A stretch of DNA of 64,000 nt from IMG/VR virus record IMGVR_UViG_3300045988_098456; one strand, 5' to 3'. The position numbers were made by a program, and so were the translations under genes. The stretch comes from a virus. Under the pieces are notes generated by a model, which did no database searches, had not been told where the DNA came from, and worked only from the letters and a program-made list of their open reading frames with translations. Positions 1 to 64,000 of the stretch are shown here, piece by piece. Within the stretch, counting starts at the first letter, position 1. Each line of letters starts with the position of its first letter.

Positions 1-48
1 AACAGCCTTCTAAGCTGTGGGTCTTGGGTTCGAACCCCAACGGAATCA
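1..48 (+). tRNA. tRNA-Arg(TCT), 3' portion only (5' part lies left of the window); probable phage attachment target
   Basis: Anticodon stem acagc/gctgt (2-6/14-18) with 7-nt loop cttctaa (TCT at positions 34-36). 5-nt variable loop. T-arm ttggg-TTCGAAC-cccaa (24-40). Acceptor 3' strand cggaatc plus discriminator a (41-48). Confidence 0.85.
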
Positions 49-66
49 CTATAAAAATAAACAAGA

Positions 67-106
67 AATGGTGAAATAATCGTATAGGTTGTTTCACCAT
101 TTTTCT
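67..106 (+). terminator. Hairpin plus T-run downstream of the tRNA
   Basis: aatggtgaaa (67-76) pairs with tttcaccatt (92-101), followed by tttt. Confidence 0.6.
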
Positions 107-230
107 TTATAAATGGCTATGAAATAGGCGTTTATGGACGTAAAATGAATTTTTGCTTATGAAACAGAAACGATTTATTAGAAGATTTTAAAACTTCACA
201 AGTAGGCTCTAAGTACTACAAGTAAAGTGT

Positions 231-261
231 AAAATTGCCGCAAAATTGCCGCATTTTCCGC
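231..261 (+). repeat. Tandem 11-bp repeats aaaattgccgc x2 plus a degenerate third copy, just upstream of int
   Basis: 231-241 and 242-252 are identical. 253-261 (attttccgc) is related. Confidence 0.8.
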
Positions 262-291
262 AAAATATTGTAAATTTAAAGGAAAAATATT

Positions 292-1491
292 ATGGCTACA
301 ATAACATACGAGCTTGGAAAACCAAAGCAAGACAAGACAAGAAAGGTGTCTATTGTTCTCTCTCATAAGGGACAGAGAAAAAGATTTCCTACCAATATAG
401 TTGTTTCCGACTCAGACTTGTCTAGAGCCGGAAAGATTTCTTCACGTAAGATATTGAAGACGATTGAAGATAAAATGAATGTTATGAAGGATGCACTCTA
501 TGACTTAGAGGTAGACTTGCTAGGTAAAGATGTGGATATTGATTGGATATGTGAGCGTTTGATTGATATAGGCAACAAGACAGAGGATTTAGACTTCTTT
601 TCCTTTACCGAAGAGTGGGTTGAGAAATCCGACAATAAGGGAAAGAAGAATTATCTGATTATGCTCAATTCCCTTGCACGCTATAATGGTTGCCGTAAGC
701 TGCCGTTTTCTCTCATAGACTACAGATTCCTTAACGGATATAAGAAATTCCTAGATGGTCATCCTAGGGCGCAATCCTTATACTTGGGCAATATGCGACA
801 TATCTTCAATGAAGCTATCAAAGAATATAATACGAATGGAAATGATATTATCCAAAGTAATCCTTTTGATAAATTCTCCGTTCCGAGGGATATTCCGCAG
901 ACAAAAGATAGAGTAATCAGTGAAGAGAACCTTGTAAGAGTATTTAATTTCAAGGGGACTAGACGTGTAGGTATGGCAAGGGATTGTTATGTACTCTCGT
1001 TCTTTCTGATGGGAATGAACTCTGTTGACATATATGAATGTGTCAGCTATAATAAGGGCGTACTCGCCTACGATAGAGCTAAAACTAGAGATAGGAGAAA
1101 CGATAATGCCCACATAGAAATTGTCGTACCTGACATCATCAAACCTTTGTTCCGAAAATATAAGGGAACAACAAGGGTCTTTGATTTCTATCAGAAATAT
1201 AGCAATGCAGCCAATTTCAATAAGCATATAAATAAGGGATTGCATTTCATAGCTGACGAACTGGGCATTCCTCGTTTCGATTTCTACTCAGCCCGTCATA
1301 CTTGGGCATCTATAGCAAGAAATAAACTAGGTATTGATAAGTATACCATTCACGAAGCACTCAATCACGTTTCGCAGTTAGATGTTACTGATATTTACAT
1401 TCAAAAGGACTTTACGAATATAAACAAGGCAAATGAAAAGGTAGTTGAATATGTAACGGAATTGATAAAAAAGACGAAGAACGATGCTTGA
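292..1491 (+). CDS. int: Tyrosine recombinase / phage integrase
   Basis: 399 aa. The C-terminal catalytic region has YSARHTWASIA (HxxR) and ALNHVS...TDIYIQ (catalytic Tyr). It is the first gene after the tRNA. Confidence 0.9.
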   Translation: MATITYELGKPKQDKTRKVSIVLSHKGQRKRFPTNIVVSDSDLSRAGKISSRKILKTIEDKMNVMKDALYDLEVDLLGKDVDIDWICERLIDIGNKTEDLDFFSFTEEWVEKSDNKGKKNYLIMLNSLARYNGCRKLPFSLIDYRFLNGYKKFLDGHPRAQSLYLGNMRHIFNEAIKEYNTNGNDIIQSNPFDKFSVPRDIPQTKDRVISEENLVRVFNFKGTRRVGMARDCYVLSFFLMGMNSVDIYECVSYNKGVLAYDRAKTRDRRNDNAHIEIVVPDIIKPLFRKYKGTTRVFDFYQKYSNAANFNKHINKGLHFIADELGIPRFDFYSARHTWASIARNKLGIDKYTIHEALNHVSQLDVTDIYIQKDFTNINKANEKVVEYVTELIKKTKNDA

Positions 1492-1513
1492 TTCTTTAGA
1501 GAGAGGGGAAATA

Positions 1514-1816
1514 TTAATCTTCCCCCTCTTTTTTCTTGTCGTTATCCTTATCCTTTTTGTCCATTTTTGCACCTGTAGCTTTCATAATAGCCTTCAGAGC
1601 ATCTTCGAAGTTCAAGGAGTCCTTACCGCCATTAGGGTGTTTCTCCCACCAGTCAGGGTCAACCCAACGCATAGCCTTGTCATACCAAGTTTGGTCGATG
1701 GATGTTTTCTTGCCATCTTGACTGATTAACAGATACCCACCTTGCCCATCGCTAGCTATTCGCTGAACTTGTTCAAGGTTGACCCACGTCTTTTGTTTTT
1801 CGCTATATACCCACAT
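1514..1816 (-). CDS. Hypothetical protein (Lys/Asp-rich tail)
   Basis: Start trimmed to MWVYSEKQ because a TACTTTTG -7 box lies inside the longer 113-aa ORF. No motif recognised. Confidence 0.45.
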   Translation of the reverse strand: MWVYSEKQKTWVNLEQVQRIASDGQGGYLLISQDGKKTSIDQTWYDKAMRWVDPDWWEKHPNGGKDSLNFEDALKAIMKATGAKMDKKDKDNDKKKEGED

Positions 1817-1934
1817 AATTATATGATTTAAATTATTTTTATTCCTATTGTGCAAAAGTACAGTGAAGTCTTAAAAATACCAAATAAAACCTATTTGTAT
1901 GTTTCAAGTTTGACCAAATGTGAGTTATTTTGTG

Positions 1935-1942
1935 TACCTTTG
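1935..1942 (+). promoter_or_regulatory. Bacteroidota -7 promoter box (tacctttg) upstream of tnpB
   Basis: Matches TAnnTTTG. Confidence 0.45.
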
Positions 1943-2056
1943 CAGAAAATTCTTAAAATACGGAAATCTTTGAGGAAATCATTTCAATGCTTCTCTATGA
2001 AAATGTATTCCAAACGAAGAAGAAAAAACTCGAAATAATAAAGGAGGACTTAAAGA

Positions 2057-3316
2057 ATGAGATTGATATATAAATTTTATGCAAGACATACTGAGCAGCT
2101 TGATGCTTTGTTCAAGGTTTCAAACAATCTTTGGAACCAAGCCTTGTATGTGTTCCGACAGCGGCTTGATAGCGATGGCACTTGGATTTGGTACAATGAT
2201 ATGGACAAGATTATGAAGCAAACATTGAACCTTAATGGTGAATGTAACTATCGCCTATTGAAAGCCCAGTGTTCGCAGCAGATTTTGCGTGTCTTAGACA
2301 AAAGTATCAAGGCATATTGCAAGTCTATCAAAGATTGGAAGAAGAATCCCGAAAAGTACAAAGCAATGCACCGAATGCCAAGTTATCGCAAACGTGGTGG
2401 CATGTTCAACTTGTTTTATACAAAGCAAAGCGCTGCCATCAAGGATGGGCAGATAAGGTTGTCTAAAAACTTGCTTATAGCTGTTCCTCAATGGGAAAAG
2501 TACGGTGGCGAGGTTTCTAAGTTTAACCAAATCCGATTGATACCAGAGCGAGACAAAGTTAAGGTAGAAATTGTATATGAAAAAGAATTGGCATTGTCTG
2601 ATGTCGACAAGAACAAGTATGCCTCTATTGATTTGGGAATTGATAATCTTGCAACGATGGTCACTTCTGATGGTTGCATCATTTGGAGCGGCAAACACTT
2701 GAAGTCGTACAATAGGTATTTCAATAAGGAACTTGCAAGGTTGCAATCCGTTAAGGATTTGCAGGGCATCAAGCGAAGCACGAAACGCATCATGGCTTTG
2801 TATGCAAAGCGAGATAAACATTTCGAGGATGTGTTTCACAAGGTGAGTCGTCAGATAGTTGATGTGCTTGTTGAAAAGAGAATAGGAACGTTGACTGTAG
2901 GCTACAATGTCGGTTGGAAACAGAGTACCGACATGGGCAAGCGGAACAATCAGAAGTTTGTCCAGCTGCCTTTTGCGAGGTTGACATCCTATCTTGGCTA
3001 CAAGTGTAAATTGGCTGGTATCGACTTCATCGAGCATGAAGAAAGTTATACAAGCAAGTGTGATGCTCTTGCCTTGGAGGAGGTTTGCAAGCATGAGGAT
3101 TATTTAGGAAAGCGTGTCAAGCGTGGCTTGTTTCGCTCATCCGTTGGTAAAATAATCAACGCAGACCAAAATGGAGCTTTGAACATATTGAGAAAAGTAG
3201 TCGGTGATTCCGAGTTCGTTCGGATAATCGGTAGTGGGCACTCGTTATGCCCAGTGCGACACTGCAATCCGTTCAACCGGAGTGTAAGAGGCATAGATAA
3301 TGTATTAAAGAAATAG
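2057..3316 (+). CDS. tnpB: TnpB-like RuvC nuclease (IS200/IS605-family accessory protein, OMEGA-type), solo
   Basis: 419 aa. The RuvC triad is in order: IDLGIDNLATM (D), EHEESYTSKCD (E), NADQNGALNILRK (D). The zinc-finger segment between E and D is degenerate (2 Cys only). No tnpA is nearby. Confidence 0.8.
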   Translation: MRLIYKFYARHTEQLDALFKVSNNLWNQALYVFRQRLDSDGTWIWYNDMDKIMKQTLNLNGECNYRLLKAQCSQQILRVLDKSIKAYCKSIKDWKKNPEKYKAMHRMPSYRKRGGMFNLFYTKQSAAIKDGQIRLSKNLLIAVPQWEKYGGEVSKFNQIRLIPERDKVKVEIVYEKELALSDVDKNKYASIDLGIDNLATMVTSDGCIIWSGKHLKSYNRYFNKELARLQSVKDLQGIKRSTKRIMALYAKRDKHFEDVFHKVSRQIVDVLVEKRIGTLTVGYNVGWKQSTDMGKRNNQKFVQLPFARLTSYLGYKCKLAGIDFIEHEESYTSKCDALALEEVCKHEDYLGKRVKRGLFRSSVGKIINADQNGALNILRKVVGDSEFVRIIGSGHSLCPVRHCNPFNRSVRGIDNVLKK

Positions 3317-3350
3317 AATAAAACATAACACTTTTAATATTTTTAATAAC

Positions 3351-3791
3351 GTGATACAAAGATTTACGGAAATGTACTACGATGATGCGGTGCGCTTCGC
3401 TCAGTACATACAAGCTACTGAAGGTGGCGAAATAGAACTTGTAAAAGAAGATGCCGATGGTTTTCCTCTTCCCCCTAAGCATAAGATATTTGGTAACATG
3501 GTTAATTGTCTGAAGGTAAGGAACTTTGAAATTGCTTATTTAGAGCAAAGAAGAAACCCCGATGATGACAAGAAACATCGTAATCGAAATCTCTATCGCT
3601 ATATAATGGGGCAGAAGATTAAAGAGGTTAGAGAACTTAGTGGTATAACATTGGAGGAGCTGGCAGAAAAGTCCGGTTATAAGCCTAACAACATTCGTAA
3701 TATTGAGATGGGGCGTTTTAATGCCGATATTGATACGTTATGTAATATTGTTGAGGCTATGGATGCTCATTTTGAGGTTATGAAGGATTAA
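3351..3791 (+). CDS. XRE/Cro-type HTH protein
   Basis: The C-terminal half, MGQKIKEVRELSGITLEELAEKSGYKPNNIRNIEMG, is a Cro/CI-type helix-turn-helix. Confidence 0.6.
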   Translation: MIQRFTEMYYDDAVRFAQYIQATEGGEIELVKEDADGFPLPPKHKIFGNMVNCLKVRNFEIAYLEQRRNPDDDKKHRNRNLYRYIMGQKIKEVRELSGITLEELAEKSGYKPNNIRNIEMGRFNADIDTLCNIVEAMDAHFEVMKD

Positions 3792-3846
3792 AAGTTCTTT
3801 CGATATATGAAATATGTTTAAATACGGAAACAAAAGCATTAAAAAA

Positions 3847-3878
3847 CTTGCAAAATTAAGGTGTTATTCTTATCTTTG
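3847..3878 (+). promoter_or_regulatory. Promoter (-33 cttgca, -7 tatctttg)
   Basis: TTG-containing element about 20 nt upstream of a TAnnTTTG box. Confidence 0.6.
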
Positions 3879-3894
3879 CATCGTAATATAAAAA

Positions 3895-3907
3895 GGTGAG
3901 ACACACC
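3895..3907 (+). promoter_or_regulatory. Leader motif GGTGAGACACACC, copy 1
   Basis: Exact 13-mer, 20 nt before the ATG at 3927. GGTG/CACC can pair. Confidence 0.6.
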
Positions 3908-3926
3908 GAAACAACTGTATCGGATT

Positions 3927-4280
3927 ATGAATAAAGCATATTTGATTTTCAGCAAGAACACAAGCATTCAAGAATGTTGTACTTGGTTTCGTTATCGTGA
4001 CGAAGCTTTAAGATACAATAAAGAACATTTTGAGAACGTGTTTAAGGTACTGCAACATGAGTTTGATTCTTTGAAAGATGTTGACCCTTGCGAGCCGACA
4101 GAGTTTACGAAGTCTTCAAGATGCGAACATTGCTGGAGAAAGATAAAGAGTGATTATTTAAAACATATAGGAGATATGAATATGAAGAAAGAAGAAAATT
4201 TTGACCCACATGTTATTGATGACAGCGAGTTTGAAGAAGTTAGAAAGTCGTTTGAAGAGAAGTTTGGCGGAAAGAAATAG
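3927..4280 (+). CDS. Hypothetical protein
   Basis: 117-aa ORF directly behind the promoter and leader motif. Confidence 0.5.
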   Translation: MNKAYLIFSKNTSIQECCTWFRYRDEALRYNKEHFENVFKVLQHEFDSLKDVDPCEPTEFTKSSRCEHCWRKIKSDYLKHIGDMNMKKEENFDPHVIDDSEFEEVRKSFEEKFGGKK

Positions 4281-4381
4281 TATTTCACAATTAGCCAAAA
4301 GTGAGTTTAATAACCCGAACGCATTTGTTAGGATGAAAGAATTATGCTATCTTTGCATTGCGTTCCTTGAAATAATTAATT

Positions 4382-4897
4382 ATGAGTAATAACAAAGAAG
4401 ATTTTGATGCACAGGTAAGCGCATTTAAAGAGAAGTATCCCGATTTCAAGCCAGCCAAGGCTATTGAGGTTCTTAACTTGATTATGACAAGAAAGAATGC
4501 CAAGGAGATTCTTGAAGGCAAGAAGAAGGTTGAGTACAGAGCCTATACAGACCATTATATTGGTCGTTTGTTTGACAAGGATGTTTTGGAGTTCCTTAAA
4601 AAGCATGGTGAAGAAGAGGATGTTATCAAAGCGCAGGAGGATGGTATTGTTGACCCATTGCGAGTAGTAAAGACAATCCACTTCCATGATTATAACAACT
4701 CGTGGTATCTCGATTGTGATGTATTAGTAAATGATACTTGTATCGTTATGAAAGAAGATATTGATTTTCTTCACGAAAAGTATGATAGCCATGATTTGGA
4801 TGAAATGTACGAAGCGTTGGAGCTTAAAAAGGAAAAAGAGCGTCCTTTGTTTTTCTTCTTTGTTATTGACAAGGTAACAGAAACGACTCTAAAGTAG
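4382..4897 (+). CDS. Hypothetical protein, possibly ASCH/PUA-like
   Basis: EILEGKKKVEYRAY resembles the ASCH-domain N-terminal signature. Weak call made by eye. Confidence 0.4.
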   Translation: MSNNKEDFDAQVSAFKEKYPDFKPAKAIEVLNLIMTRKNAKEILEGKKKVEYRAYTDHYIGRLFDKDVLEFLKKHGEEEDVIKAQEDGIVDPLRVVKTIHFHDYNNSWYLDCDVLVNDTCIVMKEDIDFLHEKYDSHDLDEMYEALELKKEKERPLFFFFVIDKVTETTLK

Positions 4898-4975
4898 GTG
4901 GGCGTAAGTCCACCGAGCCTAGATAATTCCCCAAGGGGAGTAGTTTATGATTCGTGGACTTAAAACGTTACAACT

Positions 4976-5200
4976 ATGTCAGAGGCATCAAAAGGTTATC
5001 GTTATTCTCAATGGAGAGCGGTAACAAATCGTACAACTGGTCTTAGGGCTGGTGAAAGACGTGAACGTGGCAGAAATGTTGAGTACCGAAACACAGGCGC
5101 ACAAGGAACTACTTATGGTGGTGCTATGCGTACTTTGGCAGCACGTACCGCAGCTAACAATGTCACAGAACGTGTAAACCGCAGACTTAGAAGAGGTTAA
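4976..5200 (+). CDS. Small Arg-rich basic protein (74 aa) or structured RNA
   Basis: The ORF is G+C-richer than its flanks and uses many CGT Arg codons. It is bracketed by a hairpin (aagtccac 4912../gtggactt ..4961) and a strong terminator. Confidence 0.35.
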   Translation: MSEASKGYRYSQWRAVTNRTTGLRAGERRERGRNVEYRNTGAQGTTYGGAMRTLAARTAANNVTERVNRRLRRG

Positions 5201-5207
5201 AAGTCAA

Positions 5208-5248
5208 GAGGGGTAGAATGAATTAACTTTCATTCACCCCTTGTTTTT
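5208..5248 (+). terminator. Intrinsic terminator
   Basis: aggggtagaatga...tcattcacccct followed by tgttttt. Confidence 0.7.
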
Positions 5249-5262
5249 AAGGAGAATAATGT

Positions 5263-5967
5263 ATGCAAGAACTAAAAAGAGCAAGAGAAATCATTGATGA
5301 TGTTTCCAAGGAGACAGATAGTATATTACTTTTCCATTCTCTGAGTGGAAAGGATTCTATCGTATTGCTTGACTTATGCTACAATAAGTTCAAGAGAGTT
5401 GTGGTAGTATTCATGTATCTTGTGAAAGACTTGGAACATGTTATGCGTTACTATAATTACGCTAAAGCCAAATATCCGAACATAGAATTTGTTCAAGTAC
5501 CCCATTATGCTTTATTTAATTATATAAAGACAGGGTATATGGGAATAAAGCAGAACACAAAACAAAGACAATGGACTCTAGCTGATATTACCGAGAAACT
5601 TAGGGAGAAGATAGGTGTTGAGTGGGCTTGTTATGGATTCAAGCAATCGGATTCTTTGAACAGACGCCTTATGCTTAGAAGTTACACGGATGGAAAGGAA
5701 GCCATTAATTGGAAAACGAAGAAGTTTTATCCATTATCTACATATAAGAATAAGGAAATTATGGATTTTATTCTTGACCATCGCTTGAAGAACCCAGAGG
5801 TATGTGGAACGAATAAGCAAAGTTCGGGAGTTGACATTGAGGATATAGAATATCAGAAGTATCTCAAAGAGTTATATCCGTCAGATTTAGAAAAGATATA
5901 TAAGGTATTCCCTATGGCAAGGATAGTCATGTTGAAAGCTAATAGTAATAAGGAGGAACTGAAATGA
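5263..5967 (+). CDS. PAPS-reductase-family PP-loop protein (IbrA/DndC-like), copy 1
   Basis: PP-loop SLSGKDSIVLL. Clear paralog of 6745..7479 (shared FMYLVKDLEH, DSxNRxLMLxSY, IYKVFP). Confidence 0.75.
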   Translation: MQELKRAREIIDDVSKETDSILLFHSLSGKDSIVLLDLCYNKFKRVVVVFMYLVKDLEHVMRYYNYAKAKYPNIEFVQVPHYALFNYIKTGYMGIKQNTKQRQWTLADITEKLREKIGVEWACYGFKQSDSLNRRLMLRSYTDGKEAINWKTKKFYPLSTYKNKEIMDFILDHRLKNPEVCGTNKQSSGVDIEDIEYQKYLKELYPSDLEKIYKVFPMARIVMLKANSNKEELK

Positions 5968-6743
5968 AAAAAGGAAGTGAAACAAAGATAATCAAGAGGT
6001 CTCAGATAAATCTGAACCCTTGTAATCCGAAGGTACATACCGATACAGACATCAAACAGCAGAAAGCTAACATAAAGAAAGTTGGTCTCATTGGTGGCAT
6101 TCAATGGAATGAGACAACAGGTAATCTTATAGACGGACATAAGCGAGTGATGAGTGTTGACCTTATCCAAGGTTATGATGGTACTCCAGAAACCGATTAT
6201 GACATCAAGGTAGAAGCCGTTGACTTTGACGAGAAGACCGAGAAAGAGCAATTGTTGTTTATGGCGAAATCGCAAGACCCGATAGATTACAACTTGGTTG
6301 CCAAGAACTTTAGCATAGATGAAATAGACTTCAAGGCTGCTGGCTTCACGGAACAGGATACTGAACAAATCAAGATGTTGCAAGATGATTTGGAAGCATC
6401 ATTGAAGGATTCGGGCATGGATGACTTTAGCGAGGATTTCTTGAATGAACCTATAACTTCAGTTAATACCCCAACGCCAATGACCGAATTACCAAACATA
6501 GAAAAATCATCTGAAGAGATTGTTGCCGAGCATGCCGCCAAACCAAAGATGACAAAGGAAGAGGTAAAAGAACAGAAGCAACATTGTACTGATGTCGGTA
6601 TGAAAAGACAGGAAGATATTGATAACTTCATTTTTATAGACTTTGAAAGCTTGGAACAGAAACAGCTGTTTTGTGATATGCTGCACATGGTAGCCACTAG
6701 CTCTATGCGTGTTTCCGGAAGTCAAGTCTTAGGCTTATTGTAA
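5964..6743 (+). CDS. ParB/sulfiredoxin-like N-terminal-domain protein (IbrB-like) with acidic C-terminal half
   Basis: KKVGLIGGIQWNETTGNLIDGHKRV. ATGA overlap with the upstream gene. Confidence 0.65.
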   Translation: MKKGSETKIIKRSQINLNPCNPKVHTDTDIKQQKANIKKVGLIGGIQWNETTGNLIDGHKRVMSVDLIQGYDGTPETDYDIKVEAVDFDEKTEKEQLLFMAKSQDPIDYNLVAKNFSIDEIDFKAAGFTEQDTEQIKMLQDDLEASLKDSGMDDFSEDFLNEPITSVNTPTPMTELPNIEKSSEEIVAEHAAKPKMTKEEVKEQKQHCTDVGMKRQEDIDNFIFIDFESLEQKQLFCDMLHMVATSSMRVSGSQVLGLL

Positions 6744-6744
6744 T

Positions 6745-7479
6745 ATGGGACGCAAGCGAGTAAAGCCTCTTGTAGTGAGGAAGAATCCGATAGATGTTGC
6801 CAATATGGTAATTGATATGGCTAGGGAACAGAGTAAGGATTGTATCGTTATGATGTCTCTTGGCAAGGACTCCATTGTTACATTGGACTTATTATATGAT
6901 AAGTTTGAGCGCATAGTATGTGTATTTATGTATCTCGTAAAAGACTTAGAGCATATACAACGATGGATAAACTGGCTGAAGGCTAGATACCCGAAGATAG
7001 AGTTCGAGCAGATACCACATTGGAATACAACATACAATCTTCATTATGGAGTTTATTGCGTTCCGAATCCAAAAGTAAAGGTTCTTAATCTTTCTATGGT
7101 AGTAAAAGCCTTAAAAAAGCGTTTCGGAATAGAATACGTATTCTTTGGTATGAAGAAAGCAGACTCGATGAACCGAAGCCTTATGTTGAAGTCGTATGAG
7201 GATGAAAATTACATTCATGGTGGAAATTGTTATCCTCTTGCTGATTTTACTCAAAAGCAAATCTTGCAATATATGAAACATCGGCATCTGCCTAAGCCGA
7301 TAATGTACTCCAGAGCATTGCGCTCCGAGAATGCAGAGGTTGGGAATGCGTCAGGCGGTTTGTCTTTGGACTTGGATTGTTTTGTATGGCTAAGGGATAA
7401 TGCACCAGAAGACTTAGAACGTATATATAAGGTGTTTCCGCAAAGTAGGGTAATACTTTATAGATATGATAACAGATAA
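6745..7479 (+). CDS. PAPS-reductase-family PP-loop protein, copy 2
   Basis: PP-loop MSLGKDSIVTL. Paralog of 5263..5967. Confidence 0.75.
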   Translation: MGRKRVKPLVVRKNPIDVANMVIDMAREQSKDCIVMMSLGKDSIVTLDLLYDKFERIVCVFMYLVKDLEHIQRWINWLKARYPKIEFEQIPHWNTTYNLHYGVYCVPNPKVKVLNLSMVVKALKKRFGIEYVFFGMKKADSMNRSLMLKSYEDENYIHGGNCYPLADFTQKQILQYMKHRHLPKPIMYSRALRSENAEVGNASGGLSLDLDCFVWLRDNAPEDLERIYKVFPQSRVILYRYDNR

Positions 7480-7628
7480 TGTTCTTTTTAATTTATATAT
7501 AATAATGTATTATCTTCTTTATATGTATTGGCAGGCTTGTGAAAGTCTGCCTTTATTGTTAACGTATGTAACAAATATATTGTTAAATACAAACAAAGGT
7601 TAAATAAAGAAAGAAAAACCATAAAACG

Positions 7629-7660
7629 TTTGCAAATTAGAAAACAAATTCGTATCTTTG
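7629..7660 (+). promoter_or_regulatory. Promoter (-33 tttgca, -7 tatctttg)
   Basis: Canonical spacing of TTTG and TAnnTTTG. Confidence 0.6.
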
Positions 7661-7678
7661 CAATGTCTTTAAGAGATA
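7661..7678 (+). promoter_or_regulatory. Candidate operator caatgtctttaagagata, copy 1
   Basis: Identical 18-mer sits directly after the -7 box both here and at 63109. Confidence 0.45.
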
Positions 7679-7753
7679 CTTGAAGATTTGCCGCAAGACA
7701 AGTTTCTTGCAAGATAGTGCAGAGCGAGCACGTAAAAAACTAGCACAATTGTT

Positions 7754-8008
7754 ATGAAGATGATTACCGAAAAGCAGAAGAAGTTCATCAATGATATTAA
7801 AGGTGTTATTACAGAAAATGGTATTAATGCTATTGATGCATTGGACTTGAATAAGTTTACTTGCTATGATGCATCTAAGCTTATTGGTGGTTTGCTTGGT
7901 CTTAGAGATTGTTACAAGGCGATTTCTAGAGGCGCATGTGTAACTAGTACGGCATATTGCGATGAGGCTTTAGATAATGTCTTTAATACAATTGAAAAGT
8001 ACAAATAA
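7754..8008 (+). CDS. Hypothetical protein
   Basis: 84-aa ORF behind the promoter. Confidence 0.5.
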   Translation: MKMITEKQKKFINDIKGVITENGINAIDALDLNKFTCYDASKLIGGLLGLRDCYKAISRGACVTSTAYCDEALDNVFNTIEKYK

Positions 8009-8015
8009 TAAAAAT

Positions 8016-8028
8016 GGTGAGACACACC
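8016..8028 (+). promoter_or_regulatory. Leader motif GGTGAGACACACC, copy 2 (intercistronic)
   Basis: Exact 13-mer, 20 nt before the ATG at 8048. No promoter box lies upstream. Confidence 0.6.
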
Positions 8029-8047
8029 ACAAAAACTGTCTAAGAGA

Positions 8048-8233
8048 ATGAATAGCAAAGAATTAGTAAGAAATATGATAGCTTTCTTAAATGAGCGTCA
8101 CGATATGGATTGTTTTACGTTACGTCAGCGTTTTGCAGTATGCTATGGTATGAGTGAAGACGAGGCAAAGAAAGTTATTTTGGAGCTGACAATGCTTCAG
8201 ATATTTGCAGAAAGTTTTGGTGTTGAAATTTAA
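8048..8233 (+). CDS. Hypothetical protein
   Basis: 61-aa ORF. Confidence 0.45.
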   Translation: MNSKELVRNMIAFLNERHDMDCFTLRQRFAVCYGMSEDEAKKVILELTMLQIFAESFGVEI

Positions 8234-8245
8234 AACTTTGAGATT

Positions 8246-8731
8246 ATGGATAAGAATACAGCATATCAAGTAATAAGCAAATTTAGGGCAAATAATTGCA
8301 AGAGTGGAGCTTTGGCTAACGCTTTGGATGTAGCATTGAAGGTTTTGAAACCAGTGGCTACAAATAACGTTTATGTTATCAAGTTGGATATATTGGGAAA
8401 ATTGTCTTTTTGTAAATCTCTGACTACGTTATGGCTAGAAACATCTAACGATAAAAAAAAGCTGCAAGCGCATATTGCAGAATGGAAAAGTAAGATAGTA
8501 GAGCGATGTAAGGACGATAACAATTCTTTCGAGTTTGATTTTCATCATGGGAGTCCTTATAATTTCACGGCAAACAAAAAGAATTGCAATGAGTTGCCTT
8601 TTTACTTTGATGGTAAACATTATTGCTTTACGATATTAAAGGGCTATAAAAGTCTTAAAAGCAAATATGAGCAGAGTATCGAAAAAGATATGGATGCCGT
8701 TCAAGATATGATGTCTTATTTAAATTTATAG
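8246..8731 (+). CDS. Hypothetical protein
   Basis: 161-aa ORF. Confidence 0.5.
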   Translation: MDKNTAYQVISKFRANNCKSGALANALDVALKVLKPVATNNVYVIKLDILGKLSFCKSLTTLWLETSNDKKKLQAHIAEWKSKIVERCKDDNNSFEFDFHHGSPYNFTANKKNCNELPFYFDGKHYCFTILKGYKSLKSKYEQSIEKDMDAVQDMMSYLNL

Positions 8732-8734
8732 AGC

Positions 8735-9001
8735 ATGAAGTTATACGAGGTAGGCTGCATCGTCAAAGAGGTGCAGCCAAAGAATGGAGTAAAGATTACT
8801 CTAGAGGAGGCTCAGGCTTTAGTTGGTGGTTATGTCGAGTTGGTTCATCTTGATGATAATAACATATTATTGTGCGATGAAGAAGGACTTCTCAAACATA
8901 AACCTATAAATACTTTGGCTACAATACAAGCGAAGGGGCTTGGCTGGAAAGGTAGTTATTTGGTTGGGAGCGTTTTATTTTTAAAGGACAAGGAGTTTTA
9001 A
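8735..9001 (+). CDS. Hypothetical protein, DUF3846-like
   Basis: ITLEEAQALVGGYVELVHLDDNNILLCDEEGLLKHKPIN resembles that family. Call made from memory only. Confidence 0.4.
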   Translation: MKLYEVGCIVKEVQPKNGVKITLEEAQALVGGYVELVHLDDNNILLCDEEGLLKHKPINTLATIQAKGLGWKGSYLVGSVLFLKDKEF

Positions 9002-9003
9002 AC

Positions 9004-9342
9004 ATGAGTAATGCAAGAAAAAATGATATGAATAAGGATATACCAGAAGAGCGAATAACTCTTAGGGTATTGGAGAATTATTCCAAAATGCAAGAAGAAT
9101 TGTGTCGCCTTCGTAAGAAAACACGTGAACAAGGCTACAAACTTAATGAACTCAACAATCAGCTACAGAGGCTTCACTCGAAAGAAGTTAGATGTGAGTT
9201 AGAGAAGTACAGAAAGTTACTCTTAGAGCGTGATGAGTTGCGTGAGAAGAATAAGGCTTTGGAACAGGTTGTAAATCAATACGATGGGTTAAAAAGGTTT
9301 TTTACTAACGAATTGAATAAGAAAGAGGAGGGAAAAGAATGA
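9004..9342 (+). CDS. Coiled-coil protein
   Basis: Heptad-like, charged sequence. Confidence 0.45.
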   Translation: MSNARKNDMNKDIPEERITLRVLENYSKMQEELCRLRKKTREQGYKLNELNNQLQRLHSKEVRCELEKYRKLLLERDELREKNKALEQVVNQYDGLKRFFTNELNKKEEGKE

Positions 9343-10064
9343 TTATAGGATCTATGACGGGGCGTGAACTTTTTGAGATATTCAAGAAAGATAAGCCTAT
9401 GCTAGAAAAGTTTGCTATCGAAAAAGCAAAGAAACTCATCCGTGAGCTTCGTAAGGGAATGGGACGATACACAACTCAGTGTTATGATTTCAAGACGAAA
9501 GACGCTACCGAGTACAAAGTATGCGTGTTTGTAGATAGAGGGAACATAAGACAATTCTATTTTGACATGTTTATCTATTGCAAGGAAACGAACGATTACG
9601 TATGTGCTACTTCCTTGTTGGACGAAGAGAATAGTGCAGAGCAGTTCAGTTATACGCCTCATTTCTTGCGGAGATATGCCGAGCGAGCATTGGGAATAGA
9701 GAATATGCCAATTAATAGGGTGCTTGCTCACATCGAAAGAGAAGTATGCTATACGGTACTTATTTATAAGAATGATACAAGTAAGGTTGTTGCTACAAGT
9801 ATGGGGCTTTATCTGCAAAAGATTGACAAAAGGCGAGGTATCAATATATGCAAGACTTTTGTTAGTGTTGACATGCTTAAAACCTCCCAAATTAAAGCGT
9901 ATATGGTTGTTGCGGACTTAATTGAAGAGTATTCAGAACGATACAATAAAGTTCAAAGGAATGATAATGTACGAGTAGATTTCGCTAATGATTGTTTGAG
10001 AAGAGGTATTACTGAAAAAGATTTGGTTAATGCATATGGTGAATATTTTAAGAACAAAAAATAA
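9339..10064 (+). CDS. Hypothetical protein
   Basis: 241 aa. ATGA overlap with the upstream gene. Confidence 0.5.
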   Translation: MIIGSMTGRELFEIFKKDKPMLEKFAIEKAKKLIRELRKGMGRYTTQCYDFKTKDATEYKVCVFVDRGNIRQFYFDMFIYCKETNDYVCATSLLDEENSAEQFSYTPHFLRRYAERALGIENMPINRVLAHIEREVCYTVLIYKNDTSKVVATSMGLYLQKIDKRRGINICKTFVSVDMLKTSQIKAYMVVADLIEEYSERYNKVQRNDNVRVDFANDCLRRGITEKDLVNAYGEYFKNKK

Positions 10065-10079
10065 AAGAAAGGGATTCGT

Positions 10080-11078
10080 ATGGAGAGAATGACAAGAAAT
10101 GATGCCGCTGCTTATTTAGGTGTAGACCCTCAGACGATTACGAACTGGGTTAACAAGGGCTTGCTTGGAGGCTACAATGATAAAAGCAGTAAACGCTTTT
10201 GGGTGAATGCCGATGATGTTAAGAAGTATTCCGAGAAATACAAGATGTTATCTGTCTCAGAGGATTTACTTGATAGAGAGCAGAAAGAGTTGTTGGCAAG
10301 TGAGCGCAAGGTAAATGCTAAGATACAAATGTTAATGCATGATGCGTTGAACGTTTCTTCTTTCAGCTATGACAAAATAGGTAGTTCACTTTGTATGTTA
10401 TTGGAGTTAACGGCACAATACGGATTACGAGAGAAAAAGATTATGCAAGCATTTTTCAATGGAGACAGAATTAGTGATATAGCCGACAATTTTGAACTAT
10501 CAAGAGAAAGGGTGCGCCAGATTGTTATTAAGGCTATCCGGAAGTTCAACTATGCGATTGAAGAACTTGTAGACTTGAAGATGGAGAACAATTCCTTGAA
10601 AGAGGAAATTAAGAATGTAAAAATGCAGTTTATTATGCAAGAGGGTGAAAAAGAAGAAGAACAACCTGAAGATGTTCCCCCTTCATTGTTCTCCATCAGA
10701 TTAGTTAATTGTAATTTACCGGTTCGTGTCCTTAATGTGACAAAGGCAGCAGACATAGATACTATTGGAGACTTGGTACAATATTCCAAGCTCGATATGA
10801 TAAAATTCCGAAACTTCGGAAAGAAAAGCCTTATGCAATTGGATGACTTTATTCACGAAATGGGATTGGAATGGGGCATGGATAAGGCTAAGATATACGC
10901 AAGGGGTATTCAGCGGATGAAAGATGACTCTTATATTGAAGAGTTGTTTGGAAAGCATCTTGCTGATATAACAAGCGATATTGAGAAAAAGTATAATCTT
11001 TCTCCTGCTGAGGCTATGAAGAGAGCTTATAGTGAAATGAAAAGATATGTAGGATTTAAAGAGAAGAGTAATGAATGA
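10080..11078 (+). CDS. Three-module DNA/RNAP-binding protein: Xis/MerR-like HTH, sigma70 region-4-like HTH and RNAP alpha-CTD-like domain
   Basis: N-terminus MTRNDAAAYLGVDPQTITNWV. Middle ISDIADNFELSRERVRQIVIKAIRKF. C-terminus LPVRVLNVTKAADIDTIGDLVQYSKLDMIKFRNFGKKSLMQLDDFIHEMGLEWGM aligns with the alpha-CTD helix-hairpin-helix. Confidence 0.65.
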   Translation: MERMTRNDAAAYLGVDPQTITNWVNKGLLGGYNDKSSKRFWVNADDVKKYSEKYKMLSVSEDLLDREQKELLASERKVNAKIQMLMHDALNVSSFSYDKIGSSLCMLLELTAQYGLREKKIMQAFFNGDRISDIADNFELSRERVRQIVIKAIRKFNYAIEELVDLKMENNSLKEEIKNVKMQFIMQEGEKEEEQPEDVPPSLFSIRLVNCNLPVRVLNVTKAADIDTIGDLVQYSKLDMIKFRNFGKKSLMQLDDFIHEMGLEWGMDKAKIYARGIQRMKDDSYIEELFGKHLADITSDIEKKYNLSPAEAMKRAYSEMKRYVGFKEKSNE

Positions 11079-11346
11079 AGTATATAATGATGTTTTAGGT
11101 AAGGCGTTAAGCATTAAATCAACCAATAATATTGTCGTAAAAGTAGAGCAAGGAGCATTAGAAATTAATCTGAAACAATGTAGTGTAAAGCGCATTATGT
11201 GGTTCTCTGTCTTCTTGATTGATGGATTTACTATGCGTCCATGCAGTTATACTTTCTATTCCTCTATGAGTGACGATGAGTTGGATGACACATTTACACA
11301 AGTAGAAGGCAGATTGAGCTTTCTGAAAAACTTAAATTCTAAATAA
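11071..11346 (+). CDS. Hypothetical protein
   Basis: 91-aa ORF overlapping the upstream stop. Confidence 0.4.
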   Translation: MNEVYNDVLGKALSIKSTNNIVVKVEQGALEINLKQCSVKRIMWFSVFLIDGFTMRPCSYTFYSSMSDDELDDTFTQVEGRLSFLKNLNSK

Positions 11347-11347
11347 C

Positions 11348-11770
11348 ATGACGGAACAGGAAAGAAAAGTTGTAAACCATGCAATGAAGATTCTAGAGCA
11401 GAGCCAAGATGATGAGGCTAGGGCGTTGGCTGTCAAGTTGTTGGAACAAGGTACAAAAGTTCCTCTTCAGAAAGTGCAGTTTTATGCCGCATATTGCAAT
11501 GGATTGCGTGATGGGTATTCAAGAATATTCGACCTAATACAAGGTGGTGGGTGGCTTGCGAAAGTGAGCAAGAAGGAAATGCCATACTTCGAAGCAGAGA
11601 AGAAACTTGTAGAGAGCTGTATTGATGCTTGCTACGATTATCATATGGGCAAGTATGATATTAGGTACAAGGATAAAGAATTATCCAAAAGTGGTAAGCT
11701 ATTGGCTTGCAAGGCTGTTTTTGTGAAACAAACGATGATTGGTGTTGAGGTTAAATACAACAAAGATTAA
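11348..11770 (+). CDS. Hypothetical protein
   Basis: 140-aa ORF. Confidence 0.5.
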   Translation: MTEQERKVVNHAMKILEQSQDDEARALAVKLLEQGTKVPLQKVQFYAAYCNGLRDGYSRIFDLIQGGGWLAKVSKKEMPYFEAEKKLVESCIDACYDYHMGKYDIRYKDKELSKSGKLLACKAVFVKQTMIGVEVKYNKD

Positions 11771-11840
11771 GAATGATTGCACAATATAGATAAGTGAAGT
11801 TGTAAACCTTTGATATGTAGGTACTCCCTTGCAAATTTTG

Positions 11841-11848
11841 TATCTTTG
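11841..11848 (+). promoter_or_regulatory. -7 promoter box tatctttg
   Basis: TAnnTTTG, 24 nt before the ATG at 11872. Confidence 0.5.
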
Positions 11849-11871
11849 CAAATAAAAAAGGAGATTTATAT

Positions 11872-12513
11872 ATGGCAGATAGAGGATATAGAGGCAGACC
11901 TCAACGAGGCGAAAGAGCGGATAGGCAAATTAATGCCGGACATAGCCGTGGATTGGATATGGCTTTGTCCGACACAGAAGCTAAGATTAGAAAGTTAAAG
12001 ACAGAACGTATTTATGCTTTCGACCAAAATGGAAAAGAGATAAGCCATTCCACAAGAGGTACTTCTACAAGTACGAAATTGCCAAGTGGTTACAATTACA
12101 AAGATGCGATATTGACGCATAATCACCCAGGAGAAGGGTTGGATAACAACATAGCAGGTAGGATAGGAAGAAGCTTTAGTAGTGCAGATATTGCTACTGC
12201 GGTCATAAATAACGCATCTGAGGTAAGAGCTATAACAAGCACTTATACATACTCTATGAAAAGACCGAAGAATGGTTGGGGAATAAGTACGCAACGTCAA
12301 GCCGTGAATGTTGCAAGAAAGATAAAGGATAGGCGTATGAAATATTTTAATTCATATGTCGCTAAACCAAGTTCCGATTACACTCACGGAAGAATGAGTA
12401 GAGATCAGTTGTCAATTGCTTGGGACAGAGCTGATGTAGTTAGTACTAATAAAGCTCTTCGTGAAGTCGCAAAGGAATTAGGTTGGGATTATACCCGCAA
12501 GCGTACATCTTAA
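11872..12513 (+). CDS. Hypothetical protein with a JAB/RadC-like HNHP...S..D motif
   Basis: AILTHNHPGEG...SFSSADI. The spacing is atypical, so the protease assignment is tentative. Confidence 0.4.
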   Translation: MADRGYRGRPQRGERADRQINAGHSRGLDMALSDTEAKIRKLKTERIYAFDQNGKEISHSTRGTSTSTKLPSGYNYKDAILTHNHPGEGLDNNIAGRIGRSFSSADIATAVINNASEVRAITSTYTYSMKRPKNGWGISTQRQAVNVARKIKDRRMKYFNSYVAKPSSDYTHGRMSRDQLSIAWDRADVVSTNKALREVAKELGWDYTRKRTS

Positions 12514-12983
12514 GGAATATATTCAAAGGATGGGTAGTATTGTCCTTCTTCATGTGGAAAGAACCTTCCCATCATTGACAATGCCGTAGTACATTTTTCA
12601 TATTGCTTTTGAAATCCGTACTTCTTAGCTCTCGATAGGTTGTGATGCAGGTCGTTGATTTTGACTTGTATTGCAACCATATCTTTTGAGTCAATGATTG
12701 ATTGTACGTAGTCAAAATACGGAACACCTTCCTTGTGGGTTAGGACACATACACTATCGGCAATGTCTTTTCTAACACCTAGTGATAACAGCTTGTCGTA
12801 GGTCATATCCGTATCTTCAATCGTATCATGGAGAAATCCGACGCAAATCTCTTCGGTACTATTACCCATTCCCCCAACACGGATAGGGTGCAATATAACA
12901 GGTAATCCAACCTTATCAATCTGTCCTTTGTGTGCTTTGCAAGCAATACCGAGGCACAATTCTATCATTTCAGAATCTTTCAT
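12510..12983 (-). CDS. Small alarmone hydrolase (RelA/SpoT-homolog HD-domain (p)ppGpp/(p)ppApp hydrolase)
   Basis: AHKGQIDKVGLPVILHPIRV, FLHDTIEDT and VKINDLHHNL are RSH hydrolase motifs. Confidence 0.85.
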   Translation of the reverse strand: MKDSEMIELCLGIACKAHKGQIDKVGLPVILHPIRVGGMGNSTEEICVGFLHDTIEDTDMTYDKLLSLGVRKDIADSVCVLTHKEGVPYFDYVQSIIDSKDMVAIQVKINDLHHNLSRAKKYGFQKQYEKCTTALSMMGRFFPHEEGQYYPSFEYIP

Positions 12984-13209
12984 ATTCTTCTTTCGTTATT
13001 AACTCACCTAATTCAAGAGCATCTTGTGCATAGGTGTTCTCATTAAACTTAAACTCTTTTGGCTTACGCCCTTTACCTTTTGGGTAACACATAAGTTCTT
13101 TATTTACATATTGATAACGGACAACGATGTCATCCTCCCAATAGAAAACATAAACCGACTCTCCGTTTTTAAGGAGGTGGCTGATTTTGTTCTTATCTTT
13201 ATTGTTCAT
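12970..13209 (-). CDS. Small protein co-transcribed with the hydrolase (possible antitoxin/adaptor)
   Basis: Start trimmed to MNNKDKNK behind its own promoter. 14-nt overlap with the hydrolase start. Confidence 0.45.
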   Translation of the reverse strand: MNNKDKNKISHLLKNGESVYVFYWEDDIVVRYQYVNKELMCYPKGKGRKPKEFKFNENTYAQDALELGELITKEEYERF

Positions 13210-13233
13210 AGTCTTTATCTCCTTATTACAATG

Positions 13234-13241
13234 CAAAGATA
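13234..13241 (-). promoter_or_regulatory. -7 promoter box (tatctttg on the minus strand)
   Basis: TAnnTTTG with tttgca about 20 nt upstream on the minus strand. Confidence 0.55.
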
Positions 13242-13303
13242 TAAAAAATACATTAATCTTGCAAATAAATTAATGTTTATTATTTGAAATTTAAATATAT
13301 TAA

Positions 13304-13918
13304 TTATTGAAACGTAGCATAGTAAGCTTGTTGCATAGATACCGACCTTTGCTTCTTACCTCCGTTACTCTTGGCGGTTCTACTTTGCTCATATAATGCA
13401 TGTCCCCAACCGGATGGTTTCTTGGTCTCTTTATAGATTTCTCGCATGGTCTTCCCACCCAACAGCTTGTAGGCTATCGAGTAATTCTCTTTGGCGTAAA
13501 TCATCTTGGCGGTGTTAACTTGTATTTCACCAATAAGTCCGGTTTTCTTGTTCCGTATATTGATGATGTTTCCTGAATAGCCAGTATCCAGTTTCTGTTC
13601 CTTGAGTCTAACGAACTCAAAGCCCTTGTATTTGCCTTTAAGGTCTTTTATTATTTTCGGTATTGACCCTTTATCTGCGATGATGGTTGTTCTGTACGAG
13701 TCCTTAATGTCTTTGATACCATTAGCCTCGCCCTTAGCCTTGCGTACAATGGAGTCAACACTCTTGTAATTGATAGGAGTGACCCTTGCTCCATACTTCT
13801 TAGCTATACCTTCAGCTATAGCTTGTAGCTTGTTACCAACCGACTCGGCTTTTCTCCGCATAGAGGTAGCTTGTGCTCTCAGCCTAGCATATGCCCCATT
13901 ATTACCAACGTCTCCCAT
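13304..13918 (-). CDS. RelA/SpoT-like nucleotide pyrophosphokinase (small alarmone synthetase, possibly toxSAS-like)
   Basis: KSVDSIVRK, IKDSYRTTIIAD, GYSGNIINI and GEIQVNTAKMIYA follow the synthetase-domain motif order. Start trimmed to MGDVG because TAATTTTG overlaps the annotated TTG start. Confidence 0.6.
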   Translation of the reverse strand: MGDVGNNGAYARLRAQATSMRRKAESVGNKLQAIAEGIAKKYGARVTPINYKSVDSIVRKAKGEANGIKDIKDSYRTTIIADKGSIPKIIKDLKGKYKGFEFVRLKEQKLDTGYSGNIINIRNKKTGLIGEIQVNTAKMIYAKENYSIAYKLLGGKTMREIYKETKKPSGWGHALYEQSRTAKSNGGKKQRSVSMQQAYYATFQ

Positions 13919-13980
13919 ATCTTTTTTGTGCAAAATTAACCAAAATGCAAGCCAATTAATATGTTGCTGCGATATGTTAT

Positions 13981-14002
13981 TTCACTTAAAAGACAAAGTG
14001 AA
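13981..14002. promoter_or_regulatory. Inverted repeat ttcactt-N8-aagtgaa, copy 1 of a late-promoter-associated motif
   Basis: About 43 nt upstream of the -7 box at 14045. Confidence 0.45.
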
Positions 14003-14044
14003 AAGACACGCAAGTAAACATTTCTCTTAAACAATTATTATTCA

Positions 14045-14052
14045 TACCTTTG
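14045..14052 (+). promoter_or_regulatory. -7 promoter box tacctttg
   Basis: TAnnTTTG, 23 nt before the ATG at 14075. Confidence 0.5.
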
Positions 14053-14074
14053 CAAGAAACAATGAGTTGATAAG

Positions 14075-14881
14075 ATGACGAAACCAAGAGATTATTTCAC
14101 AGGCAAGCAAGAAGAGTTCAGACGCTCAGAAGTGCAGATAGCACCATATAATCCAAGGAAGATTTCACCGCAGCAGAAAGCTACATTGAAACGTTCCATA
14201 AGAAAATTTGGCGTTGTTGGTGGTATAACCGTCAATAAGCCAACAATGACCATCGTAGGCGGCAACCAAAAAGTAACCATCATGGATGAGATTATGGGCT
14301 ATCCCGAAAAGGATTATACTCTTTTGGCTGAGGCTGTAAATGTGGATTACAAGACCGAAGTTGAACTGAACTTCATGCTTAATTCCGAGAATGCTCATGG
14401 AGAATGGGATGACATGAAAGTCCGTGAATTACTGCCGGACATAAACTATATGGATGCCGGATTAACGGAAGAAGACCTGTCCCTGTTCGGCTATGATGCA
14501 ATGGTAAAGACTGAAGGCGAAGACGAGTTAGGCAAAGAACTCAATTCCTTACTAGACCCATTTGACAAAGAAATCGAAAGCAGAAAAGAACCAGTATCAA
14601 AGGATGAGCAAGAAGAGCAGAGACGACAGATAGAACAAAATCAAATTATATCCAATCAGCAGCAAGAGGCTCAATATCAAGCGAATAAAGAACGTATGCA
14701 ACAGGTAAAGAAAGAGGTAAATACCAAGGCAGCGGAAAAAGCTTTAGAAGCCGAGTCTTACGTCATGCTTTCTTTTGATAATATAGAGAACAAGGAACGT
14801 TTTATGAGCACCTTTGGCTTTATCGAAACCGACAAGGTAATCAAGGGAGAAATGCTTATGAAAGTAGCAAAACGAATATAA
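14075..14881 (+). CDS. ParB-like N-terminal-domain protein, copy 2 (degenerate motif), Gln/Glu-rich C-terminus
   Basis: SEVQIAPYNPRKISPQQKATLKRSIRKFGVVGGITVNKPTMTIVGGNQKV is parallel to the 5964..6743 N-terminus. Confidence 0.55.
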   Translation: MTKPRDYFTGKQEEFRRSEVQIAPYNPRKISPQQKATLKRSIRKFGVVGGITVNKPTMTIVGGNQKVTIMDEIMGYPEKDYTLLAEAVNVDYKTEVELNFMLNSENAHGEWDDMKVRELLPDINYMDAGLTEEDLSLFGYDAMVKTEGEDELGKELNSLLDPFDKEIESRKEPVSKDEQEEQRRQIEQNQIISNQQQEAQYQANKERMQQVKKEVNTKAAEKALEAESYVMLSFDNIENKERFMSTFGFIETDKVIKGEMLMKVAKRI

Positions 14882-14892
14882 ACGAATAAGCA

Positions 14893-15075
14893 ATGATAAA
14901 GATTATAAGAATATTACTAGGGTACATAATAGCAGCAATAACAATAGGTATGCTCATTCCATTTATGATTGTTTCTATGTTTCTTGGCAAGAGGAGAAAG
15001 AACGCATTCAATATGTGGGTGTCGTGTCTCTTTACTCCTTTGATAAACAAGGTAGGACAATTTGTCAACTCATAA
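14893..15075 (+). CDS. Small membrane protein
   Basis: 60 aa with two hydrophobic segments. Confidence 0.4.
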   Translation: MIKIIRILLGYIIAAITIGMLIPFMIVSMFLGKRRKNAFNMWVSCLFTPLINKVGQFVNS

Positions 15076-15088
15076 ATATCGAAAGATT

Positions 15089-15214
15089 ATGAAGGAAAAC
15101 GGAAAAAGATTAATGAAGATTGCGAACTTGGCTATAACTATGATATTGGCAATACCGATGTTCTTACTAGCCGTTCCTTTCTATATGTATAACAAAATTA
15201 GAGGCAAGGTATAA
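15089..15214 (+). CDS. Small membrane protein (41 aa, below the ORF-track cutoff)
   Basis: Hand-translated as MKENGKRLMKIANLAITMILAIPMFLLAVPFYMYNKIRGKV. Confidence 0.3.
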   Translation: MKENGKRLMKIANLAITMILAIPMFLLAVPFYMYNKIRGKV

Positions 15215-15260
15215 ATCCCATCTGCCCAATATATAGCGAAACAATAATAAATTCAAGAAT

Positions 15261-15839
15261 ATGGCAAAACCGAAATTTGATTACAATGGCGATGCTTTCT
15301 ACGATGAGATAGAACAGCTTGCAAAGCAAGGTCAGAAGGATTCTGAAATTGCCTACGCCCTTGGTTTGAAGTTTGGGGTTGACCTAAATCCACAGGTCTT
15401 CAACCGAATGAAAAACGGAAAATACGAGAATTGGAATGAAGACGAAAATGTGGAAAGAGGAGAAAGGATAACTCAATCCCTCGTGCGTGGCAGAGAGTTT
15501 ATCAATGCAATCGTGCGTGGAAGATTCCTTAAATGCGCCCTTGGAGGTGTCAAGGTAAAAGGCAAGACAACCACCAAAAGACACATGGTTGTAGATGGAG
15601 TTATGACAGATGATATAGTAGTGGAAACTAGAGAAACCGAGCAGGAGACCCCACCTAACGTACAAGCTCTTTCTACTTGGTTATTCCATTACGATATGAC
15701 TTGGAGAGAGATACAGAGAGGTAAGAAGGATGAAGAGGAAAAGGGCATTCCTTTTGACCCTAAGAAAGGTATATCCGTCAACAAGTGGATAGAAAGAGAG
15801 ATTGAGCAGGAAGCAGAAGAGCAAGGGGAGGGTGAATAA
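15261..15839 (+). CDS. Terminase small subunit candidate
   Basis: The N-terminus is HTH-like (DSEIAYALGL). The stop overlaps the TerL start (ATAATG). Assigned mainly by position. Confidence 0.5.
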   Translation: MAKPKFDYNGDAFYDEIEQLAKQGQKDSEIAYALGLKFGVDLNPQVFNRMKNGKYENWNEDENVERGERITQSLVRGREFINAIVRGRFLKCALGGVKVKGKTTTKRHMVVDGVMTDDIVVETRETEQETPPNVQALSTWLFHYDMTWREIQRGKKDEEEKGIPFDPKKGISVNKWIEREIEQEAEEQGEGE

Positions 15840-18079
15840 TGGCAAAAACACATTCCGTTTATTATCCGTTATATAATGACAAGACGCATTTCATTTACCT
15901 TATAACGGGAAGCCGTGCGTCAGGAAAAAGTTTCTCAGCTTCTCAGTTTATCGAAAGACTTACTTTTGAATACAATGCAGAAAGAAAGATAGCGCATAAG
16001 ATTCTTTATACACGTTATACGATGGTAAGTGCCGCTATTTCCGTAATTCCAGAGGTTAAAGAGAAGATAGAGATTGATGGTACACAGGATTACTTTAAGA
16101 ATACTAAGACAGATATAGTCAACAAAATGACAGGAGCTGAAATCATGTTCCGTGGTATTCATACGGCTAGTGGTAATCAGACTGCGAAGTTAAAGTCAAT
16201 CCATGGTGTGACTACGTTTGTCGTTGATGAGGCTGAGGAATGGACGAGTGAGGAGGATTTTGAGCGCATCATGCTTTCAATCCGTCAGAAAGGCTTGCAC
16301 AACCGAGTAATAATCATTATGAACCCTTGTGATTCAAATCATTGGGTATATAAGCGTTTCATCGAAAAGACACATAAAGAGGTGTATTTTGATGGCGTTC
16401 CCGTCCAGATCAGTACAGACCCTAGAGTACTTCATATACATACGACCTATCTTGATAATATAAAGCATCTTTCACCTGAGTTCCTTAACGAGGTATTAGA
16501 GATGAAGGAGAATGAACCAGAGAAATATGCTCATATAATGATAGGTAGATGGTCTGATGTATCTGAGGGTGCAATATTCAAGCATGTAGGCATCGTTGAC
16601 AAGTTCCCTAGCAATGCAAGGAAAGTAGCCATCGGAGTAGACTGGGGATATTCGAAAGACTATACTGCTATTGTGAAGTGTGGTATCGTAGACAATCGCC
16701 TATACATAGAGGAACTTTGCTATAGAACGGAAATGTTGTCCAGTGATATTATAAAATTCTTGCGCCCTTATGCGGATGATGGCTTGTTTGTGTATGCGGA
16801 TAGTGCTGACCCTAGGCTTATAGATGAGGTAGCTCTTGGTGGAATAGTTATATATGGAGCACAAAAGGGTGCTGGTTCTATATTGGCTGGTATTGACAAG
16901 ATGCAGACATTCGAAATCTTTGCGACTAGACAATCAGTCCATTTACAGAGCGAGTTCCGCAAATATGTGTGGGCAAAGGACAAGGATGGCAATTATATCA
17001 ATGTTCCCGAAGACCATGATAATCATTGCTTTACCGCAGACACATTAATTTTAACGAATCAAGGATATAAGCAGATTAAGGATATAAACATAGGTGATAT
17101 TGTATATAATTCTGACGGATGGCATCGTGTAAGCAAGACCTTTGATAACGGCATTCAAGAGGTGTGGTCTGCCATTATCGAGCTTGGCGACAGAACAATA
17201 GAGATTAATTCAACACCAAGTCATAAATTCAAAACAAAGGAAGGATGGAAACAATTACAAGACTTGACAGAAAAGGACGTACTTTATATATTCAGAAATT
17301 CAACGGACGAGAATATGTTAAATACCCAAAAGAAATGTATTTTAAGAATGGAGCGACAACTACTTGGCTTCATCGAGCAGTGTGGGAATATTATAATGGA
17401 TGTATTCCGAAAGGCTATCATGTACATCACAAAAACGAAAATGTTTTTGACAATGAAATTGATAATCTTGAACTCCTTGAAGGGCATCAGCATCTTTGTA
17501 TGCACATGCAAGAGAAACTACAGGATGCAGAATATATTGAGAAATTGCAAAAGAACATGGATTACGCAAGAGGGTTTGCAAATAAATGGCATGGTTCAGA
17601 AGAAGGAAAGAGATGGCATAGGTTGCATGGAATTGAGGTCTCAAAAAATTTATCTACACAAGAATATAAGTGTCTGTTTTGTGGCAAAACATATCAAGCA
17701 AAGACTAGTGGCAACCATAAATTTTGTTCTAACGCTTGTAAAACAAGGTACAGATACCATTCTAAGGTGGATAATGAAGAAAGGACTTGTAAATATTGTG
17801 GGGCGAAATTCTCTGTTAACAAATACATCAAAAAAGAGTATTGCTCAAACAAATGTTATTGGGAAGATAGACGAGCAAAAAATAAAGAGAATAAAGATAG
17901 TTAGAAAATATAAAGATCATGTGTACAATATGGAGGTTGAAGGAGAGCATGAATATTTTGCTAACAACATATTGGTTTCAAATTGCATTGATGCTGCACG
18001 GTATTATATTCTTGCCGTATTGCTCGGTAAAGTGATGAAGCCAAGAAAAGCATCTAAATCAGACTTAGGAGTGTACTAA
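15839..18079 (+). CDS. terL: Terminase large subunit, interrupted by an intein (exteins 15839..17026 and 17984..18079)
   Basis: Walker A GSRASGKS, Walker B VVDEAEE. The nuclease motif is split by the insertion: EDHDNH|...|CIDAARYY. Confidence 0.9.
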   Translation: MAKTHSVYYPLYNDKTHFIYLITGSRASGKSFSASQFIERLTFEYNAERKIAHKILYTRYTMVSAAISVIPEVKEKIEIDGTQDYFKNTKTDIVNKMTGAEIMFRGIHTASGNQTAKLKSIHGVTTFVVDEAEEWTSEEDFERIMLSIRQKGLHNRVIIIMNPCDSNHWVYKRFIEKTHKEVYFDGVPVQISTDPRVLHIHTTYLDNIKHLSPEFLNEVLEMKENEPEKYAHIMIGRWSDVSEGAIFKHVGIVDKFPSNARKVAIGVDWGYSKDYTAIVKCGIVDNRLYIEELCYRTEMLSSDIIKFLRPYADDGLFVYADSADPRLIDEVALGGIVIYGAQKGAGSILAGIDKMQTFEIFATRQSVHLQSEFRKYVWAKDKDGNYINVPEDHDNHCFTADTLILTNQGYKQIKDINIGDIVYNSDGWHRVSKTFDNGIQEVWSAIIELGDRTIEINSTPSHKFKTKEGWKQLQDLTEKDVLYIFRNSTDENMLNTQKKCILRMERQLLGFIEQCGNIIMDVFRKAIMYITKTKMFLTMKLIILNSLKGISIFVCTCKRNYRMQNILRNCKRTWITQEGLQINGMVQKKERDGIGCMELRSQKIYLHKNISVCFVAKHIKQRLVATINFVLTLVKQGTDTILRWIMKKGLVNIVGRNSLLTNTSKKSIAQTNVIGKIDEQKIKRIKIVRKYKDHVYNMEVEGEHEYFANNILVSNCIDAARYYILAVLLGKVMKPRKASKSDLGVY
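17027..17983 (+). mobile_element. Intein (319 codons) in TerL
   Basis: Block A CFTADTLILT, block B TPSHKF, C-terminal VYNMEVEGEHEYFANNILVSN followed by Cys+1. Coordinates are in frame with terL. Confidence 0.8.
17245..17904 (+). CDS. HNH homing endonuclease encoded in an alternative frame inside the intein
   Basis: HRAVWEYYNGCIPKGYHVHHKNENVFDNEIDNLELLEGHQH, plus two CxxC..(Y/F)CSNxC zinc-ribbon repeats. Its frame differs from terL. Confidence 0.8.
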   Translation: METITRLDRKGRTLYIQKFNGREYVKYPKEMYFKNGATTTWLHRAVWEYYNGCIPKGYHVHHKNENVFDNEIDNLELLEGHQHLCMHMQEKLQDAEYIEKLQKNMDYARGFANKWHGSEEGKRWHRLHGIEVSKNLSTQEYKCLFCGKTYQAKTSGNHKFCSNACKTRYRYHSKVDNEERTCKYCGAKFSVNKYIKKEYCSNKCYWEDRRAKNKENKDS

Positions 18080-18190
18080 ATGACAAATATAATTACTTTT
18101 GTAATAAAAATACAAGTATTTAATTATTAGATTGTTAGTGTAAGTATGCTATAAAGGTAGATAAAAGTCATATGTAAATAAAAAAGATTG

Positions 18191-18232
18191 TTTACTAAAT
18201 AAAAATAGATTCTTTAGTAAATAGTCTTTTTT
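18191..18232 (+). terminator. Terminator after terL
   Basis: tttactaaa/tttagtaaa stem followed by tctttttt. Confidence 0.5.
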
Positions 18233-18233
18233 A

Positions 18234-18254
18234 TTCACTTAAAAACTAAGTGAA
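18234..18254. promoter_or_regulatory. Inverted repeat ttcactta-N5-taagtgaa, copy 2
   Basis: About 43 nt upstream of the -7 box at 18297. Confidence 0.45.
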
Positions 18255-18296
18255 AGGCGTTTGCCCTATATGGTAGGTAGAAACCCTGTTTATTAT

Positions 18297-18304
18297 TACC
18301 TTTG
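18297..18304 (+). promoter_or_regulatory. -7 promoter box tacctttg
   Basis: TAnnTTTG. It lies over the annotated TTG start of the portal ORF, so the ATG at 18323 is preferred. Confidence 0.5.
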
Positions 18305-18322
18305 CTTCAAAAAGTTATAAGG

Positions 18323-19735
18323 ATGTTTGTAGATTCAATTATTCAGATAAAGACATATTTTCGAAACCTCACGCTCAATGCATTGGGTGTGGAGAGAAGC
18401 ATCTTCGAACGTTTGGAAGATAATGATGTTGATTCTGTCGTAAATATGATGGAACAACATGATTTCGATGTGGATAATGCCATTTCGGAATATAATCCAC
18501 AAACCCATAAGGTGATGAGCCGTGAAGATAAATGGGTAAAGGGAGAAAAGCCGTACAGGACGGAGAAGTTGGCAAGAACAAGACAAAGATACATAAATGA
18601 GGTAGAATTGTTCTTCTTGTTAGGCAATCCGATTATGTGGAAGAAGACTGAAGGTGACGATGAAGCCTTTGAACTATATAAAAAATACTTGAAGAATATA
18701 TACTTTAATACCAAGCTACGTCAATGCAAGCGACTTGCCGGAGCAGAAACCGAAAGCGGTTTTGTTTTTAATTTCTCGCAAAAAAACGGAAAAATGCATG
18801 TTGATGTGTATGTTGCAGCTCGCTCAAAGGGACATAAGATGAGAGAGTTGTTTGACCAGTACGGAAACATGCTTGCTTTTGCTGTAGGCTATTCCTTAAA
18901 GCGAGAGTCAAAGACTATCGAATGTTGGGATATATTGACATCCGTTTTTAACTATCATTGTGAACGTGGTGGCTTTGGGTGGAAAGTGTATAAGTATCCT
19001 AATCCGACAGGAAAGATTAACGGCATCTACTTTCGCCAACCTAAAGCATGGGATGGTGCAGAGCCAAGAATGGAACGTGAAGAAATGCTTGATTCCAAGA
19101 TTGGAGATGCTAACAACTACTTTGCTGACCCTATTGCCGCTGCTACTGCTGACGTGATACAATCAATCCCTAAGCGGAACAAGCCAGGTAAACTCATACA
19201 ACTTACAGGCAAGAACTCTAGGTTTGAATATATCAACCCACCTCAGAATTCCGAAATCCGCAAGGCAGAGAAAGAAGACTTGGCTCAGTCTATATTGTTT
19301 GATACGTTTACACCGGATATGTCACCGGAACTGATGAAAGCTATGAGTACGCTTACTAGTGTCGGCATAAAACGAGCGTTGGTATTGGGTTACATCAAGC
19401 GAGCGAACCGAATGGAAATCTATGAAGAACTTGTCGGTAGATTATCGCATGTGATTATAGCCGTAATGAAGGAACTATATCCTGAGATGAGAAGCAAGTT
19501 GGATAAGTTGGAGGTCGAATTCGAATTTGCCGAACCTTTCGAGGATGACAAAAAGGATAAGTGGAAAGTAATAGCGGAACTATATAATCAAGGCGTACTT
19601 TCTTTAGAGACTGCTGTACAAATGCTGGCTCTAACTGACGCTCCTGCTGAAGAAATTGAAAAGATACGCAAGGATGCAGAAGATAAAGTAGCGTTAGCTG
19701 CAAAGGTAAAGGGAAACGAAAATACAACTTCATAA
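18323..19735 (+). CDS. Portal protein (SPP1 Gp6-like)
   Basis: About 470 aa, immediately after terL. The overall pattern (NPQTHKVMSR..., C-terminal ELYNQGVLSLETAVQML) fits the Gp6 portal family by eye. Confidence 0.7.
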   Translation: MFVDSIIQIKTYFRNLTLNALGVERSIFERLEDNDVDSVVNMMEQHDFDVDNAISEYNPQTHKVMSREDKWVKGEKPYRTEKLARTRQRYINEVELFFLLGNPIMWKKTEGDDEAFELYKKYLKNIYFNTKLRQCKRLAGAETESGFVFNFSQKNGKMHVDVYVAARSKGHKMRELFDQYGNMLAFAVGYSLKRESKTIECWDILTSVFNYHCERGGFGWKVYKYPNPTGKINGIYFRQPKAWDGAEPRMEREEMLDSKIGDANNYFADPIAAATADVIQSIPKRNKPGKLIQLTGKNSRFEYINPPQNSEIRKAEKEDLAQSILFDTFTPDMSPELMKAMSTLTSVGIKRALVLGYIKRANRMEIYEELVGRLSHVIIAVMKELYPEMRSKLDKLEVEFEFAEPFEDDKKDKWKVIAELYNQGVLSLETAVQMLALTDAPAEEIEKIRKDAEDKVALAAKVKGNENTTS

Positions 19736-19756
19736 TTTTAAATGCTTATTGTTTTT

Positions 19757-19790
19757 GGGCGCATTTCCTTTTAGGATTTGCGCCCTTTTT
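19757..19790 (+). terminator. Intrinsic terminator after the portal gene
   Basis: gggcgca...tgcgccc followed by ttttt. Confidence 0.7.
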
Positions 19791-19791
19791 G

Positions 19792-19808
19792 CACTTAAAT
19801 TTTAAGTG
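19792..19808. promoter_or_regulatory. Inverted repeat cacttaaa-t-tttaagtg, copy 3
   Basis: About 45 nt upstream of the -7 box at 19853. Confidence 0.45.
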
Positions 19809-19852
19809 AAAGCATTGTGATAATAATATAATATTATTCCTCATTTTGTTTT

Positions 19853-19860
19853 TAACTTTG
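19853..19860 (+). promoter_or_regulatory. -7 promoter box taactttg
   Basis: TAnnTTTG just before the ATG at 19866. Confidence 0.45.
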
Positions 19861-19865
19861 TTGGC

Positions 19866-20351
19866 ATGAACACGAATGAACTTATCATAAACGGAAAAGA
19901 TGCTTGGACTACCTATCGGGTCAAGATGGGGTATGGCTTTTTGGATGCGTTGGAAGCTGACGCAGACAATAAAAGTTATATAACCAATGAAGTAAGGACT
20001 GAGCACGGAACTAGGGTTGTTCCTATCCGTCCTAAAAAGGCAGAAAGAAGCATTACCTTGGAGTTTGTTATTGTCGGCATAGACCATAGCGACTATAATA
20101 AAAGGATAAAAGCCTTTGATGCACTTATGGATAATGGTTTTGTTACGATACAAGTTCCTCGATCAAAGGATGATGTCTATCGTTTGTTTTGTGCGAGGAA
20201 GTCTCCTACCTATTCAAGAGGAAAAGGAGGGGCTATAGGCAAGAAGAGTTTGAAGTTCATAGAATATAATCCAACGAACAGGGGAGCTTTGACTGATGCG
20301 GATATTGATATGTTCACGTTGAAAGAATTTGAAGATATAGAACAGTTATGA
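19866..20351 (+). CDS. Distal-tail-protein (Dit)-like tail component
   Basis: 161 aa with an ATGA overlap to the large tail protein. Assigned by position and size. Confidence 0.4.
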   Translation: MNTNELIINGKDAWTTYRVKMGYGFLDALEADADNKSYITNEVRTEHGTRVVPIRPKKAERSITLEFVIVGIDHSDYNKRIKAFDALMDNGFVTIQVPRSKDDVYRLFCARKSPTYSRGKGGAIGKKSLKFIEYNPTNRGALTDADIDMFTLKEFEDIEQL

Positions 20352-23300
20352 AAACTTACAAGGATATTGATATAAAGTATTACGATAATGACGGAAACAT
20401 ACATGTAAGATGTTCTGTTCCCGTAACACAGGATGCATTGGTTCACTATGAATTAATGCAGTCTCACTATTGTAAGCTTTCCTTTAAGCTTTCTAAACCT
20501 ACATATTTCTTGCTTGGTGATTTTATAGATACACCATATGGACGATTTGAGCTAATAGATTTAACTAAGGCCAAAGATAATGATACTATTGGATATTCCT
20601 ATGAAATCCAATTTGATGCATATTATCGTAAGTTCAAGAACAAAATATTGAAGTATCGCCCGAATACAGGTTCACAAGAAGCGACTTTCTCTCTTACTTC
20701 AAAAATAAGCACCCATGTAGAGGTGATTATGAAAAGCCTAGCTTATTATGCGAAGTTAGACAAGTCTTATCTTTACGACCCTAAATTTGAAGGTGAAGGA
20801 ACGGACTATACTTATGTTATTGATGCGAGCGTAGACGCAAATGCGGCAAAGCTTATAACCTATTCAAACACAAGTATGTTGGATGCTATTGCAAATATAG
20901 CTCAGACGTTTGAATGTGAATGGTGGTTTGAAGGCAATATTCTACATTTCGGTACTTGCGAGAATACAAATGCGATTGTTGATTTCAGACTAAACGACAA
21001 CATCGTTTCTATGTCAAGTTCACAAAGCCAGTCCACTTATGCAAACAGAATATATGCTTTTGGAGCTGCAAGGAACTTGCCTAGTGGATATAAGAATGAT
21101 GCAGATGCGGACATAACAAAAGATGGTGTCGTAGAAAAACGTCTTATGCTTCCTACTTCAGCAGAATGCTCTGACAAAAACAAGCAATTGTTAGCAGAGA
21201 ATGGCTTTGAGCTGAAAAACGGATATATACAAGTCGGTGGACTCCATGAAGACCAGTATGTAGAGGGAGTAACAACAAATGATGATATTTATCCAAGAAA
21301 TCTTATCAAAACGTCTAATGTGACATCATACGAAAAAGATGTAGAGAATGAAAGTACACCCGAAGAGGGTGATTACATCAAACGAACTTTCTATCGTGTA
21401 AATTCGCTTACTATTGTCAATGATGATGGCGAAAAAACAGGTGATATGGCTTTCCGAAAGGCATATATTCTTAGTGGCAAGAACTTACATATAGTATTCC
21501 AAAGCGGTTCTCTTAATGGTATGGACTTCGAATGTGAGTTTAATCCAGATGGAGTTTCTGAAATACTTAAGGACGATGATGGTAATCCGATATTGAAAGA
21601 TGGAAAAGAACAGATAAATCCTAAGTCGCAGGTATTTGAGATTGTTGCTAATGAGGATTATGGTCGTTTTTTGCCGGACACAACTTTGCATCCAAAGGAC
21701 GGAGATACTTTTGTTCTCTATAATTGGGATTCTACCAAATTGGGTGACACATTGGTATCTGCTGCTTCCAATGAGTTGCTGACGGATTCTATTGAGAATT
21801 TGAAGAAGTCTATGATAGACCCTACGACATATACATGTACCGCTGAGGCTAATTATTCATTCAATCAAGGTCGTGGCAACTTGCATGGTGTAGGAGACAG
21901 GGTTAACCTTTACAATAAGGGTTATGAAGACAGCTATAGGTCTTCAAGAATTATCGGCTATGAGTTCTGTCTAGATATTCCTTATGATGGAGCAAAATAT
22001 TATGTTGGAGAAAAACCTTCATATTCACGGCTCAATGCAATGGAGTCTAAAATTGAGGAACTTGTCTATAACGGACAGAGTTATCTTAATAGCAATGGTG
22101 GTGGAGGAAAATCAATTTACGTCATAAAGAGCTATGATAAGACTGCACCTACTGATTATAATGTTTATTCCGCTAAGGCTATTGATGAGCAAAGATTACA
22201 TAAAACGAAAGACGATACCGCACAAGGTACTATTACATTTGAGGTGCTACAAAGATTCCTACAAGGATTTCGTCTTGGTCACACCAATGCCTACAGCATT
22301 GATGGAAACGGAAACGTAACCATTAACTTGCTCAACTCTGCTGATTATGATGATGCAACTCAGTCGGGTTTTGGCTTCTACAGACGTAAGGATGGGAAAA
22401 TTGGTCTGAACGTCACAGACATCAGTGTTTGGGGCAAGGCATACTTCAACAACTTGACGATTCGTGAGACCACCTTCGTAGGTGGTAATCTCGTTTTCTC
22501 ACCTTCTGCTGGTAAGATATTCGAGGTAAGAGAGATTTATAACGACACAAATGAACTGACTGGTTGGAAGTGCTACCTGTTAGCAGACGATGGTACAACC
22601 GCTACAACGAATATGTTTGAGGTTGATGACCAAGTGCGCTGTGAGACGTTCAACATCAAGGCTGGCGTATATGAGAATGTTTCGAATAAGTTCTATTGGC
22701 GTAAGATTACTGATGTGTCTAAGGATAATGAAGAGATAAGGGATGCAAACAACAATATCCTCTATGATGGTAAGAAATACTCATGGATAGTTATCTCTGC
22801 AAGTGATAAGGCAGAAGGTAGTGATAACCCTGCTGCTGGAGACACTATTGTTCTCATGGGTAACAGAACGAACACAAACCGAATGAGCTTCGTGGTTAAA
22901 GAAACCTATGGTGACAACGCTCCTCGGGAAGTTGGTTACACTAACGTACACAGCTATACACTCGGCAATGGTAATCTTGTTTACGAGATAAGCCCTAAGA
23001 AGGTGCGGTTCTATTCTCAGTACTTCGAAATAGTAACCATTGAGGGTTTATCTATTAAGACTATCAACTATCGTGGCGATTGGAAACAAGGCGATACCTA
23101 CGTGTACTACGACCAAGTGACGCACAACGGAACGACTTGGCTCTGTGTTGCACCCGAAGGAACAAATGTAACGAGTGAGCCAGCAAGGGGTAATGATTTC
23201 TGGAAGGCTCAGAATGCAATACTTGATGCTACACTCAATATCACTCAGAGCACAGGAGAATGGATAGATAAGGGCGAGACAAATCATGTAGAATGTTCCG

Positions 23301-23545
23301 TAATACGTGGTTTTGAGAATATTACAGACCAAGTAACATCGTGGAACATCGTGCGTGATAGTGGTGATGCTGTCAATGATGCGGCTTGGCAGAATAAAGA
23401 TAAGGTCAAGAACTTTGATGGAACGATAGATATAGCGTGGACGGACGATGAAGATGACATCGGTGATTCCAATAGCTGTATATTCACCATCACTGCTTTT
23501 TGGGGTAATAAAGTTGAACTAGCAAAAGGAACAATAAGCGTATGA
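20348..23545 (+). CDS. Large tail-tip / baseplate hub protein (Tal-like phage minor structural protein)
   Basis: 1065 aa. The N-terminal approx 250 aa resemble the prophage-tail/minor-structural N-terminal region (...MLDAIANIAQTFECEWWFEGNILHF...). Confidence 0.6.
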   Translation: MKTYKDIDIKYYDNDGNIHVRCSVPVTQDALVHYELMQSHYCKLSFKLSKPTYFLLGDFIDTPYGRFELIDLTKAKDNDTIGYSYEIQFDAYYRKFKNKILKYRPNTGSQEATFSLTSKISTHVEVIMKSLAYYAKLDKSYLYDPKFEGEGTDYTYVIDASVDANAAKLITYSNTSMLDAIANIAQTFECEWWFEGNILHFGTCENTNAIVDFRLNDNIVSMSSSQSQSTYANRIYAFGAARNLPSGYKNDADADITKDGVVEKRLMLPTSAECSDKNKQLLAENGFELKNGYIQVGGLHEDQYVEGVTTNDDIYPRNLIKTSNVTSYEKDVENESTPEEGDYIKRTFYRVNSLTIVNDDGEKTGDMAFRKAYILSGKNLHIVFQSGSLNGMDFECEFNPDGVSEILKDDDGNPILKDGKEQINPKSQVFEIVANEDYGRFLPDTTLHPKDGDTFVLYNWDSTKLGDTLVSAASNELLTDSIENLKKSMIDPTTYTCTAEANYSFNQGRGNLHGVGDRVNLYNKGYEDSYRSSRIIGYEFCLDIPYDGAKYYVGEKPSYSRLNAMESKIEELVYNGQSYLNSNGGGGKSIYVIKSYDKTAPTDYNVYSAKAIDEQRLHKTKDDTAQGTITFEVLQRFLQGFRLGHTNAYSIDGNGNVTINLLNSADYDDATQSGFGFYRRKDGKIGLNVTDISVWGKAYFNNLTIRETTFVGGNLVFSPSAGKIFEVREIYNDTNELTGWKCYLLADDGTTATTNMFEVDDQVRCETFNIKAGVYENVSNKFYWRKITDVSKDNEEIRDANNNILYDGKKYSWIVISASDKAEGSDNPAAGDTIVLMGNRTNTNRMSFVVKETYGDNAPREVGYTNVHSYTLGNGNLVYEISPKKVRFYSQYFEIVTIEGLSIKTINYRGDWKQGDTYVYYDQVTHNGTTWLCVAPEGTNVTSEPARGNDFWKAQNAILDATLNITQSTGEWIDKGETNHVECSVIRGFENITDQVTSWNIVRDSGDAVNDAAWQNKDKVKNFDGTIDIAWTDDEDDIGDSNSCIFTITAFWGNKVELAKGTISV

Positions 23546-23751
23546 TGTATGTAATATTAGACAAGGTGCAAGCGTTGGGTCTCGGATTCAACCTGCACAC
23601 CCATATAACTGCTCACGGCAAGATGATACTCAACGAGAAGGAAGTGTTGATGAGCAGCAATATTCATGGTGATACCTTTGATGAGCGTGTTAAGAATATC
23701 GGTGGCAAAGCTATGACCGAGCAAGAGTTGGAACAATTTAAAAAGGAATAA
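23542..23751 (+). CDS. Hypothetical small tail-module protein
   Basis: 69 aa. ATGATG overlap. Confidence 0.4.
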   Translation: MMYVILDKVQALGLGFNLHTHITAHGKMILNEKEVLMSSNIHGDTFDERVKNIGGKAMTEQELEQFKKE

Positions 23752-23753
23752 AG

Positions 23754-24764
23754 ATGGCAACAAATAATTATTCAGCACAAGGTTGTATACCTGTACGAAG
23801 AGTTCGTAACAACGATTCTTTGTCAATTTCAATCGAGAGTACGCAGCCTCTATTTCAAGGCGTGGATGCCAACAACGACAACGCTACACCATTCCCTAAC
23901 TGGGAGACAGACGATGCGGCTCGACCTATCCTTACTCCTGTGGTTAAGAGTGCGAAAGGTAATATCGTATCTCTCAGCAACCATCAGTGGAAGTATGGTG
24001 ATACTCCGCTTGTGTTCAGCGGAAGTACGAGCGGTACGTTTCAGCTTACAGGAGATGGTAAGTTCGGTATGGATGCTAACGGACGATTGAAGATATTCAA
24101 GAACCTTGCATCAAGCAGCTCTACAAGCTCAGATACACTCACGTATAGCGGTACTGCCACAATAGGTGACAGCAGCACTCAGGACGTTAGTGGATTCGTT
24201 ACTATCCTCATACAGCCGATGGGTAACAATCCATACATGGGATGGATAACGGCTAACCGCTCAATACTGACAGATGCACCGAATGAGAATACGGCTACAC
24301 TTTCTGCAAGGTTGTGGCTATCAACCACGGAACTTACCGACTTCTCTGTAAAGTGGAAGAACTCGGCAGGTGAAGTACTCGGAAGTGATAAGACCCTCAC
24401 GGTTACTCGTGATATGGTGAACGGCTCTACCCTCATTACTTGCGAGTTCTATCACAAGGATGCTCAGAATGCTTGTTTCCGTGCTGGTAAGGTGATGACC
24501 GATAACGCGGACGAATACGTAATTGTAGGTGAAGTTTCAAACCTTATAGGCGATAATGCTGCAACGATAACAGGACGTATCAAGAACACAAGAACAAATG
24601 CTATTGTAACGCCAACCAACGTTGCGTGGAACGCTAAAGCCTATAAGGACAACAACGAGCTTATCAAACAAGTAAGCTTTAACGTTATCACAATATCAAA
24701 ATCTGAGAGTGATTATGGCGGTACAGAGCATGATGCTTATGTTCTGTTTACGGCAACTTGGTAA
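23754..24764 (+). CDS. Tail-fibre-module structural protein (beta-rich, Ser/Thr-rich)
   Basis: Assigned by composition and position. Confidence 0.45.
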   Translation: MATNNYSAQGCIPVRRVRNNDSLSISIESTQPLFQGVDANNDNATPFPNWETDDAARPILTPVVKSAKGNIVSLSNHQWKYGDTPLVFSGSTSGTFQLTGDGKFGMDANGRLKIFKNLASSSSTSSDTLTYSGTATIGDSSTQDVSGFVTILIQPMGNNPYMGWITANRSILTDAPNENTATLSARLWLSTTELTDFSVKWKNSAGEVLGSDKTLTVTRDMVNGSTLITCEFYHKDAQNACFRAGKVMTDNADEYVIVGEVSNLIGDNAATITGRIKNTRTNAIVTPTNVAWNAKAYKDNNELIKQVSFNVITISKSESDYGGTEHDAYVLFTATW

Positions 24765-24781
24765 AATAGGAGGAATGAACT

Positions 24782-25987
24782 ATGGCAACAAACAGCGCAG
24801 TAAGAATAAGAAGGTCTTTCTCACCGCTCAATACGGCACAATCAATCGTGTGCGTATCGGGTGGCTCTCCTACCACGCAGGTATATAACGTGGCTAACAG
24901 CAGCTACGAGCCTAACCGAGCCAACACACCTTGCGTATTACACCCAGACATTACCGCTTACGCAAGCGATGGTACGTGGAAGTATCAGCAAGCCAATGCG
25001 GTACTTGCAAACATGGTGTGGCTCGTTAATGGCAAGGATATAAGCAAGGTGTGGGCATCATCAGACTATTCCATCAATCAGGATGGTGCTACACGTGGAG
25101 ACCTTACCATATTCCGTAATGTAGCAGTAGCAGAACGATTTGCATTGAGGTTCAAGGCTGACATCGTAGACTATCGAACCAACGTCAATGTTCCTGTCCT
25201 TACCGATGAGGTGGTTCTGAACACGGTATCTAAGAGTGATGATGCTTACTCAATGGCATTGGATGATGATGAAACTATTATCTACAATCCGATGTTAGAC
25301 AGATTGCTTCTGTACGACTACAAGGTAGCTCATGGCATGATAGCTGCATCCGATTCTGTTAGGAACGCTTGCATTGATGAAAAGGCTTATCTGAGAAAGA
25401 TACCTCTCCACATCTACAAGGGTGCAAAGAGTATTACTTCTGGCTACACTATCAAGCTCTACAAGATGAGCGGTTCTCAGATGACACAGATAAGCGTAGG
25501 AATGAATGAGGTGGTCGCAATCAGTAATAACTATATCACGCTAGACCTTAGACTGATTTATTCGGCATCATACGTTATCAAAGCTTATGTAGGCAATGAG
25601 GAAGTATGCAACAAGCAAATCTCTGTTTCCCGAACCTATCCTAAGTATAGCGTATCGGCAGGACAGAATGTTGATATATCTCCTGGAGTTGATAACCGAC
25701 AGCAGATAGCTCTTGTCAATTCAGAAGGTAACATCGTGGAATGCCCTGCCAACGTTCTGAAATTGAATTGGAGCACGATTGCACAGAATGCTGGTGCAAC
25801 AACGACAAGACAATGGCAAGAGGGCGATACGGCAATATTCAATATCTCTGATACAGGCTTAGGCGAAACTGCTGATGATGAGCTGGAGATAAGATGCGAT
25901 GCTGAATACAAGCCAAGCTTCGACTTCTTCTCTGATGGCTCTGAACCTCTCGTTAATGAGAACGGAGAATACTTAATTGGTAACTGA
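24782..25987 (+). CDS. Tail-fibre-module structural protein
   Basis: Assigned by composition and position. Confidence 0.45.
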   Translation: MATNSAVRIRRSFSPLNTAQSIVCVSGGSPTTQVYNVANSSYEPNRANTPCVLHPDITAYASDGTWKYQQANAVLANMVWLVNGKDISKVWASSDYSINQDGATRGDLTIFRNVAVAERFALRFKADIVDYRTNVNVPVLTDEVVLNTVSKSDDAYSMALDDDETIIYNPMLDRLLLYDYKVAHGMIAASDSVRNACIDEKAYLRKIPLHIYKGAKSITSGYTIKLYKMSGSQMTQISVGMNEVVAISNNYITLDLRLIYSASYVIKAYVGNEEVCNKQISVSRTYPKYSVSAGQNVDISPGVDNRQQIALVNSEGNIVECPANVLKLNWSTIAQNAGATTTRQWQEGDTAIFNISDTGLGETADDELEIRCDAEYKPSFDFFSDGSEPLVNENGEYLIGN

Positions 25988-26012
25988 TTTAGTAACATAA
26001 AAATAGAAAAAT

Positions 26013-27281
26013 ATGAAAAATCTTGCAACAGTAGCAGCGGTATCATCAATGGTTAAGAATGATACTTTATTGATAGAGGTTGGTGGTTCGCTCAGACGTA
26101 TCAAGCTGTCCGACTTGGCTAAGTCTATTCAGACTAACCAACTTGACCTCTCGCTTATAGCGTGGGGTACTTACCTTAAAGAAACAAGTGATACGCAATG
26201 GGGAGTCTGCGGAAACCAGACGAAGTGGAATGAGTTCAAATCTTCGCTCGGTCGATACTTGCTCACTAACGATGGAAGAATGGCTAAATTATCTCGCAGC
26301 AACTCTTCTGTATTCGAGGATGGTACAACCGTTGATGAGAGCAAAGGTCATATTATGTTCCATACCCCTCATCGTCTTTACTATCTTGTGAAGTACGATG
26401 CGTCAGCAGGATGCAATATTCTGTGGGGTTCTACTTATCCTATCTCTGAGCATTATATCGACCATCCTACCTTTGGCGCATATATGGGTAGTATTGTTAG
26501 CAATAAGCTTGTAAGCCGTAGTGGACTTGGTGTATCGAATAATATATCAATCAGTGATTTCTTTACTTATGCCCATAATAACGGAAAGAATTTCGGTCTG
26601 CTCGACTATGAGACATTGAAGATTATTCCTATGCTCGTTTTGTGGGAAAGCGGAAACAGCAACTCACAGGCTAAGTTTGGTTGTGGTCCTACTGGTAGTA
26701 CCAATACATGGGATAAGGTTAATGGTCTTACAACGGGTGCGACAAAGAGCCTTGGAGATAACAATGGTAAAATCAGCTTGGCAGCATTGACAGGAAACGC
26801 TGACGCATGCTATGTGAACTTCTTCGGTATCGAGAACCCTTGGGGATGGTACTGGCATATGATACAAGGCATCTACTTCGGTAATAGCGGTAATAGCGGT
26901 CAGACTGGTTCAGAAGCATTTGTATACAAAGGCAACAGAATGCCTTCTGCTTCCGAGCTTACAGGTCATCCTGTCGGAGATTATCGCACATTCACACGAA
27001 ATATAAATAGTGGATGGGTATTGAGCCTTGTCCTTGGAGACTTCTTCGACATCATGCCAAAAAATGTTGGTGGTGATAATAGCGCAAACTACTATTGTGA
27101 CTACTCATGGGCAAGCAGCACTGGGCAGTTGCTCCTCTTTGGTGGTGACGCCTGGGATGCGCTTCGCTGCGGCTCGTTCTACGTCCATTCGAATTACGAC
27201 TTCGGCCATCGCGGTGCGAGCTACGGTGTGCGTCTCGCTTTTTACGGAAATCCGACATACGTAAACGGCGCAGACCTGTAG
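26013..27281 (+). CDS. DGR target: receptor-binding tail fibre protein with a C-type-lectin/FGE-like variable C-terminus
   Basis: FGIENPWGWYWHMIQG...NYYCDYSW...LLLFGGDAWDALRCGSFYVHSNYDFGHRGASYGVRLAFYG. VR occupies the last approx 38 codons. Confidence 0.8.
   Translation: MKNLATVAAVSSMVKNDTLLIEVGGSLRRIKLSDLAKSIQTNQLDLSLIAWGTYLKETSDTQWGVCGNQTKWNEFKSSLGRYLLTNDGRMAKLSRSNSSVFEDGTTVDESKGHIMFHTPHRLYYLVKYDASAGCNILWGSTYPISEHYIDHPTFGAYMGSIVSNKLVSRSGLGVSNNISISDFFTYAHNNGKNFGLLDYETLKIIPMLVLWESGNSNSQAKFGCGPTGSTNTWDKVNGLTTGATKSLGDNNGKISLAALTGNADACYVNFFGIENPWGWYWHMIQGIYFGNSGNSGQTGSEAFVYKGNRMPSASELTGHPVGDYRTFTRNINSGWVLSLVLGDFFDIMPKNVGGDNSANYYCDYSWASSTGQLLLFGGDAWDALRCGSFYVHSNYDFGHRGASYGVRLAFYGNPTYVNGADL
27129..27243 (+). 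repeat. DGR variable repeat (VR)
   Basis: 115-nt match to 27370..27484 with 14 mismatches, all opposite A in the TR. Confidence 0.9.
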
Positions 27282-27290
27282 GGTCTGCGC
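27268..27290 (+). promoter_or_regulatory. GC hairpin directly after VR (DGR homing-associated hairpin type)
   Basis: gcgcagacc/ggtctgcgc with loop tgtag. The stop codon lies in the loop. A second hairpin gtggagc/gctccac is at 27299..27314. Confidence 0.6.
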
Positions 27291-27369
27291 TACCCGATGT
27301 GGAGCTTGCTCCACCGACGCAAAAATGGTGATAAGAAAAAATATAAAATAAAAGGTGGCGAGAGACATT

Positions 27370-27484
27370 TTGCTCCTCTTTGGTGGTAACGCCAGGAATG
27401 CGCTTAACTGCGGCTCGTTCTACGTCAATTCGAATAACGACTTCGGCAATCGCAATACGAACTACGGTGTGCGTCTCACTTATT
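27370..27484 (+). repeat. DGR template repeat (TR)
   Basis: Non-coding copy of VR. It is rich in AAC/AAT triplets in the VR reading frame. Confidence 0.9.
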
Positions 27485-27709
27485 TATAATCGCTGAATCA
27501 ATAATCTGTCGTGTATGGATATATGAAGAAGTGAGTCTCTCAAACCTTGACGTGGGCTTTTAGCCTAGTCAGAAAATAACAGCGGAAAGGCTCTCTGTAT
27601 TCGCTGAATGGAGAGCAAGCGTGGTGAAGTAATCGGCTCAGTTGTACGAGCAGAACAAAGTCACGGGCAAAGCGGCAAAAAAGCAATAGGCTTTAAATTA
27701 TAAAACACA

Positions 27710-29191
27710 ATGACAGCAAAGGTAAAGAATCTGATGAACGAACTCGTAAAGAGGGAAACATTGGAGCAAGGCGGTGATGATGCCTACAATGCGTTAGATG
27801 ATAAGAATACGTGGTTTGCAAGGAGATATATCCGAGATAAGGACAATATTATCGACTGCATACAGAATATGCTCATCCTCGGCATTTATCCTAAGAAGGA
27901 ATATAAAGAGGTTGATATAGTATCAGAGAATAAGGCAAGAAAGATATGCCCTATGCACTTCGACCCTTGGAACGTTCTATTCCATGCCATAAAGATAGTG
28001 CTAGAACCTATAGTAGAGCGAGTGCTCATATATGATTCAAGTGCTGGCAGAAAAGGCAAAGGTCAGGTATTCGGAGCATTGAGAACCCAACGGGCTATCA
28101 GAAGGCATCCGAAATGGGCTTATTATGGGAAAGGAGACCTCAGAAAGTACTATCTGACAATACCTCATCCTGTTCTGCTTATGATACTCAGACGATATGT
28201 AGACGATGATTTGTTCATCGAGCTTATAGATAAGACTATGTTGGACTATTCTGTAGATATAGAACCTCTGATGCTTGAAGAATATGAGCGCAAGAAGAAG
28301 TACTGCATTTGGGCAGACAAAAGTGAAATAAAGTATCTCGGGTGTAAGCGTGGTGTAACGCTCGGTAATCCTATCGGTCAGATGTTAGGTAATCTTGCTT
28401 TAAGTCTTGTAGACTATGCTATGGTTCATATCGAGCATGCTAAAGGTTATCATCGGCATTGTGACGATATTACCTTCTTCGCTGAAACAAAGGAAGAAGC
28501 TGTTCGGTTGCTTGGAAGATTGGACTACTGGTGTAACCAATATGGTCTCTGTCTGAAGGCGAGCGGTCATGTAGCAGAACTGCATAACGAAGAGACAGGT
28601 GTAAAAGGAAGATGCTTAGACTTTGTAGGTTATGTATATTCTCGCAAGAACATGAGGATGCGCAGACGTACAAAGGTTAAGGCTGCAAAGGCTTTCGGTA
28701 GAGTTAAGAGCCGTAAAAGGCGGCAGGAACTTATCGGAGCTTATTGGGGAATAGCAAGATGGGGAAAGTGTAAGCATCTTTGGAAGAAGATTGTCGGAGA
28801 TTACCCAGAAAATTATAAACAAGAATTTAAAAGGAAAAAGAACATGAGTTTCAAGGATATAGGAATCGTATCACCGAAATACTCGGTCGATAAAAACGGA
28901 AAACGTATATTTTCCGTACAGGAATACAATCAAGCTCTTCTCTGTCAGAATCACACCATCATCAACATATTAGACTTTGAAGATGATGTAGAGGTTAATG
29001 GCAAGGGCGGTCGATGCTGGGTTCTGTACGAAATGAAAGATAGCCCAGGAACAGAGTATAAGTTCTGCACTTCATCAAAACTCATAAGGCAGAAACTTAT
29101 TGAAGTAAGGGAGAAGAATCTTCTGCCAGTCAATGACACTTTCCTGTTCAGAGTAGACAAAGGTGGCAGATATACTTATGATTTAGATTAA
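27710..29191 (+). CDS. DGR-type reverse transcriptase with a C-terminal extension
   Basis: FHAIKIVLEPIVERV, SSAGRKGKGQVFGA, GDLRKYYLTIPH, GVTLGNPIGQMLGNLAL, YHRHCDDITFFA. About 130 additional C-terminal residues have no recognised motif. Confidence 0.85.
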   Translation: MTAKVKNLMNELVKRETLEQGGDDAYNALDDKNTWFARRYIRDKDNIIDCIQNMLILGIYPKKEYKEVDIVSENKARKICPMHFDPWNVLFHAIKIVLEPIVERVLIYDSSAGRKGKGQVFGALRTQRAIRRHPKWAYYGKGDLRKYYLTIPHPVLLMILRRYVDDDLFIELIDKTMLDYSVDIEPLMLEEYERKKKYCIWADKSEIKYLGCKRGVTLGNPIGQMLGNLALSLVDYAMVHIEHAKGYHRHCDDITFFAETKEEAVRLLGRLDYWCNQYGLCLKASGHVAELHNEETGVKGRCLDFVGYVYSRKNMRMRRRTKVKAAKAFGRVKSRKRRQELIGAYWGIARWGKCKHLWKKIVGDYPENYKQEFKRKKNMSFKDIGIVSPKYSVDKNGKRIFSVQEYNQALLCQNHTIINILDFEDDVEVNGKGGRCWVLYEMKDSPGTEYKFCTSSKLIRQKLIEVREKNLLPVNDTFLFRVDKGGRYTYDLD

Positions 29192-29211
29192 CAATTTTAA
29201 AATATCAGATT

Positions 29212-29637
29212 ATGAAGATACAATGCACAATGGCAGTATTGCCAAAGGATAATGTGAAGGTTTATGTTTCGGGTAACTACCTTCAAGTAGCTTATGATTT
29301 TGTTCGTATTGAGCAGAAAGAAGAAGATGAGAGTGATAGTATGCACATGGTGGTAGAGAACTCTTGCCAAGGCGAATACATCGAGCTTCGTGGAGGCATC
29401 CGCAGCTATGATGCAATAGCGTCAGCCATCATCGAAGACAAATACCCATCTGACAAGATGGATGCCATTCGTCTTAACTTTGAGTTGGCTCAGAACAGTG
29501 ATGTGGCATCTATTTCCTTGGATGACAGCAAGCGTAAGGAGTATATTGCAGAGTATAAGGCGATGCAAGAGTGGCGCATTCACGCCAAGGATATAGCTCG
29601 AAAGGCTGTTGACTTAATTAACAAGGAATTGAAATAA
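29212..29637 (+). CDS. Hypothetical protein downstream of the RT
   Basis: 141 aa and acidic, unlike basic four-helix Avd proteins. Confidence 0.45.
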   Translation: MKIQCTMAVLPKDNVKVYVSGNYLQVAYDFVRIEQKEEDESDSMHMVVENSCQGEYIELRGGIRSYDAIASAIIEDKYPSDKMDAIRLNFELAQNSDVASISLDDSKRKEYIAEYKAMQEWRIHAKDIARKAVDLINKELK

Positions 29638-29656
29638 TCAAGAAAGGAGGTATACT

Positions 29657-30805
29657 ATGGCTGGACATAGTGCGCAAGGTGTTGTAAGGGTAAGCCGCAA
29701 GCCAAAGACAGCTAGTGAGACGGAGATTGTCCGTCTCATTACTGCTACTAATATGAGTACGCCTATCGGTAACTTCTCTCAGTTGGTTAAGGATTTGGCT
29801 TCGGCAGGTATTGTTATTAGCGGAAATCAAGTTGTTATTAAGGCGAAGCAGACGAGCATTATGGGTAGTGATGGCATCCCCATTGCCCTATTTGATACCG
29901 ATGGCAAGAAGCTCAATGCTAACCTGATTGATGCTGATAAAATCGAGGTTAAGCACCTTTGGGCGAAGTCTGAGGATGGAACGAACAAGGTTGGTTATTT
30001 CGGCAACTACGAGATTGACGCGTGCAAGGTGAATAATTCCAATGCTCCGTTGTTTGTTGGTGCTGATACGGCAGCTAAATCTCCATTCTATGTTACCAAT
30101 AACGGGCACATGGTATCTACAAGTGCCACGCTTGGCTGTTTCTCGTTGGATAAAATGAGTCTCAGATATATATCTGGATACGATGATGAGGAGCCTGGTT
30201 TCGCCTTATACAACAACTATATGCTATTTCGTGAATATAGCAGAACTTTTAATCAAGATACGCATACATGGAAATCGGAAAGAAAAAGGACGGTTTGGCT
30301 TGGTGAGTTTAAGACTACTCACCAAGTACCAGCATTATTGAGTAATCTTTTAATAGATGATAGCTTTTCCGTAAATGGTGAAACTCTGAAGTCTGGTATA
30401 CGCATTTCTGTAACAGGGTGCGATGATTCTCAGCAGTACGATAATCCTATATATAATCTGAATAATGCAGTGTATGGTAACTTTGCAATATATGCAGAAC
30501 ATGGCATGTATGGAGGATTAAGACCGATGACCAGGAAAATAAACAGAAGTATGGAGTTGACGGATATGGATTGTTTCGTTATAGTAACAAAAGCCGTAAC
30601 GCTAACACTCCCAGCGAAACCTCAGAGAGGTCAATATTATAAGTTTCTACAAGTTGGTGACAACTTTGTTATTAAATCATCACTTAATAATATGTTGTGG
30701 TACGGAGTTGTTAAAAATAGCTTCACTTCGGGTGCACTCAATCAGACAACAGAATTAATATATGATGGTAGTAATTGGAACGTAAATTGGTTTATAGGAA
30801 AATAG
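29657..30805 (+). CDS. Putative tail fibre / structural protein
   Basis: 382 aa. NLIDADKIEVKHLWAK-type fibre-like segment. Assigned partly by position. Confidence 0.45.
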   Translation: MAGHSAQGVVRVSRKPKTASETEIVRLITATNMSTPIGNFSQLVKDLASAGIVISGNQVVIKAKQTSIMGSDGIPIALFDTDGKKLNANLIDADKIEVKHLWAKSEDGTNKVGYFGNYEIDACKVNNSNAPLFVGADTAAKSPFYVTNNGHMVSTSATLGCFSLDKMSLRYISGYDDEEPGFALYNNYMLFREYSRTFNQDTHTWKSERKRTVWLGEFKTTHQVPALLSNLLIDDSFSVNGETLKSGIRISVTGCDDSQQYDNPIYNLNNAVYGNFAIYAEHGMYGGLRPMTRKINRSMELTDMDCFVIVTKAVTLTLPAKPQRGQYYKFLQVGDNFVIKSSLNNMLWYGVVKNSFTSGALNQTTELIYDGSNWNVNWFIGK

Positions 30806-30832
30806 CAGTATAATTATTAAAAAGTAAGAAAT

Positions 30833-31159
30833 ATGAAAAAGAATTTTAATGTACCTTTCAGGAATTGGAAGGGTGAGGTGATAGTATCACCAGTTAAGAA
30901 CGAGAATGGAGAGGAAACCTACAAGCCACAGATTATTGGCGATATTGTAGGTAAGGTGCTCTTCGAGGTGATAGACAGTCAGAGTATGCAGCTATCGGGT
31001 GAAGAAAAGCTGCGTGCTTATCGGGTAGCTTGCAAGATAGGCAAGGATGCCGAAAACGTGGAACTCGAAGCCGAGGATATTATCCTTATCAAGAAGATAC
31101 TCTGCCCTGTAATGGCAGTAGGAGGCTATGGTCAGATAGTTGATTTGCTCGAAGGATAG
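30833..31159 (+). CDS. Hypothetical protein
   Basis: 108-aa ORF, the last of the plus-strand late block. Confidence 0.45.
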   Translation: MKKNFNVPFRNWKGEVIVSPVKNENGEETYKPQIIGDIVGKVLFEVIDSQSMQLSGEEKLRAYRVACKIGKDAENVELEAEDIILIKKILCPVMAVGGYGQIVDLLEG

Positions 31160-31165
31160 GAACAG

Positions 31166-31205
31166 ATAAGGCGGTTCGCTACACAGTGACCGCCTTATTC
31201 TTTTA
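31166..31205. terminator. Bidirectional terminator between convergent genes
   Basis: ataaggcgg/ccgccttat with T-runs on both sides. Confidence 0.6.
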
Positions 31206-31208
31206 TCG

Positions 31209-31538
31209 TCAGTCATGGAAGTGTGTTGCATCGAACTTCTCTATATGTTCTAATATCATGTCAGCGAAATATGGAGCATCATAGCCACCGAAAGATGGAA
31301 TTAAATCACTAAGATAGCCATATCTACCTTTCCTTCGTTCCTCCTCTGCTTGTGTTACTAGACCTTTCTGCATTATAACAGAGAAAGGAAGTTTGTTGAA
31401 ATCATAGATGCAATCTATCCAGTCGTTAGGGTGCGGATTACACTTGTGCTCCAACTCTCGCTCTCCAGGAGTTGATGGCAACCTACTGCCATCTACTAGG
31501 TACATTATTTGATTTTCGTATGGTTCTAATTTTTTCAT
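31209..31538 (-). CDS. Hypothetical protein
   Basis: 109-aa ORF with its own promoter. Confidence 0.5.
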   Translation of the reverse strand: MKKLEPYENQIMYLVDGSRLPSTPGERELEHKCNPHPNDWIDCIYDFNKLPFSVIMQKGLVTQAEEERRKGRYGYLSDLIPSFGGYDAPYFADMILEHIEKFDATHFHD

Positions 31539-31563
31539 AATCTTAATATTTTGATTTCTTCTG

Positions 31564-31571
31564 CAAAGTTA
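31564..31571 (-). promoter_or_regulatory. -7 box (taactttg on the minus strand)
   Basis: cgtaactttgcag, the same form as at 36906. Confidence 0.5.
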
Positions 31572-31719
31572 CGAAAATAATCTGAAAGAGCAATGTTTCT
31601 GTTACCATTTTATTCAATTTTTGTAACAAAAAATCGGTAACACAACTTTCAGATTGTTACTATTTATAAAGTTTAACACAAAAATATTCTCATTTTCGCT
31701 TGTTTTGTGCAAAAAAGTG

Positions 31720-31727
31720 TATCTTTG
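31720..31727 (+). promoter_or_regulatory. -7 promoter box tatctttg
   Basis: TAnnTTTG, 30 nt before the ATG at 31757. Confidence 0.5.
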
Positions 31728-31756
31728 CACTATCATTTAATTTAAATCAACGAATT

Positions 31757-32263
31757 ATGACAAAAGAAGACGAAGAAAACCTATTAAAGTGGTTAAAAGA
31801 CAAAGATGTTAGCGAGGTGATGTCCTTGCTTATGAAGCATGGTAATCGGTATAGCAGAAGAATTTTGAAGTTCTTCCGCTGGTTCTGCAAGTATGTACCA
31901 ATTACGATTATGCTATTTCACGCTTATGGTATGTGGAATTTTAGTCAGCATCCTAGAGAAATGTTTATCCCATACGCAGAGAATGCACCATGCTACATAT
32001 TCATTTACTTTATGGTTTATATTTTTCCAATGGTTTTGATATTGGCGAGCCGATTCTTCTTCCTATGTTGGAGATACAGAATACCATTCTTCTATTTCTT
32101 TGGTGTGAATGCGGCTCACATTGTAGAATGGAGTTGGTACACAACCAATGACATGATAGATTTCTGCTTTACAGTTATGGTAGTTACGGCAATATTCTAT
32201 CTGTACTCTTTTGTGGATTTGTTTATCAGCAGAACTAGATTAGGACGTAAAATATTCGCATAA
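31757..32263 (+). CDS. Multi-pass membrane protein
   Basis: Start trimmed to MTKEDEEN. At least 4 hydrophobic segments. Confidence 0.5.
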   Translation: MTKEDEENLLKWLKDKDVSEVMSLLMKHGNRYSRRILKFFRWFCKYVPITIMLFHAYGMWNFSQHPREMFIPYAENAPCYIFIYFMVYIFPMVLILASRFFFLCWRYRIPFFYFFGVNAAHIVEWSWYTTNDMIDFCFTVMVVTAIFYLYSFVDLFISRTRLGRKIFA

Positions 32264-32302
32264 AAGCGATTTTTGAGAATTTTTCGTAAAAACAAATGTA
32301 AT

Positions 32303-32641
32303 ATGGCTAAGATATTGAATTATAAGATACTCGGTACGGCTCTAAAGTCACTAAGCGATGCTTGCTTTAAAGCAGACGAGCAACAGAGAAATGGTGAAAA
32401 GGTCACCGCTTGCGGAATGAGTGATGATGATTTGGATAGATTGTGTGACATCATTCCAAATATGCTCAATCCGATGATGAGCACAGAGGAAGTTAAGGAA
32501 AAGCTTCACGTTTCTGATGCTACCTTAAACAGAATGGTTGCTAGAGGTGACATTCCGAATGGAGAATGCAAGAAGCGAGGGCATACCCGATATTTTAAGA
32601 AGTGGGATATTCTGCACTTCATAAAGAGCAAGAGAAAATAA
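32303..32641 (+). CDS. Xis/MerR-like HTH protein (excisionase or regulator candidate)
   Basis: KLHVSDATLNRMVARGDIPNGECKKRGHTRYFKKWDILHF. Confidence 0.55.
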   Translation: MAKILNYKILGTALKSLSDACFKADEQQRNGEKVTACGMSDDDLDRLCDIIPNMLNPMMSTEEVKEKLHVSDATLNRMVARGDIPNGECKKRGHTRYFKKWDILHFIKSKRK

Positions 32642-32678
32642 TAGTTGAACATGTAAGTGTTCCTTACAAGTTGAGTAA

Positions 32679-32708
32679 GAGAGGTAAGTGATTGCCTCTC
32701 TTTTTTTG
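32679..32708 (+). terminator. Intrinsic terminator
   Basis: gagagg/cctctc followed by ttttttt. Confidence 0.7.
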
Positions 32709-32776
32709 TTTCAGTTTTCGTGAGTGACTGTTGCAATTTTTGCAACTGTCACTCTGACTTCCCCTTTTTTTTGTTT

Positions 32777-33286
32777 TTACATTTTCAAAAAGTCTTCTAT
32801 ATCTATGTACTCAATACCGAAATTCTCCGCACATTGTTTGTCGGAGTCCGAGAAGTCACCTTCTTTTCCGCTAGCATCACCTATCATTATCAGCTCACTT
32901 TTCTTCCAAGAAGAATACGACTCAAGCATTCCTGTATTTGGCTTTCTCATTCCTATCTCTGCATGCGATGGGCAATACATAGAGTTGACGAAGATATTTC
33001 GTCCGGTATGATTGCGAAGATATTTTTGCATAAAGCTTTCAATAGCCTTTATCTTTCCGATGAAATCCTGTTCGTCAACAAATTGAGGGATTCCTCCTTG
33101 GTTTGAGACTATTTCCACATAGTAAAGAGTAGGGAATGCATCTACAATCTTATCCAAAACCTCTTTACGGATTTTGAAATCTGTTACATCTGTAGGAAAG
33201 GTGTTTCCTGATATAGTTGTAATAATCGTGTCGTCTAAATCAATGAATAATACTTTTTTCTTGATTAAATATCCTTTTTCTGTCAT
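32777..33286 (-). CDS. HAD-IIIA phosphatase, polynucleotide 3'-phosphatase (PNKP phosphatase-domain)-like
   Basis: FIDLDDTI (DxDxT), SNQGG, RKPNTGM, IGDASGKEGDFSDSDKQCAENFGIEY. Confidence 0.7.
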   Translation of the reverse strand: MTEKGYLIKKKVLFIDLDDTIITTISGNTFPTDVTDFKIRKEVLDKIVDAFPTLYYVEIVSNQGGIPQFVDEQDFIGKIKAIESFMQKYLRNHTGRNIFVNSMYCPSHAEIGMRKPNTGMLESYSSWKKSELIMIGDASGKEGDFSDSDKQCAENFGIEYIDIEDFLKM

Positions 33287-33361
33287 AATTTTGCTTTTTT
33301 CTATATTGATATATTAATATCTTTATCTACGAAAATTAAGTTTGTAAAACACAGTTGTTCC

Positions 33362-33374
33362 GGTGTGTCTCACC
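33362..33374 (-). promoter_or_regulatory. Leader motif GGTGAGACACACC, copy 3 (minus strand)
   Basis: Exact reverse complement, downstream of the -7 box at 33390. Confidence 0.55.
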
Positions 33375-33389
33375 ATTTTTATTACAATG

Positions 33390-33397
33390 CAAAGATA
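33390..33397 (-). promoter_or_regulatory. -7 box (tatctttg on the minus strand)
   Basis: TAnnTTTG. Confidence 0.5.
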
Positions 33398-33445
33398 CGA
33401 CAAAAAAGATGGCCTTGCAAATAAATTAATGCAAATTTTAAAACG

Positions 33446-33790
33446 TTATCTGTTTTTAATGAAATCATTAACAATTCTCTCTATGGTGTCTTGCTTGATA
33501 GCTATAGGGGCATCACCTTGATATTCTATCACTTGGTTGCCGCATTCCTTCCAAAATAGGTTGCTATTGATGCGTTCGCCATCTACCAAGATCCAATCCG
33601 GATGATGTTCAAACGAATGCATATTAGTTAGCGGAACGAAAATGAATAATTTATTCTCCATCTTGTTTACGAGTACCGACAAGTCATTATCATCAAATGT
33701 AATGATAACTCGATTTTCATTCTCAGATAGAACGTTAAAATCCTCATTAAAACGTTCATAAAGGTAATTTTTGATTTTCGAACAACTCAT
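33446..33790 (-). CDS. Hypothetical protein
   Basis: 114 aa, last gene of the minus-strand operon. Confidence 0.45.
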   Translation of the reverse strand: MSCSKIKNYLYERFNEDFNVLSENENRVIITFDDNDLSVLVNKMENKLFIFVPLTNMHSFEHHPDWILVDGERINSNLFWKECGNQVIEYQGDAPIAIKQDTIERIVNDFIKNR

Positions 33791-33866
33791 ATTCTTGTAA
33801 TTTTATAGGAGGGCAGATGGAAAAATCCAAGGTCTGCCCACCAAGTTAAACTTATAAGGAAATCTT

Positions 33867-34235
33867 CTATAATATCGACTGACAGAGCCATCCCATAAGA
33901 TAGCATGGTTCTTCGCCTTGCATATCTATTCCCAGATGGTTGCATATATGTGCTACTACATGAAACATTTCATGTGTGAAACTATTTATATACTCACCTT
34001 CAGAAGTAGATTTGCAAATGAGCACAACACTTGTTTTCTTTGAAACATTTGTGTATGTCAATCCTTTGTTTGAAGAATCGGTTGAAATGTGGTCGTATGC
34101 ATCCAATAATGGTTGCCCCTTACAATCAATGGAACTTAGTAAGTCCATAGCTTCGTCAACCTCTTCTTGATTAGCTACATGACATACAATCACATTCCAA
34201 TCGTATTTCTCCAAGTAAATTTCTTGTTTAATCAT
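33867..34235 (-). CDS. Small HEXXH protein (putative zinc metallopeptidase)
   Basis: FTHEMFHVVAH. Confidence 0.45.
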   Translation of the reverse strand: MIKQEIYLEKYDWNVIVCHVANQEEVDEAMDLLSSIDCKGQPLLDAYDHISTDSSNKGLTYTNVSKKTSVVLICKSTSEGEYINSFTHEMFHVVAHICNHLGIDMQGEEPCYLMGWLCQSIL

Positions 34236-34660
34236 AATACATCATCCCATGGAATGCCGATACCATTATGGTTGCAATCGGCATAAAATCTATTAAAAAT
34301 AAATCCGTCCGCTTGGTCTGGGTCATCCACCATATCCTTAATGAATTGAGCCAAAGCAGCTTCGTCCTTTAAAGAGGACTTAAAGAAATCGGCTCTAGCC
34401 ATGTTTGCGACATAGACGAAATCGTAATTGTCGGCATTCTCCAACTTTACGTTATTGACTTTAAGAAGTTCCTCGACTGTATCTTTTTCTGTCGGTTCAA
34501 CTTTTTCGAGCTTACCAGTCGTTGCGTTTGTCTTGCGAATTAAGGTAATAGCCCAATCGCACATCTTTTTATTGAAGTGCCAGCCATTGTAGCGAAGGTA
34601 TGCAATCATCCCTTCAGGCTTCATATCGTATGCGTCAAGTGGTATTTTGTATCTTCCCAT
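34232..34660 (-). CDS. Hypothetical protein
   Basis: 142 aa. ATGA-type overlap with the downstream gene. Confidence 0.45.
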   Translation of the reverse strand: MGRYKIPLDAYDMKPEGMIAYLRYNGWHFNKKMCDWAITLIRKTNATTGKLEKVEPTEKDTVEELLKVNNVKLENADNYDFVYVANMARADFFKSSLKDEAALAQFIKDMVDDPDQADGFIFNRFYADCNHNGIGIPWDDVL

Positions 34661-34712
34661 AATAAAAGCTTTTAAAGGAGGTGGAGATTTCTCCCCACCT
34701 CAAAGTGTAATA

Positions 34713-34952
34713 CTAATAGCGATAACCGCCACCTCTGCGACCACCATGTCTTTCACCATAGCGGTCATCATCGTCATCATCCCAATTGTCTCGGTAATCC
34801 GGCATTGGGCTTCTGTGACCCATTCGTCCATACTTGTCATCCCCCATTTCATCAATGCAGTGCATGAGTTTACCACCATACTTAAGCATCTTCTCTACAA
34901 GTTCCGACATTTCATTTACCTTGTTTTCGGTAATTTCTATCATGTATCCCAT
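34713..34952 (-). CDS. Small protein with a poly-Asp and Gly/Arg/Tyr tail
   Basis: ...NWDDDDDDRYGERHGGRRGGGYRY. Confidence 0.4.
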   Translation of the reverse strand: MGYMIEITENKVNEMSELVEKMLKYGGKLMHCIDEMGDDKYGRMGHRSPMPDYRDNWDDDDDDRYGERHGGRRGGGYRY

Positions 34953-34958
34953 AATGAT

Positions 34959-35477
34959 TTACTTTTTTGTATTAACTTTTTCCAAAGCCACTGACAACAT
35001 AGACTTAATATCGGTCAAAGTTCCCTTCATTCCGCTAACCTCGCTTTTGAGATTATTGATGTCTTCTTCCTGTTGTCTGTCTTTGGCTATTTGTGGATTC
35101 AATACGGCACGCATCTTTGCGCACTCTTCCATAACCTTTTTGTGGTATGGCTCGCTTTCCACAATCTCCTTAGAATGCCGATACATAGCCTCAACTTCCG
35201 CATCCATAGCTTCACGGCTTTCAGAAACCACGAGGTTTTCCGAATTTGCAATTTGCATATTGGATGGGAGTTGTTTGAACTCCATTTGTTCATTAGGCAA
35301 TTTTACGACAACATCAACGGTAGTCTCCATTGGTTGTGGGTTGAATTGCCCAGGAGTATATGTCGGGAACTTAGGTTGTGGGTTACTGACCGACACAACC
35401 TGTCCGATTTTAAGACTTGGGTTTTCACCCTTGTCAAGCACATAAAATATGCTGTTAGGTCGAAGTCCTTGAAACAT
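34959..35477 (-). CDS. Hypothetical protein with a C-terminal coiled coil
   Basis: 172 aa. Confidence 0.45.
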   Translation of the reverse strand: MFQGLRPNSIFYVLDKGENPSLKIGQVVSVSNPQPKFPTYTPGQFNPQPMETTVDVVVKLPNEQMEFKQLPSNMQIANSENLVVSESREAMDAEVEAMYRHSKEIVESEPYHKKVMEECAKMRAVLNPQIAKDRQQEEDINNLKSEVSGMKGTLTDIKSMLSVALEKVNTKK

Positions 35478-35496
35478 AGCTTTGTAATGTTAATTG

Positions 35497-35841
35497 TTAA
35501 ACAATACCCGTCATTAGCTGAAGGGTGTTAGTATCTCGCTCGAACCAAAACTGATAAACTCCAGTTCCTGCAATGTCGGCTACCGTCAAAGGATTGCCGT
35601 TGAACTTAGTTACAGCTTGGGTTACGCCATTGGTCTCGAAAAGGATTGGCAGCGTATTTGTCGTACCAGTCGGAATAGCTTGATGTAGGTTCACAAAGAT
35701 AGTTCCCCTATAGTTAGCATTCACGAAGGCGTGGTTTCTGAACGAGAAAACGACATTTTCGGTGTTCACCACCACGCCTGTAGATGCGATAGCTGCCGAG
35801 CCGTTACGATTAACCCATGCAAAAGGTCTCATCCATAACAT
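35497..35841 (-). CDS. Small beta-rich protein (possibly C1q/TNF-like jelly roll)
   Basis: 114 aa. PILFETNG...GTGVYQFWFE pattern. Weak call. Confidence 0.4.
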   Translation of the reverse strand: MLWMRPFAWVNRNGSAAIASTGVVVNTENVVFSFRNHAFVNANYRGTIFVNLHQAIPTGTTNTLPILFETNGVTQAVTKFNGNPLTVADIAGTGVYQFWFERDTNTLQLMTGIV

Positions 35842-35859
35842 AGCAGCCTCCTTTCCTAA

Positions 35860-36846
35860 TTAACCCCAAAAGCTTGCATTGTTGACACCATTAAGACCAT
35901 ATAAGCCTGTTTGCCAAGCAACGCAATTTGGAACAGCAGTAAATGGACTGTAGCTGGTTGTAACAGTTGATGGAAGCTTACACTTGATACCATCTACCTC
36001 TTTTTGCAAGCCAGCCAACATAGCGTTGACAGGTGCTATAGCTTGACCTACAATCTGCGAAGTCATGGCAGAAGACTTATAAGTTCCATTCTCTTCACGA
36101 AGATGGTCTATCTTGTCTTGCATATCTCTGAGTTCTGCTTGGCGTTGGCCATTAACTACGGTCTGAGTACTATCTTTAATAGCATTCAAAATGTCGCATG
36201 TCTGACCCTTGGTTTCGAAAGCAACATTAGAAAAACCTCGTTCCTGACTTACGGCTACATTGTTGATGGCATTCTGCAAAGTGCCAGTCTGCTGACACAT
36301 AGCCAACTTGACGTTTCCGTCCATAGCCGTAATATTGTTATTTACACGGCAGCAGCAATCAGCGAGTTGTGATGCAATCTGCATGTTACCTTGCTGAAGA
36401 GCGTTGATGGTTTGCATTCCGCTCATGCCTACTTGGTTGCCCACGTTCTGAACTTGGGTTGTCAAGGCAGAGATTGCTTGTTGAATCTGTCCTTCAGTGC
36501 AATTGAGCTGAGTAGCGAGATTACTGAGTGCATTACGATTGCCACCGATAGCATCCATAAGCAAGGAACGACCATAGTCATTGTTGATTTCATTGGCAAG
36601 ACCTGCGCCATTGCCACGACCACCAAAGCCGAAGCCATTACCGCCCCAACCACAGAAGCAAAGGATAAAGAGCAGCCAAATGAACCAAGAACCATCGCCA
36701 TTGCCGAATCCGTTATTACCCTTCATCGCAAGAAGGACGTTTGGGTCAACGCCTCTCTGTTGGAGCAAAGGAGCTATTAAGCTCATCATTCCTCCATTGT
36801 TACCTGAACCCTCTGGATTAAAAACATAAGTTTTTGATGTCTCCAT
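35860..36846 (-). CDS. Membrane-anchored Gly-rich / Gln-Asn-rich protein of unknown function
   Basis: GNGDGSWFIWLLFILCFCGWGGNGFGFGGRGNGAG, followed by approx 200 aa of Q/N-rich helical repeats containing Cys clusters. Confidence 0.5.
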   Translation of the reverse strand: METSKTYVFNPEGSGNNGGMMSLIAPLLQQRGVDPNVLLAMKGNNGFGNGDGSWFIWLLFILCFCGWGGNGFGFGGRGNGAGLANEINNDYGRSLLMDAIGGNRNALSNLATQLNCTEGQIQQAISALTTQVQNVGNQVGMSGMQTINALQQGNMQIASQLADCCCRVNNNITAMDGNVKLAMCQQTGTLQNAINNVAVSQERGFSNVAFETKGQTCDILNAIKDSTQTVVNGQRQAELRDMQDKIDHLREENGTYKSSAMTSQIVGQAIAPVNAMLAGLQKEVDGIKCKLPSTVTTSYSPFTAVPNCVAWQTGLYGLNGVNNASFWG

Positions 36847-36905
36847 AAGAATAATCTTTTTGTGTTAAACCTTAATTAAACTAACTCTATGTAACGTTAC
36901 GGCTG

Positions 36906-36913
36906 CAAAGTTA
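36906..36913 (-). promoter_or_regulatory. -7 box (taactttg on the minus strand) for the 36846..33446 operon
   Basis: cgtaactttgcag. Confidence 0.5.
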
Positions 36914-37087
36914 CGAATAATAAGGATAAGATAAGATAACTCTATCAAACTTTCTTTTAATCACTAATAATCAAGTAGTTAAGGTGATAGGAGGTAATGT
37001 CATACTTCCGGATGCATGAAATCAAATGCTTGTTTGCAAATTCCGTTTGCAGAAAACGAAAAATGCAAACGGAACTGCAAACGGAAA

Positions 37088-37705
37088 TTAAGCACGCACA
37101 AACTTGAAACCAAATTTTTCAGTATAGTATTCCTCTTTAGGGTGTCTTTTTGTCTCGGAGTCATAGCAGAGAATAAACGGCTCACCCTTAGAGTAGAAAT
37201 AGTTATAAGACTTTCGCAAATACATCTTTGCATTCAAAGCCTTTGGGGAGAGCTTTCTTATTCTTAACCTAGTTTCTTGAGGCTTACCCGACAACACTCT
37301 AAGTTCATCCATTTTATATTGCATATGCAGCTTTCTGCCTTTACTAGCATACTTTTCTTTATTCCAATATCTTCTCAAAGACCTGTTACGCTCTTTACGA
37401 ATCCTATTTATCGTTTCTACATCGTGTTTCAAGCCAAGCTTACTGACTTGTCCTAATATTGTAGACTGAGGAATATTCGTTACTTCTGAGATTTCTCTCG
37501 CTGTCATCGTTTTGTACATGTCGGAGATTTTGCGGATAGTCTCATTATTCAATTTATTGTCTATTTTCGTACCACCTAAAATAGTGATATACTTGTATAA
37601 TGTATGTAAGGTTACACCAGCAGCCTTGGCTACTTCCTTTCGTGGGTAGTCATTGATGTGGACTTTGATATAGTCCATCTGTTCTTGTGTTAATCTTCTT
37701 GGCAT
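37088..37705 (-). CDS. Dual-HTH regulator, paralog A
   Basis: Two HTH-like segments (EVAKAAGVTLHTLYKYI; AREISEVTNIPQSTILGQV). Paralogous to 37690..38331. Confidence 0.55.
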   Translation of the reverse strand: MPRRLTQEQMDYIKVHINDYPRKEVAKAAGVTLHTLYKYITILGGTKIDNKLNNETIRKISDMYKTMTAREISEVTNIPQSTILGQVSKLGLKHDVETINRIRKERNRSLRRYWNKEKYASKGRKLHMQYKMDELRVLSGKPQETRLRIRKLSPKALNAKMYLRKSYNYFYSKGEPFILCYDSETKRHPKEEYYTEKFGFKFVRA

Positions 37706-38331
37706 TCTTCGTCCTCCTCAAAAGAAAATCCGTATTTGTTCTTGTAGAATTCTTCATCCATTCTGCGAGTATTCCGGTCATAACCTAAGATGTATGGTTC
37801 ACCTTCAAACGCAAAATACCCATACTTATTTATAAGATGGTACTTGGCATGATATGATTTTATCGGCATTTCTGAAAATTTGAATTTCGTCTGCTGCGGA
37901 ATACAAGATATAACTCGGAATTTCTCCATCTGTATAGTTCTTTTCCAGCTTTTCACCCTTTTGCCAATAGTTGCTTTATCATATGCTTTTTTTAAGTTAG
38001 CCAAACTATTCTTTTTAAGTCTTTCGATAGTTTCTTCTGAATGAGTAAGCTTTAGCCTTTTAGCAGCCTTGCCTACAGTAGACGGATGGCAACCTACAAT
38101 TACTGCAATCTCTCTGACCGAATGGTCAGGATATAGTTTTGTGATTTGTTCATCACGTTTCTTGTCGGGTTGTGGAACAAGTCTTTTTTGCTCGAACTTA
38201 CAATCGCATTCGTGCATTATTTTATACAAGAATTTAACGCTGACACCCATTCTTTCAGCCAACTTGTACCTTGGACGCTCATTAATATGAGCTTTGATGT
38301 AATCTATTGTTTCCTGTTCTATAATTCTCAT
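37690..38331 (-). CDS. Dual-HTH regulator, paralog B
   Basis: KLAERMGVSVKFLYKIM and VREIAVIVGCHPSTVGKAA. Shares the C-terminal GEP(F/Y)IL.YD..T.R motif with paralog A. Confidence 0.55.
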   Translation of the reverse strand: MRIIEQETIDYIKAHINERPRYKLAERMGVSVKFLYKIMHECDCKFEQKRLVPQPDKKRDEQITKLYPDHSVREIAVIVGCHPSTVGKAAKRLKLTHSEETIERLKKNSLANLKKAYDKATIGKRVKSWKRTIQMEKFRVISCIPQQTKFKFSEMPIKSYHAKYHLINKYGYFAFEGEPYILGYDRNTRRMDEEFYKNKYGFSFEEDEECQED

Positions 38332-38347
38332 GTATATTCAGTTTTAT

Positions 38348-38360
38348 GGTGTGACTCACC
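38348..38360 (-). promoter_or_regulatory. Leader motif variant GGTGAGTCACACC, copy 4 (minus strand)
   Basis: One mismatch to the consensus. 16 nt before the start at 38331. Confidence 0.5.
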
Positions 38361-38368
38361 TTTTTCTG

Positions 38369-38376
38369 CAAAGTTA
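38369..38376 (-). promoter_or_regulatory. -7 box (taactttg on the minus strand)
   Basis: TAnnTTTG. Confidence 0.5.
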
Positions 38377-38509
38377 AGGAAAAATTCTTGGTTGAGCAAA
38401 TGATTTAGTTTGTTATAACTTTGTTTAAAGAAATATTTGATTATTTGCACAATAATTAATTGTGTAGTTATCCGGTTAGACTGTTTACACATTATTATAT
38501 ATAAATTGC

Positions 38510-38517
38510 TATCTTTG
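38510..38517 (+). promoter_or_regulatory. -7 promoter box tatctttg for the lysis cassette
   Basis: TAnnTTTG, 19 nt before the ATG at 38536. Confidence 0.5.
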
Positions 38518-38535
38518 CAACAAAAACACGAGAAA

Positions 38536-38964
38536 ATGACAGCGGAAACTATTCAATTGATACAGACAGGAATTAATCTTCTTTGTGCGTCAGGTGTAAT
38601 CTCTACGCTGCTATATTATAATAGTAGAAAACGAAAGGAGGCTGCACTCGCATCACAGGAAGAGAATAAGACGATTTCATCGTATGCCGATGAGTGGAAG
38701 GCTCTCTATGAACGTTCCAACGAGTCGGTCGTTAATCTTAATAGTAAAGTAGATGAATTGTATGAAGAAATCAACCAATACAGAATTACGATACGCAATC
38801 TTAGGGACGAGAAGAACGATTTGAAGCTTGTCTTGCATGAGGCACAATGGAATAGATGCATCAAGGATGGATGTCAACTTAGAACACCACCAAGAAAACG
38901 AGATTCTTTAGAAGCATTTGTTGAAAAAGAAGAGAGTGCGATATATCTTGATAGGGAGGATTAA
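38536..38964 (+). CDS. Membrane-anchored coiled-coil protein (lysis-cassette component)
   Basis: Start trimmed to MTAETIQ. One N-terminal TM segment followed by a coiled coil. Confidence 0.45.
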   Translation: MTAETIQLIQTGINLLCASGVISTLLYYNSRKRKEAALASQEENKTISSYADEWKALYERSNESVVNLNSKVDELYEEINQYRITIRNLRDEKNDLKLVLHEAQWNRCIKDGCQLRTPPRKRDSLEAFVEKEESAIYLDRED

Positions 38965-38967
38965 GTT

Positions 38968-39237
38968 ATGATAAAGTATCTGAAATTACTCATACAAGTT
39001 AATAGCGGACATTCAAGCAAGGCATTCTTTTTAGTGTCCGTTACTTTGATAGGTTTCTTGATGCTCCTGGTTGTTTGCTTTATCTTAGTGTGGGAAGTGG
39101 TAACTTATGGGACTATCAAGACCGATTTGATGGGGTTAAGTGCATTTGTTGGTAGTGTGGCTAGTTTGTTCGTCACGGCTGGCATTACCAAGACTATAGG
39201 GGAACGTGGCGAACATCAATGCGAAAACGATAAATAG
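38968..39237 (+). CDS. Holin candidate
   Basis: 89 aa, two TM segments and a charged C-terminus, directly upstream of the endolysin. Confidence 0.5.
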   Translation: MIKYLKLLIQVNSGHSSKAFFLVSVTLIGFLMLLVVCFILVWEVVTYGTIKTDLMGLSAFVGSVASLFVTAGITKTIGERGEHQCENDK

Positions 39238-39240
39238 ACT

Positions 39241-39789
39241 ATGGCAGATTCAAGTATTTTAAAACCATTCATTCTCTCATTCGAGGGTGGATATTCTAAC
39301 AAAAAGAGTGACAGGGGAGGCGCAACAATGAAAGGCGTGACTCTAGAGACGTTCCGTAAAGTTTATGGTGCTAGTAAAACCGCATCGGACTTGAAGAAGA
39401 TAACCGATGAACAATGGCATCACATATTCAAGAAATATTATTGGGATGCTTGCAAGGCTGACCAAATCAACAACCAGTCTGTGGCTAATCTCTTGGTTGA
39501 CTTTGCTTATAATAGTGGAGTAAGCAGAGCCGTACAAAAGATTCAAACTATCGTAGGAACAAAAGCTGATGGCATCATGGGTAATATGACCTTAGCTGCT
39601 ATCAATTCATACAAACAAGGTCAATGGGCGTTGTTCGATAAGCTGAAGGTGTCACGAATTGCCTTTCTCAATGCGATTGTGAACAATGACCCAAAGCAAA
39701 GTGTGAACCTGCATGGATGGCTTCGCAGGGTTGGAAATATACAATACGGAAAGCTCGTATGTAATAACGGAAAGACAATCACTTGGTAA
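39241..39789 (+). CDS. Endolysin, GH108-type N-acetylmuramidase with a PG-binding C-terminal domain
   Basis: ILSFEGGYSNKKSDRGGATMKGVT. Confidence 0.8.
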   Translation: MADSSILKPFILSFEGGYSNKKSDRGGATMKGVTLETFRKVYGASKTASDLKKITDEQWHHIFKKYYWDACKADQINNQSVANLLVDFAYNSGVSRAVQKIQTIVGTKADGIMGNMTLAAINSYKQGQWALFDKLKVSRIAFLNAIVNNDPKQSVNLHGWLRRVGNIQYGKLVCNNGKTITW

Positions 39790-39922
39790 TCTTACGAGTC
39801 ACAGGCTCAACTAAAGCATTAGTAAGACCATCATTCTTAATTGGGTGGTGGTTTTTTCTTCACTTTTGAAATTTTGAAAAAGAAAGAATGGGCGAAGAAA
39901 TCGTTCCTTTTGGTTTTATTTG

Positions 39923-39930
39923 TACCTTTG
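39923..39930 (+). promoter_or_regulatory. -7 box tacctttg
   Basis: TAnnTTTG, 21 nt before the ATG at 39951. Confidence 0.4.
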
Positions 39931-39950
39931 CACTCAAAAAGGAGGTTGAT

Positions 39951-40544
39951 ATGGAGCTTAGATTTGACTGGTGGCGTTGGCTCGTTACCATATTGGTAGG
40001 TTTCTTCATCATGCTGATGATGTACGGATGCCGGACAACAAGATATGTAGAAGTGGAAAAGGTGGTGCGAGACACTACTACTTACGCCCATTGGGACTCA
40101 ATTATCAACGAAAGGGTCAATCTTATTCGGGACAGCTTGCTATCTTATCATTGGGAGCAGACCGAAAAACAGGTTAAGGATTCCACATACATCAAGGATG
40201 ATGTCAAGACAAGGGTAGATGAGAGTGGTAAGGTGCTAGGTAAGGATTCTACTCATATAGAGATTAGATACAGGGACAGCAAGGAACTATCCAAGGTTCG
40301 TGATAGCCTTATTCATTATAAGGAGATAGCAGAGCGAGCGAGTATATATAAGGCTCAGAGGGATAGCCTAAATAGAGAATTGAGTATCGCCCAGACCAAA
40401 AAGGAATATATTGAGAAAGACTTGGAGGGATGGGATTTGTTCTATTGGAAATTCGGTATGATTTCCTTTTGGGTCGTTTCCTTAATGCTGGTTACAATGA
40501 TTTTCTTTCTCACGGTAAAATATAAGAAAAAGTTATTTTATTAG
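39951..40544 (+). CDS. Unimolecular-spanin-like protein
   Basis: N-terminal signal ending in MMYGC (lipobox-like) plus a C-terminal TM (ISFWVVSLMLVTMIFFLTV). Confidence 0.45.
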   Translation: MELRFDWWRWLVTILVGFFIMLMMYGCRTTRYVEVEKVVRDTTTYAHWDSIINERVNLIRDSLLSYHWEQTEKQVKDSTYIKDDVKTRVDESGKVLGKDSTHIEIRYRDSKELSKVRDSLIHYKEIAERASIYKAQRDSLNRELSIAQTKKEYIEKDLEGWDLFYWKFGMISFWVVSLMLVTMIFFLTVKYKKKLFY

Positions 40545-40600
40545 GTTGGTTTTTAGTTATTAAGGTTTTAGATTGGTTTAAGGTAACAACTTATGGAGAA

Positions 40601-40630
40601 GGGGAATGCGTGAGTATTCCCCTTTGTTTT
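40601..40630 (+). terminator. Intrinsic terminator after the lysis cassette
   Basis: ggggaat/attcccc followed by tttgtttt. Confidence 0.7.
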
Positions 40631-40931
40631 GCAGCTGAGAATATACTTCGGCAGAGCATTGCCGAATTGGGGAGTGGTAGCAAGTCACCCAAGCACTCGC
40701 AAGGGCGCAGCCACGTTAGTCACCCAACAATTCCTTGCAAGTAGCAAGGAAATATGCCAAGGTTGCTCTTTTTTTGTCTTGAAAATGCCTTAGAGTGTAA
40801 AATGTTAAAATTGCAAGCGGATTAATGTATTTATAGTTTTGTATACGTAACTAAAATTGTGTTATCTGTTAAAAATACGCAATCAGAGTAGAATAACACA
40901 TTAAATCCCTTGCAGTTTGAAAATAAATTAG

Positions 40932-40939
40932 TATCTTTG
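40932..40939 (+). promoter_or_regulatory. -7 promoter box tatctttg
   Basis: TAnnTTTG. Confidence 0.5.
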
Positions 40940-40945
40940 CAGCGT

Positions 40946-41065
40946 GCTTTGTTGGTGCTGACACGCTTACAAGAATCAATAAGATTTTCCGTGGCGAAAG
41001 CCATACCACGATAATCCTTACCTAGATTTCGGTGTCAGACGAATGAAGGGTAAGGATTTCTTTTT
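40946..41065 (+). ncRNA. Candidate approx 120-nt small RNA or attenuating leader
   Basis: Starts just after the -7 box. Contains a GNRA hairpin ggc-gaaa-gcc (40993..41002). Ends in a 10-bp stem aatccttacc/ggtaaggatt (41013..41058) followed by tcttttt. There is no ORF. Confidence 0.35.
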
Positions 41066-41172
41066 AGAATCCTTGTTTTGAGTCGAAACATTCTTAGATT
41101 GCTCTAGGTTAGCAATGGGCAATAATTGTTGGAGTAGGCGAAACACAGATAAGTTAAACAAATAAGGAATTT

Positions 41173-42009
41173 ATGGGAAAGCATTATTTACATATACGTA
41201 TGGACTTGGTAAAGAAGTATACCTATGGTGCGTCATCGCAAGAAGTGAAAGCGCACAAGGAGACTCTTTGCTTTGCCATTTGGTGTAAGATGCAACGCAG
41301 AAATTCTGTAATATTTAACTTAACCATCAAGGATGTAAAGAAAAAACTCGGTGTAGGCTATCCAAAGGCAAGAAAATTGCTAAAGGATGTCAAGGAGGAT
41401 GGACTCTTTACAGAACTTGGTAACGGGCGATTTATCGTGAATACGTTCCGTGATAAAGAAAAGAAGCCCAATAAAAAGGGCGGTCGCTTCCAAGGGGCTT
41501 ACGTTTGTCGTATTCCTATTAGCAAGGACTATAAGCTAAAGGAGTTATATTCTATAGTCAACAATATTTTGTACACATCGGTTATTAGTGGTGCTCGTCA
41601 AGACTGTTTTAACGTTGGAAACAATAATTGTGCTTGGCATCAACTAACTACTAACTCGTTTGCAAAGGTTGTGAATATGGGACATGGCTCTATATGCAGA
41701 ATCAAGAAGAATCTTATCAGCAAAGGTAAGATTAAGTCCACGTATGCGGAAATGCACATGGCAGATGATAGAAACGAGGGAGAGGTGGAGCGAACATTGC
41801 AAAGGTTTGGTCGTAGGAACTTTACGTTTAACGTAGGCAACCTGCACTATTTAATCATACCTTGCTCTTACTCTTTTGGAGACCGAGAGACTTCTGTTGC
41901 TATCAAGCACAGAATCTATGGTTATAAATTGAAGGGACATGGTGCTTTTAAAAAAGGCACGAACAAATACTATAATGGATCAATAGGATTAACCAATATA
42001 CCTGATTAA
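41173..42009 (+). CDS. Hypothetical protein, possibly winged-helix DNA-binding (replication/regulation)
   Basis: KKKLGVGYPKARKLLKDVKEDGLFTELGNGRFIV. Confidence 0.45.
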   Translation: MGKHYLHIRMDLVKKYTYGASSQEVKAHKETLCFAIWCKMQRRNSVIFNLTIKDVKKKLGVGYPKARKLLKDVKEDGLFTELGNGRFIVNTFRDKEKKPNKKGGRFQGAYVCRIPISKDYKLKELYSIVNNILYTSVISGARQDCFNVGNNNCAWHQLTTNSFAKVVNMGHGSICRIKKNLISKGKIKSTYAEMHMADDRNEGEVERTLQRFGRRNFTFNVGNLHYLIIPCSYSFGDRETSVAIKHRIYGYKLKGHGAFKKGTNKYYNGSIGLTNIPD

Positions 42010-42131
42010 AGGTCGAGTTCTATTTTGGACATTTTCATATTAGTAGTTAGTTGGAATATATATTTAGGGAGTCTTTAATAGGCTAACGTGTTCCTTATTA
42101 TATTACGTGTTATTATTATATATACGAGATT

Positions 42132-43124
42132 ATGAAGAAGTATGAATGTTATATAAGTTTAGCTGGTAATGTGTGTGGAGACAAAGGAAGTTATTATTAT
42201 GCGTTTGCCACATTTGAAGGAGAAAAAATGATTGATAGTGTCGCAACAAGTCGGAGTATTTTGGTATATCCTAAAAGTCGTTTTGTCCCGATTTTGACTA
42301 AGGCATTAAGAAAATGCAGAGGTGAGTTCCATGTGTATGTGTACTTACCAAAAGGCTATGATTTTGTAGAATTACCTAATGGTGAATACCAAATATCAGC
42401 TTCGTACTCCTGTTCCGAGATAACTGAGTACACTTATAAGTGCAGCGACAAAATAACAATAAAGAAGTTTGATGAAAAGAGTAAAAGATGTTTGGATATA
42501 CAACAAAAAGCAGAAGAAATAAGAGAAATTAACGAAAATAAAAAATTACACAAGTCAATAGCCAAAGAAATGAAGGCGAAAGATAAAAATAGCAAGAAAG
42601 ACTTGCGTAGGGAAAGATTAGTTCCGAACTATATTTGCTATACCGATGGAAGCTGCGATAATTATTCCACTCATAAGGCTGGCGGTTCGGCTTATATCGT
42701 TGTGAACACGGCTACTGGTGAGTTGGAAAAGGTTAAGACACATCATTGCTTGCATACGACCTCCAACAGAATGGAGATGTTGGCGATAATATCAGCCGTT
42801 AATTATTGCCCGAAAGGTTCTGTCGTCGAGGTTCGAAGTGATTCTAAGTACGCATTAAAGATGTTCCGCTATACAGATTGGGAAATAGGCGCAGATATAA
42901 AGAATCCAGACTTAATTAAGTTGTATCGTAAGTGTGCAAAGGATAAGCTTGTTGTTTTGACTTGGGTAAAGGGGCATAATGGTGATGATTTGAACGAGCA
43001 AGCGGATTGCTTGGCTTTTGGTGCATATGAGAAAGCATTAAAAGAGAATGGCTTACCAATGGCTCCTGAGAAGTATCTTGCTATGAGACGAGGCAAGCAG
43101 ACGGTGTTTGAAACAGATAATTAA
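42132..43124 (+). CDS. RNase H (type 1) domain fused to an approx 170-aa N-terminal domain of unknown function
   Basis: YTDGSCD (D), NRMEMLAI (E), RSDSKYA (D), KGHNGDDLNEQADCLA (H..D). Confidence 0.8.
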   Translation: MKKYECYISLAGNVCGDKGSYYYAFATFEGEKMIDSVATSRSILVYPKSRFVPILTKALRKCRGEFHVYVYLPKGYDFVELPNGEYQISASYSCSEITEYTYKCSDKITIKKFDEKSKRCLDIQQKAEEIREINENKKLHKSIAKEMKAKDKNSKKDLRRERLVPNYICYTDGSCDNYSTHKAGGSAYIVVNTATGELEKVKTHHCLHTTSNRMEMLAIISAVNYCPKGSVVEVRSDSKYALKMFRYTDWEIGADIKNPDLIKLYRKCAKDKLVVLTWVKGHNGDDLNEQADCLAFGAYEKALKENGLPMAPEKYLAMRRGKQTVFETDN

Positions 43125-43142
43125 AGATAAATTTGATTTATT

Positions 43143-43496
43143 ATGAAAGAGTTAGGTTTTGATAAGCTATACGTAAAGTTTAGCAATTTATATTGTGAGT
43201 ATCGTAGTAGAAAGCAATTCTTGAAGTGGTTGAAATCCGCAAAGAATCTTTCTGAAGATTTGTTTGAAGTAACGCCAAGTGGAGGTGGTTCGTTTTATGT
43301 TGTGTTGTCTTTTGAAGAGATAAAGGATTTATTTCCGATTATGGAAAACTCATTGCCTAAGTATGAAAACGATATAAAGCAAGTTTTGTTGGCCATAAAG
43401 GAAATGGGACAGCTTGAAGTTGCAAAGATATGGCATGAGGATGATTGGGGTGACGGCTTTGTAGAGGATTTTTGTAAAACCCATGATATTTCATGA
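43143..43496 (+). CDS. Hypothetical protein
   Basis: 117 aa. ATGA overlap with dcm. Confidence 0.45.
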   Translation: MKELGFDKLYVKFSNLYCEYRSRKQFLKWLKSAKNLSEDLFEVTPSGGGSFYVVLSFEEIKDLFPIMENSLPKYENDIKQVLLAIKEMGQLEVAKIWHEDDWGDGFVEDFCKTHDIS

Positions 43497-44542
43497 AGAT
43501 ACAGACATTTGAACTATGTGCCGGATATGATTCTCAACTGATGGCTTTGGAACGACTGAAGAAGAAACATTCTGATTTCGATTACGAGTGCATCGGATGG
43601 TCTGAGATAGAGCCAAGCGCAATAACCTTGCATAACGCTTGTTTTCCTAGTCTGTCCGGTAAGAACTTTGGTGATATGACCAAGATAGATTGGAGCAAGG
43701 TTGCTGATTTTGACTTGCTGACATATTCAACACCTTGCCAGTCTGTTTCGCAAGCTGGAAAGCAGGAAGGAATAGAGGAGGGAAGTAACACCCGTTCTTC
43801 TATCCTTTGGTTCACAAGAAACGCCATTATTACCAAGAGACCGAAATACCTATTGATGGAGAATGTTGAGGCTTTGGTTCAAACAAAGTTCATTGGGTTC
43901 TTTAATAAGTGGCGCAAGGAATTAGAATCCTACGGATATGTTAACTATGCTAAGGTGGTAAATGCAGCCGACTGCGGTGTTCCTCAGAACAGAAAGCGTG
44001 TCTTCATGCTCTCTATACGAAATGATGGTGATAAGATAGATTATCATTTTCCGAGAAAGACAAAGCTGAAGAAACATTTGGTAGATGTCTTGGAGGAAAA
44101 TGTGGACGAAAAGTACTTTATGAGCGATGCTCTGCTATGTAAAGAGAAATTTGTGTCAAATGAATGGAAAGAGCCTATGAGTGCAGCTATAAGAACTCGT
44201 TCTGAAGGGAAGTGGATAAAAGGCGAAAAGCATAGTCCAAATGTCGAGCTTGGAAAGAATATAGCCAATACCATTACATCTGCGAGCAAGGACTCCTTGG
44301 TTGTGCTTGGAGAGACAAGGTTGTGCATTAGGCGTTTGACTCCGAGAGAACTCTTCCGTTTGATGGACGTTGACGAAGAATACATAGACAAGATGCTTGA
44401 AAGTGGAGTGTCGAAGTCAAGTCTTCAAAAGGCTGCTGGAAATTCGATTGTTGTAGCTTGCATGGAGAGGATATTGGAGGAACTTTGGTTTTCTGAGAGT
44501 AATGTTAAGGTCGCTGATGATGGTCAGCTATGCTTATTTTAA
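43493..44542 (+). CDS. dcm: DNA cytosine-5 methyltransferase
   Basis: Motif I FELCAGYDS, motif IV STPCQSVSQAGK, ENV, QNRKRVF, GNSIVV. Confidence 0.9.
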   Translation: MKIQTFELCAGYDSQLMALERLKKKHSDFDYECIGWSEIEPSAITLHNACFPSLSGKNFGDMTKIDWSKVADFDLLTYSTPCQSVSQAGKQEGIEEGSNTRSSILWFTRNAIITKRPKYLLMENVEALVQTKFIGFFNKWRKELESYGYVNYAKVVNAADCGVPQNRKRVFMLSIRNDGDKIDYHFPRKTKLKKHLVDVLEENVDEKYFMSDALLCKEKFVSNEWKEPMSAAIRTRSEGKWIKGEKHSPNVELGKNIANTITSASKDSLVVLGETRLCIRRLTPRELFRLMDVDEEYIDKMLESGVSKSSLQKAAGNSIVVACMERILEELWFSESNVKVADDGQLCLF

Positions 44543-44823
44543 ATATTGACGATATGATGTTTTTAAATAGTAACGAGAAAAAGGAGAAAGCAAATGCTAT
44601 CTCATACAAGATAGATGAGTACATCTGGGGACGAAAGGATTTTGTTACCGATTGCCCCTATGGTGAGAAAGGCAGATACACCAATGCAATTAATAAAGTT
44701 GGTGATTTGGGGTGTAACACTTGCGAATGGCAGGAAAGACACAACCCAAGTGCGCAAGTTGTGATGTGCTCCCATCCAAAGGTGGAGAAGAGCGAAGTTA
44801 AGAAACTTTTTAAGGATTTATGA
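44530..44823 (+). CDS. Small Cys-containing protein
   Basis: 97-aa ORF. CPYGEKG...CNTCEW...C. Confidence 0.4.
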   Translation: MLILNIDDMMFLNSNEKKEKANAISYKIDEYIWGRKDFVTDCPYGEKGRYTNAINKVGDLGCNTCEWQERHNPSAQVVMCSHPKVEKSEVKKLFKDL

Positions 44824-45218
44824 TTATGGATAGGGAAAAATTAAAGAAAGATTACGAGAATGCTTGCAATGCTTACTTGGAGGCATTTTGTGAGAAGCAT
44901 GAGTTTTACGGATTGGATAATCCGGAGACATATTGGATTGATACAGGTGGAATAGCCAATTGCGGTGATTTAACTTTCGATATGGCTACTATTGTAACTG
45001 ATATTGACAAGGATGCTCCAGAAGAAGAGTTGTTGAAGTGGTACGATTATACTATTGAAGCTAGTGAGTTCAATTTGCCTGTTCCAAACTTCGACCATTG
45101 GCTTATGGGGTGTCCTATAACACCAAGTAAATGGTTCGAGAATATGCGAGCAAAGCGCAAGGAGTTTGAGGACTTGTTGAAACAAGAAAATGAAAGGCTG
45201 AAAAATGGAAAGAAGTAA
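44820..45218 (+). CDS. Hypothetical protein
   Basis: 132-aa ORF. Confidence 0.45.
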   Translation: MIMDREKLKKDYENACNAYLEAFCEKHEFYGLDNPETYWIDTGGIANCGDLTFDMATIVTDIDKDAPEEELLKWYDYTIEASEFNLPVPNFDHWLMGCPITPSKWFENMRAKRKEFEDLLKQENERLKNGKK

Positions 45219-45483
45219 TCTTTTTAATCATTTGTTGAGGATATATGATGAAGGTCTCAGTATGAAGACTACCGAGCTTGAATATGGTACACTTGAAGTT
45301 ACTGTAGAGAATCGAAGCCAAGACAAGAAAATTACATTCTTAGCAAAGGGCATGGAGGATGCCAAGCAGAAAGCAGCGGAATGGCATGTTGGACAAATGC
45401 TCTTGAATTGCGATGATTTCGAGGAGATTGTTATGTTTTTGGCTCAAAGAAAGAAACTTAAAAAGGAAATGTCAAATGGATAA
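45205..45483 (+). CDS. Hypothetical protein
   Basis: 92-aa ORF. Confidence 0.45.
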   Translation: MERSNLFNHLLRIYDEGLSMKTTELEYGTLEVTVENRSQDKKITFLAKGMEDAKQKAAEWHVGQMLLNCDDFEEIVMFLAQRKKLKKEMSNG

Positions 45484-45820
45484 GAATTTTAGAAGTTGTT
45501 TTTGTTGCGTCCATTTCTTGGTAATACAAAATACAAGTATAGGAAATATTTTGAAATGCAAGAAAGGTAGCACTACGAAAGTATAAGGGAAGAGAGTGAC
45601 AGAAATTGCTGCAATGTGCAAAAACTACAAAGCGTGTGGCACACGTTAAAGAACATGGTAAGACGAATTTAAGGATACAGGTGATAGTATCAAGAGTGTT
45701 TGAGAAAGAGAAAAATGTAAAAACTTTAAAATAAATGGTAGAAATCATATTAAATAATTAAAATACATTAATAAAATAAAGAAACACATTAAAACGCTTG
45801 CATGTTTCAAATATTCTTTG

Positions 45821-45828
45821 TATCTTTG
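45821..45828 (+). promoter_or_regulatory. -7 promoter box tatctttg (within the approx 110-bp repeated promoter/leader module)
   Basis: tttgca -33-like element upstream. The module is repeated at 52.5 kb. Confidence 0.6.
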
Positions 45829-45865
45829 CATTGTAATTAAGAAATAAAGGTTATTAATTTGAAAA

Positions 45866-45878
45866 GGTGAGACACACC
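45866..45878 (+). promoter_or_regulatory. Leader motif GGTGAGACACACC, copy 5
   Basis: Exact 13-mer, 16 nt before the ATG at 45895. Confidence 0.6.
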
Positions 45879-45894
45879 ATAAAAACTGGTGATA

Positions 45895-46227
45895 ATGACA
45901 AAGAAAGAAATTTTAAAACAATGGCTTGATGAGCCGAAAGTGAAATATTGTGGCAGTTCAAATTTTACGTTAGGTTATGGTGATGGCTGGGATTGGGTTA
46001 AAGATACTCTACGACCAGCTATCACGAAGAATGCGATGTTCCTCAGATTCTTGGAGCATGGCTTCCGTGAGATAGAAGAGTTTCTGAAATCCAAGTCCGG
46101 AAAACCTAGCGAGGATGATTGCACATTATATTCCGTTGGGTACAAAGATGGAGTCAAGGATGCTATGATAGCAATAAAGAATAGATTTGAAAATTTAAAA
46201 TTCAAGTTTCAGAAGCCATTAGGTTAG
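45895..46227 (+). CDS. Hypothetical protein
   Basis: Start trimmed to MTKKEIL. Confidence 0.45.
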   Translation: MTKKEILKQWLDEPKVKYCGSSNFTLGYGDGWDWVKDTLRPAITKNAMFLRFLEHGFREIEEFLKSKSGKPSEDDCTLYSVGYKDGVKDAMIAIKNRFENLKFKFQKPLG

Positions 46228-46231
46228 AACG

Positions 46232-46462
46232 ATTATCCATTCAATCGTCCGGAGCGGATTACCCTCAGCCTCGAATGGAATTGGGAGCTACGTTAGGGAT
46301 GAATGTATAGGCACGTCAGGATGTCCGTCCAAGTTCTGTCCTCTGCGGTTCGTGGTTAAAAGTGGCGAAAGCTGCGGTGCTGCGGACAAGAAACCACCCC
46401 ATAACATTGGCGATGGGCGCACAACCCCACTTTGGTGGGAGATTTATTTATTAATTTAAATT
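46232..46462 (+). ncRNA. Candidate IscB omega RNA (HEARO-type), boundaries approximate
   Basis: A G+C-rich, ORF-free, helix-dense 230 nt lies directly upstream of iscB (e.g. acgatt/aatcgt, ctgcgg...ccgcag-type pairings, cccac-tttg-gtggg at the 3' end). AT-rich DNA lies on both sides. Confidence 0.6.
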
Positions 46463-46470
46463 GATTTTTT

Positions 46471-47718
46471 ATGATTTACGTAAGGAGCAAGGATGGTAAG
46501 GCATTGATGCCAAGCGAGCGTGGAGGGAGGATAGGCTATCTTCTTCGCCACGGCAAGGCTCATGTAGTCAGCCGTGTTCCGTTTGTCGTTCAGTTGGATT
46601 ATGAGAGCACCACCTATACGCAGGAAGTGAGCCTTGGCATTGATGCTGGTTCAAAGCATATTGGCGTTTCAGCTAGTTCCGAGAAGAAGGAGCTGCTTGC
46701 AGCGCAGGTTGAGTTAAGAATTGATGTTGTGAACTTGCTATCTACTCGCAGGGAGTTGAGACGAACAAGGCGAAACCGCAAGACACGTTATCGCAAGTCT
46801 CGTTTTGACAATCGAAAGCGAAAGGATGGTTGGCTAGCACCCAGTGTTGAACAAAAGATTGAGAGTCACTTGAAGGTTATCCGCTTGGTTCATAAGTTAC
46901 TTCCAATTACGAAGACCACAATCGAGGTTGCTCAGTTTGATGCTCAGAAAATCAAGAATCCAGACATCAATGGTGAGGAGTATCAGCAGGGTGAACAAAT
47001 GGGATTTTGGAACGTGAGGGAGTACGTCTTGGCTAGGGATGGGAACAAGTGTGTTCATTGCAAGGGTAAGAGTAAAGACCCAATCTTGAATGTTCACCAC
47101 TTGGAGAGCCGGAAGACAGGTGGCAATTCCCCTAGTAATCTCGTTACTCTATGTGAGACTTGTCACAAGGCTTACCATCGTGGGGAGTTCGAGTTGAAAA
47201 TCAAGCGTAGAAATTCCTTGCGTGATGCAGCCGTTATGAATATTATGCGTTGGGCGGTCTATGAGCGAGCGAAGGAAGAATTTGAGAACGTTCACTTGAC
47301 TTATGGTTATGTAACCAAGCATACTCGCATAGAGAATGGTATTGCCAAGACCCATGCAGCCGATGCTTTCTGTATTGCTAAGAATATTAACGCAATGAGG
47401 TTGAGTACTTTCTTTATGTGCCGTTGTGTTCCTAGCCATACGAGAAGGTTGCACGTTGCCAACCCTAAGAAGGGCGGCATCCGCAGAAGCACGATAGCCT
47501 CTCATAAGATAGGTAAGTCCCGCTTTCAGCGTTTCGACATGGTGCGTTGGAAGGGTAAGGAATGCTTTATCTTTGGCAGCACGCATGGTAATGTTGTTTT
47601 GCGTAAAATTAATGGCGTAAAGGTGCATGAAACGCAAGCTGTGAGTGCCAAAACGATAAAGTTTTTAAAAAGAATTAGAAATAACATTTTAGTGGAAGTA
47701 AGGGCTTCCGAAAATTGA
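46471..47718 (+). CDS. iscB: IscB RNA-guided nuclease (OMEGA system; RuvC plus HNH)
   Basis: PLMP motif (KALMPS), RuvC-I LGIDAGSKHIGVS, Arg-rich bridge helix RRELRRTRRNRKTRYRKSRF, RuvC-II IEVAQFD, HNH CVHCKG...NVHHLESR...LVTLCETCHKAYH, RuvC-III THAADAF. Confidence 0.85.
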   Translation: MIYVRSKDGKALMPSERGGRIGYLLRHGKAHVVSRVPFVVQLDYESTTYTQEVSLGIDAGSKHIGVSASSEKKELLAAQVELRIDVVNLLSTRRELRRTRRNRKTRYRKSRFDNRKRKDGWLAPSVEQKIESHLKVIRLVHKLLPITKTTIEVAQFDAQKIKNPDINGEEYQQGEQMGFWNVREYVLARDGNKCVHCKGKSKDPILNVHHLESRKTGGNSPSNLVTLCETCHKAYHRGEFELKIKRRNSLRDAAVMNIMRWAVYERAKEEFENVHLTYGYVTKHTRIENGIAKTHAADAFCIAKNINAMRLSTFFMCRCVPSHTRRLHVANPKKGGIRRSTIASHKIGKSRFQRFDMVRWKGKECFIFGSTHGNVVLRKINGVKVHETQAVSAKTIKFLKRIRNNILVEVRASEN

Positions 47719-47724
47719 ATTATT

Positions 47725-48015
47725 ATGGATTTAGGAAAGGCGATTAAGACAATGAGGGTAAGCAAGGGCTTGACCCAACGACAACTTGGTAAGGCTATCG
47801 GTTGTAGTGAGACAAATATGTTGTTTATGGAGACTGGAAGAACGTTTCCACGTAAGAGTAAGATTGATGCAATATGCAAGGTATTGGAGATTCCGATGTC
47901 ATATTTGTTGATGTTCTCTATTACACCGGATGATATTCCGGAAGATAAGCAGAGTTTGTACACAAGCATCGTTGAGCCGATGCGTAACGAATTTATTAGG
48001 GAGTTATTGCGATGA
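47725..48015 (+). CDS. XRE-type HTH protein
   Basis: IKTMRVSKGLTQRQLGKAIGCSETNMLFMETG. Confidence 0.65.
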   Translation: MDLGKAIKTMRVSKGLTQRQLGKAIGCSETNMLFMETGRTFPRKSKIDAICKVLEIPMSYLLMFSITPDDIPEDKQSLYTSIVEPMRNEFIRELLR

Positions 48016-48224
48016 AGAAATGCTATTATTTTGTGGCTAAGTATGTCAAGAAAGGCATAACACGAACATGTACTGGTACACAAGAGACGATTGATGGCTA
48101 TTTTGATTTCGTCAGTGCTGGAAATTTTATAGCACAGAAACATAATGTTGATTCAAAAGACGTAATTGTAACTTTTTGGTCTGAGATTAATTCAGTAATG
48201 TTAGATAAATATAAAAAGTATTAG
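48012..48224 (+). CDS. Hypothetical small protein coupled to the HTH gene
   Basis: ATGA overlap. Confidence 0.45.
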   Translation: MKKCYYFVAKYVKKGITRTCTGTQETIDGYFDFVSAGNFIAQKHNVDSKDVIVTFWSEINSVMLDKYKKY

Positions 48225-48235
48225 AAAGCATAAAA

Positions 48236-48415
48236 ATGGTTGAATTTGAGTATGAAGGCAGTATCATTTGGAAAAATTACGATTTCCATTTTTTGCCTTG
48301 TGTAGGAGATAAAGTTGTGATTAACAACCTTACATATAAGATTAAGTCTCGTGTGTTCAAGTGTGATGGGAAGATAGTTAAAGTGGTTTTAAAAAAGGTA
48401 GATAATGAAAGTTAG
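48236..48415 (+). CDS. Hypothetical 59-aa protein (below the ORF-track cutoff)
   Basis: Hand-translated as MVEFEYEGSIIWKNYDF...; fills an otherwise empty gap. Confidence 0.3.
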   Translation: MVEFEYEGSIIWKNYDFHFLPCVGDKVVINNLTYKIKSRVFKCDGKIVKVVLKKVDNES

Positions 48416-48746
48416 AATAGTTAAACATGTTTGTGCCGATGGAGTAGAAAGAGGTATCTTGGAGTACCGTAACCATTGGTGGGAGAAGTGGAAGCCATTG
48501 CATCAGGACGGAAAGCTGGCTTATGTTTCATATATGGGAACGAAACCATATAAGTCATTGCAGGAAGAGTGCTTTGATGTACTTGGATTGAATGAAGAAC
48601 AGATAAAGGTTCGTGAACAGATGTTCCGTTATATCTTGGATGCTGAAGAGGTATACATTGGTGCAAGAATTGGTAACGAATATCATATCGGCTATGATGT
48701 TGATAATGATGAGAGTCTTGAAACGCTTAGAAATTTGGAGGAATAG
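48405..48746 (+). CDS. Hypothetical protein
   Basis: 113-aa ORF. Confidence 0.45.
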   Translation: MKVRIVKHVCADGVERGILEYRNHWWEKWKPLHQDGKLAYVSYMGTKPYKSLQEECFDVLGLNEEQIKVREQMFRYILDAEEVYIGARIGNEYHIGYDVDNDESLETLRNLEE

Positions 48747-48748
48747 TT

Positions 48749-49045
48749 ATGATCGGAAAGATTTTTTCGGTTAATACCGATATTGTATATCGTAGAGAGG
48801 AGAGTTTGAATCTCTTCGAAGGCAAGAAAAAACTTGATAAGGTGGTGTCCGGTCGGGTATTCAAGGAACAAATCAAGTTGCTTGGTTTTACCATCAGGAC
48901 AAAGTATTTTTATCAGATTTGCTGTCCACAAGTCAATATGAATGATACCCATGATGTTATTGTATTGAATAAGGTCGAGGATTTGGTAAGGACAGAGTGC
49001 TATAACAAGGTTGTTGAATATTCTAATAGAAAACATCATGCCTAG
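48749..49045 (+). CDS. Hypothetical protein
   Basis: 98-aa ORF. Confidence 0.4.
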   Translation: MIGKIFSVNTDIVYRREESLNLFEGKKKLDKVVSGRVFKEQIKLLGFTIRTKYFYQICCPQVNMNDTHDVIVLNKVEDLVRTECYNKVVEYSNRKHHA

Positions 49046-49862
49046 TGTTAATTGTTTCAGAAGAGTCTTGTTGAACGTAGGTGGCAAGAAGATAATTATC
49101 AGTGTGCCGCATGGAATGACCGAAACCGAAGTAAACAAGGTTATGATTGTTACTAGAGGTTATCTTCAGCAATATGTCTATGTTGAAATGGTGTTGGCAG
49201 AGTGCTTCATGCAGAAAATCGAAAAGAGTATTCTGAAGAAGAAATGCGTTAGGTTTGAAGTTAAGAAGAAGTGGGTGGACTGTAAGAAGAACCTTCGCAA
49301 GGTGGTTAAGTATTATGACGCTTATGTTCCTAATGCAGATTTCAATAACGAATTCGCAATGACGTTTTATGACAAGATCAGTGGAGACTTGTATAAATTG
49401 CGAGATAAGATTGCGGTGAGGTTACAGAACTTAGGAATTGGTGAAAAATCGGGAGTCTATGCGAATGCAATCATCCTTTATAATCTCACCAACCTTTGTC
49501 TGGGAACTTATGAGAATATCATCCGTAAGCTGTTTGAAGAATTGCACGTTAACTTAATGCAAGCGTTCAAGGATTTTGCCCCAATACTTGCTTTTGAAAA
49601 CTCCTATGACTTCATGGCGTTAGTGATGGATAAGGATTTCGAGAGACTGGCAGACCATTTGATGACCAAAGAAATTCTTTCTTATTTCGACAAGGTGAGA
49701 AAAGGTGTCTTTGACGAACAGACATTGAATGAGGCTGCTATCAATGCAACGGAAGACTTGAAAGACGATGAGAAGGATTTGCAGCGGACATATATAGGAA
49801 TTAATGATTTTATGAAGAGTGACTTTCCTTTGGAGAGAACAACATCAAAGAAAGCAAGCTGA
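49011..49862 (+). CDS. Hypothetical protein
   Basis: 283-aa ORF. The start is uncertain. Confidence 0.45.
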   Translation: MLNILIENIMPSVNCFRRVLLNVGGKKIIISVPHGMTETEVNKVMIVTRGYLQQYVYVEMVLAECFMQKIEKSILKKKCVRFEVKKKWVDCKKNLRKVVKYYDAYVPNADFNNEFAMTFYDKISGDLYKLRDKIAVRLQNLGIGEKSGVYANAIILYNLTNLCLGTYENIIRKLFEELHVNLMQAFKDFAPILAFENSYDFMALVMDKDFERLADHLMTKEILSYFDKVRKGVFDEQTLNEAAINATEDLKDDEKDLQRTYIGINDFMKSDFPLERTTSKKAS

Positions 49863-50119
49863 TGAGAATAGAACCTAGTGAGTTCTTGCCGATAGGTAAC
49901 GAATTTCAGAAAATCTTCGGTGTAAGCTTTGGAAAGTTTATAGATATGCGGTTTCTTTTGGCAAGAAAAGAACTGGTCTTCAACTTGCTGAAGTTCACAG
50001 ATTGGCTTGAAGAGTGCTATCCGGATGAGTGTTCCATAGATGGAGTGAGTTATAATGCTGTTGTCGAGCGAAAGTTTGGTAAGCGAGGTGTTAAAATGAT
50101 AAAGAAGATGATAGGATGA
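49862..50119 (+). CDS. Hypothetical protein
   Basis: 85-aa ORF. Confidence 0.45.
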   Translation: MRIEPSEFLPIGNEFQKIFGVSFGKFIDMRFLLARKELVFNLLKFTDWLEECYPDECSIDGVSYNAVVERKFGKRGVKMIKKMIG

Positions 50120-50820
50120 AGTATATGGGTAGTAAGGCTAGAATCGTGCATGAAATATTGCCGATTATGCTGGACAAAGAGCATGATACGTTTGTAGATG
50201 CTTTCTGTGGCGGCTGTAGCGTTATAGAGAATGTTCCGAACACGTATCGAAGGATTGCCAACGATAAGAATAGGTATCTTATCGAAATGTGGAAGTATCT
50301 TCAGAATGATGGGTTTGTCTTCAACCATATTAGTAAGACGTTGTATAACTTTGCACGAGACTGCTATCACGGAAAGAATAATTTCTTCACAGAGGCTGGT
50401 GTCGGACTAATTGGCTTTATGGCGAGCTTTAATGGTCGCTTCTTTGATGGTGGCTATAGCGGACATAATGTTGTCGGCAAGAACGGAAAGGCAAGAGATT
50501 ACATAAGGGAACAGATAGAAAACACAATGCGTGATGTGCCTCTCATCAAAGGTGTTGAGTTCTATAGTGGTAGCTATGATGAACTTGTGATACCGGATAA
50601 TAGTATAGTATATTGCGATTTGCCTTACAAAGCTACGAAAAAGTATGATGTATCAAAGAATTTCGATTACGAAAGATTCTATATATGGTGCATGGAAATG
50701 GCTAGAAGAGGTCATAAGGTATTTATCAGCGAATACCAGATGCCACAGGAGGTCAGATGTGTTTGGGAAAAGGAAGTAACCAATTCCCTTAACCCGAATA
50801 TTACAAACCAATTCCCTTAA
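50116..50820 (+). CDS. dam: DNA N6-adenine methyltransferase (Dam/D12 class), C-terminus altered by a 28-bp duplication
   Basis: MKYMGSKARIV, FVDAFCGGCSV, YCDLPY. Confidence 0.85.
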   Translation: MKYMGSKARIVHEILPIMLDKEHDTFVDAFCGGCSVIENVPNTYRRIANDKNRYLIEMWKYLQNDGFVFNHISKTLYNFARDCYHGKNNFFTEAGVGLIGFMASFNGRFFDGGYSGHNVVGKNGKARDYIREQIENTMRDVPLIKGVEFYSGSYDELVIPDNSIVYCDLPYKATKKYDVSKNFDYERFYIWCMEMARRGHKVFISEYQMPQEVRCVWEKEVTNSLNPNITNQFP

Positions 50821-50835
50821 CCCGAATATTACAAA
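50780..50835 (+). repeat. Perfect 28-bp tandem duplication (ccaattcccttaacccgaatattacaaa x2)
   Basis: 50780..50807 is identical to 50808..50835, checked base by base. Confidence 0.95.
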
Positions 50836-50876
50836 GAGACCTATTGAAAGGTTGTTTACTATTGATTAGGATTAGG

Positions 50877-51035
50877 ATGAAAGAAACTTATTGTTTAGAA
50901 GATACGCTTTACAATACAAAGCGCTACTTCACTATGGAGAATGGAGTGGTGTCAGGAACAGAACTTGCACAAGAATACTTTAACGTGTTCCTTGATCTTG
51001 CAAGTCGGCTTGGTTATAATGTAGTGAAATTATGA
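50877..51035 (+). CDS. Hypothetical small protein
   Basis: Start trimmed to MKETYCLED. Confidence 0.35.
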   Translation: MKETYCLEDTLYNTKRYFTMENGVVSGTELAQEYFNVFLDLASRLGYNVVKL

Positions 51036-51193
51036 CTAGGCGAGTACACAAGGATTGTCCGTTCACGGCAGAAGAATTGGATGAGTTCAGAGCAGCTTTG
51101 TATAATGTGAATACATCTTTTCACTGCTGTAATGCAGCTCCGGTAGACTGGTCGGCAGGATGGCAGCGGAATGATATAAGAAAGACGAGGTAG
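51032..51193 (+). CDS. Hypothetical 53-aa protein (below the ORF-track cutoff)
   Basis: Hand-translated as MTRRVHKDCPFTAEELDEF...; ATGA overlap. Confidence 0.3.
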   Translation: MTRRVHKDCPFTAEELDEFRAALYNVNTSFHCCNAAPVDWSAGWQRNDIRKTR

Positions 51194-51194
51194 G

Positions 51195-51630
51195 ATTTCC
51201 ATAATCGACCAAATACCCACGTGTCAAAGCCGTGTGATGCCCAGCGTGGGGGCGGGATTGTAAACTTAGGAGTCACACGGCTTTATTTTGAAGTTTCATA
51301 ACTACAAATAGCCTATCGCTAATGGTTGTTCCCTTGGGCAGGGAGATAGTTAATACCGCATCGTAAGATGTGAACACTTAAAATTTGCCGACAACCATTG
51401 GCAAATGCCTATTAGTCAGCGGCAGAAACCCTTGGGCAAGGTTGGGAATGGTGCGCAATCTTCAACTTCGCATCTGTCGCTGACAAACGGATGAGTGGCA
51501 TTGGCAACTGAAAGCAATGCGACCCTCGCAAACTTGGAGCGGATTTTCTGATTAAACATTCCGTGTACTGAGTCACTGGGGAGGAATTGGCCCAACAAGG
51601 GTTTAAATCCCTTGTCATCCACTAATTTTA
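51195..51630 (+). ncRNA. Unassigned structured non-coding region (approx 430 nt); strand not established
   Basis: There is no plus-strand ORF and the region is G+C-richer than its flanks. Many long complementary segments are present (12-bp 51226/51273, 9-bp 51321/51391, 7-bp 51383/51400, 11-bp 51415/51474, 6-bp 51498/51515, 6-bp 51596/51609, 6-bp 51489/51615). Confidence 0.45.
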
Positions 51631-51642
51631 AAAGGTATAATT

Positions 51643-51870
51643 ATGAACGAGTATTGTAAGAATTTGATTTCAAATGGAGTTCCTAGCTGGATAGTAGAGG
51701 AGGCTTATAAATTTACAATTGAGCCTTTGAAACCAACAGAAGGCTTGGTAGGAATTGATAAGGAAAATAGTGAGCTATATAGAAATGTCATTATCGCAGC
51801 CTACATTGAGGGTGCTAGTGCTACATTGGAAAAAGTGAAAAGATATTATGGCGATGAGGAACATAGTTAG
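51643..51870 (+). CDS. Hypothetical protein
   Basis: 75-aa ORF. Confidence 0.45.
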   Translation: MNEYCKNLISNGVPSWIVEEAYKFTIEPLKPTEGLVGIDKENSELYRNVIIAAYIEGASATLEKVKRYYGDEEHS

Positions 51871-52087
51871 ACAATGGAACGAGGCAACAGAAGGATATTC
51901 GTACCGCTTCAAAGGTGGAGATATTTTCCTCCGGTTGGTTAAGGCTGAAGGTAGTTATGAATTGCGTAACCCTATAGGTTATGGTGTTCAAGTAGTCATA
52001 TGCAAAGACTTGGATGAAGCAGATGCAAAAGCCAAGGAAGTGCTAGAAGTGTTTTTTGAAGACAAAGTTAACATAAAAGTTATTTGA
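51848..52087 (+). CDS. Hypothetical protein
   Basis: 79-aa ORF. Confidence 0.45.
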   Translation: MAMRNIVRQWNEATEGYSYRFKGGDIFLRLVKAEGSYELRNPIGYGVQVVICKDLDEADAKAKEVLEVFFEDKVNIKVI

Positions 52088-52089
52088 TT

Positions 52090-52359
52090 ATGGACTTAGA
52101 ATTGTTGATTGATAAGATAGACTTTAGTCAAGGTGCAAGGCAGATAGCCAAGCAAGCCTTGGAGTTGGGAATGAAATATCAAAAGGAAGGTGCTTGGCAT
52201 TCGGTTGAAGAATTGCCGGAGTACAACAGACGCATTGTCGGTCTGACTAAGGCTCGTAAGCGTTTCAAGCATCTGAATTTCTTGGGCGAAGAATGGTGGA
52301 AGAAGTTCACCGAGTCTAATACCATCTACAAATGGGCTTATGTGGACGATTTAGTTTGA
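52090..52359 (+). CDS. Hypothetical protein with a DUF551-like C-terminal module
   Basis: GAWHSVEELPEYNRRIV...IYKWAYVDDL. The same tail type occurs in 53621.., 54132.. and 60947... Confidence 0.4.
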   Translation: MDLELLIDKIDFSQGARQIAKQALELGMKYQKEGAWHSVEELPEYNRRIVGLTKARKRFKHLNFLGEEWWKKFTESNTIYKWAYVDDLV

Positions 52360-52540
52360 TAGTAATCGTAGAAATCCATAATGCTATTTTGTTTTAAATG
52401 TTTACCCCATCACTATATATAATAATGTAGTGGTGGGGATTTTTGTGTTAACGTCAGTAAATTATCGGTGTTATATGTTATGATATATTAAAGAATAAAA
52501 GAAACACATTAAAAAGTTTGCATATTTCAGATATTCTTTG

Positions 52541-52548
52541 TATCTTTG
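52541..52548 (+). promoter_or_regulatory. -7 promoter box tatctttg (second copy of the repeated module)
   Basis: Same context as at 45821. Confidence 0.6.
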
Positions 52549-52585
52549 CATTGTAATTAAGAAACAAGGTTACTAATTTTAAAAA

Positions 52586-52598
52586 GGTGAGACACACC
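52586..52598 (+). promoter_or_regulatory. Leader motif GGTGAGACACACC, copy 6
   Basis: Exact 13-mer, 20 nt before the GTG at 52619. Confidence 0.6.
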
Positions 52599-52618
52599 AC
52601 AAAAACTGTAAGAAGAAA

Positions 52619-52879
52619 GTGGAAAAGAATAATGTTTATGTAGAGGTGTTGTCAAAGATTGCCAGCATCATGGGTAGAACAAAGGAGTCTATCCAGATGT
52701 CGTCTTCAAATACTCATACGAGTATTACGATGTTTGCCGAAAATAATAGCAAGATTATTGGAAATTGGTATTTTGATGCTTCCGATAGCAAGGAGTTGGT
52801 GGATGCTACATTCAATGGTCTGAAGGCTTTGGTTGAGTCTCTTGAGCACAATAAGAGCAATGACGGACAAGCAGCGTAA
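52619..52879 (+). CDS. Hypothetical protein (GTG start)
   Basis: 86-aa ORF. Confidence 0.4.
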   Translation: MEKNNVYVEVLSKIASIMGRTKESIQMSSSNTHTSITMFAENNSKIIGNWYFDASDSKELVDATFNGLKALVESLEHNKSNDGQAA

Positions 52880-53108
52880 GTACATAGAAAGTCTTATCAA
52901 GAAAGTGTTTCGTAATGCAGATTCGCAGAGCGAAATACTTTCCAGATTGGATATGGTTAAGATTTCAAGCCATCAAGCTTCAGTAATGATACATGCATTG
53001 AAGTTAGAGTGCAACATCGGTCGTTCCGTTCCGTCATATATGTTAATGGCAAACAATCTAAATCCAAAAATGGATGAGTTCTTTAGTATATTAGGGTACG
53101 ATGAATGA
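52860..53108 (+). CDS. Hypothetical protein
   Basis: Start trimmed to MTDKQRKYIESL. Confidence 0.4.
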   Translation: MTDKQRKYIESLIKKVFRNADSQSEILSRLDMVKISSHQASVMIHALKLECNIGRSVPSYMLMANNLNPKMDEFFSILGYDE

Positions 53109-53137
53109 CGTATTCTTCAAGAAGAAAAGAAGTTGAT

Positions 53138-53413
53138 ATGAAAAAGGTAATTATGATAATAGCCGTTGCCTCCATTTTGGTAGGTTGCAAAGGTAAGGGT
53201 ACAAGAGTCCAAATCTCGGATTCTGTTGACAAATTCAAGGTCGAGAAATTGTTTGTTGTAGATAGTATAACAGTATACAGGTTCTATGACCAAGGAAATG
53301 CTATCTATTTCACTAACCGGAAAGGCAGGGTAGATGCAACACATTCTGAGTACAATCCGGTTACTCATACATACAATGACGATGTTAACGAAACTTTATG
53401 TGAAGGAGATTGA
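53138..53413 (+). CDS. Lipoprotein (superinfection-exclusion-type candidate)
   Basis: MKKVIMIIAVASILVGC is a lipoprotein signal peptide with a lipobox. Confidence 0.5.
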   Translation: MKKVIMIIAVASILVGCKGKGTRVQISDSVDKFKVEKLFVVDSITVYRFYDQGNAIYFTNRKGRVDATHSEYNPVTHTYNDDVNETLCEGD

Positions 53414-53628
53414 AAATGAATAAACGAAAATGCAAGAAGTTATTCTACAAGGAGAGTGCTAAATGGCTTTTGAAAAGAGGTTGGACTGACGGTTATATAA
53501 GTCCTAATACTATAAAATATGTAGTAAGAAAGTTAGAAAAACTCACAAAGTTAAAACTTTTATACTACTTACATAATAAAGTTGAAGAAGATTGCTTTGT
53601 GATAAGGAAGGAGGTGAACAATGACTAA
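53410..53628 (+). CDS. Hypothetical protein
   Basis: 72-aa ORF. Confidence 0.4.
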   Translation: MKMNKRKCKKLFYKESAKWLLKRGWTDGYISPNTIKYVVRKLEKLTKLKLLYYLHNKVEEDCFVIRKEVNND

Positions 53629-53809
53629 ATGGTACTCTGCAAAAGAAGCTCCAAAATACGAAGAATGGATTCTTACAGAATGGTATGATGGAGACGATGG
53701 ATGTATTAAGTACGATGCTGATTATCTTTACTGTTTTGTTTATTGGAAAGATTATGTAAGGAGAAACAACATCACAAAGTGGTGTTATATTAAAGATATA
53801 AAAGATTAG
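53621..53809 (+). CDS. Hypothetical protein, DUF551-like
   Basis: WYSAKEAPKYEEWIL...ITKWCYIKDI. Confidence 0.4.
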   Translation: MTKWYSAKEAPKYEEWILTEWYDGDDGCIKYDADYLYCFVYWKDYVRRNNITKWCYIKDIKD

Positions 53810-54131
53810 GTATATGAAAGTACTTAAGAAGATTTTTTGTGATCATGTTTTCGATAATCGAAATAAAGGCTTGTAGTGTTAGTCCGAATTTAAAGAGGAG
53901 GTTTGATTATGAAATTATCTGAAATAGAATTAGATTTTTTGTATGAGAAATCTGCCGAGTTGTTTAGAGATAAAGTAAAACAACGAGGGGAAGATTATGA
54001 ACATGATAATAGATGCGCTTGACCTGAAGCAGTTCGCAGAACTCATCTACGAACTCTTGCAAGAGAATCTATAGAAGATGTTAAGATTTTAATTGAAGAA
54101 CTACGTAATAATGGTTATGAAGCTTAATAAA

Positions 54132-54500
54132 ATGGTTTTTGACGATAAGAAAATAGAAGCTGCTGCTAATAAGCATATTGAGACAGAGTATGCTAGATAC
54201 AATAGTGGCGAGGTTGAGGAAGAAATGATTTGTCTTATGGGCAAAGATAGCTTCAAGGCTGGCGCTAAGTGGGCTATCAATGAGTTGATGAAGAATTTAT
54301 GGCATCCAAATACAAAAGAGCCAGATAAGAGCAAGAGCGATATTATTACCCTTGGTTTTGATAACGATGCTTATCTACAATTTAAAGAATCCATTCTTTG
54401 GAATGAGGAATCTTGGAGACATTCGATTAGCAGATGCCAAATCATCAAGTGGGCTTATTTATCTGACATACTGCCAAAGCAGGAAGGAGGTGAGCAATGA
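54132..54500 (+). CDS. Hypothetical protein, paralog of 60947..61264
   Basis: The two share DDKKIE.AA, GA.WAIN..(M/L)KNLWH, KEP and a W.Y..D(I/L) tail. Confidence 0.45.
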   Translation: MVFDDKKIEAAANKHIETEYARYNSGEVEEEMICLMGKDSFKAGAKWAINELMKNLWHPNTKEPDKSKSDIITLGFDNDAYLQFKESILWNEESWRHSISRCQIIKWAYLSDILPKQEGGEQ

Positions 54501-54658
54501 AGACTTTTATTTTTGATGTTATGCTCGACGGAAGATTCATCTGCACGTTAAAGTATAAATATTGTGCGCTCTTCCCGATAGATTTTGAAGATTTAGAGAA
54601 GTTCATTATAAGTAAGAAATCTTATCTGAAAGGAAAGGACTATAGAATTGCGTTTTAA
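54497..54658 (+). CDS. Hypothetical 53-aa protein
   Basis: Hand-translated as MKTFIFDVMLDGRF...; ATGA overlap. Confidence 0.3.
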   Translation: MKTFIFDVMLDGRFICTLKYKYCALFPIDFEDLEKFIISKKSYLKGKDYRIAF

Positions 54659-54886
54659 GAAGTAAAGCATATGGCACTGAAATATATTGTGTACAAAGCA
54701 ATACTTTGTTTGGAATTCCTTGCTGGTGGAGTACAATGACAATATTAACAGATAGCGGTGTGTCTACATCTGCTGAGTTTAGTTCTTTGGAGGCTGCACG
54801 AAACTTTCTAGGAAAAAGCAGAGCTGTTGTTAGTCGAAAAGTGATTGAATGATTGTTTAACGCCTTCAAGCATAAATAATAGCAGT

Positions 54887-55063
54887 ATGGATAAAAATGT
54901 TGTGTTATCCAACGAAGAGTTGGAATTACTCATAACAGGCTTACATTGTGTAGATGAACGTAGTTATAATTTTTATACTACAACATATACACCTTGGAGT
55001 GAAGCTAAAAAGATAAAAGAAAATTTGCGAATAAAGCTCAAAAGATTATTGTTAAATGTTTAA
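54887..55063 (+). CDS. Hypothetical small protein
   Basis: Start trimmed to MDKNVVLS, behind a junction motif. Confidence 0.35.
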   Translation: MDKNVVLSNEELELLITGLHCVDERSYNFYTTTYTPWSEAKKIKENLRIKLKRLLLNV

Positions 55064-55088
55064 CGCATCTGGGCATAAAAAATAGAAT

Positions 55089-55247
55089 ATGCAAGGACAA
55101 TTAGTTGATTTACGTTATGCGTATAAAGCCATTTGCAAAGCTTTGTTTGTCAAACAGGGGCAAGGTAATGAGTGGATGCAAAGAGATAGACAAGAAGCCT
55201 TAAAATTGTTGCGTCAAATACAACGTATTTTAAGCTATACTTATTAA
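55089..55247 (+). CDS. Hypothetical 52-aa protein
   Basis: Hand-translated as MQGQLVDLRYAYK..., behind a junction motif. Confidence 0.3.
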   Translation: MQGQLVDLRYAYKAICKALFVKQGQGNEWMQRDRQEALKLLRQIQRILSYTY

Positions 55248-55273
55248 CGCCTTCGGGCATAAAAGATATTAGT

Positions 55274-55501
55274 ATGAAAATAAGTGATTTAGTTAAAAGC
55301 TTAGAGAAAATCAAGGCAAAACACGGAGACTTGCCTATTGCTTTTGAGGTAAGTGATGATGATTGTTGTCCTATAGTCAAAATACACGTCACAAAGATAT
55401 ATGACGATGATAGCACAATTTTAGAAGCAGGTTTCTGTGAGGTAAGAAACTTAGGTGATGGAGAGAAGTATTTAAACATTAGCGATATGTTAGGTGGTTA
55501 A
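55274..55501 (+). CDS. Hypothetical small protein (paralog of 55672..55824)
   Basis: MKISDLVKSLEKIKAKHGDLPI compared with MKASELIEHLKSYIDITGGDSEV. Confidence 0.4.
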   Translation: MKISDLVKSLEKIKAKHGDLPIAFEVSDDDCCPIVKIHVTKIYDDDSTILEAGFCEVRNLGDGEKYLNISDMLGG

Positions 55502-55528
55502 CTCCTTCAGACATAAATAAATAGTAAT

Positions 55529-55660
55529 ATGAATGCAACAGAAGCAAAGAAGACGCTATTTGAGATTAGAAAAAATCTTATTGACGATAAGCAGAAGCAT
55601 GCTATTTGGTTAGCAATCAAAGCTATTGATTATTGTATAAGATTGAGAAAAGGATATTAA
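55529..55660 (+). CDS. Hypothetical 43-aa protein
   Basis: Hand-translated, behind a junction motif. Confidence 0.3.
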   Translation: MNATEAKKTLFEIRKNLIDDKQKHAIWLAIKAIDYCIRLRKGY

Positions 55661-55671
55661 CAGATAGTAAT

Positions 55672-55824
55672 ATGAAAGCAAGTGAGTTGATAGAGCATTT
55701 AAAATCTTACATTGACATCACGGGTGGAGATAGTGAAGTACTTGTATTTGATAAAGCAGATATTTCTTGTGATATTAAGAATACTTCTACAGATGGTGAT
55801 TATATATTTCTACACATCATCTGA
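55672..55824 (+). CDS. Hypothetical small protein
   Basis: Start trimmed to MKASELIEHL. Confidence 0.35.
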   Translation: MKASELIEHLKSYIDITGGDSEVLVFDKADISCDIKNTSTDGDYIFLHII

Positions 55825-55887
55825 TAAATATACAACGAAGATACCAGAGTAAATAACTATCCCTTATGGGATATAAATATAAGTAAT

Positions 55888-56067
55888 ATGGTAGTATTGT
55901 TAACGATTTTAGGAACTATCTTTCTGATAGTTAGTGCAATATTTTGGTCAGAAACGCCAAAGTTGAGAACAGTAAGTATTGTAATTGCGACAGTGGCAGC
56001 AATACTTATGACCTTATGTTATGTAGGCTCTGTGCTTGCACAATATATTATAGAATTTACGAAATAA
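55888..56067 (+). CDS. Small two-TM membrane protein (59 aa)
   Basis: Hand-translated as MVVLLTILGTIFLIVSAIFW... Confidence 0.35.
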   Translation: MVVLLTILGTIFLIVSAIFWSETPKLRTVSIVIATVAAILMTLCYVGSVLAQYIIEFTK

Positions 56068-56119
56068 TTAACTAACCACCCTCTTCTTGGCAACAGGGAG
56101 AGGGTAAAAAGAAGAGAAT

Positions 56120-56368
56120 ATGAGATTAAGTGAATATAAAGCAGGTACTATCTTAGTTGATGGTGATGGCAAAGTGTTTATCCATGATGGCTTTATTAAC
56201 GCTGATGGATATGGTGTGATTATTGGTGCGGACTCTGATGGAATGATTCAAAAATCAAATGGCATTGGTAACTGGATGAAGGAAGGATGCTGTAGAGAAG
56301 CAACTCCACAAGAAGTCATGGAGTTCTTTGCCAAGGTGCGCAAAACACAGAAGATTATCAATTACTAA
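56120..56368 (+). CDS. Hypothetical protein
   Basis: 82-aa ORF. Confidence 0.45.
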   Translation: MRLSEYKAGTILVDGDGKVFIHDGFINADGYGVIIGADSDGMIQKSNGIGNWMKEGCCREATPQEVMEFFAKVRKTQKIINY

Positions 56369-56380
56369 GGAGGATAAGCA

Positions 56381-56515
56381 ATGACTATAACAATACCAAT
56401 GTGGCTACTATATGTCGTAGGATGCATTGTAGCAATCGTATTATTATTTTGTTCGTATGTTGGAATAATTTTTCTGTGGGGTTTTTATGACCCTTTAAAA
56501 AAATTTAGAAAATGA
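56381..56515 (+). CDS. Small membrane protein (44 aa)
   Basis: Hand-translated as MTITIPMWLLYVVGCIVAIVLLF...; ATGA overlap. Confidence 0.3.
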   Translation: MTITIPMWLLYVVGCIVAIVLLFCSYVGIIFLWGFYDPLKKFRK

Positions 56516-56865
56516 GCAAAATGAACGTCAAAAAGTCTCTTCTAGATGTTGTTAAAAGCAATAACTTAGAGATACTAAAAATAGATTTATTCAATGATTT
56601 TGAGTTGTTCGTAAGGGAAGGAACTAGGGAACGTAATGAGTATTGCAAGATTTATGCAACATTAGACGATTTGGATTTTGATGTAGAGGCTTTCTTGCTT
56701 AATGATGAAGTACGTGGAATTGTATACTGCCAAGATAAAGACACAAAAGAACCAGTGTGGATTGAACCTTGGAGTGACGAATGCTGTTCTTGGTGGCAGA
56801 TTAGTAGAGTTCCTTCCTTCTATAAGGATAGACTTAAAGATTTAAATATGAAAAAATATGAGTAA
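56512..56865 (+). CDS. Hypothetical protein
   Basis: 117-aa ORF. Confidence 0.45.
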   Translation: MSKMNVKKSLLDVVKSNNLEILKIDLFNDFELFVREGTRERNEYCKIYATLDDLDFDVEAFLLNDEVRGIVYCQDKDTKEPVWIEPWSDECCSWWQISRVPSFYKDRLKDLNMKKYE

Positions 56866-57007
56866 AGTATCGGCACTAACAATTATTGATGATATGATTG
56901 AAAACTATACTAGAATGATGAACGCAGGAAATAAGAAAGTTCTTGTTGTTCACGCTAGAAGTTTTCTAAAACTAATCAAGCAAGAGTTAGAACTTAAAGA
57001 AGAATAG
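56858..57007 (+). CDS. Hypothetical 49-aa protein
   Basis: Hand-translated. Overlaps the upstream stop. Confidence 0.3.
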   Translation: MSKVSALTIIDDMIENYTRMMNAGNKKVLVVHARSFLKLIKQELELKEE

Positions 57008-57009
57008 TT

Positions 57010-57189
57010 ATGGAAAGAATATTCGAAGTAAATATTAGAGTTACTATTGATTCTAAGTGCAATGATAGTGACGATAATATTATAGAAGAACTTATGTATG
57101 GAGCAGATAAATATTTCTATCCATATTGTTGTAATAACGAACATATAGAGCATACTAATAGTGTTGCTTATAAAGTTAAAAATAAATGA
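57010..57189 (+). CDS. Hypothetical 59-aa protein
   Basis: Hand-translated. ATGA overlap with the YopX gene. Confidence 0.3.
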   Translation: MERIFEVNIRVTIDSKCNDSDDNIIEELMYGADKYFYPYCCNNEHIEHTNSVAYKVKNK

Positions 57190-57551
57190 GAACAATTTTA
57201 TTCAAGGCAAAGAAACTGAGTGATGACGAATGGGTAAAAGGTTATTTGGTAAAGTCACCTTTCGGAACATTCATCGAGTGGTATGATGATTCTATCTGCA
57301 ACAAAGAAGAAGTCGACCCCTCTACCGTCTGTCAATATACTGGACTGAAAGATAAGAATGGAGTTGAAGTTTACGAAAATGACATTGTGAAAACAGACGA
57401 TTGGGAAGAGACAATTTGTAATGTTGAATACAAAGATTATGGATTCTGCTTGTGTGGAAAATGTTTTATTGATGGCATAATGCCTTTGTATATTGCTGTA
57501 GATATTTGCGACTTGTATGTTCTTGGAAACAAATTCGATAATGAGAAGTAG
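57186..57551 (+). CDS. YopX-family protein
   Basis: ILFKAKKL...VCQYTGLKDKNGVEVYENDIV. Confidence 0.8.
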   Translation: MRTILFKAKKLSDDEWVKGYLVKSPFGTFIEWYDDSICNKEEVDPSTVCQYTGLKDKNGVEVYENDIVKTDDWEETICNVEYKDYGFCLCGKCFIDGIMPLYIAVDICDLYVLGNKFDNEK

Positions 57552-57554
57552 CAT

Positions 57555-57818
57555 ATGATAGAAAAGATATTAGAAATAGTAGCTCAAAGACTGAATGCTT
57601 TAGCCACAAAGATTTTTAAGGAAGAGTCTTATCCTTATCTTCCTCCTCTTTCAAGAAGAGAACGAAGAAAGTTTGAACGTGACAACCAAAAAGCTGAGAA
57701 GAATATAGCATTATGTCGTAGATGCATGAAGAACTCTCCTAGTTGGTGGTGTCCAGGAGAACGTTGCTATTTCTTCCCTTATCGAAGACACGTATTATTT
57801 GGAGATAAAAATAAGTAG
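57555..57818 (+). CDS. Hypothetical basic, Cys-containing protein
   Basis: 87-aa ORF. Confidence 0.4.
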   Translation: MIEKILEIVAQRLNALATKIFKEESYPYLPPLSRRERRKFERDNQKAEKNIALCRRCMKNSPSWWCPGERCYFFPYRRHVLFGDKNK

Positions 57819-57821
57819 CAT

Positions 57822-58208
57822 ATGGAAATTGTAATTTTATATATAAGTGTTAGTCTTATTTATATATTACTTGCTTGCTTGGATGGAGAAGATGTAAAAC
57901 CGAAATGGAAACAATGGCTAGCTGACAAACTAGGCATCAAGCCAAAGATAGAAGTTAGATACATAAAGCCACAAGTTATTAAGCTTCATTCAAGAGTTGC
58001 AATGTCAAGCTTTGAAATGCAATATTATTGCCGTGACAAATCTGGCATGGAGCAATTGAAGAGAAGAGCAATAGAAAGTGTGTATGATGGCATTCTTCGG
58101 GAAATGAAGGTAAATGGATTAATTTCTATTTCGCAATATAATGACATTTATAGTAATAACACTATTTATGAGGGGGCATGTGAAATTTATAAAACAAGTA
58201 ATGTATGA
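57822..58208 (+). CDS. Hypothetical protein with an N-terminal TM segment
   Basis: 128-aa ORF. Confidence 0.4.
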   Translation: MEIVILYISVSLIYILLACLDGEDVKPKWKQWLADKLGIKPKIEVRYIKPQVIKLHSRVAMSSFEMQYYCRDKSGMEQLKRRAIESVYDGILREMKVNGLISISQYNDIYSNNTIYEGACEIYKTSNV

Positions 58209-58528
58209 AGATAAGACAAGCTAAGAAAATTTTGAATATGATGGAGAGAGGAACGGACACACGTTACTTCGATTCCAAATATACATTTAAGGGAGAGAGT
58301 AGATTCATTCCTAGATTAAAGAATCTCTATCAGAAAGCAACTATCAGATGGAATAAGGTAAATATGCCGAGTGCCAACGTTAGTTTGTTTCGTTCAATTT
58401 TGAGAACTTCAAAGGAATGCGGTCGTTGTAAACATTTCAATGGTATGTTCGCAGGAAGATGTACTAAACTACATGAGTATGTTGAAAGCAGCGATTGGTG
58501 TCATGGAACGTTTTTCCATAGAAAGTGA
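58205..58528 (+). CDS. Hypothetical protein (MKIRQAKKI family, copy 1)
   Basis: Shares its N-terminus with 58536... Confidence 0.4.
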   Translation: MKIRQAKKILNMMERGTDTRYFDSKYTFKGESRFIPRLKNLYQKATIRWNKVNMPSANVSLFRSILRTSKECGRCKHFNGMFAGRCTKLHEYVESSDWCHGTFFHRK

Positions 58529-58535
58529 GGTTGAT

Positions 58536-58805
58536 ATGAAAATAAGACAAGCTAAGAAGATAATGAAGCAAGTCTATAAGACTAGATATTGGGCTTATAG
58601 GCAAGGCTATTATTGTGGCAAGAAAGATGCTGGAAAGCTAGCCGGAGACCATCGTTTGTTAAAGGCTATGCGTCTTACAAAGAAGTGGAAAAGCCGCAAG
58701 ATACGAAACGAAGCGAATAAAATGTTGAAGAAAAATCCGTTAAAACCGAGTGATCTTCAACGTAGTGATTTAAGATTAATGAGATATGGATGTAGCAAAG
58801 CTTAA
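58536..58805 (+). CDS. Hypothetical protein (MKIRQAKKI family, copy 2)
   Basis: Start trimmed to MKIRQAKKIMKQ. Confidence 0.4.
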   Translation: MKIRQAKKIMKQVYKTRYWAYRQGYYCGKKDAGKLAGDHRLLKAMRLTKKWKSRKIRNEANKMLKKNPLKPSDLQRSDLRLMRYGCSKA

Positions 58806-59121
58806 TCGGGAAATTTTAGGCGTAGATTTGGAATACAAAAACGTCTATATTGATGCGGAGAACACAAGAATGATACGTGCCAAATTACTTGATGGGTATT
58901 GCGATTTGGTTCGCACAGATGTGTGGACTGGTCGTGTGAATCATCCGGAAGAGCATGATATTGTAAAATATACGGCAATCTCTTGGTATAGAGAAGAATT
59001 TGTCGGTGGAGTTGATTTAGGTCGAAACTATATGCATGCTAAATATAAGTTCTTCGAGTTGGTTGTGAATAAAAAATATATTTTGGAAATGAAACATAAG
59101 AAAAATGAAAATGCTAGATAA
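58786..59121 (+). CDS. Hypothetical protein
   Basis: 111-aa ORF. Confidence 0.4.
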   Translation: MDVAKLNREILGVDLEYKNVYIDAENTRMIRAKLLDGYCDLVRTDVWTGRVNHPEEHDIVKYTAISWYREEFVGGVDLGRNYMHAKYKFFELVVNKKYILEMKHKKNENAR

Positions 59122-59533
59122 TAAGTTAATCATAGATATTCCTAAAGGAATGGAAGTGGATATTGAAAAAAGTGACTTGAAAGCGGGCATTATAGCATTC
59201 AAGAAGAGACCCTTCAGCTATGAGGATGTTATATCTACTTTAATAGACCGTGGTCTTGGCCCTGTCGTTGCTAATGTTACTAATAGCAATGTAGAGAAAA
59301 TTGTTGCATTGGATAAGTTAATGGATATAGCTAAGTGTTATAATGGAGATTGGAAACCGGATTGGAATTCTAAAGAATATAAGCATAATATTATGCGAAC
59401 CAGCGAATATGGTATTACTTCTAGTATTGATTATAACGAAGGTGCTATTTACTTCAAGAACAAAGAAGATGCCCAAGCCGTTATTGATAATCCGAATTTC
59501 AGAAGCATTCTTGATGCAATCTATAAGGACTAA
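59105..59533 (+). CDS. Hypothetical protein
   Basis: 142-aa ORF. Confidence 0.45.
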   Translation: MKMLDNKLIIDIPKGMEVDIEKSDLKAGIIAFKKRPFSYEDVISTLIDRGLGPVVANVTNSNVEKIVALDKLMDIAKCYNGDWKPDWNSKEYKHNIMRTSEYGITSSIDYNEGAIYFKNKEDAQAVIDNPNFRSILDAIYKD

Positions 59534-59538
59534 GGCTT

Positions 59539-59778
59539 ATGAAGGAAATGTTCTTTAAGAGTGTAGAGTTCCGTGAAGTCCAGCATTTGGCTTTCTCGGA
59601 TGAATACATAACCGCATATGTATCTGTGAATAATGTTCCGAAGATATACATGAGTGTTAATACACCTCGTGACGAATATGGGTTTGTGAAAGGCAAGGCA
59701 AAACGTTACTTTAGAGTAGGGTTAGGGAAATGGCTCACCGAACGAGCGTTTGTTAAGAAATATTTTAGTGAAGAATAA
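59539..59778 (+). CDS. Hypothetical protein
   Basis: 79-aa ORF. Confidence 0.4.
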   Translation: MKEMFFKSVEFREVQHLAFSDEYITAYVSVNNVPKIYMSVNTPRDEYGFVKGKAKRYFRVGLGKWLTERAFVKKYFSEE

Positions 59779-60783
59779 ATGAATATAAAAAAGTCAGATA
59801 TGGGAAATAAGATTAATGTAGCGGTAATCCTTAAGGATAAGACTCAAGGAACTAAGTTGTATAATTGGTTATATAATACAAATGTAGAGTTAGATTCAAT
59901 CAGTACAACGGATAAAGAAACAGCTATATGGTGTACAAAGCAAAAAGATATTAATACCACCACTCATTTTTGTTTTTCCAAATTAGGAACTATGAAAGGA
60001 TGTCTTGATGGTTTACAGATTCTTCTTCCTTCAAAAGAAATGCGTGATTGGCGCAAGTTCGCCTGGAAGAAGGGCGATTTGCTTGTCAATAGTTGTGGAT
60101 TTCAGTGCATTTTCAAAGAATGGGCATCTGATGATTATACAAAGTTCAACGGATGCTATTCTAATAGCAGGGATGGTTACGAAGATGTATCAAATGCAGA
60201 AACAGCTAAGTTTGACAAGTTAGATAACAATACTGCCTATGGTTATATAAGAGAGATTGAGAAAAGATGTGGTGGTAAGTTAAACCTTGAAACTTTGGAG
60301 ATTGAAAAGCCTGAGTTCAAGAATGGGGATATTATCAAAATGGCTTGGGATAAATATTCAGCTATAGTAATATTTTGGGAGTATAGTAATTTTGGGAAAG
60401 GCTTTGATTCCCATGTCTTTTTTAATATTAAGACAAAAATTATAGAATATAATATTCATGGTCATATTCTCCAAGATACGATTTTAAGATTAGCCACAGA
60501 AGAAGAGAAAAAACAGCTCTTCTCTGCTCTCGAAAAGAGAGGCAAGGCTTGGGATGCTGAGAAGAAACAGATTGTTGATTTGAAGCCAAAGTTTGATGAG
60601 CTGAAACCATTTGATAAGGTTGTAGTAAGATGTAGCGAAGCAGATAGATGGTCTATAGATTTCTTTAGTTATAAAGTACATAACGGATATATATGTACAG
60701 GAGACGCTTGGTTTGGATATTGTCTTCCTTACAATGAGGAGACTGCAAAGTTAATAGGTACAACTAAAGATATGGAGGTTTAA
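59779..60783 (+). CDS. Hypothetical protein
   Basis: 334-aa ORF. Confidence 0.5.
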   Translation: MNIKKSDMGNKINVAVILKDKTQGTKLYNWLYNTNVELDSISTTDKETAIWCTKQKDINTTTHFCFSKLGTMKGCLDGLQILLPSKEMRDWRKFAWKKGDLLVNSCGFQCIFKEWASDDYTKFNGCYSNSRDGYEDVSNAETAKFDKLDNNTAYGYIREIEKRCGGKLNLETLEIEKPEFKNGDIIKMAWDKYSAIVIFWEYSNFGKGFDSHVFFNIKTKIIEYNIHGHILQDTILRLATEEEKKQLFSALEKRGKAWDAEKKQIVDLKPKFDELKPFDKVVVRCSEADRWSIDFFSYKVHNGYICTGDAWFGYCLPYNEETAKLIGTTKDMEV

Positions 60784-60786
60784 GAT

Positions 60787-60933
60787 ATGGACGAAGCTTT
60801 TAAGAAAGAACTTATAGGGCATTGTAAAAGGCAAATGCAACGCTTTGAGAGAATGGGAAGAACAGATTCTTTTGCATATAAAGAACATGCTGTTTTACTT
60901 AGTTTTCTTGAACGTCCATATTTACATTTTTAA
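60787..60933 (+). CDS. Hypothetical 48-aa protein
   Basis: Hand-translated as MDEAFKKELIGHCKRQ... Confidence 0.3.
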   Translation: MDEAFKKELIGHCKRQMQRFERMGRTDSFAYKEHAVLLSFLERPYLHF

Positions 60934-60946
60934 TATAACAATAGTT

Positions 60947-61264
60947 ATGATAGACGATAAGAAAATAGAAGGAGCCGCAAGAAGATACAGCAAAGTGACG
61001 GATTGTGATAATGAAGAAGCCTTATTAATTGAAGAAGGCTTTAAGGAAGGTGCTGAGTGGGCTATCAATGATTTCTTGAAGAACTTGTGGCATCAAACAA
61101 ATAAGGAGCCAGAAGGATATGATGAATGGATATTGCTGCACTATAATGTAGGCAACTATTATTCATTAGCTCAAGTCAAAGAATTCAAGTCTTGGAAAGG
61201 ATTTGTTGAGAATATGCCTATAGACGGGTGGCTCTATATTGATGATTTATTCTCAAAGGAATGA
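60947..61264 (+). CDS. Hypothetical protein, paralog of 54132..54500
   Basis: Start trimmed to MIDDKKIEGAARRY. Confidence 0.45.
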   Translation: MIDDKKIEGAARRYSKVTDCDNEEALLIEEGFKEGAEWAINDFLKNLWHQTNKEPEGYDEWILLHYNVGNYYSLAQVKEFKSWKGFVENMPIDGWLYIDDLFSKE

Positions 61265-61275
61265 GGTGAATGCAA

Positions 61276-61449
61276 ATGACCGATGCAGAATTTAATAAGT
61301 TTGTGCTTATGCTAGAGAACGAAGCGTTTCGGTTTTCGAGAAGCCAAAACGAATTTAAGGAACATCGAGTAGTGATAGAACAGTCTTTCAAGATAGGAGG
61401 GATGTTCATTCTTCGAGAGTTGGAAAAGTATTTTAATCAAAAGAAGTAA
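61276..61449 (+). CDS. Hypothetical 57-aa protein
   Basis: Hand-translated. Confidence 0.3.
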   Translation: MTDAEFNKFVLMLENEAFRFSRSQNEFKEHRVVIEQSFKIGGMFILRELEKYFNQKK

Positions 61450-61453
61450 GCGT

Positions 61454-61591
61454 ATGATATTATATGATAATCAATGTTTTGAGCTTTTAAAAGCTCTGTG
61501 TTATAGTGTTCCACAGAATCCAAATGTCGGTAGGTTTGAGATTGCAAACGTTATACTTGACACATTACAAAAAATAAAAGATGCGGATTAA
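61454..61591 (+). CDS. Hypothetical 45-aa protein
   Basis: Hand-translated. Confidence 0.3.
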   Translation: MILYDNQCFELLKALCYSVPQNPNVGRFEIANVILDTLQKIKDAD

Positions 61592-61618
61592 CAGCTTTCG
61601 GGCACAAATTTAAAGATA

Positions 61619-61795
61619 ATGACAAAGGAAGAAATATTGGAAAAGGCATCTGATTTTGAGGATGAAGATGAGTTTGTGAAGTGTGATAGATTGCCGTTCA
61701 CTGAAGAATTGTGGCTTTTACATCAGCTAGTGTATATCGGCTTGTCTTGCACCTATACAGGTCGTGGCTATATAATTGAAAAACTTAAAGATTAG
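61619..61795 (+). CDS. Hypothetical 58-aa protein
   Basis: Hand-translated, behind a junction motif. Confidence 0.3.
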   Translation: MTKEEILEKASDFEDEDEFVKCDRLPFTEELWLLHQLVYIGLSCTYTGRGYIIEKLKD

Positions 61796-61799
61796 TAAA

Positions 61800-62576
61800 A
61801 TGGAAGCGAATGATTATTTGAAGGCTATGCAAGCTATGGACGAATTGGATAGACTTGTAACTAGTGTTTATCCGGATAAGTTCAAGTTGGTCTGCAAGAA
61901 GCATGGAATAGATGAATGCGAGGCGATGAACATGTATTCGTACTTGCAAAAGATGCATAAAGGTCAGTCTTGGTTAGTTAGATACAAGCCATTGGAATAT
62001 CTAGAGCGTGTGTTAACACTAGCCAAAGAAGCTTATGCGTCTTACATGAACAACGGCTTGATTCTAAGTATGGTCAATTTTGGTGATAAGTATACAAGAA
62101 TACTTGTAATATTTGAGAAAGATGGCGTAAGAAGCCAACAAGAATTTGACCTTAGAGAGCAAAGAACATATGTTGATATAGCGGACTTTATTGGAAATGG
62201 TTACTCCATCGTATCTGTTATCCGTCAGTCTGACAATGTTGATAGCGAAAAGTTTGTTGGAGAAAAGGATGAGCGAAGTCATCGTATTCCTATTTACGAT
62301 GGTGACGTAATGCTTTGTTACGTGAATAAACCGGAATTTTGGAGTTCAGATTGGCGTAATAGCGGACTTTATATTTGCGAGAGCGGCTCATATCATAGAT
62401 TGCTATACACCCCGAATAAGGGGTACGTAAGACATGGAGAGCCTGATGTAGATGAAGACTTCACCCTTGATATTGGGGAAGAATCCTTCAGTAGTTATGT
62501 TATGACTTTGAGTCAGTCTTGGTATAAGTTGGGTAATGTTCATGCAGGTATAGGCTTTTTGAAGGAGAAAGAATAG
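61800..62576 (+). CDS. Hypothetical protein
   Basis: Start trimmed to MEANDYLKAM. Confidence 0.5.
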   Translation: MEANDYLKAMQAMDELDRLVTSVYPDKFKLVCKKHGIDECEAMNMYSYLQKMHKGQSWLVRYKPLEYLERVLTLAKEAYASYMNNGLILSMVNFGDKYTRILVIFEKDGVRSQQEFDLREQRTYVDIADFIGNGYSIVSVIRQSDNVDSEKFVGEKDERSHRIPIYDGDVMLCYVNKPEFWSSDWRNSGLYICESGSYHRLLYTPNKGYVRHGEPDVDEDFTLDIGEESFSSYVMTLSQSWYKLGNVHAGIGFLKEKE

Positions 62577-62597
62577 AAGAGTAAAAGGAGAGGAATA

Positions 62598-62939
62598 TCA
62601 TTTCCCCTCCTTTGCCTTAATCTCCAGCTCGATAGGCTTGCCGCAATGAGGGCAGATGATAGCCGGAGATTGCGGAATGGATGGCTGCTCTGGTTGAACC
62701 TTTTGCAATGGCTCATCTGTAAGAAGTTGCCAATCCTCTACATTTAATGCAATAGCAATTTGATGCAAAGAATCTATGCTAGGAGTTGTTTTTCCATTTA
62801 CTATAAGTGAAATAGCATTAGCGGTTACTCCTATTGCATCTGCTAATGATTTAGCCTTCATTTGTCGTAAATCTAGATAATACTTAATGCGTTTACTTAT
62901 ATTAATAAGGTATTCGCTTTTAATGTTGCTTTTTATCAT
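62598..62939 (-). CDS. CI-like repressor: XRE HTH plus C-terminal zinc ribbon
   Basis: MKAKSLADAIGVTANAISLIVNGKTTPSIDSL and ICPHCGKPIELE. Divergent from the promoter at 63101. Confidence 0.7.
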   Translation of the reverse strand: MIKSNIKSEYLINISKRIKYYLDLRQMKAKSLADAIGVTANAISLIVNGKTTPSIDSLHQIAIALNVEDWQLLTDEPLQKVQPEQPSIPQSPAIICPHCGKPIELEIKAKEGK

Positions 62940-63100
62940 AAAGTAATATTTTGATTATTTAGGCGCAAAGGTACAAAGAAATAAAGTAATAATGTGCTAA
63001 AATCTGTAAAAAGTAAGTAATAATTAGATAACAAAGGTTAAAAATAAAGTAAAATATTGATTTTTCTCTCAAAACATTTGGTTATTATCCAAAAATTACT

Positions 63101-63108
63101 TACCTTTG
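63101..63108 (+). promoter_or_regulatory. -7 promoter box tacctttg (early promoter next to the repressor gene)
   Basis: TAnnTTTG. Confidence 0.55.
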
Positions 63109-63126
63109 CAATGTCTTTAAGAGATA
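63109..63126 (+). promoter_or_regulatory. Candidate operator caatgtctttaagagata, copy 2
   Basis: Identical to 7661..7678. Confidence 0.45.
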
Positions 63127-63196
63127 AAGGCTTTAAAGTTTAACTATTAATTGCTGTTATACAGCCGAGTCGGCACTCGTAAAACGGTTTGAGGAT

Positions 63197-63535
63197 ATGA
63201 CTACTTCAATTAAGAACAAGATGAGAAAGGTAATGCAGTTGGCACATAGAGCCTATCAGTTGAAATCAAGTTCAATGTCTTGGGTTGAGTGCTTGAAACA
63301 GGCTTGGCAGGTCGTAAAGCTTGAGGCAGCGATGAAGACCAAGGTAGTAGAGTTCTTTTTTATGAAGATGAATGGTGAGGTAAGACAAGCCTTTGGTACT
63401 CTCCTTCAGAGCCACATTGACTACACTCCAAATGGTACTGGTCATGCAGCATCAAGAGATTGCATCCGATATTGGGATGAAGAAAAGGGCGCATGGAGAC
63501 AATTCAAGGCTTACAACTTCTTGCGAGTTGCATAA
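63197..63535 (+). CDS. Hypothetical protein, DUF2693/SH3-like
   Basis: VVEFFFMKMNGEVRQAFGTL...IRYWDEEKGAWRQFKAYNF. Call made from memory only. Confidence 0.4.
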   Translation: MTTSIKNKMRKVMQLAHRAYQLKSSSMSWVECLKQAWQVVKLEAAMKTKVVEFFFMKMNGEVRQAFGTLLQSHIDYTPNGTGHAASRDCIRYWDEEKGAWRQFKAYNFLRVA

Positions 63536-63629
63536 AGATATATACACGTTCTAAGATGTTTGGCGAGGCTTTAATAGGGGTGAGCCTTTAATCACCCCTT
63601 TAGTTAAGGACTTTTAAAGTATTTGAGAT

Positions 63630-63878
63630 ATGGAGACAATCGCTAAGTGTTTGAAAGAAGTGTTCTACAAAGGGCATCATATAACCAAGGTGGAGGACGT
63701 TTTTGGTCAGGTTGCCGTTCGCATTGATAATGTAGTTGAACCGGACTACATAAGCATAGCAGAGGCGAAACGAGTAATCAATGGTAAAGCCCCAAAGTGG
63801 TTTAATGATGGCTATATGTGGGACGAAGCCAGCAAGAAGGTAGTAAAAGACCCTAACGCTTTCCGATGGGAGGAGTAA
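63630..63878 (+). CDS. Hypothetical protein
   Basis: 82-aa ORF. Confidence 0.45.
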   Translation: METIAKCLKEVFYKGHHITKVEDVFGQVAVRIDNVVEPDYISIAEAKRVINGKAPKWFNDGYMWDEASKKVVKDPNAFRWEE

Positions 63879-63913
63879 GAAAAGATAAGGTAAAGAACTT
63901 AATACAATTGGTT

Positions 63914-64000
63914 ATGGAAAAGTTTATCAATGATGGTGGTTATGTCTTCGAGAAAACAAATGAGTTTCCGGATGGCTATGAGATTTGGGCGATTGGTCGA
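63914..64000 (+). CDS. Hypothetical protein, 5' fragment (runs off the window)
   Basis: ATG at 63914. The frame is open to the end of the window. Confidence 0.3.
   Translation, partial: MEKFINDGGYVFEKTNEFPDGYEIWAIGR

What the first reader, a model, noticed from the sequence alone, without database searches (positions are those of the whole stretch)
51195..51630. Unassigned, roughly 430-nt, helix-dense non-coding region among the early genes
No plus-strand ORF spans this stretch, and it is clearly G+C-richer than its surroundings. It contains many long complementary pairs:
- aaagccgtgtga/tcacacggcttt (51226/51273);
- aatggttgt/acaaccatt (51321/51391);
- atttgcc/ggcaaat (51383/51400), whose loop contains the previous helix's 3' strand, implying a pseudoknot or alternative fold;
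- gtcagcggcag/ctgtcgctgac (51415/51474);
- gcattg/caatgc (51498/51515);
- caaggg-tttaaat-cccttg (51596..51614);
- a closing ggatga/tcatcc pair (51489/51615).
The region shares the 10-mer ggagcggatt with the putative IscB omega RNA (46250 and 51536), which may be coincidence. Candidate identities are an orphan omega-like RNA, a large ornate phage RNA class (ROOL/GOLLD-like in concept), or an origin or packaging structure.
Basis: seen in the sequence. Interest (0 to 1): 0.65.

Follow-up and report, generated by a model that had tools for sequence, protein, structure and literature searches.

The report
Phage RNA cluster ending in tRNA mimic
The flagged stretch is a genuine non-coding structured-RNA region of a gut Bacteroidota prophage, but it is a chain of separate RNA modules rather than one large RNA, and the last module is a previously uncatalogued RNA shaped like a transfer RNA with an over-long "anticodon" arm.

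Summary
Window 51195-51642 has no conserved ORF, is G+C-richer than its flanks, and folds better than shuffles on the + strand (z = -3.15).

It is not one ~430-nt ornate RNA, not an omega RNA, and not ROOL/GOLLD-like. Relatives show four modules that occur independently:
- M1, an H-type pseudoknot (51216-51284).
- M2, a three-way junction (51318-51402).
- H5, a lineage-specific hairpin (51415-51484).
- TL, a tRNA-like element (51489-51621).

TL has a 7-bp acceptor stem, a 5-bp T stem with a 7-nt UUYRRNY-type loop, a D-like arm, discriminator A, and no encoded CCA. It lacks an anticodon loop. Instead it has a 4-5 bp stem, a conserved internal loop (GCAA//CNCUGGG), 11 more base pairs, and an apical loop with invariant AUUAAAC.

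Six divergent lineages give compensatory changes in 19 of 33 pairs. A D-loop/T-loop tertiary pair also covaries. Rfam 15 and default ARAGORN find nothing.

In roughly half of the close relatives, a mobile TnpB element sits at the M2 border and about 160 nt, including most of TL, is missing.

The function was not tested. My best guess is a tRNA mimic matured by host RNase P and CCA addition.

The parts
51216..51284 (+). M1: H-type pseudoknot. Stem s2 is 51226-37 / 51273-84. Stem s1 pairs 51216-21 (cccacg) with 51245-50 (cgtggg), which lies in the s2 loop. The loop sequence GGGGCGGGAUUGUAAACUU is conserved.
   Evidence: Both stems are kept in divergent relatives with different sequences. For s2, compare aaagccgtgtga/tcacacggcttt with ggggaggcgg/ctgccttccc in L302. 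For s1, compare cccacg/cgtggg, cctgcg/cgtggg and cacgc/gcgtg. M1 is replaced by unrelated sequence in L106 and is duplicated in tandem in L296, L297 and L299.
51318..51402 (+). M2: three-way junction. The closing stem H2 is 51318-28 / 51392-402. Hairpin Ha is 51329-32 / 51342-45, with the conserved loop CUUGGGCA. Hairpin Hb is 51358-62 / 51367-71, with a GUAA tetraloop. The junction strand ACACUUAAAAUUUG is conserved.
   Evidence: The MFE z-score is -4.05. H2, Ha and Hb all keep pairing through double changes in L296, L297, L299, L302 and L291. In L291-L293 the 3' strand of H2 is followed directly by a run of 8-9 T, and no TL follows. Among close relatives, stem changes are G-U compatible.
51415..51484 (+). 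H5: a lineage-specific long hairpin. It has a 12-bp closing stem, 51415-26 / 51473-84, and contains a second CCUU-GGGC-AAGG hairpin like Ha. It may be a partial paralogue of M2.
   Evidence: The z-score is -3.11. It is present in all window-type close relatives but absent in L296, L299, L302, L300 and L305. Its inner structure is not resolved.
51489..51621 (+). TL: a tRNA-like element, 133 nt.
- Acceptor stem: 51489-95 / 51614-20.
- U8 G9: 51496-97.
- D-like arm: 51498-503 / 51515-20, loop 51504-14.
- 'Anticodon' stem: 51524-27 / 51581-84.
- Internal loop: GCAA (51528-31) // CACUGGG (51574-80).
- Extension helices: E1 51532-37 / 51568-73 and E2 51539-43 / 51560-64.
- Apical loop: 51544-59, containing AUUAAAC.
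- Variable region: 51585-96.
- T arm: 51597-601 / 51609-13, with 7-nt loop UUUAAAU at 51602-08.
- Discriminator: A51621, followed by CUA with no encoded CCA.
   Evidence: Manual alignment of six lineages shows all six helices kept with different sequences. On the covariance-model alignment A7, 19 of 33 pairs have changes on both sides, 96.3% of cells are paired, 0 of 500 shuffles reach this, and slid controls give 4 or fewer. RNAfold of the window sequence alone returns the cloverleaf. With the intron option, ARAGORN calls the L300 copy a tRNA with exactly these borders.
51622..51642 (+). A short A/U-rich spacer between the TL discriminator and the ATG of the next ORF (51643).
   Evidence: TL ends 15-29 nt before a start codon in all six lineages, although the downstream gene differs.

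Best explanation
The region is a string of independent structured-RNA modules. They are transcribed on the + strand as part of the rightward accessory operon (methylases, small ORFs) of a temperate Bacteroidota phage.

The order is M1 (pseudoknot), M2 (three-way junction), H5 (extra hairpin in this lineage only), and then TL, a tRNA mimic.

Shown:
- TL has the acceptor/T-arm minihelix (7 + 5 bp), a T loop, and a D-like arm whose loop covaries with T-loop position 56. This gives an L-shape with an elbow.
- It has a discriminator A and no encoded CCA. The host tRNA-Arg gene fragment at the prophage end also lacks an encoded CCA.
- The anticodon loop is replaced by a long, conserved arm.

Inferred mechanism:
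- Host RNase P cuts 5' of G51489. This releases the upstream M1-M2(-H5) RNA with a defined 3' end.
- The 3' end is trimmed after A51621 and CCA is added.
- The result is a stable, tRNA-shaped RNA of about 136 nt. It cannot decode. It uses the tRNA body as a natural scaffold to display the conserved arm (GCAA//CUGGG loop and AUUAAAC apical loop) to a partner that is still unknown.

TL is destroyed by an IS-linked deletion in about half of otherwise intact relatives. Its role is therefore accessory, for example host manipulation or counter-defence, and not essential.
For: - Structure and strand: + strand z = -3.15. Among 36 close relatives, 99.4% of cells are paired and 21 pairs vary on one side only, almost all as G-U-compatible changes. 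There is one CG<->GC swap at 51596/51614.
- Modularity.
- TL covariation in the stems:
  - Acceptor: GGAUGAG/GUCAUCC, GGAUGGG/CCCAUCC, GCGGAGG/CCUCCGC, GGACGUG/CACGUCC.
  - D stem: GCAUUG/CAAUGC, GCAUGG/CCAUGC, GCCACG/CGUGGC.
  - AC stem: CCUC/GAGG, CCAC/GUGG, CUUAC/GUGAG, ACUUC/GAAGU.
  - T stem: five variants.
- Formal count: 19 of 33 pairs with double changes, 0 of 500 shuffles.
- Tertiary covariation: the D-loop has GG where the T loop is UUCG.. (L296, L299, L300, L305), and GA where it is UUUA.. (window lineage, L302).
- The single-sequence MFE returns the cloverleaf.
- ARAGORN with the intron option delimits L300 TL exactly.
- The host tRNA-Arg fragment also lacks CCA.
- Dispensability: 22 of 50 distinct relatives carry the TnpB element with TL truncated.
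Against: - No expression data of any kind, so processing by RNase P, CCA addition and stability are inferred from shape alone.
- Only six lineages are known, all from one phage group in metagenomes.
- The covariance-model alignment is fitted to the structure.
- Position 7-66 of the acceptor stem is a G-G mismatch in the window itself.
- The D-like stem has 6 bp instead of 4. L305 has CA instead of U8 G9, and G instead of A58.
- Helix E1 has tandem purine-purine mismatches in three lineages.
- No partner or target for the conserved arm was found. The one complement of the apical loop elsewhere in the window is at chance level.
- TL always lies 15-29 nt before a start codon. This fits a purely cis-acting role equally well.
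Confidence: 0.5

Rival explanations
1. TL is a cis-acting punctuation or leader element. The tRNA shape serves only to recruit RNase P and 3' processing enzymes, so that the polycistronic transcript is cut here. This uncouples the stability and translation of the downstream ORF (short A/U-rich leader) from the upstream RNA. The released tRNA-like piece is a by-product.
For: TL ends 15-29 nt before a start codon in all six lineages, whatever the downstream gene is. It sits inside a same-strand gene array with no Bacteroidetes-type promoter motif (TAnnTTTG) found in 50800-51642. Known precedents, from general knowledge, are mitochondrial tRNA punctuation and MALAT1/mascRNA.
Against: A mere processing signal would not need the conserved internal loop (GCAA//CNCUGGG), the invariant AUUAAAC apical loop, or an 11-bp arm extension kept by covariation. 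Short intergenic spacers are the norm in phage genomes, so the spacing is weak evidence.
Confidence: 0.25
2. TL is a genuine decoding tRNA gene interrupted by an intron-like insertion in the anticodon loop.
For: With its intron option, ARAGORN calls L300 TL 'tRNA-Gly(acc) with a 50-nt intron'. At relaxed thresholds it calls all copies.
Against: The predicted anticodons differ between homologues (Gly, Gln, Ser, Thr, Tyr). The residues flanking the insertion (GCAA ... CNCUGGG) give no 7-nt loop with U33. No self-splicing intron signature is present and there is no Rfam group I hit. The insertion is a conserved, covarying helix rather than a removable sequence. Default ARAGORN and the Rfam tRNA model find nothing.
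Confidence: 0.03
3. The region is an orphan guide RNA (omega RNA or reRNA) left by, or working in trans with, the IscB or TnpB nucleases of this phage.
For: The phage carries IscB (46471-47718) and a TnpB (2057-3316). Relatives have a TnpB element inserted in this very locus. A 10-mer is shared with the IscB omega RNA.
Against: There is no HEARO hit at E <= 10, whereas the real omega RNA scores 62.7 bits. There is no significant similarity to the TnpB element or to the omega-RNA region. Other copies of the TnpB element define its ends and exclude M1, M2 and TL. The fold is a tRNA cloverleaf, not an omega-RNA scaffold.
Confidence: 0.02
4. The region is a DNA-level element (replication origin, packaging site, recombination site), or a decayed protein-coding gene.
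For: It has dense inverted repeats, sits in a mosaic region, and is a hotspot for IS insertion and cassette exchange.
Against: Stem changes are G-U wobble compatible on the + strand only, which DNA cruciforms would not tolerate. No iterons or tandem repeats are present. The terminase is 35 kb away and the attachment site lies at the tRNA-Arg end of the window. No reading frame is conserved.
Confidence: 0.03

Closest known systems
Canonical tRNA / pre-tRNA
   Same: A 7-bp acceptor stem stacks on a 5-bp T stem. The 7-nt T loop has U54, U55, Y56, R57 and A58. There is a U8, a D-like arm with G18-G19 (or G-A covarying with U56), a discriminator A73, and no encoded CCA, as in the host's own tRNA-Arg gene.
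   Different: There is no anticodon loop. The anticodon stem continues through a conserved internal loop into 11 more base pairs and a 16-23 nt loop. The D stem has 6 bp. The Rfam tRNA model and default ARAGORN do not detect it. No consistent anticodon can be assigned.
Bacterial Y RNAs (YrlA / Yrn1), Ro60-associated tRNA mimics (Chen et al. 2014, PMC4201824)
   Same: A non-coding RNA that mimics the tRNA T arm, D arm and acceptor stem. Some are phage-encoded. M. smegmatis YrlA, which has a 7-bp acceptor stem, is cut by RNase P and receives CCA.
   Different: YrlA is permuted. Its ends lie in the Ro-binding helix at the anticodon position, and its acceptor stem is closed by a loop. Here the ends are at the acceptor stem and the long arm is closed. 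No Rfam Y-RNA family hits. No Ro60/TROVE gene was seen among the ORFs scanned. The GNCGAAN0-1G Ro-binding motif was not looked for.
tmRNA tRNA-like domain
   Same: Acceptor stem plus T arm, with a large insertion between the two halves.
   Different: There is no G3-U70 alanine identity pair (A3-U70 or G3-C70 instead), no tag reading frame and no pseudoknot ring. A real D stem is present. ARAGORN's tmRNA search is negative.
mascRNA / MALAT1 and viral 3' tRNA-like structures; engineered 'tRNA scaffold' RNAs (general knowledge)
   Same: A tRNA-shaped module inside a longer transcript. It can recruit RNase P to define ends, and a tRNA body can stabilise and present a foreign arm in place of the anticodon stem-loop.
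   Different: Those examples are eukaryotic, from RNA viruses, or artificial. No sequence relationship exists. Processing here is untested.
HEARO / IscB omega RNA (RF02033); ROOL and GOLLD
   Same: Structured RNAs of several hundred nucleotides found in prophages. HEARO is present 5 kb upstream in the same window.
   Different: There is no covariance-model match, no adjacent nuclease, and a modular rather than unitary architecture.

Membership tests
IscB omega RNA (HEARO, RF02033) | Match to the HEARO covariance model | tested here: not met
   No hit at E <= 10 in 50800-51900 or 51480-51632. The genuine omega RNA at 46247-46425 scores 62.7 bits, E = 6e-12.
IscB omega RNA (HEARO, RF02033) | Lies immediately upstream of an iscB gene (RRXRR + HNH) | tested here: not met
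   The downstream ORFs are 75, 79 and 91 aa with no Pfam hit.
TnpB omega RNA / reRNA | Overlaps the 3' end of tnpB and the right end of the IS200/IS605 element | tested here: not met
   There is no tnpB here. In relatives, the TnpB element's ends (..TTAATTATAAAAC to ..GGGAGTATGTCA) exclude M1, M2 and TL. Similarity is not significant.
ROOL / GOLLD large ornate RNAs | Match to the Rfam models; one conserved large architecture | tested here: not met
   No Rfam hit. The modules occur independently in relatives.
tRNA (decoding) | 7-bp acceptor stem + 5-bp T stem + 7-nt T loop | tested here: met
   The window itself has a G-G mismatch at 7-66.
tRNA (decoding) | D arm whose loop pairs with the T loop (G19-C56) | tested here: met
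   The D-loop has GG with C56 in four lineages and GA with U56 in two. The stem is 6 bp instead of 4.
tRNA (decoding) | 5-bp anticodon stem closed by a 7-nt loop with a consistent anticodon | tested here: not met
   The stem continues into a long conserved arm. ARAGORN's anticodon calls disagree between homologues.
tRNA (decoding) | Detected by the tRNA covariance model / ARAGORN | tested here: not met
   It is detected only with the intron option.
tmRNA | G3-U70, a tag ORF with resume codon, pseudoknots | tested here: not met
   A3-U70 or G3-C70. ARAGORN's tmRNA mode is negative. The only Rfam match is a trivial T-arm match to beta_tmRNA at 5.7 bits.
Bacterial Y RNA (YrlA) | Ends in a Ro-binding helix; tRNA-like domain with a closed acceptor stem-loop; Ro60 (TROVE) gene within about 4 kb | tested here: not met
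   The topology is the opposite one (open acceptor stem, closed long arm). No Rfam hit. The neighbouring ORFs have no TROVE domain. The description of YrlA is taken from PMC4201824.
RNase P substrate / CCA-adding enzyme substrate | Cleaved 5' of G+1; non-templated CCA added after the discriminator | not testable with these tools
   Inferred only from the 7 + 5 bp minihelix, the elbow and discriminator A.

The most novel reading that the evidence does not exclude
TL founds a new family of phage-encoded tRNA mimics. The host's own tRNA maturation machinery (RNase P, 3' trimming, CCA addition, perhaps Psi55/m5U54 modification) turns a piece of phage mRNA into a stable L-shaped RNA. Its anticodon limb has been rebuilt into an effector arm. 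In effect it is a natural 'tRNA scaffold', used in trans as a decoy or regulator, for example against tRNA-directed host defences or tRNA-binding factors. The neighbouring M1-M2 RNA is a second new structured-RNA class released by the same cut.
Probability: 0.35. Interest if true: 0.8.

Novelty: new variant of a known kind. Interest (0 to 1): 0.62.

Why it matters
tRNA mimicry by non-coding RNAs is known from tmRNA, Y RNAs, mascRNA and the 3' ends of plant viruses. A DNA-phage RNA that keeps the whole acceptor/T/D body but swaps the anticodon loop for a conserved long arm is not in Rfam 15. I also did not find it in the paper library.

If it is processed as predicted, it would show that phages of the dominant human-gut phylum use the host tRNA pathway to make stable effector RNAs. 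It would also give a natural counterpart to the engineered tRNA scaffold.

The locus offers a natural knock-out series: relatives with and without TL, M2 and H5, and relatives with a TnpB insertion. That makes function directly testable. Two further structured modules (M1, M2) are also uncatalogued.

Tried and rejected
- **Rfam.** Scanned at gathering thresholds on the whole window. Scanned at E <= 10 on 50800-51900, on 51480-51632, on L300 TL, on L291 M1-M2 and on the whole L296 element. Nothing relevant appeared. The weak L31-leader, DUF2815, beta_tmRNA and plastid 3'UTR hits are single hairpins or the T arm.
- **IStron idea (group I intron + TnpB).** Rejected. Other copies of the TnpB element share only the element itself, not M1, M2 or TL, and no group I model hits.
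- **Middle 168 nt as a miniature IS or an orphan omega RNA.** No similarity to the TnpB element or to the IscB omega RNA. No empty site was found, so how the ~160 nt was lost next to the IS remains unexplained.
- **Searches for more lineages.**
  - IMG/VR pattern scans for the L296-type hairpin and for a relaxed TL pattern: 0 hits.
  - Genome and metagenome scans: one new locus each (L305, L306).
  - INPHARED blastn: only MT835610.
- **Cultured relative.** Bacteroides phage Versailles has no TL in its first 50 kb.
- **Target search.** The complement of the apical loop occurs in the window only at chance level.
- **RNAalifold details.** Its helix gggcagg/tttgcc and the long-range gcct/aggt pair on close relatives are not supported by divergent homologues. 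A local hairpin with loop CUUGGGCA fits better.
- **Literature.** Five searches found no description of this RNA.

Full report
**1. The observation**

The stretch lies between a 53-aa ORF (51032-51193) and a 75-aa ORF (51643-51870). Both are on the + strand, like all their neighbours.

It has no + strand ORF above 32 aa. Its G+C is 0.445-0.505, against about 0.37 around it. As + strand RNA it folds to -138.4 kcal/mol, against -122.1 +/- 5.2 for shuffles (z = -3.15). The reverse strand gives z = -2.0.

**2. Context**

The window is a prophage. Features identified:
- A tRNA-Arg(UCU) 3' fragment at 1-48, followed by an integrase at 292-1491.
- A terminase with an intein, and a portal protein.
- A DGR (see section 9).
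- An IscB (46471-47718) with a HEARO-like omega RNA at 46247-46425.

The portal's nearest cultured relatives are phages of Bacteroides, Porphyromonas, Riemerella and Cellulophaga, at 24-31% identity. The host is therefore a member of the Bacteroidota.

The finding sits in a rightward array of methylases, HTH proteins and small ORFs.

**3. Known families**

Rfam 15 gives nothing for the region, either at gathering thresholds or at E <= 10. In the same window the real omega RNA scores 62.7 bits against HEARO.

The shared 10-mer ggagcggatt is a chance match. Local alignments of the middle 168 nt to the omega-RNA region and to the TnpB element of relatives score within about 2 sd of shuffles.

ARAGORN finds no tRNA or tmRNA.

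**4. Close relatives**

One GenBank record (MT835610) and more than 100 IMG/VR contigs carry the region at 92-96% identity. In 36 distinct sequences, the RNAalifold structure is paired in 99.4% of cells. Twenty-one pairs vary on one side only, nearly always as G-C<->G-U or A-U<->G-U. One pair swaps C-G<->G-C, at 51596/51614. Such wobble-preserving changes work only for + strand RNA. They argue against a DNA-level element or a minus-strand gene.

The minus-strand 68-aa ORFs are not conserved in length or frame.

Three structural variants are informative:
- MT835610 and others lack the methylase cassette 50125-51212, so the element starts at about 51213.
- L106 replaces 51213-51295 with unrelated sequence.
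- 22 of 50 distinct sequences keep 51195-51403 and 51567-51642 but have a 1.28-kb insert in place of 51404-51566. The insert encodes a 378-aa TnpB (OrfB_IS605 + Cas12f1-like TNB).

Other copies of that TnpB element, at unrelated sites, share only the element. They define its ends: it inserts after ..GCAC, and its right end is ..GGGAGTATGTCA. The element is therefore an invader, not part of the RNA, and the IStron idea fails. Its insertion coincides with the loss of about 160 nt. I could not explain how that loss happened.

**5. Divergent relatives**

I fetched the contigs that encode 50-75%-identical homologues of the upstream 274-aa protein and the downstream 75-aa protein. I also ran one genome scan and one metagenome pattern scan. 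Together these gave six lineages. They show that the region is modular:

| Loci | Content |
|---|---|
| L296, L299 | Two M1 copies, M2 and TL, but no H5 |
| L302 / L306 | M1, M2 and TL |
| L305 | An M1-like pseudoknot and TL, no M2 |
| L300 | TL alone, starting one base after a methylase stop codon |
| L291-L293 | M1 + M2 alone, with the closing stem of M2 followed by 8-9 T |
| L297, L298 | The TnpB-disrupted form of the L296 type |

**6. The tRNA-like module (51489-51621)**

Aligned by hand, the six lineages share the following features:
- **Acceptor stem.** A 7-bp terminal stem whose sequence changes completely while pairing is kept: GGAUGAG/CUCAUCC, GGAUGGG/CCCAUCC, GCGGAGG/CCUCCGC, GGACGUG/CACGUCC.
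- **Linker.** Two nucleotides, UG in four of the six lineages (UA in L299, CA in L305).
- **D-like arm.** A 6-bp stem with an 11-14 nt loop.
- **'Anticodon' stem.** A 4-5 bp stem: CCUC/GAGG, CCAC/GUGG, CUUAC/GUGAG, ACUUC/GAAGU, CUUC/GAAG.
- **Long arm.** A conserved internal loop (GCAA // CNCUGGG), then helices of 6 and 5 bp, then a 16-23 nt loop with invariant AUUAAAC.
- **Variable region.** It contains GCCAAC.
- **T arm.** A 5-bp stem with a 7-nt loop: UUCGAAU, UUCGACC, UUCGGGU, or UUUAAAU/UUUGAAU.
- **3' end.** The 3' acceptor strand follows directly, then an A, then C plus variable sequence. No CCA is encoded.

A covariance model built from these sequences (R1) finds exactly one copy in the window and full-length copies in all six lineages. 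On its alignment, 19 of 33 pairs have changes on both sides and 96.3% of cells pair. No shuffle of 500 reaches these values, and sliding the partners by 1-3 columns gives 4 or fewer such pairs. That alignment is fitted to the model, but the hand alignment says the same.

The D-loop carries GG where the T loop has C at position 56, and GA where it has U. This is the tRNA elbow pair G19-C56 covarying.

RNAfold of the window sequence alone returns the cloverleaf.

With its intron option, ARAGORN calls the L300 copy a tRNA with exactly these borders. However, the 'anticodons' it proposes differ from lineage to lineage. TL is therefore tRNA-shaped but not a decoding tRNA.

It is also not a tmRNA. 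It has no G3-U70 pair, no tag ORF and no pseudoknots.

It differs from YrlA Y RNAs, whose ends and closed loop are the other way round and which accompany Ro60.

The host tRNA-Arg fragment at the prophage border also lacks an encoded CCA (..GGAAUCA|CUA). The missing CCA in TL therefore matches host practice.

**7. The other modules**

- **M1** is a hairpin (51226-37 / 51273-84) whose loop pairs with the sequence just upstream (51216-21 with 51245-50). Both stems persist with different sequences in L302 and L291.
- **M2** is a three-way junction. It has a closing stem (51318-28 / 51392-402), a small hairpin with the conserved loop CUUGGGCA, and a second hairpin. The second hairpin has a GUAA tetraloop here and other loops elsewhere. 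Double changes occur in all three stems.
- **H5** is confined to the window lineage and repeats the CCUU-GGGC-AAGG hairpin.

Neither M1-M2 nor H5 matches Rfam.

**8. How it most likely works**

*Shown:*
- The fold, the strand and the modularity.
- That TL can be lost: about half of the close relatives have it truncated by the IS-linked deletion.

*Inferred:*
[quoted passage not shown] M. smegmatis YrlA, a tRNA-like ncRNA with a 7-bp acceptor stem, is cleaved and receives CCA in vivo (PMC4201824).
- I therefore expect cleavage 5' of G51489, trimming after A51621 and CCA addition. This would yield a stable L-shaped RNA that displays the conserved long arm, plus an upstream M1-M2-H5 RNA with a defined 3' end.

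What the arm binds is unknown.

The main rival is a purely cis-acting processing signal for the downstream ORF, since TL always ends 15-29 nt before a start codon. The conserved loops of the arm argue for more than that.

**9. Seen in passing**

The DGR has its variable repeat (VR) at 27129-27243, its template repeat (TR) at 27370-27484 and its reverse transcriptase (RT) at 27710-29191. All VR/TR mismatches fall at adenines of the TR. The other items are listed separately.

**10. Verdict**

It is not an omega RNA or one giant RNA. It is a cluster of uncatalogued modules ending in a new kind of phage tRNA mimic. Its function remains to be tested.

Noticed in passing
window 26013-29191: A diversity-generating retroelement. 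A 115-nt variable repeat lies at the 3' end of ORF 26013-27281 (27129-27243), and the template repeat lies at 27370-27484. All mismatches fall at template adenines. It is followed by a 493-aa reverse transcriptase (27710-29191, Pfam RVT_1).
   Followed up: yes
L076 1650-2923 (relatives); junctions correspond to window 51403/51404 and 51566/51567: A mobile TnpB-only IS200/IS605-type element occupies this locus in about half of the close relatives and has further copies elsewhere in the same phages. It inserts after ..GCAC. Here the insertion comes with an unexplained loss of ~160 nt that removes H5 and most of the tRNA-like module. The sequence right after its right end, where a TnpB guide would be read, is part of the tRNA-like arm.
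   Followed up: partly
window 46247-46425: The omega RNA upstream of IscB (46471-47718) matches HEARO at only 62.7 bits, below the family's gathering score of 83. A standard Rfam annotation would miss it.
   Followed up: partly
window 45867-45895; L076 1727-1755; L294 7181-7205: A recurrent leader motif, GGTGAG(A/G)CACACC...AAAAACTG, lies downstream of Bacteroidetes-type promoters. Similar sequence forms the left flank of several TnpB element copies, which insert right after ..AAACTGCAC.
   Followed up: no
window 50783-50838: A tandem duplication of about 29 nt (CCAATTCCCTTAACCCGAATATTACAAA) lies at the 3' end of the Dam-type methylase ORF. It changes the protein's C-terminus to 234 aa, against 241 aa in relatives such as L076.
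   Followed up: no
window 50125-51212: The cassette of methylase plus two small ORFs is absent in MT835610 and other relatives. The junctions share the microhomology AAATAC.
   Followed up: partly
window 15839-18079 and 2057-3316: The large terminase subunit carries an intein (Intein_splicing / Hint_2). A second TnpB-like ORF (419 aa) lies next to the integrase.
   Followed up: no
window 1-48: The prophage abuts the 3' part of a tRNA-Arg(UCU) gene that has no encoded CCA (..GGAATCA then CTA). The tRNA-like module has the same 3' context (A then CTA).
   Followed up: partly
L305 (CAVGEN010000103.1): The only hit in the species-representative genome collection is a 16-kb contig binned as Waltera intestinalis, a Firmicute. 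Given the Bacteroidota-type phage, this looks like a mis-binned phage contig.
   Followed up: no
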